Source: a virus
Lineage: Duplodnaviria > Heunggongvirae > Uroviricota > Caudoviricetes
Length of the DNA: 3,555 bases
Reading direction: 5' to 3' (one strand)
Virus record (IMG/VR): IMGVR_UViG_2529292921_000021
Part shown: positions 1 to 3,555 of the stretch, in pieces
Layout: each line of letters begins with the position of its first letter
Numbering within the stretch: position 1 is the stretch's first letter
Notes under the pieces: generated by a model
Told to the model about the DNA's origin: nothing
Seen by the model: the letters and a program-made list of their open reading frames with translations, nothing else
Databases searched by the model: none
Made by a program: the position numbers and the translations under genes

Positions 1-276
1 ATGGCGGGTTATTTGTCCGGGTTATTCCCCCGTTGTAAAATCTCTCCTAAACTTAACGGTACGGCACCACACTTCGGGGATGAAATGTTCGCGCTGGTAC
101 TTTTTGTTTGCTACCTGGATGGCGGTTGTGAAGATATTGTTGTGGATGTCTACAACACGGAACAGCAGTGTCTTTATTCTATGAGCGATCAACGGATCCG
201 CCATGGCGGTTGTTTTCCGATTGAGGATTTTATAGATGGTTTCTGGCGACCTGCACAGGAGTACGGTGATTTTTAA
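1..276 (+). CDS. yebW: YebW-like small protein of unknown function; ORF is open from the ATG at position 1 (91 codons), but the conserved part and a better ribosome-binding site suggest the real start may be the internal ATG at 85 (63 aa)
   Basis: Frame-1 ORF ending in TAA at 274..276. The C-terminal 63 aa (MFALVLFVCYLDGGCEDIVVDVYNTEQQCLYSMSDQRIRHGGCFPIEDF...) matches my recollection of E. coli YebW, which sits immediately upstream of pphA and is convergent with it. GGGGA lies 4-8 nt upstream of the ATG at 85. Nothing upstream of position 1 is visible, so the long form cannot be evaluated. Confidence 0.6.
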   Translation: MAGYLSGLFPRCKISPKLNGTAPHFGDEMFALVLFVCYLDGGCEDIVVDVYNTEQQCLYSMSDQRIRHGGCFPIEDFIDGFWRPAQEYGDF

Positions 277-933
277 TTATTGCAATTGCACAAGAGTCAG
301 TTCTCCCCCAAAGACAGCACCGGTATCAATATAATGCAGGTTGCCAATATCCACGCGATGGCGCAAAGGTGTATGACCAAACCAGAAATGATCAGCACCT
401 GCAATTCCCTGCCCTTTTTGGCGTTCACCTAATCGCGAGCGGCTCCACAAGACCTGATGCAAATCGACGTCCTTTTGCCATTCATAGACATCATCTGGAT
501 AATCGGCATGAGCAATAACATGTTTGCCGGTGCGACTGTGTAATTCAAGAATAAAGGGCAAATGCTGACATTTTTCCAGCGCCGTTTTCGCTTGTTTCTG
601 TTGATTATCTGCCAGCGCAATAAACCAGTCGCCGCCATTTATCAACCATAAAGACATCTGCCGGGATGCCAGCGCATCCATCGCCATCTGTTCATGATTG
701 CCTCTTACCGCACGAACCCAATGTTGTTCCAGTAACTGCAGGCAACGTAAACTTTGCGGCCCACGATCGATAACGTCTCCCACTGAGATAAGTAAATCTC
801 GCCACGGATCAAAACGACAATGCCATAATTTGCGGCGCAATTGCTCAAGACAACCGTGTATATCGCCTGAAAGCCAGATATGTCGCCATTGATGACCCGC
901 AATTCTCTGATAAATGGGCGCAGGCTGTTTCAT
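277..933 (-). CDS. pphA: Serine/threonine-protein phosphatase 1 (lambda-phosphatase-like metallophosphoesterase)
   Basis: The ORF track gives 277..936 because it accepts the TTG at 936; the only ATG is at 931..933, giving 218 aa starting MKQPAPIYQRIAGHQWRHIWLSGDIHGC... GGAGG sits 12 nt upstream of that ATG on the - strand. Metallophosphatase motifs are visible in the translation (GDIHG, GDVIDRG, GNHE, GHTP). Near-identical, from memory, to E. coli PphA/PrpA. Confidence 0.9.
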   Translation of the reverse strand: MKQPAPIYQRIAGHQWRHIWLSGDIHGCLEQLRRKLWHCRFDPWRDLLISVGDVIDRGPQSLRCLQLLEQHWVRAVRGNHEQMAMDALASRQMSLWLINGGDWFIALADNQQKQAKTALEKCQHLPFILELHSRTGKHVIAHADYPDDVYEWQKDVDLHQVLWSRSRLGERQKGQGIAGADHFWFGHTPLRHRVDIGNLHYIDTGAVFGGELTLVQLQ

Positions 934-1067
934 CAATATTTTCCTCCCGCGCTAAAGATCACATAATCTTAACAAGAATGTTAAAAAACGCTGGACTCAG
1001 ACAGTAGAGTGTGTGTTATGGTTGACTATAAAGTCAGCGAAGGGAATGCTTCTGGCTTTTAACAGAT

Positions 1068-1100
1068 AAAAAGAGACCGAACACGATTCCTGTTTTCGTC
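1068..1100 (-). ncRNA. sdsR: 3'-terminal remnant of the SdsR/RyeB small RNA (terminator hairpin plus U-tract); probable junction/att core of the inserted element
   Basis: The - strand of 1068..1100 reads GACGAAAACAGGAAUCGUGUUCGGUCUCUUUUU. This matches, with about 3 differences, the 3' end of SdsR as I remember it (GACCGAAUACAGGAAUCGUAUUCGGUCUCUUUUU). The position (about 130 bp beyond the pphA start, same strand as pphA) fits the known pphA-sdsR/ryeA-yebY arrangement. The sequence on the 5' side of the RNA (coordinates above 1100) does not resemble the SdsR body, so only a fragment is present. Identification is from memory. Confidence 0.35.
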
Positions 1101-1397
1101 AACAAACAATAAACCCTTTTTAAATTAATTTGTTAAGCAAAATTACGCTCATCTTTTAATCCCAAACACGTACCATTGCATATTAATGCATTCAATTAGT
1201 TACCATTTTTTTCGAGTTTTTTAGAGAAAATTTCGGGACTATTTCAGACCAATCCAGGCAGAAATAAGCAATCCCTATATTGAATGATTCCGCAACAATT
1301 ATGTAAAATCACCTCCGGCTGATTTTCATTCAAACTCGCGCTATCGAACGTCCATCAGCCAGCCGTGGCACGTTCTTGCATACGACGTGCTACGGTT

Positions 1398-1951
1398 TCA
1401 TTTATCTCCGACCGGAAACTTCTTATACAAAGTCGATACGCCAACATCATAAATGATCGCCACCTTCTGGCGAGGAACTCCTGATGCAATTAGTCGCCCG
1501 GCCTGCGCCCATTGTTCTGGTGAAAGTTTGGGACGGCGACCGCCAATTCGTCCCTGTGCGCGAGCAGCTTCCAGTCCAGCTTTTGTTCGTTCAACAATCA
1601 GTTCACGCTCCATTTCAGCCAGGGCCCCATCACATGAAAGAAAAAGCGCCCCATTGGGGTACTGGTATCAATTGAATCCGTCAGACTACGAAAGTTGATG
1701 CCTCGTTCGCGCAACTCCTCCACCAGCACGACAAGATGCCGCATACTGCGCCCCAGTCGGTCCAGTTTCCAGACCACCAGCGTATCACCTGCCGATAATG
1801 TCCTGAGCAGTTTTTTCAGTCCCGGCCTTTCGGACTTTGTACCGCTTATCTTGTCTTCAAAAATCAGCTCGCATCCTGCACAGTTCAGCGCATTACGTTG
1901 TAGATCTGTGTTCTGGTCATTTGTTGACACACGTACATAGCCAATAAGCAT
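1398..1951 (-). pseudogene. pin: Gin/Pin/Hin/Cin-family serine DNA invertase, disrupted by a 1-nt frameshift in a G/C homopolymer at about 1622..1628
   Basis: Two adjacent - strand ORFs (1598..1987 and 1398..1613) in different frames together give a full invertase. The N-terminal part is MLIGYVRVSTNDQ... (catalytic Ser in the YVRVS motif) ...MGRFFFHVMG, then frame is lost (PWLKWSVN*). The second frame continues (A)LAEMERELIVERT...GRIGGRRPKL...YDVGVSTLYKK, the helix-turn-helix C-terminus. From 1398 to 1951 is 554 nt, one short of 555 (184 aa plus stop). The true start is the ATG at 1949..1951, with GGGGGA 7 nt upstream; the extra 12 codons in the ORF track are an artefact of an upstream in-frame ATG. 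Confidence 0.8.
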
Positions 1952-1977
1952 GGTAGATCCCCCTGACAAAAGCAGGA

Positions 1978-2550
1978 ATGATGCCATTTGCTCGTTATTT
2001 CTGCATTTTCATAAACGTTGGTTTGGGAGAAGGTGCTCCAGCTATTGGCGTTCCGTTCTTCTGGCCGTCCGCCGCAATGCCAAATACTGTAATCGACAGT
2101 TGGTCCAGCATGGTGTTTTTGAAGTTCAACGGCGCGAAATTCTCTGCCACTGATTACCCTGTGCTGGCGAAAGTGTTTCCGGCGCTGGCATTACCTGACG
2201 CACGCGGTGATTTCATTCGTATCTGGGATGACGGACGCGGGATTGATGTCGGACGTACCCTACTTTCAGGGCAATCACACACAATTATGGATCATGCACA
2301 CAATATGGAATTGTGGACGGGGGACGGGCTTGTCGCAGGAAGTACACGGGAAGGAGTAAACCCAGGAATACTGGCTACATATGGTGACGGGGGAATAGTT
2401 AAAACGGACGAACCCGGTCTTAGGGTGCCTTCCTCACTACGAGCTATTAGCTCTCGTAGCGTTAAACGTTATGGTGAAATTAGTGGAAATGTAGGTACAG
2501 AAACCCGCCCACGAAATATTGCATTTAACTTTCTAGTGAGGGCTAAATAA
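1978..2550 (+). CDS. Tail-fibre C-terminal variable cassette (alternative receptor-binding end, Sv'-like); probably not an independent gene in this orientation
   Basis: 190-aa ORF; the frame is open from 1957, directly after a TAG. It contains a phage tail-collar-type motif (...FNGAKFSATDYPVLAKVFPALALPDARGDFIRIWDDGRG...; LPDARGDF at 2191..2214). There is no convincing ribosome-binding site at the correct spacing (AGGA is only 2 nt before the ATG). It begins at the candidate crossover site and is followed, with a TAATG overlap, by a tail-fibre assembly gene, as stfE/tfaE are in e14. Confidence 0.65.
   Translation: MMPFARYFCIFINVGLGEGAPAIGVPFFWPSAAMPNTVIDSWSSMVFLKFNGAKFSATDYPVLAKVFPALALPDARGDFIRIWDDGRGIDVGRTLLSGQSHTIMDHAHNMELWTGDGLVAGSTREGVNPGILATYGDGGIVKTDEPGLRVPSSLRAISSRSVKRYGEISGNVGTETRPRNIAFNFLVRAK
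2006..2031. other. Candidate invertase crossover site (gix/hix/cix-like 26-bp imperfect palindrome) marking the proximal boundary of the invertible segment
   Basis: TTTTCATAAACGTTGGTTTGGGAGAA agrees with the Mu gixL site as I recall it (TTCCTGTAAACCGAGGTTTTGGATAA) at 18 of 26 positions, including the AAAC / GGTTT arms around a central dinucleotide. It lies 55-80 bp from the invertase start and inside the first codons of the tail-fibre cassette, where such sites sit in Mu, P1 and e14. The match is to remembered consensus sequences only. Confidence 0.4.
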
Positions 2551-3143
2551 TGAAACCTGTTTTTGATGAAAATGGGCTGGCTACAGTACCGGGTAATATG
2601 CGTTGTTTTTATTATGAGGCAGTTACGTATGAATATACTGGCTGGTCTGATGAATATATTAATACTGGCGTAAGTATGCCCGCTTGTTCCACTGGTATTG
2701 ACCCGGGCGAATACATTCCGGGAAGAGTGGCAGTATTTACGGGTAAGGGATGGAGCCATGAAGAAGACCACCGCAATGAGACTGTTTACTCAATCGAAAA
2801 TGGCGCAGCTGTTACAGTGGATTATATCGGTGCCATCAAAGACGGTTATGTCACGCTTTCACCGTTAACGCCATACGATAAATGGGATGGTGAGAAATGG
2901 GTGACGGATACCGAGGCACAGCATAGCGCCGCAGTAGAAGCGGCAGAAGCACAGCGCCAGTCGCTGATTGATGCTGCAATGGCTTCCATCAGTCTGATTC
3001 AAATGAAATTACAGGCTGGGCGGAAGCTGACGCAGCCAGAAAACACCCGACTTAACGCTGTGCTGGATTACATTGACGCGGTGACGGCAACAGATACCAG
3101 CACAGCGCCGGACGTCATCTGGCCTGAACTGCCGGAGGCGTAG
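2550..3143 (+). CDS. Tail-fibre assembly protein (Tfa / Mu U / P2 G family)
   Basis: 197-aa ORF whose start overlaps the stop of the upstream cassette by 1 nt (TAATG), with GAGGG 9-13 nt upstream. The C-terminus (...LDYIDAVTATDTSTAPDVIWPELPEA) carries the conserved Tfa C-terminal motif (DTSxAPDxxWPxxP) remembered from TfaE/TfaR, Mu U and P2 G. Confidence 0.85.
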   Translation: MKPVFDENGLATVPGNMRCFYYEAVTYEYTGWSDEYINTGVSMPACSTGIDPGEYIPGRVAVFTGKGWSHEEDHRNETVYSIENGAAVTVDYIGAIKDGYVTLSPLTPYDKWDGEKWVTDTEAQHSAAVEAAEAQRQSLIDAAMASISLIQMKLQAGRKLTQPENTRLNAVLDYIDAVTATDTSTAPDVIWPELPEA

Positions 3144-3555
3144 GCCATTCAATATCTGGCGCACCGGAAGTATCGACCAGTTCCAGTGCGTCCAGATAAT
3201 CCAGCCACAAATTATATTGCGCCAGTTCCTCACCTTTCAGCCGGCCAATAGCCGCTTTACCAGGCCATTGTTTACTGTTCATATAATCGTTGGCCTGATT
3301 AATCAGTTGCTGCTTTTCCAGTTCGGCTGCAGCAATCTGTTCCTCATGTGTTGGTGGTGGAATTTCAGACCATGCAGGAAAACCATTTTCTCCAGCGATA
3401 CGGATTTTTCCTTTCGGCGGTAATCCGGAAAACTCAATATACACTTGCTCATCAACTTCAACAGCATCATCTGGCCATGAGTCAGCTTGAGTGTAATCCT
3501 CTTTCATCTCCAGCGGATAGAAAGAGTTTGTAGTCGCGGAATATATGTAATTCAT
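3115..3555 (-). CDS. Tail-fibre assembly protein (Tfa family), second copy, convergent with the first
   Basis: 146-aa - strand ORF starting at the ATG at 3553..3555 (the last three bases of the window) and ending at 3115. The C-terminus (...LDYLDALELVDTSGAPDIEWPTPPAVQAR) has the same Tfa motif. It overlaps the 3' end of the + strand tfa by 29 bp. Its ribosome-binding site and the expected upstream tail-fibre gene lie outside the window. Confidence 0.85.
   Translation of the reverse strand: MNYIYSATTNSFYPLEMKEDYTQADSWPDDAVEVDEQVYIEFSGLPPKGKIRIAGENGFPAWSEIPPPTHEEQIAAAELEKQQLINQANDYMNSKQWPGKAAIGRLKGEELAQYNLWLDYLDALELVDTSGAPDIEWPTPPAVQAR

Follow-up and report, generated by a model that had tools for sequence, protein, structure and literature searches.

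Next to the phosphatase gene pphA, one Escherichia coli draft assembly carries what looks like the end of the small RNA gene sdsR (ryeB) followed by phage DNA, which raises the question of how the two came to be joined and where the sRNA and its antisense partner RyeA are now. A preliminary description placed foreign DNA inside the SdsR terminator hairpin. The stretch analysed, called here the window, comprises 3,555 bases and is an exact piece of contig AIEW01000031.1 of assembly GCA_000249075.2. This contig extends only 378 bp past the window, and the far junction was thus viewed in relatives. Positions 1063-1100 very probably represent the integrase-distal junction, or attR by the lambda convention, between the chromosome and a temperate phage integrated at an attB formed by the sdsR/ryeB terminator, because collinearity with K-12 ends at 1098, an intact attP lies beside int, both junctions are found in relatives and the two junctions are equally frequent.

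Gene content of the window

The window carries, in order, yebW, pphA, a 460-bp non-coding stretch, a split pin gene, a tail-fibre cassette and two tail-fibre assembly genes.

1-276, + strand: yebW (DUF1482 family), chromosomal flank; open reading frame, Pfam DUF1482 (E=3e-35), annotated as yebW in relatives
277-936, - strand: pphA, serine/threonine phosphatase 1, chromosomal; open reading frame, Pfam Metallophos, annotated as pphA in relatives
1398-1987, - strand: pin-type serine DNA invertase, frameshifted; two open reading frames with Resolvase and HTH_7 domains, aligned with the intact pinE of AH19B041
1978-2550, + strand: alternative tail-fibre C-terminal cassette, promoterless; open reading frame annotated as partial phage tail protein in relatives
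2550-3143, + strand: tail-fibre assembly protein; Pfam Caudo_TAP (E=4.6e-27)
3115-3555, - strand: second tail-fibre assembly protein, convergent with the first; Pfam Caudo_TAP (E=8.4e-38)

The cassette at 1978-2550, for which a Pfam search returned no match, is silent in its present orientation. The G+C content falls to 28-34% at 1100-1299, against 39-50% in the flanks. The window begins precisely at the ATG of the 91-aa yebW frame, a start base shared by many IMG/VR provirus contigs, which suggests that automatic calling placed the provirus limits at this host gene and not at the true att site near 1090.

The sdsR remnant at the breakpoint

Compared with the empty pphA-yebY region of K-12 DH1, the window is collinear from yebW/pphA through 1098 and unalignable beyond, so that the uninserted reference does not continue past the junction. 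In the pphA-yebY intergenic part up to 1098, the differences from K-12 are G/A at 1046 and T/A at 1094; at the breakpoint, GGTCCAGGG in K-12 corresponds to TCAACAAAC in the window. The 3′ end of SdsR in K-12 (where Rfam scores reach 114 bits for SdsR and 175 bits for RyeA) maps to window position 1068 on the - strand, and the Rfam RyeA model starts at 1064 on the + strand.

1066-1098, - strand: 3′ remnant of SdsR/RyeB, made of the U-tract, the terminator 3′ arm, the loop and phage sequence mimicking part of the 5′ arm; matches K-12 at every base but 1094, Rfam 24.1 bits, no hairpin

The K-12 alignment and Rfam agree with the original observation that about the last 30 nt of SdsR lie beside pphA: the portion left is the final ~31 nt. 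These take in the U-tract, the loop and both arms, the 3′ arm as GTGTTCGGTC and the 5′ arm in altered form, reading GACGAAAAC in place of the expected GACCGAAUAC at 1094-1102 on the - strand. The body of the sRNA was likewise correctly described as replaced by unrelated AT-rich DNA and then by phage genes, here those of the invertase and tail fibre. When covariance models were run with permissive thresholds, only the terminal hairpin was matched. The SdsR match (RF00111) is partial, with 24.1 bits for a gathering score of 38, the RyeA match (RF00101) is partial as well, with 28.5 bits for a gathering score of 37, and the hairpin region is the only confident part of both alignments. Further Rfam matches in the window, to snR91 and to the xanthine riboswitch, were dismissed as chance-level.

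The suspicion that this copy might neither fold nor terminate was borne out. The hybrid sequence has a minimum free energy of -5.8 kcal/mol (z +0.37), meaning that the hairpin is absent, versus -15.8 kcal/mol (z -3.1) in K-12, and a terminator scan of the window did not detect it. The fragment is consequently no member of the SdsR/RyeB family, failing both the gathering score and the formation of a terminator hairpin, nor of SraC/RyeA, for which it fails on score, body and terminator.

The phage attP and the partner junction

The DNA right of the breakpoint corresponds to one arm of a phage attachment site.

1099-1400, no strand: AT-rich, integrase-distal attP arm (equivalent of the lambda P arm), 28-34% G+C; 91% identical to PP818812, present in 228 E. 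coli genomes and most of 37 IMG/VR contigs

In the phage record PP818812, an intact attP is formed by int, a 140-bp arm, AAAAAAAGACCGAATACGATTCCTGTTTTCGTC and then the homologue of window 1099-1390, which is 91% identical to this non-coding region just downstream of the integrase gene. The attP form was also found in four IMG/VR contigs (L018, L021, L025 and L027); the other IMG/VR contigs fetched by the junction pattern have the window form, in which the left arm is chromosomal. Two marks of an att junction are thereby observed, collinear sequence giving way to unrelated sequence and a matching attP in a phage genome. PP818812.1 (L005) is labelled ‘Actinobacillus phage vB_Apl-pPE4’, with Actinobacillus pleuropneumoniae as host. 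The phage encodes an integrase that shares 98% identity with those of E. coli prophages, and its attP mimics an sdsR terminator of the enterobacterial kind; the host label looks doubtful. Two other IMG/VR contigs, L019 and L035, share the phage arm and the crossover point. Their chromosomal arm and pphA region are only ~83-85% identical to E. coli, so these contigs come from another species, and the att module is used in at least one further species.

The partner junction was seen in strain CDE6306, which matches window 937-1400 at 99.8% and carries a prophage of ~40.6 kb between pphA and yebY. Its genes for tail, head, lysis and replication and its recET genes come first, and the series closes with an Exc-family excisionase and, adjoining yebY, a tyrosine integrase. 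The 390-bp interval between int and yebY contains a complete SdsR (118 bits) and a match to the RyeA model (180 bits). The core at this junction, TTAAAAAAAGACCGAATACGATTCCTGTATTCGGTCC, is phage-type in its left part (with the bases AAAAAAAGACCGAATACG) and chromosomal-type in its right part, and the rebuilt hairpin (-15.8 kcal/mol, z -3.4) is as good as the wild type and is recognised as a terminator. The partner junction thus carries an imperfect direct repeat of the core beside int and xis. Such a second junction, with core repeat, integrase and excisionase, was seen in both CDE6306 and CS6L; the latter had been considered as a different occupant of the site but proved to be of the same phage type. 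The earlier prediction that an intact sdsR should sit near an integrase at the other end of the element therefore holds in relatives with the same junction (in CDE6306, ~40.6 kb away, with xis and int), from which an intact sdsR and an integrase would be expected in the window's own strain too. In annotation, 1066-1098 should be entered not as an sRNA gene but as a piece of sdsR displaced at the attR junction of a prophage, and the functional sdsR should be sought at the integrase end.

The crossover interval

Junctions in IMG/VR contigs and in two complete genomes were compared at the two bases that distinguish chromosome from phage.

1083-1093, no strand: interval necessarily holding the integrase strand exchanges, ACGATTCCTGT; flanking diagnostic bases 1082 and 1094

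At 1082, K-12, the window and every window-type junction have C, the five attP copies have T or A, and the far junction of CDE6306 has T. Base 1094 is T in the window, in all window-type junctions and in attP, and A in K-12 and at the far junction. Since 1082 is bacterial and 1094 is phage, both strand exchanges fall within 1083-1093. The location of the junction inside the terminator is thereby upheld, but the extent first given to the chromosomal part has to be shortened: with the mismatch at 1094, the bacterial origin covers only 1066/1068 to the crossover, and 1094 onward is phage sequence that resembles the terminator.

The core homology spans ~34 bp (1065-1098) with two mismatches. The 7-nt hairpin loop, GATTCCT, occupies 1086-1092, to which the crossover interval adds the closing pairs. 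The interval is located 16-28 nt from the SdsR 3′ end (1066-1068) and is internal to ryeA, in line with the ryeB hot spot as summarised in PMC7380047, where insertions fall inside ryeA and in the final ~23 bp of ryeB. On the model of lambda Int, the loop would be the overlap region and the hairpin arms the inverted core-type binding sites.

A model of the event can be proposed on this basis. A lambda-family tyrosine integrase recombined the phage attP with a chromosomal attB, namely the Rho-independent terminator of sdsR/ryeB, which doubles as the hairpin at the 5′ end of the antisense ryeA. In the attP, a stretch of ~34 bp imitates this terminator, and strand exchange took place in or beside the 7-nt loop, where the arms would be bound as inverted core-type sites. 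A 3′ arm and a U-tract come with the phage, and sdsR is thereby rebuilt intact at the integrase-proximal junction, ~40 kb off beside yebY. The leftover in the window consists of the U-tract, 3′ arm and loop of the chromosome, to which an imperfect 5′ arm from the phage is attached, and it is unable to form the hairpin. The exact cleavage positions and the binding of the arms by the integrase are presumed to follow the lambda example.

The integrase and its arm sites

The integrase possesses the three domains of the lambda type, for arm binding, the central region and catalysis (Arm-DNA-bind_1, Phage_int_M and Phage_integrase). It is 38-41% identical to lambda and HK022 Int and, as in these phages, an excisionase gene (here of the Exc family) lies upstream of int and attP directly downstream. 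Two candidate arm sites were found in the window.

1209-1216, + strand: candidate arm-type integrase site, TTTTCGAG, at +121 from the core centre
1230-1237, + strand: candidate arm-type integrase site, ATTTCGGG, at +142 from the core centre

The motif (A/T)TT(T/C)CG(A/G)G has two matches in the window versus 0.5 expected, which is weak alone and not significant within the window, where 17 of 200 shuffles attain two matches. The block 1206-1243, which holds both sites, is almost invariant over 34 distinct arms, and the offsets are the same in four attP copies (L005, L018, L021 and L027). On the integrase side, the TTTCGRG motif is repeated in tandem, with three copies at -84, -73 and -63, beside integrases that are 98%, 73% and 50% identical. 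Arm-type repeats are hence present as in an att junction, and the integrase probably binds the TTTCGRG repeats.

The 73%-identical integrase is that of the Salmonella phage ZC-S1_prp (core GACCGAATACGATTCCTGTTTACGG) and the 50%-identical integrase that of the Flyfo siphovirus Tbat2_3 from bat faeces (core GACCGAATACCAATCCTGTTTATTG), both with the same motif and offsets. Because this arrangement is shared beside such distant integrases, they form a clade specialised on the sdsR terminator, with cores that vary in the loop. The overall layout resembles that of lambda and HK022, with three tandem int-proximal arm repeats, two spaced distal ones ~120-140 bp out and a core built as an inverted repeat round a short central region. 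It differs in the core and arm sequences themselves, in its target, an sRNA terminator versus the gal-bio intergenic site, and in its longer core homology (~34 bp, two mismatches), which recreates a working RNA hairpin and thereby restores the target gene.

A second half-core, AAAAAAGACCGGAATAC, is found in the integrase-proximal arm, ~95 bp from the real core and directly adjoining the first arm repeat. It is located at 21132-21152 of L003, is also present in L005, L046 and L047, and is conserved in the phages with 98%, 73% and 50% identical integrases. This half-core could serve the integrase as an additional site or be a relic.

Occupancy of the site and relation to known integration systems

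The unbroken site was found in 5,191 of 5,426 complete E. coli genomes, the window-type junction in 228 and the integrase-side junction in 228 as well. The site is hence occupied in ~4% of these genomes, nearly always by phages sharing the att module; ~7 occupied genomes have no window-type junction. An exact-pattern scan for the junction in contigs representing one genome per species gave no match, a result that is uninformative on spread across species.

The ryeB terminator has reportedly been described as an attachment site for phages and islands in Salmonella enterica by Balbontin, Figueroa-Bossi, Casadesus and Bossi (J Bacteriol, 2008). The claim that the ryeA/ryeB locus is an insertion hot spot is sustained by the summary of this 2008 work in PMC7380047. 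According to that article, the att site of PhiW104 falls in the final 23 bp of ryeB, a position inside ryeA, and integration preserves ryeB and deprives ryeA of its 5′ part and promoter. The attachment site is treated as established in PMC7380047, PMC3333887 and PMC3603311, the last presenting it as a known phage target, and ‘RyeB’ serves as the site label for a Citrobacter prophage (PMC10111431). The junction is therefore a known kind of event at an already known site, and the observation is correct but ordinary.

The present case and PhiW104, as PMC7380047 describes it, have the ryeB terminator as a common target, and ZC-S1_prp, with its 73%-identical integrase, has the same core, GACCGAATACGATTCCTG. 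They differ in that the host here is E. coli and the neighbour gene pphA. A further difference is the mosaic make-up of the phage, which combines a Rac-like early region (recET, kilR, ydaT) with structural genes of the contractile-tail type and a tail fibre invertible by Pin. The elements that integrate at the 3′ end of tRNA and tmRNA genes (P4 at leuX, P22 at thrW, islands at ssrA; Williams 2002) likewise use the symmetric stem-loop of a conserved small-RNA gene as attB, restore the gene with an element-borne 3′ end and leave a displaced fragment at the other junction. Unlike theirs, the target here is a regulatory sRNA terminator common to two antisense genes, so that restoring SdsR necessarily truncates RyeA. 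What is added here is the crossover interval, the intact attP, an arm-site layout conserved over a clade of 50-98% identical integrases and the probable uncoupling of pphA from sdsR. The locus also offers a clean E. coli example of a terminator hairpin used as a phage attB with restoration of the target gene.

The edge of the att module

At the end of the phage arm, the non-coding stretch closes with a second hairpin.

1361-1397, + strand: strong hairpin (-21.5 kcal/mol, z -3.6) with a U-rich tail (UUUCAUUUAU); immediately follows the pin stop codon on the - strand

This hairpin is likely a terminator at the edge of the att module. It partially matches the 3′ end of the Shigella sRNA family CssrB, with 31.7 bits for a gathering score of 76, and the surrounding 1292-1400 shares 77-81% identity with non-coding DNA of HK97, HK106, phi80 and lambda. 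A role as a sib/tI retroregulator of int was considered and rejected: the HK97 annotation puts sib just before the homologous stretch, and 1361-1397 is therefore called only a terminator-like hairpin. In the adjoining pin gene, a single-base deletion near 1625 changes ATGGGTGCC to ATGGG-GCC relative to the intact pinE of AH19B041 and splits the gene into the Resolvase and HTH_7 open reading frames. The deletion could reflect real decay or an error of the draft assembly.

Probable consequences for ryeA, sdsR and pphA

SdsR and RyeA behave as a toxin-antitoxin-like sRNA pair. Insertion at their common terminator leaves the beginning of ryeA on the pphA side.

1014-1093, + strand: ryeA (sraC) -10 element TGtTATGGT (1014-1022), start at ~1027 +/- 2 and first ~57-67 nt of RyeA; coordinates of PMC6610125 mapped via K-12

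A sigma70 scan of the window did not pick up the ryeA promoter, and its position is taken from published coordinates, in which the promoter fragment spans sdsR +341 to +132 and RyeA measures 261-270 nt, with 3′ ends at +261 to +270 (PMC6610125). The -10 element appears to be of the extended type. The window would thus keep the sigma70 promoter of ryeA and the first ~57-67 nt of RyeA, fused to phage DNA. The body of ryeA and all of sdsR would lie at the far junction, where RyeA would be deprived of its own promoter and of these ~57-67 nt. Both RNAs had been said to be affected, which is right, but unequally so: the SdsR sequence is restored at the far junction and RyeA is cut. A sigma70-like site, TTTGCA-16-TACAAT, lies in the integrase-proximal arm (L003, 21189-21216) and is directed into the body of ryeA; its scan score does not exceed the chance level. 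This weak promoter-like site could drive a phage-dependent RyeA variant in lysogens.

Transcription of ryeA interferes with sdsR, and pphA is transcribed mainly via read-through from the sdsR promoter (PMC6610125). From these two facts, a lysogen should have less RyeA, more SdsR and a pphA gene uncoupled from its main promoter: ryeA, having lost its body, would be unable to interfere with sdsR, and pphA would be severed from the sdsR promoter. In Salmonella, PhiW104 lysogeny was reported to lower ryeA and to raise ryeB (PMC7380047).

Tentatively, and with less than even confidence, lysogeny via this integrase clade might act as a regulatory switch on three host genes simultaneously, with sdsR freed of the ryeA promoter, the RyeA 5′ end driven by the phage and pphA cut off. 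Removal of the convergent ryeA promoter would lift antisense control and transcriptional interference from the toxic, sigmaS-dependent SdsR, and pphA would be left behind a dead terminator facing the prophage end. The release of SdsR is the part reported for Salmonella PhiW104; the effect on pphA and the phage promoter are proposed here. With SdsR/RyeA acting as a toxin-antitoxin-like pair and pphA relying on sdsR read-through, stationary-phase regulation is probably not the same in lysogens at this site as in non-lysogens.

Alternative explanations

An origin by illegitimate recombination, IS activity or deletion, or a derived state of the K-12 arrangement, would have nothing specific in its favour apart from the window alone displaying a single junction, and it is effectively refuted. 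The same-base junction recurs in 228 genomes and in most of the 37 viral contigs, two of them from another species, phage genomes contain the matching attP, and the partner junction is an imperfect core repeat beside int and xis; in addition, neither the list of open reading frames nor a Pfam search of the window revealed an IS sequence at the junction. If the attR is site-specific, it might still belong to a decaying, non-inducible prophage remnant, possibly without integrase or rebuilt sdsR at its other end. The splitting of pin by a 1-nt deletion is consistent with such decay, as are the mosaic genes right of 1400 among relatives (CDE6306 has no pin) and the failure to find a sequence identical to the window among 5,426 complete E. 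coli genomes and 37 IMG/VR contigs, where the best match to the whole 3.5 kb reaches ~96-98%. However, the deletion may be a sequencing error of the draft assembly; AH19B041 and CDE6306, the nearest relatives that share the junction, have full head, tail, lysis, replication and int/xis sets; and the equal frequency of the two junction types (228 each) implies that loss of one end is apparently rare. A remnant is hence considered rather unlikely.

The hybrid leftover might also have gained a function of its own, either as a chimeric ~370-nt RNA transcribed from the ryeA promoter or through read-through from the prophage end (pin strand) across the broken terminator into pphA, which would stand in for the transcription lost from the sdsR promoter. 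The ryeA promoter and start are intact at ~1014-1027, the + strand hairpin with its U-rich tail at 1361-1397 could form the RNA end, the - strand hairpin upstream of pphA is lost and pphA normally relies on read-through from the sdsR promoter (PMC6610125). Against this stand the purely deductive nature of the proposal, the - strand fold of 1352-1412 (-18 kcal/mol), which may still hinder pin-side transcripts, and the conservation of 1099-1400, which is sufficiently explained by its role as an att arm, making such a function quite improbable. The att junction of a temperate phage at the sdsR terminator thus remains the preferred reading.

The invertible tail-fibre segment

The right part of the window contains the left border of an invertible segment.

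2006-2031, no strand: 26-bp invertase crossover site, TTTTCATAAACGTTGGTTTGGGAGAA, left inverted repeat of the invertible tail-fibre segment; inverted partner 1.86 kb off in AH19B041

In AH19B041, the two copies of this site are at 22007-22032 and 23865-23890 (L004). Contig AIEW01000031.1 (L043) terminates in ...GCTTCTCCCAA, the first 9 nt of the inverted copy of the crossover site, so the assembly broke inside the right repeat of the ~1.9-kb invertible tail-fibre segment.

Follow-up and report, generated by a model that had tools for sequence, protein, structure and literature searches.

A probable lambda-type attachment-site arm with a terminator-like module in the 3' end of sdsR

The DNA between positions 1094 and 1397 of the window (the whole 3,555-nt stretch analysed here) is very likely the int-distal attachment (att) arm of a lambda-type temperate phage inserted in the 3' end of sdsR (ryeB), and it appears to include a conserved, terminator-like module. 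The window carries yebW (85-276, plus strand) and pphA (277-936, minus strand), then a short native sdsR/ryeA remnant followed by about 300 bp of non-coding DNA, a pin-type serine invertase gene (1398-1987, minus strand) and, as part of an invertible segment, tail-fibre and tail-fibre-assembly genes. The invertase gene is frameshifted by a 1-bp deletion after 1625, placed by comparison with pinE of the AH19B041 prophage, and its Resolvase and HTH_7 domains are split over two separate ORFs. A first-pass annotation, made from the sequence alone, had described 1101-1397 as AT-rich and free of credible ORFs, and both descriptions held: the GC content of this region is 0.37 against 0.47 for the whole window, falling to 0.29-0.33 across 1051-1300, and 1101-1354 contains no ATG- or GTG-initiated ORF of at least 20 aa, the only ORFs being TTG-start ones of 20-29 aa. 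The same annotation had favoured a small RNA ending at a remnant of the SdsR terminator and had mentioned, as an alternative, an attachment-site arm together with the 3' untranslated region of the invertase gene. This alternative turned out to be correct, and attB, attP and both prophage junctions could be documented.

Comparison of positions 900-1450 with all 5426 complete E. coli genomes placed the end of homology to the chromosome at about 1098. Junction and arm were found together in 228 of the 5426 genomes (matches covering at least 80% of the query), the remainder matching 900-1098 alone, so that approximately 4% of complete E. coli genomes have a prophage at the sdsR/ryeA site. A complete prophage, that of strain AH19B041, spans 42 kb between pphA and yebY and is arranged in the order pphA-arm-pinE-tail-head-lysis-early genes-xis-int-arm-yebY. 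In the phage record PP818812, int (1-1077) is followed by AAAAAAAGACCGAATACGATTCCTGTTTTCGTCAAC, with the core at about 1215-1234, and then by a homologue of window positions 1099-1390 (1240-1531 of the record, 91% identity); a second attP form, with the same int-core-arm order, was found in one IMG/VR contig. The stop of homology at about 1098, combined with the int-attP-arm order of the free-phage record, argues that 1094-1397 is the int-distal att arm. Its first part, 1094-1295, is specific to this phage group and would be the equivalent of the lambda P arm.

The recombination site itself was delimited by a four-way comparison of the K-12-like empty site (attB, which reads AAAAAGAGACCGAACACGATTCCTGTATTCGGTCCAGGG), the window junction, the attP of PP818812 and the int-side junction of AH19B041. 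All four sequences share an identity block at 1074-1093, AGACCGAA(C/T)ACGATTCCTGT. At 1082 the window carries C, as the host does, and at 1094 it carries T, as the phage does, which indicates that strand exchange occurred within 1083-1093. The window contains the int-distal junction, with host DNA up to about 1093. The phage would have integrated by site-specific recombination into the last ~20 bp of sdsR, inside the overlapping ryeA, between pphA and yebY. What is new here is a well-resolved instance of a lambda-type att arm; its integration site, sdsR/ryeB, was already known. The same target is used by PhiW104 of Salmonella enterica DT104, for which later papers summarising the original study give the last ~23 bp of ryeB (sdsR), a segment within ryeA (Balbontin et al. 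2008, J Bacteriol 190:4075, as cited in PMC7380047; 23 bp also in PMC3603311). The likeness noted between the two phages is that of the target site; the host is Salmonella in one case and an E. coli/Shigella-type chromosome in the other. When species-representative genomes were searched, an exact 38-mer of the arm gave no match and a degenerate 30-mer matched only one S. flexneri and one E. coli genome, so the arm seems to be restricted to Escherichia/Shigella in this collection.

The recombination proteins of the phage are of lambda type. The cognate enzyme, a tyrosine integrase, carries at its N-terminus the lambda arm-binding domain PF09003 (Arm-DNA-bind_1; 29.7 bits, cutoff 22), in addition to a central and a catalytic domain (PF22022 and PF00589), and the excisionase belongs to PF07825, the lambda Xis-like family. 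The attP contains three copies of AAATTTCGGG, as a 10-mer or a 9-mer and all in the same orientation: the int-side arm has a tandem pair ~50-60 bp away from the core, and the int-distal arm has the third copy, 134 bp out. This last copy, at 1228-1237 on the plus strand, is a candidate Int arm-type site. Its TTTCGGG was invariant in 35/35 of the distinct homologous arms that we gathered from IMG/VR, PP818812 and the AH19B041 prophage. The window has a single copy, and a motif search confined to the window gave it no significance; the arm-type motif became convincing only after both attP arms were compared.

Two IHF-like sites were located on the plus strand between the core and the candidate arm-type site. 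The first (1123-1135, AATTAATTTGTTA) has one mismatch to WATCAANNNNTTR; its variation among the 35 arms falls mostly at unspecified N positions, and in 2 of them it reads AATCAATGCGTTA, a perfect match to the consensus. The second (1190-1202, ATTCAATTAGTTA) also has one mismatch, and the single variant found among the 35 arms, ATTCAACCAGTTA, differs at N positions alone. Its 10-mer TCAATTAGTT is also present, inverted, in the int-side arm; of the 10-mer common to both arms in inverted form, AACTAATTGA, the int-side copy gives the perfect IHF consensus AATCAATTAGTTG. Across the whole window the IHF pattern occurs at chance level (4 found, 4.5 expected). Adjacent to the second site, a tandem T-rich direct repeat, TTTTTT(T)CGAG / TTTTTTAGAG, occupies 1206-1226 on the plus strand; 22 of the 25 positions in 1203-1227 were invariant in the 35 arms, and the repeat may be a candidate excisionase-binding or DNA-bending element. 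The block running from 1190 to 1238 is the most conserved of the arm, with 85-91% invariant positions, compared with 53-69% in the remaining unique parts (1104-1189 and 1239-1295). Recent common ancestry of the 35 arms may account for much of this conservation.

Arranged in this way, the arm would serve as protein-binding DNA for the recombination complex, offering one Int arm-type site, two IHF-like bends and possibly an Xis repeat. These assignments are of candidate sites, and the lambda-like layout is deduced from motif and position. Like the P arm of lambda (P1/P2, H1/H2, Xis and Fis sites), the arm sits on the int-distal side, with the core at one end and the first phage gene at the other. 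The likeness extends to the integrase arm-binding domain, the Exc-family Xis, the position of the candidate arm-type repeats (a tandem pair in the int-side arm, ~50-60 bp away from the core, and another copy ~134 bp out on the opposite side) and the placement of the candidate IHF-like sites between the core and the arm-type site. There are also differences. The lambda core is the O site and the core used here is the sdsR terminator; the arm-type motif here, AAATTTCGGG, differs from that of lambda and was recognised in one copy in the int-distal arm; and no sequence similarity was seen between the lambda P arm and this arm, whose sites are candidates by sequence. The arm-type motif of lambda is C/AAGTCACTAT.

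A simpler account would be that the stretch is a decaying spacer at the end of the prophage, with a foreign origin behind its AT-richness and nothing but recent shared descent behind its conservation. The close relationship of the 35 arms fits this account, as do the decayed state of the prophage copy in the window (the pin frameshift) and the tolerance of IS1 insertions in the arm, seen in Shigella and at one other locus. However, the arm lies inside the attP of a free-phage record, its conservation is uneven and highest over the arm-type and IHF-like sites, 10-mer repeats link both arms, and the pairing of the terminal hairpin of the module is maintained by compensatory changes in many contexts (see below), all of which makes mere decay quite improbable and speaks for a functional att arm.

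The last ~100 nt of the arm differ from the rest in being common to many lambdoid phages. This conserved module (1296-1397, plus strand) abuts the pin stop codon. It is 77-81% identical to lambda 24169-24267, to HK97 20941-21040 and to phi80, and it matches many Stx phages. In lambda it lies in the b region, between ea47 and ea31, and in HK97 it runs from the annotated sib site, which it directly follows, to a relic of the pin 3' end (GGAGATAAATGA). A search with the hairpin loop recovered the module in at least 119 IMG/VR stretches, where it has many different neighbours on either side and usually lies between convergent ORFs. Its distance from the att end is 190-260 bp in the phage studied here, in HK97 and in the K-12 prophages Rac and Qin, and its orientation relative to that end is the same in all four. 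We considered whether it was a mere 3' flank of pin and rejected this: in K-12 e14, the 107 bp from the pinE stop to the mcrA start are devoid of the module, and in Rac and Qin it is found near the att ends and not beside pin. Its absence from e14 and its placement in Rac and Qin indicate that the module tracks an att-proximal position more than it tracks pin. Several unrelated lambdoid prophages, among them Rac and Qin of K-12, have this covarying module of about 100 nt close to their att ends, where it carries no annotation, and 1296-1397 would be one copy of a mobile, conserved two-hairpin unit found near the att end of many lambdoid prophages.

Two hairpins are predicted in the module, both on the plus strand. 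Stem 1 (1317-1323/1354-1360; GGCTGAT/ATCAGCC), predicted in a 143-nt fold, encloses about 30 nt. In it, 82.6% of the alignment cells were paired, with two-sided changes from GC to AU at 1322-1355 and from UA to CG at 1323-1354. Hairpin 2 (1361-1397), whose stem is G+C-rich and followed by UUUCAUUUAU, is probably an intrinsic terminator. Its predicted folding energy is -21.5 kcal/mol (z -4.4) for the plus strand and -18.0 kcal/mol (z -1.8) for the minus strand, 98.5% of its cells were paired, compensatory CG/UA and AU/GC exchanges were found at three pairs, and its covariation score was reached by none of 500 shuffles. The ratio of G-U to A-C combinations in hairpin 2, 69 to 14, favours an RNA read on the plus strand. 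The tail after the hairpin, UUUCAUUUAU, holds a short U tract here (UUUC AUUUAU) and is TTTTTC in K-12 Rac and Qin; the U tract is absent in lambda, and weak or absent in some other contexts. The terminator scan had not listed hairpin 2 because its loop exceeds the 8-nt limit of the scan.

Hairpin 2 is most likely an att-proximal intrinsic terminator that acts on plus-strand transcripts entering from the att or the host flank. For the circular phage this would mean ending the int transcript, and for the lysogen ending read-in from neighbouring host DNA, which here would come from the ryeA promoter. Either way, transcription would end before running antisense into pin, the tail-fibre genes and other convergent late genes. 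If this is true, lambdoid phages would carry next to attP a module that blocks both host read-in and int read-out. The arrangement resembles tI/sib, the terminator and retroregulator that lambda has on the far side of attP, downstream of int, in that hairpin 2 lies ~270-300 bp past the core on the int-distal arm, is oriented against int transcripts and is parted from int by integration; the likeness is one of position and orientation, lambda sib showing no sequence similarity to hairpin 2. The module is additional to sib in HK97, where it adjoins that site, and lambda has its copy of the module in the b region, at a distance of 3.5 kb.

A hairpin homologous to hairpin 2, on the opposite strand, forms the 3' end of CssrB (RF02799), a small RNA of S. 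flexneri 301. CssrB measures ~180 nt by Northern blot, and its 3' end derives from terminator prediction and is unmapped (PMC3071730). The position of this minus-strand 3' end at the homologous hairpin suggests that hairpin 2 may act on both strands. Membership of the CssrB family was rejected for the module itself: the match scored 31.7 bits against a gathering score of 76 and covered the terminal hairpin only, 129 central positions of the model being missing.

The covariation of both stems, and the preference of the G-U pairs for the plus strand, would also suit a self-contained plus-strand small RNA gene of ~85 nt made of stem 1 and hairpin 2, with GTAAAATC as its -10 element. The promoter scan returned TTGAAT-18-TAAAAT at 1280-1309, and the TAAAAT is kept at the module edge in nearly all contexts. 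We nevertheless regard such a gene as improbable: the number of promoters found equals the shuffled expectation (2 against 1.6), the differing left flanks share no common -35 element, Rac and some other copies retain only hairpin 2, and the module gave no Rfam match except the CssrB 3' hairpin, which lies on the other strand. A terminator at the att-proximal end of the prophage is the reading that we retain for the module.

Integration at this site has different consequences at the two junctions. The core block corresponds to the descending (3') half of the SdsR terminator. A new descending half and U tract come from the phage at the int-side junction, and with them full-length sdsR is rebuilt; the resulting terminator folds at -15.8 kcal/mol, the same as the native one. 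In the window, the native 3' remnant of sdsR, consisting of the descending terminator arm and the U tract (1070-1093, minus strand), is identical to the K-12-type empty site and is joined to a phage-derived ascending half, GACGAAAAC, with which it pairs poorly. This hybrid folds at -4.5 kcal/mol (z +0.68), without a terminator stem, versus -15.8 kcal/mol for the native hairpin. On the other strand, the window retains the native 5' part of ryeA, ~nt 1-63 (1031-1093, plus strand), beside pphA and with its sigma-70 promoter just upstream, and this part reads into the phage DNA. Using the coordinates of primers and fusions given by Choi et al. 2019 (PMC6610125), we put the probable RyeA start at about 1031, in agreement with the 3' RACE length as measured on the K-12-like empty site.

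From this arrangement, a plus-strand chimeric RNA of ~370 nt is predicted, running from RyeA nt 1-63 through the arm to hairpin 2 and retaining sequence antisense to the SdsR 3' end. As pphA is transcribed mainly by read-through from the sdsR promoter (PMC6610125), which in the lysogen should lie ~42 kb from pphA, lysogeny might rewire this toxin/antitoxin-like small RNA pair: sdsR would be rebuilt, the ryeA promoter detached, a RyeA-5'::arm chimera produced and pphA cut off, with the att-proximal module acting as a general insulator/terminator. We put this forward as a tentative scheme. In Salmonella, PhiW104 lysogeny is reported to lower RyeA and raise RyeB (PMC7380047, PMC3603311), and also to change the 5' part of ryeA (PMC7380047).

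It is possible, if doubtful, that the arm is mainly a template for this chimera, so that rewiring of the SdsR/RyeA/pphA circuit would be its principal role. In the window the promoter and the start of ryeA are preserved intact, 1361-1397 is the first strong plus-strand hairpin with a U-rich tail, and the normal dependence of pphA on the sdsR promoter and the PhiW104 expression changes point in the same direction. Against it, the transcript would be a by-product of insertion, with no sign of selection for it, the pattern of conservation along the arm suits protein-binding sites better than RNA, and the antisense segment that is left covers only the SdsR terminator. The att arm therefore remains our preferred reading of 1094-1397. 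Whichever role the chimera has, a prophage at sdsR/ryeA parts pphA and the ryeA promoter from their usual partners, and studies of SdsR/RyeA/pphA regulation in strains with such a prophage should allow for it.

The structure of the window junction also bears on the small RNA proposed in the first-pass annotation, a chimeric or phage-encoded minus-strand transcript within 1100-1400 that would end at about 1070, at the SdsR terminator, and carry the SdsR-like seed UGCAUUAAU. The 'terminator remnant' on which it relied is only half native: the descending half and the U tract (~1070-1093) belong to sdsR, the ascending half is phage DNA, and since the hybrid hairpin fails to fold, the remnant is not credible as a terminator for such an RNA. 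The seed itself is real, as the 9-mer is present at 1182-1190 on the minus strand and equals nt 17-25, in the 5' region, of K-12-type SdsR. It was found, however, in only 8 of the 35 homologous arms, the other 27 having ATTAATACA, and a 9-mer shared with SdsR nt 1-72 arose in 12% of shuffles when either strand was allowed and in 3.7% for the minus strand alone, a chance expectation of 4-12%. The Rfam SdsR model (RF00111) does align at 1068-1149 (E = 0.31), but its score of 24.1 bits is under the gathering score of 38 and is owed mostly to the terminator half, and the 5' hairpin of SdsR type that the alignment suggests (AGCGUAAUUUUGCU, AGC...GCU) is lost in most arms, which have AGCAUAAAUUUAUU. 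The promoter/terminator scan returned nothing on the minus strand of the region, with no promoter-like site there within 1100-1400. A full, intact sdsR is, moreover, present at the other junction. With no fold, no minus-strand promoter and motifs that are not kept, the proposed small RNA was not supported and is highly improbable. We are confident in annotating the stretch as an att-site arm followed by a terminator-like module, and it is no target for new small RNA work. As to known families, SdsR was rejected on the sub-threshold score, the missing stable 3' terminator hairpin and a seed reduced to one 9-mer, and RyeA because its Rfam match was sub-threshold, at permissive E-values.

The second motif of the first-pass annotation, a perfect 7-bp inverted repeat (AAAATCA/TGATTTT, 1305-1311/1320-1326, 8-nt spacer), is likewise present but carries little meaning: 36% of dinucleotide-preserving shuffles of the region contained at least one perfect 7-bp inverted repeat with a loop of 3-20 nt. 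Within the lineage it was retained in 32 of the 35 arms; the PP818812 type has it broken. When 60 members of the module family were compared, 66.9% of the cells were paired, the covariation did not go beyond that of shuffles, and three of the seven pairs were unpaired in 40-43 of the 60 sequences. The first-pass annotation had itself named absence from homologous elements as the mark of a chance motif, and the poor retention of both the 9-mer and the inverted repeat in homologues indicates that the two are coincidences. The right arm of the inverted repeat overlaps the better-supported stem 1.

The conserved hairpin recurs near prophage ends of E. coli K-12 (NC_000913.3; L153, L154), where Rac carries the hairpin only (1434738-1434758, 200 bp inside the prophage end) and Qin the whole module of about 100 nt (at 1632538-1632558, 260 bp inside). 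TTTTTC follows the hairpin in both, and the RefSeq annotation of NC_000913.3 holds no entry at either position. The hairpin was absent from the 107 bp of e14 that separate the pinE stop from the mcrA start.

Two prophage ends had been invaded by IS1 within the int-distal attachment-site arm (window 1094-1397). In S. flexneri SFBU1023 (L150) the element lies at the equivalent of window 1189-1195, that is, within the IHF-like site 2, and in a further arm (L011) it is found near window 1346. Because IS1 interrupts the arm in both cases, these ends are probably dead for excision. Five IMG/VR sequences (L020, L038, L022, L026 and L029) joined the same arm to left flanks unlike the E. coli pphA side, one of them reading ...CTGGCTTTATAGATAAAAAGAGACCGAACA, and these differing flanks suggest either that the sdsR terminator also serves as the integration site in further hosts or that attP has had different partners. 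The phage record PP818812 (L004), named 'Actinobacillus phage vB_Apl-pPE4', has an attP core equal to the enterobacterial sdsR terminator and an arm that shares 91% identity with its E. coli prophage counterparts; on these comparisons, Actinobacillus pleuropneumoniae looks doubtful as its host label.

The int-side arm lies outside the window (L004 1078-1214; 42979-43117 in L003, the prophage of strain AH19B041) and carries the core a second time, in partial form, as AAAAAAGACCGgAATACaGAaATTC. The rebuilt sdsR/ryeA is preceded at close range in this arm by TTGCAA-15 nt-TACAAT, which could substitute for the displaced ryeA promoter.

The pin invertase gene (1398-1987, - strand) differs from pinE of strain AH19B041 by a 1-bp deletion after 1625 (GGGC-CCC vs GGGCACCC), which splits it into two ORFs, one with Resolvase and the other with HTH_7; the frameshifted gene is either a pseudogene or the product of a sequencing error. 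Beyond it, two convergent tail-fibre-assembly genes (2550-3143, + strand; 3115-3555, - strand) bear at their 3' ends an 18-nt inverted repeat (3062-3079/3188-3205, 83% complementary), which reflects the homologous C-termini of both genes in the invertible segment.

Follow-up and report, generated by a model that had tools for sequence, protein, structure and literature searches.

A Pin-type serine DNA invertase gene, carried by a prophage in the sdsR/ryeA locus adjoining pphA, has very probably undergone a genuine and recent loss-of-function mutation. The preliminary description of this DNA had proposed that one invertase of the Pin family was inactivated by a single-base frameshift, and the split reading frames, together with a one-base gap relative to intact alleles, confirm this. 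The window, i.e., the whole stretch of 3,555 nucleotides that was analysed, is identical to the reverse complement of the end of contig AIEW01000031.1 of E. coli strain DEC1B (GCA_000249075.2), bases 379-3933. Its features are as follows:

1-1098: core chromosome, with 98.2% identity to K-12 by alignment
1-276, plus strand: yebW-like ORF, chromosomal
277-933, minus strand: pphA, chromosomal
up to 1098: initial part of the ryeA/sdsR small-RNA locus, placed by the K-12 alignment (yebW-pphA-ryeA/sdsR)
1099..1397: prophage-side DNA, from the junction (~1098/1099) to the invertase stop codon; the K-12 alignment ends at 1098
1398..1951, minus strand: Pin/Gin-type serine DNA invertase pseudogene, 554 nt compared to 555 nt in the intact gene, by alignment to intact pinE
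1598..1951, minus strand: 5' ORF with a 117-aa product (109 native residues with Ser9, then PWLKWSVN and a stop), identical to EHU15134.1
1619..1630, minus strand: frameshift site ATGGGGCCCTGG; the base is absent between 1626 and 1625, where intact genes have T (GGT) or G (GGG)
1398..1613, minus strand: 3' ORF of 71 aa (the remainder of helix E, the arm and HTH_7), in a different frame from the 5' ORF and identical to EHU15133.1 of DEC1B
2006..2031, minus strand: invertase-proximal 26-bp crossover site TTCTCCCAAACC-AA-CGTTTATGAAAA, which encodes N-V-G-L-G-E in the tail-fibre frame
2014..2550, plus strand: alternative C-terminal segment of the tail fibre, silent and S'v-like, with an open frame between the crossover site and its stop, and called 'phage tail protein' in relatives
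2550..3143, plus strand: tail-fibre assembly gene of the silent segment, 197 aa, intact (PF02413 Caudo_TAP, E=5e-27)
3115..3555, minus strand: opposed tail-fibre assembly gene, 146 aa, intact (PF02413, E=8e-38); its partner fibre end lies beyond the window

Chromosomal setting of the prophage

Homology to K-12 extends as far as position 1098, where it has covered 31 nt of the 3' end of sdsR, and prophage DNA lies beyond. The insertion point is the bidirectional ryeA/sdsR (ryeB) locus adjoining pphA (window 1030-1099). A statement in PMC7380047, citing Balbontin 2008, describes an insertion hot spot with an attachment site within the last 23 bp of ryeB, and the junction in the window agrees with this published location. 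The same pphA/sdsR junction is occupied by a prophage in 228 of the 5,426 complete E. coli genomes (~4%), and baseplate and tail genes (gp53-like, DUF2612, baseplate J) neighbour the junction in complete genomes with a prophage there. A search of the whole window against Rfam at gathering thresholds returned no family; the remnant of sdsR on the window side comprises 31 nt only. On the chromosomal side, the open frame of the yebW-like ORF has 91 codons and 91 aa are called in two assemblies, whereas the RefSeq yebW gene is 192 nt long (63 aa) in K-12 and other strains. The two lengths look like a matter of start-codon choice rather than a difference in sequence.

The frameshift and its reading frames

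The coding strand at window 1630-1619 reads ATG GGG CCC TGG (ATGGG-GCCCTGG). The 129-aa ORF of the minus strand, 1987..1598, ends in ...FFFHVMGPWLKWSVN*, and a second ORF, 1613..1398, begins with MERELIVERT and ends with GDK. The 5' ORF runs from MLIGYVRVST to FFFHVMG and continues as PWLKWSVN and a stop, the frame being broken after Gly109 (codon 109/110). In comparison with the intact pinE genes of E. coli 104, DEC5A, AH19B041 and K-12, the sole difference in length is one base after ATGGG. Most intact relatives, including the e14 pinE of K-12, read ATGGGTGCCCTGG at this point; the others, a minority, read ATGGGGGCCCTGG, with GGGGGCCC (GGG-GCC, G5C3), which occurs in at least 17 complete genomes and in CFS3292. 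The lesion had originally been placed in a GGGG run, yet relative to most intact alleles the base absent from the window is the T of GGT (GGGTGCCC). The run is thus partly a product of the deletion, since most intact relatives have GGT.

The 129-aa ORF was rejected as the product, since the start used by homologues and gene callers is located 12 codons further on, at the internal MLIGYVRVST, which has GGGGGA 6 nt upstream. The earlier picture of a 129-aa catalytic domain without its helix-turn-helix (HTH) therefore stands with respect to the missing HTH, but the product is 117 aa long, and most of helix E is absent from it as well. Three contigs, each from a different source, encode precisely this 117-aa product. 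It matches the Resolvase family PF00239 (E=6e-39) over profile positions 2-118 of 145 only; the break, at profile position 118/145, falls inside the C-terminal helix of the catalytic domain (helix E) and not between domains, with the last ~27 positions lost; compared with Gin and gamma-delta resolvase, it presumably lies close to where this helix begins. The HTH_7 domain is confined to the separate 71-aa ORF, which has no good Shine-Dalgarno sequence and a 16-nt overlap with the stop of the 5' ORF, and no single frame runs continuously through the catalytic domain, helix E and HTH_7. A search against NCBIfam gave only sub-threshold matches to other serine recombinase models. Judged by its sequence, the gene in the window is a pseudogene of the Gin/Hin/Pin/Cin family and not a functional member of it.

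The insertion of one base after ATGGG produces an ORF of 184 codons, which contains both PF00239 (profile 2-144 of 145) and PF02796 HTH_7. The restored protein is identical to PinE of K-12 e14 at 178 of 184 residues (97%), and can be aligned over its whole length (residues 1-181, E=1e-93) with Mu Gin, as seen in structures 3uj3 and 4m6f, with the catalytic Ser9 of its YVRVS motif opposite Ser9 of Gin in 4m6f. On the strength of these restored domains, the colinearity with Gin and the identity to PinE, the 5' and 3' ORFs are the halves of one invertase and not chance neighbours. The preliminary description, which had predicted that an added base would restore a 184-aa protein and had conceded that an alignment might reveal two unrelated ORFs, is thus upheld on the first count, and the alignment shows two halves of a single invertase on the second. 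No further lesion occurs in this pin: its other differences from intact alleles add no stop or frameshift, and the substitutions relative to the nearest intact allele are mostly synonymous. The gene accordingly reads as a young pseudogene, with a single clean 1-nt loss and without secondary damage.

The roles of helix E and of the DNA-binding arm are established for Gin, Hin and gamma-delta resolvase. The loss of one base at codon 109/110 leaves 109 native residues followed by eight wrong residues and a stop; the HTH domain is out of frame, and most of helix E (the dimer/tetramer interface) would be lost together with the DNA-binding arm. The truncated fragment is predicted to be unable to dimerise, to bind the crossover sites or to catalyse inversion. 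Since it could neither bind nor synapse these sites, the tail-fibre segment would have lost the enzyme of its own that flips it. The remainder of the element appears fresh, in that the repaired ORF is clean, the proximal crossover site is complete, and the silent fibre end and both assembly genes are open.

Alternative explanations

The possibility of a sequencing error had been raised at the outset: the gene would be intact in the cell, and a base would have been dropped from a G/C-rich run of a draft assembly. DEC1B is indeed a draft, and it is not error-free everywhere, as the end of the contig, 1.9 kb away, carries several small indels (at least six relative to an intact homologue). Furthermore, intact GGGGGCCC alleles exist, which a homopolymer under-call would convert to the sequence of the window. 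The identical G4 lesion is present, however, in the same chromosomal context in GCA_053258415.1, an independent assembly of a close relative, whose contig covers positions 1-2099 of the window together with 8.4 kb of further chromosomal sequence and differs from DEC1B by five substitutions and no gaps over 10,502 bases. The same shortfall appears in a Logan contig from another run, SRR22784600, in a pin gene with 10 substitutions, another 5' leader and another tail-fibre segment. Moreover, the nearest intact alleles have GGT, and hence the loss of a base there would not be a change in homopolymer length. A systematic error common to GCA_053258415.1 is conceivable in principle, despite the different isolate and project, but an artefact is very unlikely, because the lesion is identical in an independent assembly with no gaps over 10.5 kb. 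A different suggestion would accept the sequence and keep the enzyme: a -1 ribosomal slip on G GGG could yield low levels of the wild-type MGALAEMEREL..., in which case the switch would be slowed rather than dead. Shifted by -1, ATGGGGCC again presents GGG, followed by GCC, so that such a slip regenerates the native sequence, and the four-G run permits perfect re-pairing of the P-site tRNA-Gly in the -1 frame, making a trace of full-length protein conceivable. The site has no X XXY YYZ heptamer, however; CCC cannot re-pair on GCC, and P-site re-pairing alone would be possible. No frameshift stimulator was detected downstream of the G-run, where the 93-nt fold of -20 kcal/mol (z=+0.64) was equalled by 149 of 200 shuffles, and the site thus combines neither the slippery heptamer nor the downstream structure of programmed -1 frameshifting. 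The G4 allele is, in addition, rare and not conserved, and recoding is an extremely improbable account of this gene.

The mutation may also be viewed as one state of a recurrent indel hot spot, either a G5 <-> G4 on/off toggle or a change templated by ATGGGGC, which would be reversible and favoured by selection or mutation bias. The alleles were surveyed in the 5,426 complete E. coli genomes with a 50-mer centred on the junction and so designed that any 28-mer seed within it covers this point. The G4 allele was found in one genome (CM2010-0578/1) and G5 in at least 17, and eight other inspected alleles carried GGT in four cases and G5 in four. The pin gene of CM2010-0578/1, which also lies at the pphA locus and carries the annotation 'frameshifted', has the 1-nt shortfall and is 40 substitutions away from the window; it differs from its intact twin in CFS3292 by G4 as opposed to G5 alone. 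The identical shortfall is therefore seen in three allele backgrounds (the window, SRR22784600 and CM2010-0578/1), as a hot spot would predict, and the mutant site ATGGGGC is the same 7-mer as one located 23 nt upstream, which, speculatively, might act as a template. These cases nevertheless allow other explanations. The window and SRR22784600 alleles are almost the same over a central block (columns 43-446), and their G4 runs may be identical by descent, a single event moved by recombination between different flanks, while the shortfall of CM2010-0578/1 could reflect either a mild indel hot spot or a homopolymer assembly error. Exact 28-mer scans for the G4 allele gave no matches in IMG/VR, GTDB representatives or JGI metagenomes, and the allele was absent from the phage and plasmid collections scanned. 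The 1-nt lesion thus appears to be rare, but has probably arisen at least twice. Phase-variable homopolymer loci typically have tracts of at least 7 nt, and both tract lengths are then frequent in the population; here the run is 4-5 nt, far below known contingency tracts, and G4 occurs in one of 5,426 complete genomes. The pin genes of other strains are, in addition, broken in quite different ways. A selected or biased toggle consequently seems distinctly unlikely, and we likewise consider it very improbable that the region of the Gly109 codon (GGGTGCCC / GGGGGCCC) is a recurrent single-base indel hot spot, perhaps templated by ATGGGGC. If a hot spot did exist, invertases would be turned off repeatedly, and possibly on again, and a slow, mutational lock would be superimposed on the switching of the tail fibre by recombination.

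An ordinary loss-of-function mutation, by comparison, has ample precedent in resident prophages. In the pphA-adjacent prophage of other strains, R1 retains a 105-bp stub of the pin HTH, CE0021a carries an internal stop, and 8178 has, in addition to a pin stub, an inserted gene for an acyltransferase. The protein collection also contains shortened forms of Pin, with 85, 153 and 162 aa, on 278, 4 and 80 contigs, respectively. Resident prophages routinely lose their invertase, and the case of the window represents a known element in a known type of decay, with no new mechanism.

The tail-fibre cassette and possible inversion in trans

The invertase adjoins an invertible tail-fibre segment, as had been proposed, and the crossover site and the ORFs of the segment are present. 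The layout is that of an invertible host-range cassette of the type of Mu G, P1 C and e14 P, with two opposed sets of fibre C-terminus and assembly gene and with the crossover site inside the fibre frame. The 26-bp site consists of two 12-bp half-sites around a central AA, an architecture which we take to be comparable to that of hix and gix sites. Its distal inverted partner lies beyond the window, where only a 15-nt arm is found (DEC1B contig-end bases 1-15), and in AH19B041 both arms are present (25 nt, 88% complementary and 1820 nt apart). The exact 146-aa tail-fibre assembly protein occurs on ~995 contigs.

The three assemblies that bear the frameshift read straight through the proximal crossover site, which is weakly consistent with a single orientation. 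Heterogeneity of orientation was rejected as the cause of the break of the DEC1B contig at the distal site, since the proximal site is read through within that contig; the break is better explained by a boundary of repeated sequence, formed by the shared constant part of the tail fibre. Two further observations concern the ends of contigs. In DEC1B, contig-end bases 1-130, which lie 250-378 bases past window position 3555, contain at least six small indels and an in-frame stop relative to AH19B041. This stretch belongs to the tail-fibre end that is now in the expressed position, the contig stopping inside the distal crossover site, and it is either poor sequence at the end of a contig or another gene in decay. 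In GCA_053258415.1, three of the five differences from DEC1B cluster in the last 27 bases of the contig (the nearest is 12 from the end), within the silent tail-fibre segment (window 2083-2099, corresponding to contig bases 1-17). This clustering suggests a repeat or variant boundary, and not ordinary divergence.

The Fis enhancer of Hin, Gin and Cin lies in the 5' coding DNA of the invertase gene. A loose scan of the window for Fis motifs gave scattered matches, with no pair 48 bp apart; by homology with pinE, an enhancer is likely to be located in the 5' region of this pin as well. Inversion by enzymes encoded elsewhere has been described in PMC12529663, which reports that PinQ and PinR act in trans on the P segment of e14, that a mutant deleted for pinE is locked, and that the Pin-driven inversion of cryptic tail-fibre segments has anti-phage roles. 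A deletion of pinE may remove the enhancer in cis, while the frameshift in the window leaves that DNA in place. A pin-like gene is detectable by megablast in ~47% of the complete E. coli genomes, with a median of one copy in those genomes and a maximum of five. As the proximal crossover site and the genes of the segment within the window are intact, the segment may still be inverted in trans and should be a substrate for another Pin-family invertase in the cell.

Comparison with known systems

The arrangement in the window most closely recalls PinE and the P segment of e14 in K-12, in which an invertase, a crossover site, a silent tail-fibre end and two opposed tail-fibre assembly genes are likewise found. 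The two differ in that the pin of the window is frameshifted, whereas pinE of K-12 reads ATGGGTGCCCTGG; e14 resides at icd and the prophage of the window in sdsR/ryeA by pphA, and their variable tail-fibre segments are different. Gin of phage Mu, which acts on the G segment, is colinear with the restored protein over residues 1-181 and shares the Ser9 motif and the FFFHVMGALAE stretch that contains the break, yet its identity to the restored protein is ~80%, compared to 97% for PinE. The pinH gene of K-12 is another annotated invertase pseudogene. As in the other decayed pin genes of E. coli prophages, which have suffered stops, deletions and frameshifts, the remnants of the tail fibre persist here, although the allele of the window, unlike those, shows a single clean 1-nt loss and no secondary damage. 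The trans-inversion of the e14 P segment by PinQ and PinR (PMC12529663) shows that an invertible segment of this type can be driven by the invertases of other prophages within one cell, a scenario which the preliminary description had raised.

Implications

The present analysis bears first on annotation: the deposited proteins EHU15134.1 ('resolvase N-terminal domain') and EHU15133.1, which is labelled 'HTH domain of resolvase', are best taken together as a single frameshifted pseudogene of the pinE type. Beyond annotation the significance is small, and no new question is opened. The locus nevertheless illustrates cleanly how the decay of a prophage begins, in that the switch enzyme has been lost and the switched cassette is still intact. 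With an invertase that is dead in cis beside such a cassette, the strain could serve as a natural test of trans-acting invertases.

Follow-up and report, generated by a model that had tools for sequence, protein, structure and literature searches.

The 26-bp sequence at positions 2006-2031 of the DNA analysed here (the window, a stretch of 3,555 nucleotides) is very probably the invertase-proximal crossover site of a Pin/Gin-type invertible tail-fibre segment in a prophage beside pphA, belonging to the same module as the P segment of e14. Judged by its sequence, it is an e14-type Pin crossover site that occurs unchanged in another prophage, and the element as such is already known; the finding leaves the current understanding of DNA invertases unaltered.

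The window is E. coli chromosomal DNA with the end of a prophage beside yebW-pphA. It begins with yebW (1-276, plus strand) and pphA (277-936, minus strand), and a 460-nt intergenic stretch separates pphA from the prophage end. There the order is an invertase gene, a 54-bp spacer, the 26-mer, an open reading frame that reads through it, a tail-fibre assembly gene and a second assembly gene in convergent orientation. The source contig is AIEW01000031.1 (L003, assembly GCA_000249075.2), in which window position 1 corresponds to position 7452. The prophage, inserted beside pphA, carries baseplate J, DUF2612 and gp53-like tail genes, and the closest complete genome (L001) is 96% identical across the window. 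An Rfam scan of the entire window returned no RNA families.

Architecture and conservation of the 26-bp site

The 26-mer, TTTTCATAAACGTTGGTTTGGGAGAA, occurs once in the window. It is made up of an outer half-site TTTTCATAAACG (2006-2017), a 2-bp core TT (2018-2019) and an inner half-site GGTTTGGGAGAA (2020-2031), and the two arms form an imperfect dyad that matches at 8 of 12 positions. The sites of Fis/enhancer-dependent invertases are likewise 26 bp long, a 2-bp core being flanked by two 12-bp half-sites of imperfect symmetry (TTNTCNNAAACC-NN-GGTTTNNGANAA). Against the invertase-site consensus, TTNTCNNAAACCNNGGTTTNNGANAA, the 26-mer showed a single mismatch. The proposal of the earlier note, a two-arm site of the gix/hix type at this place, was therefore upheld, and its assignment to that family agrees with the 17-19 of 26 positions shared with Mu gix and P1 cix. 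The core is the predicted strand-exchange point, because the crossover of P1 is annotated between bases 13 and 14 of the 26-mer, and also on the grounds of the Mu G-segment boundary.

The consensus was tested on the annotated records of Mu and P1. In phage Mu only two matches were obtained, with their centres at the annotated boundaries of the G segment, and in phage P1 only the annotated cixL and cixR were matched, so that the pattern can be regarded as a specific detector. In dinucleotide-preserving shuffles of the window, the mean was 0.01 matches per window and any match at all appeared in one of 200 shuffles. A chance resemblance to the consensus, for which nothing but the shortness of the motif speaks, is refuted by this low expectation and by the facts that the sequence is that of the e14 site, that an invertase gene is adjacent and that a partner is present; its probability is practically nil.

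A spacer of 54 bp (1952-2005) lies between the site and the start codon of the invertase. The same spacing was found in K-12 e14, where the site ends at position 4631 of the extracted locus (L009) and pinE starts at 4686, and in Mu, where the site ends at 4538 (L013) and gin starts at 4593. The earlier note had placed the site between the invertase start and the tail-fibre cassette, as in Mu, P1 and e14. This placement applies to the window, Mu and e14, but not to P1, in which cixL overlaps the 3' end of cin. By a simple scan, neither a promoter nor a terminator was found around the site, and the spacer contained no sigma-70 consensus promoter; an invertase promoter overlapping the site, also considered, was left unsupported by this empty scan.

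The reverse complement of the 26-mer, TTCTCCCAAACCAACGTTTATGAAAA, was compared with the K-12 genome sequence, which established its identity at all 26 positions with the pinE-adjacent site of e14 in MG1655 (NC_000913.3, 1209605-1209630). A 16-nt stretch on the plus strand, TTGGTTTGGGAGAAGG (2018-2033), equals the inverted repeat found on either side of the 1797-bp e14 P segment, as reported in a 2025 study (PMC12529663). The e14 element itself lies at icd, next to mcrA, and has the stfP/stfE cassettes, whereas the window lies beside yebW-pphA. The window carries the site-plus-invertase module of e14 in another prophage, and not e14 itself.

Next to the invertase gene, the 26-mer showed no variation in 11 independent E. 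coli loci, wobble positions included. The prophages at E. coli loci with the 26-mer were of the e14 type, lambdoid (bio locus), ssrA-linked and pphA-linked. The exact 26-mer also occurred among the viral contigs of IMG/VR, in at least 119 stretches, and at least 12 distinct sequences followed it among other contigs. When the window was aligned with K-12 e14 and two further loci, the four sequences agreed completely from the invertase gene up to and including the site and diverged from its inner edge. In many phages of the phage collection, similarity to the invertase module stopped at query position 632-636, which corresponds to window positions ~2030-2033. The site thus marks the proximal end of the invertible segment, as had been proposed. 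The e14-type invertase and site form a portable unit, unchanged in many unrelated prophages, beyond which the cassettes are shuffled.

The conservation could alternatively reflect the encoded tail-fibre peptide (..GLGE..) and not a recombination site. In both cassettes, as in the expressed gene, the inner arm is indeed read in frame as GLGE, but the outer arm has no constant part attached and yet all 26 nucleotides are invariant in the 11 loci, including the wobble positions. Moreover, DNA similarity stops exactly at the site, the isomers of K-12 join exactly at the 26-mer, and the same pattern finds the authentic boundaries in Mu and P1. The peptide explanation is contradicted by these data and is very improbable.

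Invertase gene and putative enhancer

The site is adjoined by a disrupted gene for a Pin-type serine DNA invertase (1398-1951, minus strand), which starts with the ATG at 1951. Its Pfam matches, Resolvase (E 6e-39) and HTH_7 (E 2e-15), are split over two open reading frames. Alignment to intact pinE genes revealed that one T is missing between 1625 and 1626, where the sequence reads ATGGG-GCC in the window and ATGGGTGCC in three other loci. As written, the gene encodes 108 correct residues followed by 8 out-of-frame residues, helix E being incomplete at its end and the HTH DNA-binding domain absent. With the missing base restored, 178 of 184 residues are identical to K-12 PinE, and the L001 orthologue, which is intact, shares 79% identity with Mu Gin. 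The 1-nt deletion is private to the window sequence; at this locus in CS6L, pinE is frameshifted in another way. The earlier note did not mention the frameshift of the neighbouring invertase.

The cis-encoded invertase is probably inactive owing to this frameshift, as judged from the predicted product. The frameshift may also be a draft-assembly error rather than real, since the end of the source contig clearly carries errors: its last ~135 nt contain 9 single-base insertions relative to near-identical cassettes. The frameshifts that these insertions cause in the expressed cassette were considered as gene decay and rejected; they are confined to the last ~135 nt, the rest being near-identical to other strains, which indicates low-quality sequence.

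With an intact site and a frameshifted invertase, flipping in the window strain would need a Pin paralogue from another prophage acting in trans; otherwise the segment would be locked. Such a supply is plausible because of published paralogue data, in which the e14 segment was inverted by each of PinE, PinQ and PinR and was locked in a double mutant of pinE and pinQ (PMC12529663), and because of the multiple modules per genome. A related but rather unlikely possibility is that the site is authentic and now a locked relic, with a dead cis invertase, no invertase acting in trans and inversion ceased. The 1-nt deletion is in line with it, as is independent damage elsewhere, namely the frameshifted pinE of CS6L and an IS3 between pinE and the site in another locus (L002), lesions that suggest frequent decay of the module in prophages. 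Against it, the site is intact and identical at 26 of 26 positions to the site active in K-12, Pin paralogues encoded by other prophages act in trans to invert the segment of e14 (PMC12529663), several such modules are common per E. coli genome (up to 11 matching places), and the frameshift may stem from the draft assembly.

The 5' end of the invertase gene contains a putative recombinational, Fis-binding enhancer (1862-1933). This region is homologous to nt 19-90 of P1 cin, annotated in the P1 record as the enhancer of Cin-mediated inversion. Two Fis-like 15-mers were located on the minus strand (1915-1929 and 1867-1881), with 48 bp between their centres and 96.5 bp from the proximal 15-mer to the centre of the site; the motif is permissive, as the degenerate Fis consensus GNNYRNNWNNYRNNC with one mismatch matches about every 20 nt. 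Because such a motif is no evidence by itself, the enhancer call is based on the homology with the annotated P1 stretch. In Mu gin and K-12 pinE, too, Fis-like motifs are present at these positions, and the geometry of those in the window matches the published hin geometry. The region also codes for the catalytic-serine region, and coding constraint could account for its conservation.

Tail-fibre cassettes, partner site and inversion

The sequence on the inner side of the site (2020-2550, plus strand) is a silent alternative C-terminal tail-fibre cassette of the Sv' and tail-collar type. It matched the C-terminal ends of the PHROG tail fibre and tail collar fibre profiles (E 9e-51 and 1e-49) and, weakly, Pfam Collar. 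The 26-mer falls within the mechanical open reading frame 1978-2550, at codons 10-18, read as ..FINVGLGE; the silent cassette continues in frame through the site (..FINV GLGE-GAPAIGVPFFWPS..), and no constant part is attached to it in the recorded orientation. As regards the tail fibre, the spacer ATG at 1978 is a fortuitous start codon, and the cassette proper begins at the site. In annotation, the reading frame 1978-2550 is accordingly not a free-standing gene but a start-less alternative C-terminus, and the tail-fibre gene of this prophage has two forms.

The silent cassette is followed by its own tail-fibre assembly (chaperone) gene of the U' type (2550-3143, plus strand; Pfam Caudo_TAP, E 5e-27; PHROG_105, E 2e-82). 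The assembly gene of the expressed cassette, of the U type, is encoded on the minus strand (3115-3555; Caudo_TAP, E 8e-38; PHROG_188, E 2e-66). The two genes are convergent and overlap by 29 nt at their 3' ends. The variable cassette that partners the latter gene and the second crossover site lie beyond the window, at window-equivalent positions ~3580-3950; the gp53-like cassette of the source contig is ~98% identical to one adjoining pinE in e14-type loci. The locus therefore combines in-frame sites, alternative C-termini, a chaperone for each and convergent sets, as in an invertible tail-fibre cassette.

The source contig extends 378 nt beyond the window and ends with ...AGCCGCTTCTCCCAA. This end consists of the extended repeat and, 370 nt past the window, the beginning of the partner site, of which 9 nt (window-equivalent 3925-3933) are present before the contig stops. 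The same stretch in L001 reads AGCCGC-TTCTCCCAAACCAAGGTTTTCGAGAG, the complete partner being TTCTCCCAAACCAAGGTTTTCGAGAG; in the source strain, a contig that continues from it into the constant part would be expected to begin with ..ACCAAGGTTTTCGAGAG. A search for an inverted copy downstream, suggested in the earlier note, led in this way to the first 9 nt of a partner in the source contig and to a complete one in L001. That note had also expected the partner beyond 3555 in the constant part of the tail-fibre gene. Its location beyond the window was borne out by the 9 nt at the contig end and by the full site in L001, but it lies at the junction of the constant and variable parts.

A distance of 1858 nt separates the two sites in L001, and their cores are TT and AA, so they are in inverted orientation; their inner arms and flanks form a 25-nt inverted repeat (88%). 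The partner in L001 lies within the gp53-like tail-fibre gene, where it encodes ..ALENLGLGE.., and its sequence is exactly that of the distal site of e14, in stfP/ycfK. The silent cassette and this expressed gene are read through the site in one and the same frame, and exchange at the core therefore yields an in-frame fusion. The constant part and the baseplate J and DUF2612 genes come next in L001 and in two further loci (L005 and L011). Full inverted partners at the constant/variable junction of the tail-fibre gene were also found in related loci, and each fetched E. coli locus with a complete module had exactly two sites, 1.8-2.4 kb apart. Among the exact occurrences of the 26-mer in viral or genome contigs with enough downstream DNA, a partner was present for 95 of 99, at a median distance of 1860 nt and with an AA core in 92 of the 95.

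For inversion at the site, evidence was obtained from K-12. A chimeric 611-mer, in which the K-12 e14 segment was joined in the inverted orientation exactly at the site, matched over its full length and with 100% identity in at least 40 genomes of K-12 laboratory strains, including MG1655 CP032667, DH1 NC_017625, DH5alpha and W3110-P. The reference e14 junction was present in at least 40 other K-12 genomes (e.g. MG1655, BW25113 and DH1 NC_017638), and the two DH1 assemblies, NC_017625 and NC_017638, have opposite e14 orientations. The occurrence of both junctions within the clonal K-12 lineage shows that both isomers exist and that they are joined at the 26-mer. This agrees with reports that both orientations of the P segment coexist in cultures of an MG1655 derivative (PMC4272514) and that the e14 P segment inverts at TTGGTTTGGGAGAAGG / CCTTCTCCCAAACCAA (PMC12529663), the former repeat being that of window positions 2018-2033.

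For the arrangement of the window itself, the order of invertase, site and collar-type cassette was contiguous in 216 complete genomes, and the predicted inverted order, with the gp53-like cassette following the site, in 136. At the pphA locus of CS6L the gp53-like cassette lies on the invertase side with a full tail module beyond. CS6L was considered as a clean inverted isomer, having both the junction and the full tail module, and was rejected on account of its different second cassette. Strain 300709 has the predicted junction, with the prophage deleted just past it, and FDAARGOS_1287 (L004) and strain H7 (L007) have rearranged or duplicated modules; these candidates were likewise set aside. 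A search for an isogenic genome pair with the exact prophage of the window in both orientations yielded none, and the isogenic proof of inversion comes from K-12 e14 only. Genome assemblies can be expected to break or to differ in orientation at the 26-bp site.

The inversions between genomes could also be ascribed to general RecA-dependent homologous recombination at short inverted repeats. An inverted repeat of 14-25 nt is present, and homologous recombination is able to invert DNA between repeats. The repeat is, however, very short for RecA, a dedicated serine invertase adjoins the site in every locus, and inversion of e14 is reportedly Pin-dependent, being locked in the pinE pinQ mutant (PMC12529663), all of which makes this origin highly unlikely.

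The site-specific inversion favoured here would follow the mechanism established for the serine-invertase family, which for Hin has been described with 26-bp sites, a Fis enhancer and subunit rotation (PMC3798978, PMC2724282). Applied to the locus of the window, a dimer of the invertase would bind each 26-bp site via the two 12-bp half-sites, and the inverted sites, ~1.9 kb apart, would join the Fis-bound enhancer in the 5' end of the invertase gene to form an invertasome. Cleavage of all four strands at the core (2018-2019, TT/AA), staggered by 2 bp, would be followed by a 180-degree rotation of one subunit pair, and religation of the ends would leave the segment inverted. As both sites are in frame at the ..GLGE codons, the inversion would exchange the C-terminal receptor-binding cassette and its chaperone on a constant N-terminal part. 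In the recorded orientation, the collar-type cassette (2020-2550) and its chaperone (2550-3143) are silent, and it is the gp53-like cassette beyond the window that is joined to the constant part.

StfE2 of e14 has recently been said to interfere with the adsorption of incoming phages. It is conceivable, if quite improbable, that the segment of the window is an orphan substrate, its own invertase dead, that is flipped in trans by Pin paralogues of other prophages, and that the reading frame 1978-2550, with its ATG in the spacer and reading through the site, is expressed as a free receptor-binding fragment that blocks adsorption of incoming phages. If this were true, the locus would be part of an inversion-controlled anti-phage system acting across prophages, beyond a tail-fibre switch.

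Comparison with known invertible segments

The closest known system is the e14 P segment (pinE, stfP/ycfK, tfaP, tfaE, stfE), credited to Plasterk & van de Putte 1985 as cited in PMC4272514 and PMC12529663. The proximal 26-mer is identical in both (26/26), the distal e14 site is that of the closest relative of the window, the 54-bp spacing is shared, the repaired invertase matches PinE at 178 of 184 positions, and two convergent pairs of cassette and chaperone are present. The differences concern the location, e14 lying at icd and the window prophage beside pphA, the silent cassette, which in the window is of the tail-collar type and departs from K-12 stfE immediately past the site, and the invertase, which is frameshifted in the window.

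The G segment of Mu (gin, gix, S/U, S'/U') has the 26-bp architecture and consensus in common with the window, together with a site 54 bp upstream of the invertase start, an invertase outside the segment and sites at the constant/variable junction of the tail-fibre gene; the 79% identity of the L001 invertase refers to Gin. However, the site is identical at only 17 of 26 positions, its core is GA/TC in Mu and TT/AA in the window, the segment is about 3 kb in Mu against about 1.9 kb in the window type, and the cassettes are unrelated at the DNA level. The C segment of P1 (cin, cixL/cixR) shares the site family (18-19/26) and the TT/AA core, and its enhancer, annotated within cin (nt 19-90), is homologous to window 1862-1933. 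In P1, by contrast, cin points toward the segment, its 3' end is overlapped by cixL, and the segment measures 4.2 kb. The Hin/hix flagellar phase-variation switch of Salmonella also has 26-bp sites and the subunit-rotation mechanism, and its Fis-dependent enhancer, ~100 bp away from one of the sites and within the 5' coding part of hin (PMC3798978, PMC2724282), is placed like the putative one of the window. It differs in that hin is itself part of the inverted segment, whose inversion moves a promoter, whereas the invertase of the window type lies outside and coding cassettes are exchanged in frame.

Chromosome/prophage junction and invertase gene

Similarity to the invertase modules of other prophages starts at window ~1293-1396, and on this basis the chromosome/prophage junction is placed just before that point. 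No Rfam match was found in the intergenic region between pphA and the invertase gene (window 937-1397). Two convergent tail-fibre assembly genes overlap at their 3' ends by 29 nt (window 3115-3143), an overlap annotated likewise in related loci.

The Pin-type invertase gene (window 1398-1951, minus strand) is split into two ORFs, 1598-1987 and 1398-1613, by a 1-base deletion at window 1625-1626. Sequence comparison gave ATGGG-GCC at this position versus ATGGGTGCC in the closest complete genome (L001), K-12 and CS6L, and the deletion is private to the window sequence. It could represent a real pseudogene or an error of the draft assembly. The annotation of CS6L, which carries the same pphA locus, also gives the invertase gene as frameshifted (L011 4299-4852). 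Since its frameshift lies at a different position from that of the window, the comparison suggests that decay of the invertase gene at this locus has been repeated and independent.

Contig ends at the crossover sites

The terminus of the source contig AIEW01000031.1 (L003 11250-11384) is situated 378 nt past the window end and falls 9 nt inside the partner site, the inverted crossover site at the constant/variable junction of the tail-fibre gene. The final ~135 nt of the contig carry ~9 single-base insertions versus near-identical cassettes of other strains. Judged from the sequence, this end looks like low-quality sequence, with an assembly break placed exactly at the inversion junction. Among the matches listed for IMG/VR contigs (L018-L136), the exact 26-mer of the invertase-proximal site was located within 100 nt of a locus end in 12 of 123 occurrences; in four of these, on the invertase side, the distance to the end is exactly 25 nt. 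These near-end copies hint that assemblers often break at the repeated invertase-site module.

Rearranged modules in other E. coli loci

At the pphA locus of E. coli Z1323CEC0004, an IS3-family insertion (L002 10026-11239) separates pinE from the crossover site, which is nevertheless still intact at 11320-11345. E. coli strain H7 carries a tandem duplication (L007 4698-10649) of a ~4.2-kb unit in which pinE and the site are accompanied by a gp53-like cassette and a pair of assembly genes, with the two 26-mer copies, at 5307 and 9535, in direct orientation. In E. coli FDAARGOS_1287, adjoining ssrA, a cassette segment without an attached constant tail-fibre part (L004 4698-7879) is flanked on either side by invertase genes, as well as by two sites of the invertase-proximal type (TTTTCATAAACG.. 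and ..CGTTTAAGAAAA); it looks like two fused modules. In E. coli CX15, one strain of a closely related series, the pinE-plus-tail-protein module is found on a separate 18,368-bp record (NZ_CP081745.1) and not on the chromosome. Either an assembly artefact or an excised element may explain the separate record.

Putative enhancer within the invertase gene

Window 1862-1933 shows homology to the enhancer annotated in P1 cin. It contains two Fis-like 15-mers (window 1915-1929 and 1867-1881) whose centres are separated by 48 bp; the distance from the proximal 15-mer to the centre of the crossover site (window 2006-2031) is 96.5 bp. Mu gin and K-12 pinE have these motifs at conserved positions.

Follow-up and report, generated by a model that had tools for sequence, protein, structure and literature searches.

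A probable two-state Pin-type invertible tail-fibre segment, orthologous to the e14 P segment, at the end of an Escherichia coli prophage

Positions 1978–3555 of the window (the whole 3,555-nucleotide stretch of viral DNA that was analysed) very probably represent the invertase-proximal four-fifths of a ~1.9-kb two-state invertible tail-fibre segment of the Pin type. Our best explanation, held as a whole with the same high confidence, is that this segment is an orthologue of the P segment of the E. coli K-12 prophage e14 and an analogue of the G segment of Mu and the C segment of P1, and that it is located at the end of a ~42 kb prophage with a myovirus-type tail. The system is already known, and the locus is an ordinary E. 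coli copy with machinery near-identical to that of the e14 P segment.

How would such a segment work? A small serine recombinase encoded at 1398–1951 would pair two inverted 26-bp sites, one at 2006–2031 and its partner ~380 nt beyond the window, both of them lying inside fibre coding sequence and encoding the same ..GLGE.. motif, and the segment would flip by exchange at the central AA/TT dinucleotide. In this way either of two tips would be fused in frame to a constant N-terminal head (~117 residues, minus strand, outside the segment). In the state found here, the head would be joined to a Gp53-like tip with a 146-aa Tfa, in the other state to a collar/gp37-like tip (~2019–2550) with a 197-aa Tfa (2550–3143), and the cassette left unjoined would adjoin the invertase gene without a fibre head. 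The likely outcome is that the phage particle has two receptor specificities, the two tips presumably binding different receptors.

The earlier note on this DNA had placed three open reading frames in the region and likened their layout to the Sv'/U' versus U/Sv organisation of invertible tail-fibre segments. The list of open reading frames contains all three, and gene order and crossover site match those of e14. On the plus strand a tail-fibre C-terminal cassette at 1978–2550, whose frame is open from 1957, is followed by a tail-fibre assembly gene at 2550–3143 (197 aa, TfaE-like, Caudo_TAP), and a second assembly gene occupies 3115–3555 on the minus strand (146 aa, TfaP-like, Caudo_TAP). The gene of the Pin-family serine DNA invertase (1398–1951, minus strand) lies outside the invertible segment and is divergent from the pin-proximal fibre cassette. 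The left, pin-proximal crossover site (2006–2031, minus strand, 26 bp) marks the border of the segment on the invertase side. As in other Gin/Pin/Cin-type segments, each tip has a dedicated assembly gene behind it, and the two tip–tfa pairs face each other.

On the minus strand the left crossover site reads TTCTCCCAAACC-AA-CGTTTATGAAAA, with the central dinucleotide at 2018–2019, and the plus-strand frame across it encodes ..FINVGLGE.. The site is identical in 26/26 positions to the pinE-adjacent site of prophage e14, and since 200 shuffles gave 0 matches to such a 26-bp site, the layout is not due to chance. Moreover, the 16-nt inverted-repeat core TTGGTTTGGGAGAAGG at 2018–2033 is the inverted repeat given for the e14 P segment (PMC12529663). 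The source of the window is contig L002 of the draft assembly GCA_000249075.2, which extends 378 nt past position 3555 and stops at '...GCTTCTCCCAA', that is 9 nt into the inverted second crossover site (TTCTCCCAA), the core dinucleotide of which falls beyond the contig end. In AH19B041, the closest complete relative, the inverted repeat is complete (25 nt, 88%), has an AA core and lies inside the minus-strand fibre gene, and the complete locus of strain DEC5E has exactly two full crossover sites, again with the AA core. Neither the window nor the source contig contains any crossover site besides the left one and the one cut at the contig end. With only two sites present, the switch has two states, and a multi-site, shufflon-like system of the Min/p15B type was rejected on the two sites of the complete DEC5E locus. 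An inverted repeat at 3062–3079/3188–3205, considered as an additional recombination site, was likewise dismissed, as it is tfa C-terminal coding sequence, namely the homologous LDYIDA/LDYLDA stretches of the two convergent tfa genes.

The inversion itself can be read from orientation variants at the same chromosomal locus. In DEC5E, window positions 2013–3393 are found inverted (95% identity) with the breakpoint at the crossover site. The tip encoded in the window there constitutes residues 112–289 of a 289-aa fibre (96% identical), in which the constant head is joined in frame to it across ..NLGLGE.., and the Tfa following this collar-type fibre is 95% identical to the 2550–3143 product. The DEC5E head of about 117 residues (residues 1–119 compared) is 96% identical to that of AH19B041, where the same constant head is joined to the Gp53-like tip. 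In strain 300709 the other segment end is inverted and adjoins pin (98%). Both orientations thus occur between strains at one locus, that of DEC5E and 300709 being the reverse of the one in the window and in AH19B041, and all homology breakpoints between the variants fall at the 2006–2031 site, which upholds the reading as an inversion. A flipped junction constructed in silico was found uninterrupted in 125 complete E. coli genomes. A match in H51 was set aside, as it sits in an e14-like remnant at another locus, and the search was repeated with a locus-specific flank. DEC5A and DEC5E were not accepted as an isogenic flipped pair, since their cassette sets at this locus are not the same; the evidence for flipping comes from setting DEC5E and 300709 against the sequence of the window itself.

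The locus belongs to a prophage inserted in the sdsR/ryeA small-RNA locus of E. coli, between pphA and yebY. A scan of the window against Rfam at gathering threshold gave zero matches; the piece of sdsR that remains at the att site is too short. In AH19B041, DUF2612, baseplate J and the remaining genes of a myovirus tail come after the minus-strand fibre gene. As to the intactness of the prophage, which the earlier note had wished to see judged from its structural genes, the module sits in this relative within a complete-looking prophage with baseplate and tail genes, while in the source strain the remainder of the prophage is on other contigs.

Matches of the pin-proximal cassette at 1978–2550 to tail-fibre families are limited to the C-terminal parts of these families: it aligns to positions 467–638 of the 673-position profile of phrog_523 'tail collar fiber protein' (E=3e-53) and weakly to Pfam Collar and the tip of T4 gp37 (2xgf). 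Its product shares 48% identity with e14 StfE, the leader IPLxKAGMMPFAxYFxIFINVGLGEG included, the tip matches the C-terminal end of the 501-aa fibre in phage 500465-2 at 57% identity, and the central part of the tip (2241–2499) is swapped in some relatives. The cassette proper extends from the crossover site (~2019) to the stop at 2550, and fibre homology starts only at ~2013–2017; positions 1978–2005 form a short leader outside the segment, past the invertase start (1951) and ahead of the crossover site (2006–2031), in which ATG-ATG occurs in frame at 1978/1981. The description of the cassette as start-less is to be refined accordingly: the open reading frame has this ATG-ATG, but outside the invertible segment. 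In the promoter and terminator scan of 1850–3555, total counts were at chance level and no sigma-70 consensus was found on the plus strand upstream of 1978, while the AGGA preceding the ATG abuts it (0–3 nt), a poor spacing. The pin-proximal cassette is presumably silent.

The fibre in the expressed position had been predicted to continue on the minus strand past 3555. The source contig indeed shows there, next to the beginning of the inverted crossover site, a Gp53-like fibre tip on the minus strand, with its stop 21 nt upstream of the ATG of the 3115–3555 tfa. Variable tip and tfa are thus as predicted, whereas the constant part lies beyond the end of the source contig. The two tips were expected to differ, and profile searches assign them to different families, collar/gp37-like for the pin-proximal and Pfam Gp53-like_C for the minus-strand tip, with no significant similarity between the former and the latter as found in the source contig and relatives. 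The Gp53-like tip is 27% identical to the StfP tip of e14. As assembled it contains three or more frameshifts in the last ~130 nt of the contig. Compared with the intact copy in strain 300709, these ~130 nt have ~8 single-base insertions and the remainder is 100% identical, and because the insertions cluster at the contig end, the frameshifts show, as far as the sequence tells, the pattern of an assembly error.

The chaperones, too, are as different as had been proposed. The 197-aa product of 2550–3143 (Caudo_TAP, E=5e-27; phrog_105, E=2e-82) is 62% identical to K-12 TfaE, and a PDB sequence search with it gave no match; its start codon overlaps the stop codon of the 1978–2550 tip, which this TfaE-like chaperone serves. 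The 146-aa product of 3115–3555 (Caudo_TAP, E=8e-38; phrog_188, E=2e-66) is 60% identical to K-12 TfaP over 102 aligned residues (its residues 51–146), and this TfaP-like chaperone serves the Gp53-like tip on the minus strand just past the window. The two convergent genes overlap by 29 nt, and their products have in common only a C-terminal stretch of 72 residues with 38% identity.

The invertase has the Resolvase N-terminal (E=9e-39) and HTH_7 (E=2e-15) domains and an N-terminal YVRVSTNDQ motif including the serine. It is 100% identical to K-12 PinE over residues 1–109 and 92% over the C-terminal 71 residues. A loose scan for the Fis consensus gave 4 matches versus 2.8 expected, which is chance level, and none within 1700–1951. 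Between the 5' 330 nt of the gene and K-12 pinE, which is active in experiments, there are few differences, all of them silent, so that the Fis-dependent enhancer expected in this part of the gene is likely conserved. As assembled, however, a 1-nt deletion in the run at 1625–1628 splits the invertase into ORFs 1598–1987 and 1398–1613, and this copy may consequently not flip by itself. The run is G4 in the window, G5 in strain 300709 and GGGTG in others. Among the best matches out of 1,184 complete genomes carrying the invertase stretch the deletion is absent (the best ones are 99.0% identical, with 101 query bases over 102 record bases), for which reason it may be a sequencing error.

Could the region be something other than a working switch? 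Phages show strong mosaicism in their fibre and tfa cassettes, and the different cassette sets of DEC5A and DEC5E at the same locus might suggest a static mosaic of fibre and tfa fragments, assembled by illegitimate or homologous recombination between prophages and containing no inversion module. Against it stand the exact e14 crossover site with a PinE-identical invertase next to it, the inverted partner site in relatives, the in-frame fusion and the orientation breaks precisely at the site, and as the breakpoints map to the 26-bp site, the static mosaic is effectively refuted and retains next to no probability. A frozen relic, in which the invertase is truly inactivated, the minus-strand tip has decayed and the segment is locked in its present orientation, is less easily dismissed, albeit unlikely. 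It would account for the G4 run that splits the invertase into two ORFs and for the three or more frameshifts in the minus-strand tip of the source contig, and decayed copies are known from other strains, with a frameshifted recombinase in 160-11H1 and a truncated segment in 300709. Against it, the deletion affects a homopolymer run and does not occur in the best matches from the 1,184 complete genomes, and the insertions in the tip are confined to the last ~130 nt of the contig. Moreover, Pin-family invertases work in trans, PinQ and PinR being able to invert the e14 segment (PMC12529663). We infer that this copy still flips.

Another explanation, which we regard as quite improbable, sees in the region a host-domesticated phage-defence switch. 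The pin-proximal ORF would not be silent but translated from the ATG-ATG at 1978, and in the flipped state the same start would drive a short Gp53-like analogue of StfE2 that blocks adsorption of other phages. The leader MMPFARYFCIFINVGLGE is nearly identical to the leader of e14 stfE, is conserved in 6/6 loci aligned, and in the flipped state of strain 300709 heads an annotated 130-aa protein with a Gp53-like_C domain; in addition, plasmid-borne production of the chimeric StfE2 of e14, which has the same start design, is reported to block adsorption of T2 (PMC12529663, 2025). Yet this published effect was obtained with plasmid-produced protein, the tip here shares just 27% identity with that of StfP, and upstream of the ATG, which the Shine-Dalgarno-like AGGA abuts, the plus strand has no promoter consensus. 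Conservation of 1952–2005 is equally well explained by this stretch being the invertase's own upstream control region, and for a complete-looking prophage, as seen in relatives, a role in host range suffices. A two-state fibre switch of the phage remains the preferred reading. The more specific proposition, put forward by analogy, that the flipped 1978 start yields a ~130-aa Gp53-like, StfE2-like protein that blocks adsorption of unrelated phages and serves the host, is a shade less probable still. If it were true, Pin-type fibre switches of E. coli prophages would be a general recombinase-gated superinfection defence, which any resident Pin invertase could drive in trans even with the local one broken.

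For the invertible fibre segment as we understand it, the value of the analysis lies mainly in correct annotation and in little beyond. The short ORF next to the invertase, labelled 'phage tail protein', is to be read as an alternative fibre tip and not as a pseudogene, and one more pair of receptor-binding tips, collar/gp37-like and Gp53-like, each with its matched chaperone, can be catalogued. The presence of two orientations among strains can break assemblies and confuse comparative genomics, and orientation variation may have broken the present assembly at the contig's end. Should the defence role of the e14 segment generalise, such loci would be candidates for testing it.

The closest known system is the P segment with its invertase PinE of the cryptic prophage e14, reportedly the subject of work by Plasterk and van de Putte in 1985. 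Its pin-proximal 26-bp site and 16-nt inverted-repeat core are identical to those of the window, its order stfP-tfaP / tfaE-stfE-pinE is mirrored in window and source contig, and the leader MMPFAxYFxIFINVGLGE is common to both. In contrast, the cassettes have diverged (48% for the tip, 62% for the TfaE-like and 60%, over 102 residues, for the TfaP-like chaperone, 27% for the Gp53-like tip), the segment measures ~1.92 kb here and 1,797 bp in e14, and the host element is a prophage at sdsR/ryeA that is complete-looking in relatives, whereas e14 is a remnant at icd. Inversion of the e14 P segment by PinE was demonstrated experimentally (PMC4272514; PMC12529663), and unlike in e14 the invertase here is frameshifted as assembled.

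The same module is contained in the P2-like Escherichia phages 500465-2 (Gemsvirus) and pro483 (Peduovirus), in which, with the same architecture, a short tip ORF has the invertase as its neighbour and is accompanied by two tfa genes facing each other and by a complete fibre gene. Phage 500465-2 is 93% identical to window positions 2015–2240 and 2509–3378, but has them in the expressed position, whereas the orientation in pro483 is that of the window. Both phages differ from the window in the central tip part (2241–2508), their invertases are more distant (75–80% DNA identity), and the constant part of the P2-like fibre is long (501-aa fibre) and P2 H-like, while the head here has only ~117 residues.

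In the G/Gin system of Mu and the C/Cin system of P1 the order is Sc | Sv-U / U'-S'v | invertase. The crossover sites fall within the fibre gene, and the invertase gene, oriented divergently to the silent cassette, lies outside the segment. The system in the window shares with them its logic and its enzyme family, the intact homologue of the invertase in strain 300709 matching the structures of Mu Gin (3uj3/4m6f) with E=6e-93. It differs in the fibre constant and variable parts, in the sequence of the crossover sites and in segment size, 1.9 kb as compared to about 3 kb in Mu and 4.2 kb in P1. Site-specific inversion also varies the C-terminus of an adhesin or fibre in the Min system of p15B and in the R64 shufflon, the latter using a tyrosine recombinase. 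There, however, several crossover sites generate many isoforms, whereas here the complete relative has exactly two sites and the window no additional one.

The ORF listing and profile searches place yebW (1-276, + strand) and pphA (277-936, - strand) at the left of the window, followed by a serine recombinase gene (1398-1951, - strand) that, as assembled, is split into ORFs 1598-1987 and 1398-1613. Next come a fibre-tip ORF (1978-2550, + strand, frame open from 1957), whose matches to tail-fibre families are confined to their C-terminal parts, and two convergent tail-fibre assembly (tfa) genes of the Caudo_TAP type (2550-3143, + strand; 3115-3555, - strand), the 3' ends of which overlap on opposite strands by 29 nt at 3115-3143. 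Since these ORFs and profile matches lie where the earlier note had drawn a fibre cassette with its assembly gene on the + strand and a convergent assembly gene on the - strand, its observation over 1978-3555 is correct. The fibre-tip ORF matches phrog_523 (E=3e-53, profile positions 467-638 of 673) and, weakly, the Collar domain and the T4 gp37 tip. The two chaperones do differ, as had been claimed, belonging to separate PHROG families and resembling each other only in 72 C-terminal residues (38% identity). An 18-nt inverted repeat (3062-3079 / 3188-3205, 83% complementary) arises from these homologous C-terminal coding sequences in convergent genes and was therefore rejected as a crossover site.

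How could such a segment be inverted? Pin-type invertases bring two sites together, and strand exchange takes place at the central dinucleotide. A 26-bp crossover site at 2006-2031 (- strand, TTCTCCCAAACCAACGTTTATGAAAA) occurs once in the window and in 0/200 shuffles, and is identical at 26/26 positions to the site adjoining pinE in e14, the cryptic prophage of E. coli K-12. The same region contains a 16-nt inverted repeat, TTGGTTTGGGAGAAGG (2018-2033), which in e14 borders the P segment (PMC12529663). Residues 1-109 of the invertase encoded at 1398-1951 agree with PinE at 100% identity and its last 71 residues at 92%, and an intact homologue matches Mu Gin structures with E=6e-93. Its gene is split into two ORFs by a 1-nt deletion in a G-run (1625-1628), which has four Gs in the window and five in strain 300709; K-12, AH19B041, DEC5A and DEC5E read GGGTG at this position. 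The best matches among the 1,184 complete E. coli genomes carrying this stretch reach 99.0%, aligning 102 record bases to 101 query bases, and none of the matches listed has the deletion. The deletion is either a private mutation or else a homopolymer miscall in the draft assembly, a possibility raised by the clear errors where the contig ends. Should the deletion be real, other Pin-family invertases would still act in trans, as described for this family (PMC12529663).

The source contig, AIEW01000031.1 (GCA_000249075.2), which includes the window and encodes a 197-aa Tfa, extends 378 nt beyond it. This extension fits the expected - strand fibre gene and second crossover site to the right: it encodes a - strand fibre tip, the stop of which lies 21 nt before the tfa start, and breaks off at ...GCCGCTTCTCCCAA, after the first 9 nt of an inverted site. 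As assembled, the tip contains several frameshifts. The copy in 300709 is intact and 100% identical to the contig except for the last ~130 nt, where about eight single bases are inserted in the contig (AIEW01000031.1 11250-11384, 245-378 nt beyond the right end of the window); as these cluster at the end of an otherwise identical tip, they are read as contig-end assembly errors and not as decay. That the contig breaks here may be due to a repeat or to a sequenced culture that contained both orientations. The - strand tip is a Pfam Gp53-like_C domain unrelated by sequence to the collar-type tip of the window, so that the two tips differ as proposed.

Decisive evidence of flipping comes from aligning the source contig with the loci of relatives by pairwise BLAST. 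The O55:H7 strain DEC5E is collinear up to window position 2032, whereupon window 2013-3393 follows inverted (95%), and in 300709 the stretch from 3455 to the contig end lies inverted next to pin (98%). The breakpoints in both strains overlap the 26-bp site, and in a six-locus alignment homology classes switch exactly at its inner edge, in support of the reading as an invertible tail-fibre switch. Moreover, the flipped junction, built in silico by joining the pin side to the reverse-complemented Gp53-like tip, occurs uninterrupted in 125 complete genomes and, with locus-specific flank added, at the pphA locus itself. The DEC5E fibre has 289 residues; its constant head of ~117 residues, 96% identical to that of AH19B041 over residues 1-119, joins a window-type tip (96%) across ..NLGLGE.., and the matching Tfa (95%) follows. 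Since DEC5E has exactly two crossover sites, 1,873 nt apart, and the window none besides 2006-2031, the switch has two states; at the window's locus the invertible segment would measure about 1.92 kb.

With the segment oriented as in the window, the expressed - strand fibre would consist of the constant head and the Gp53-like tip, with the 146-aa Tfa as its folding partner, and the 1978-2550 cassette is predicted to be silent; after a flip, the head would carry the collar-type tip with the 197-aa Tfa, giving two forms predicted to differ in the receptor they bind. Alternatively, the pin-proximal ORF could be expressed from the start at 1978, as for StfE and StfE2 of e14, which are headed by the homologous start and of which plasmid-produced StfE2 was reported to block T2 adsorption (PMC12529663). 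However, the ATG-ATG at 1978, which lies outside the invertible segment, has poor SD spacing and the promoter scan found no promoter consensus for it, rendering such expression improbable and a silent cassette the preferred reading.

Within the pin-proximal tip, AH19B041 and phage 500465-2 have unrelated sequence in place of window 2241-2499, with the flanks (2013-2240 and 2500 onward) still 93-99% identical, and RefSeq labels the AH19B041 copy a partial pseudogene; DEC5E retains the whole tip. Judged by sequence, 2241-2499 looks like a hypervariable receptor-contact insert in a conserved scaffold. E. coli 160-11H1 (NZ_AP031375.1, 3853-6510 of the extracted locus) contains the same Gp53-like tip and 146-aa Tfa in an e14-like remnant elsewhere on the chromosome, near paoD, where they adjoin a recombinase that is both frameshifted and truncated, indicating that these cassettes circulate among unrelated prophage backbones. 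DEC5E and DEC5A, both O55:H7, carry different cassette sets in the segment at the same locus (444- and 594-nt tfa genes beside an 870-nt fibre versus 603- and 420-nt tfa genes beside a 711-nt fibre), hence cassettes are also replaced there besides being inverted.

From 1 to 1098 the window is chromosomal DNA that follows K-12 yebW-pphA collinearly and ends within the sdsR/ryeA small-RNA locus. A core of ~32 nt at the sdsR 3' end (~1067-1098) recurs at the integrase/yebY end of the AH19B041 prophage, which places the prophage insertion in sdsR/ryeA and the start of prophage DNA at ~1099. In Salmonella, sdsR/ryeA is known as a hot spot for insertions. At the same locus, AH19B041 has a - strand fibre gene containing the inverted site (25 nt, 88% complementary), followed by genes for DUF2612, baseplate J, spike, tape measure, tube and sheath, then by head, lysis, replication and recET genes and an integrase adjoining yebY (~42 kb in total); the prophage looks complete.

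The earlier observation is real and its interpretation as a switch supported, yet the locus is an ordinary instance of a long-known system. RefSeq labels the genes of relatives pinE, tail fibre assembly protein and phage tail protein. The module also occurs in P2-like phages, 500465-2 having one of the two orientations and pro483 the other. Inversion of the e14 P segment has been demonstrated (PMC4272514; PMC12529663), and the gene order of the window is the mirror image of stfP-tfaP / tfaE-stfE-pinE, its proteins being StfE-like (48%), TfaE-like (62%) and TfaP-like (60%, 102 residues aligned).
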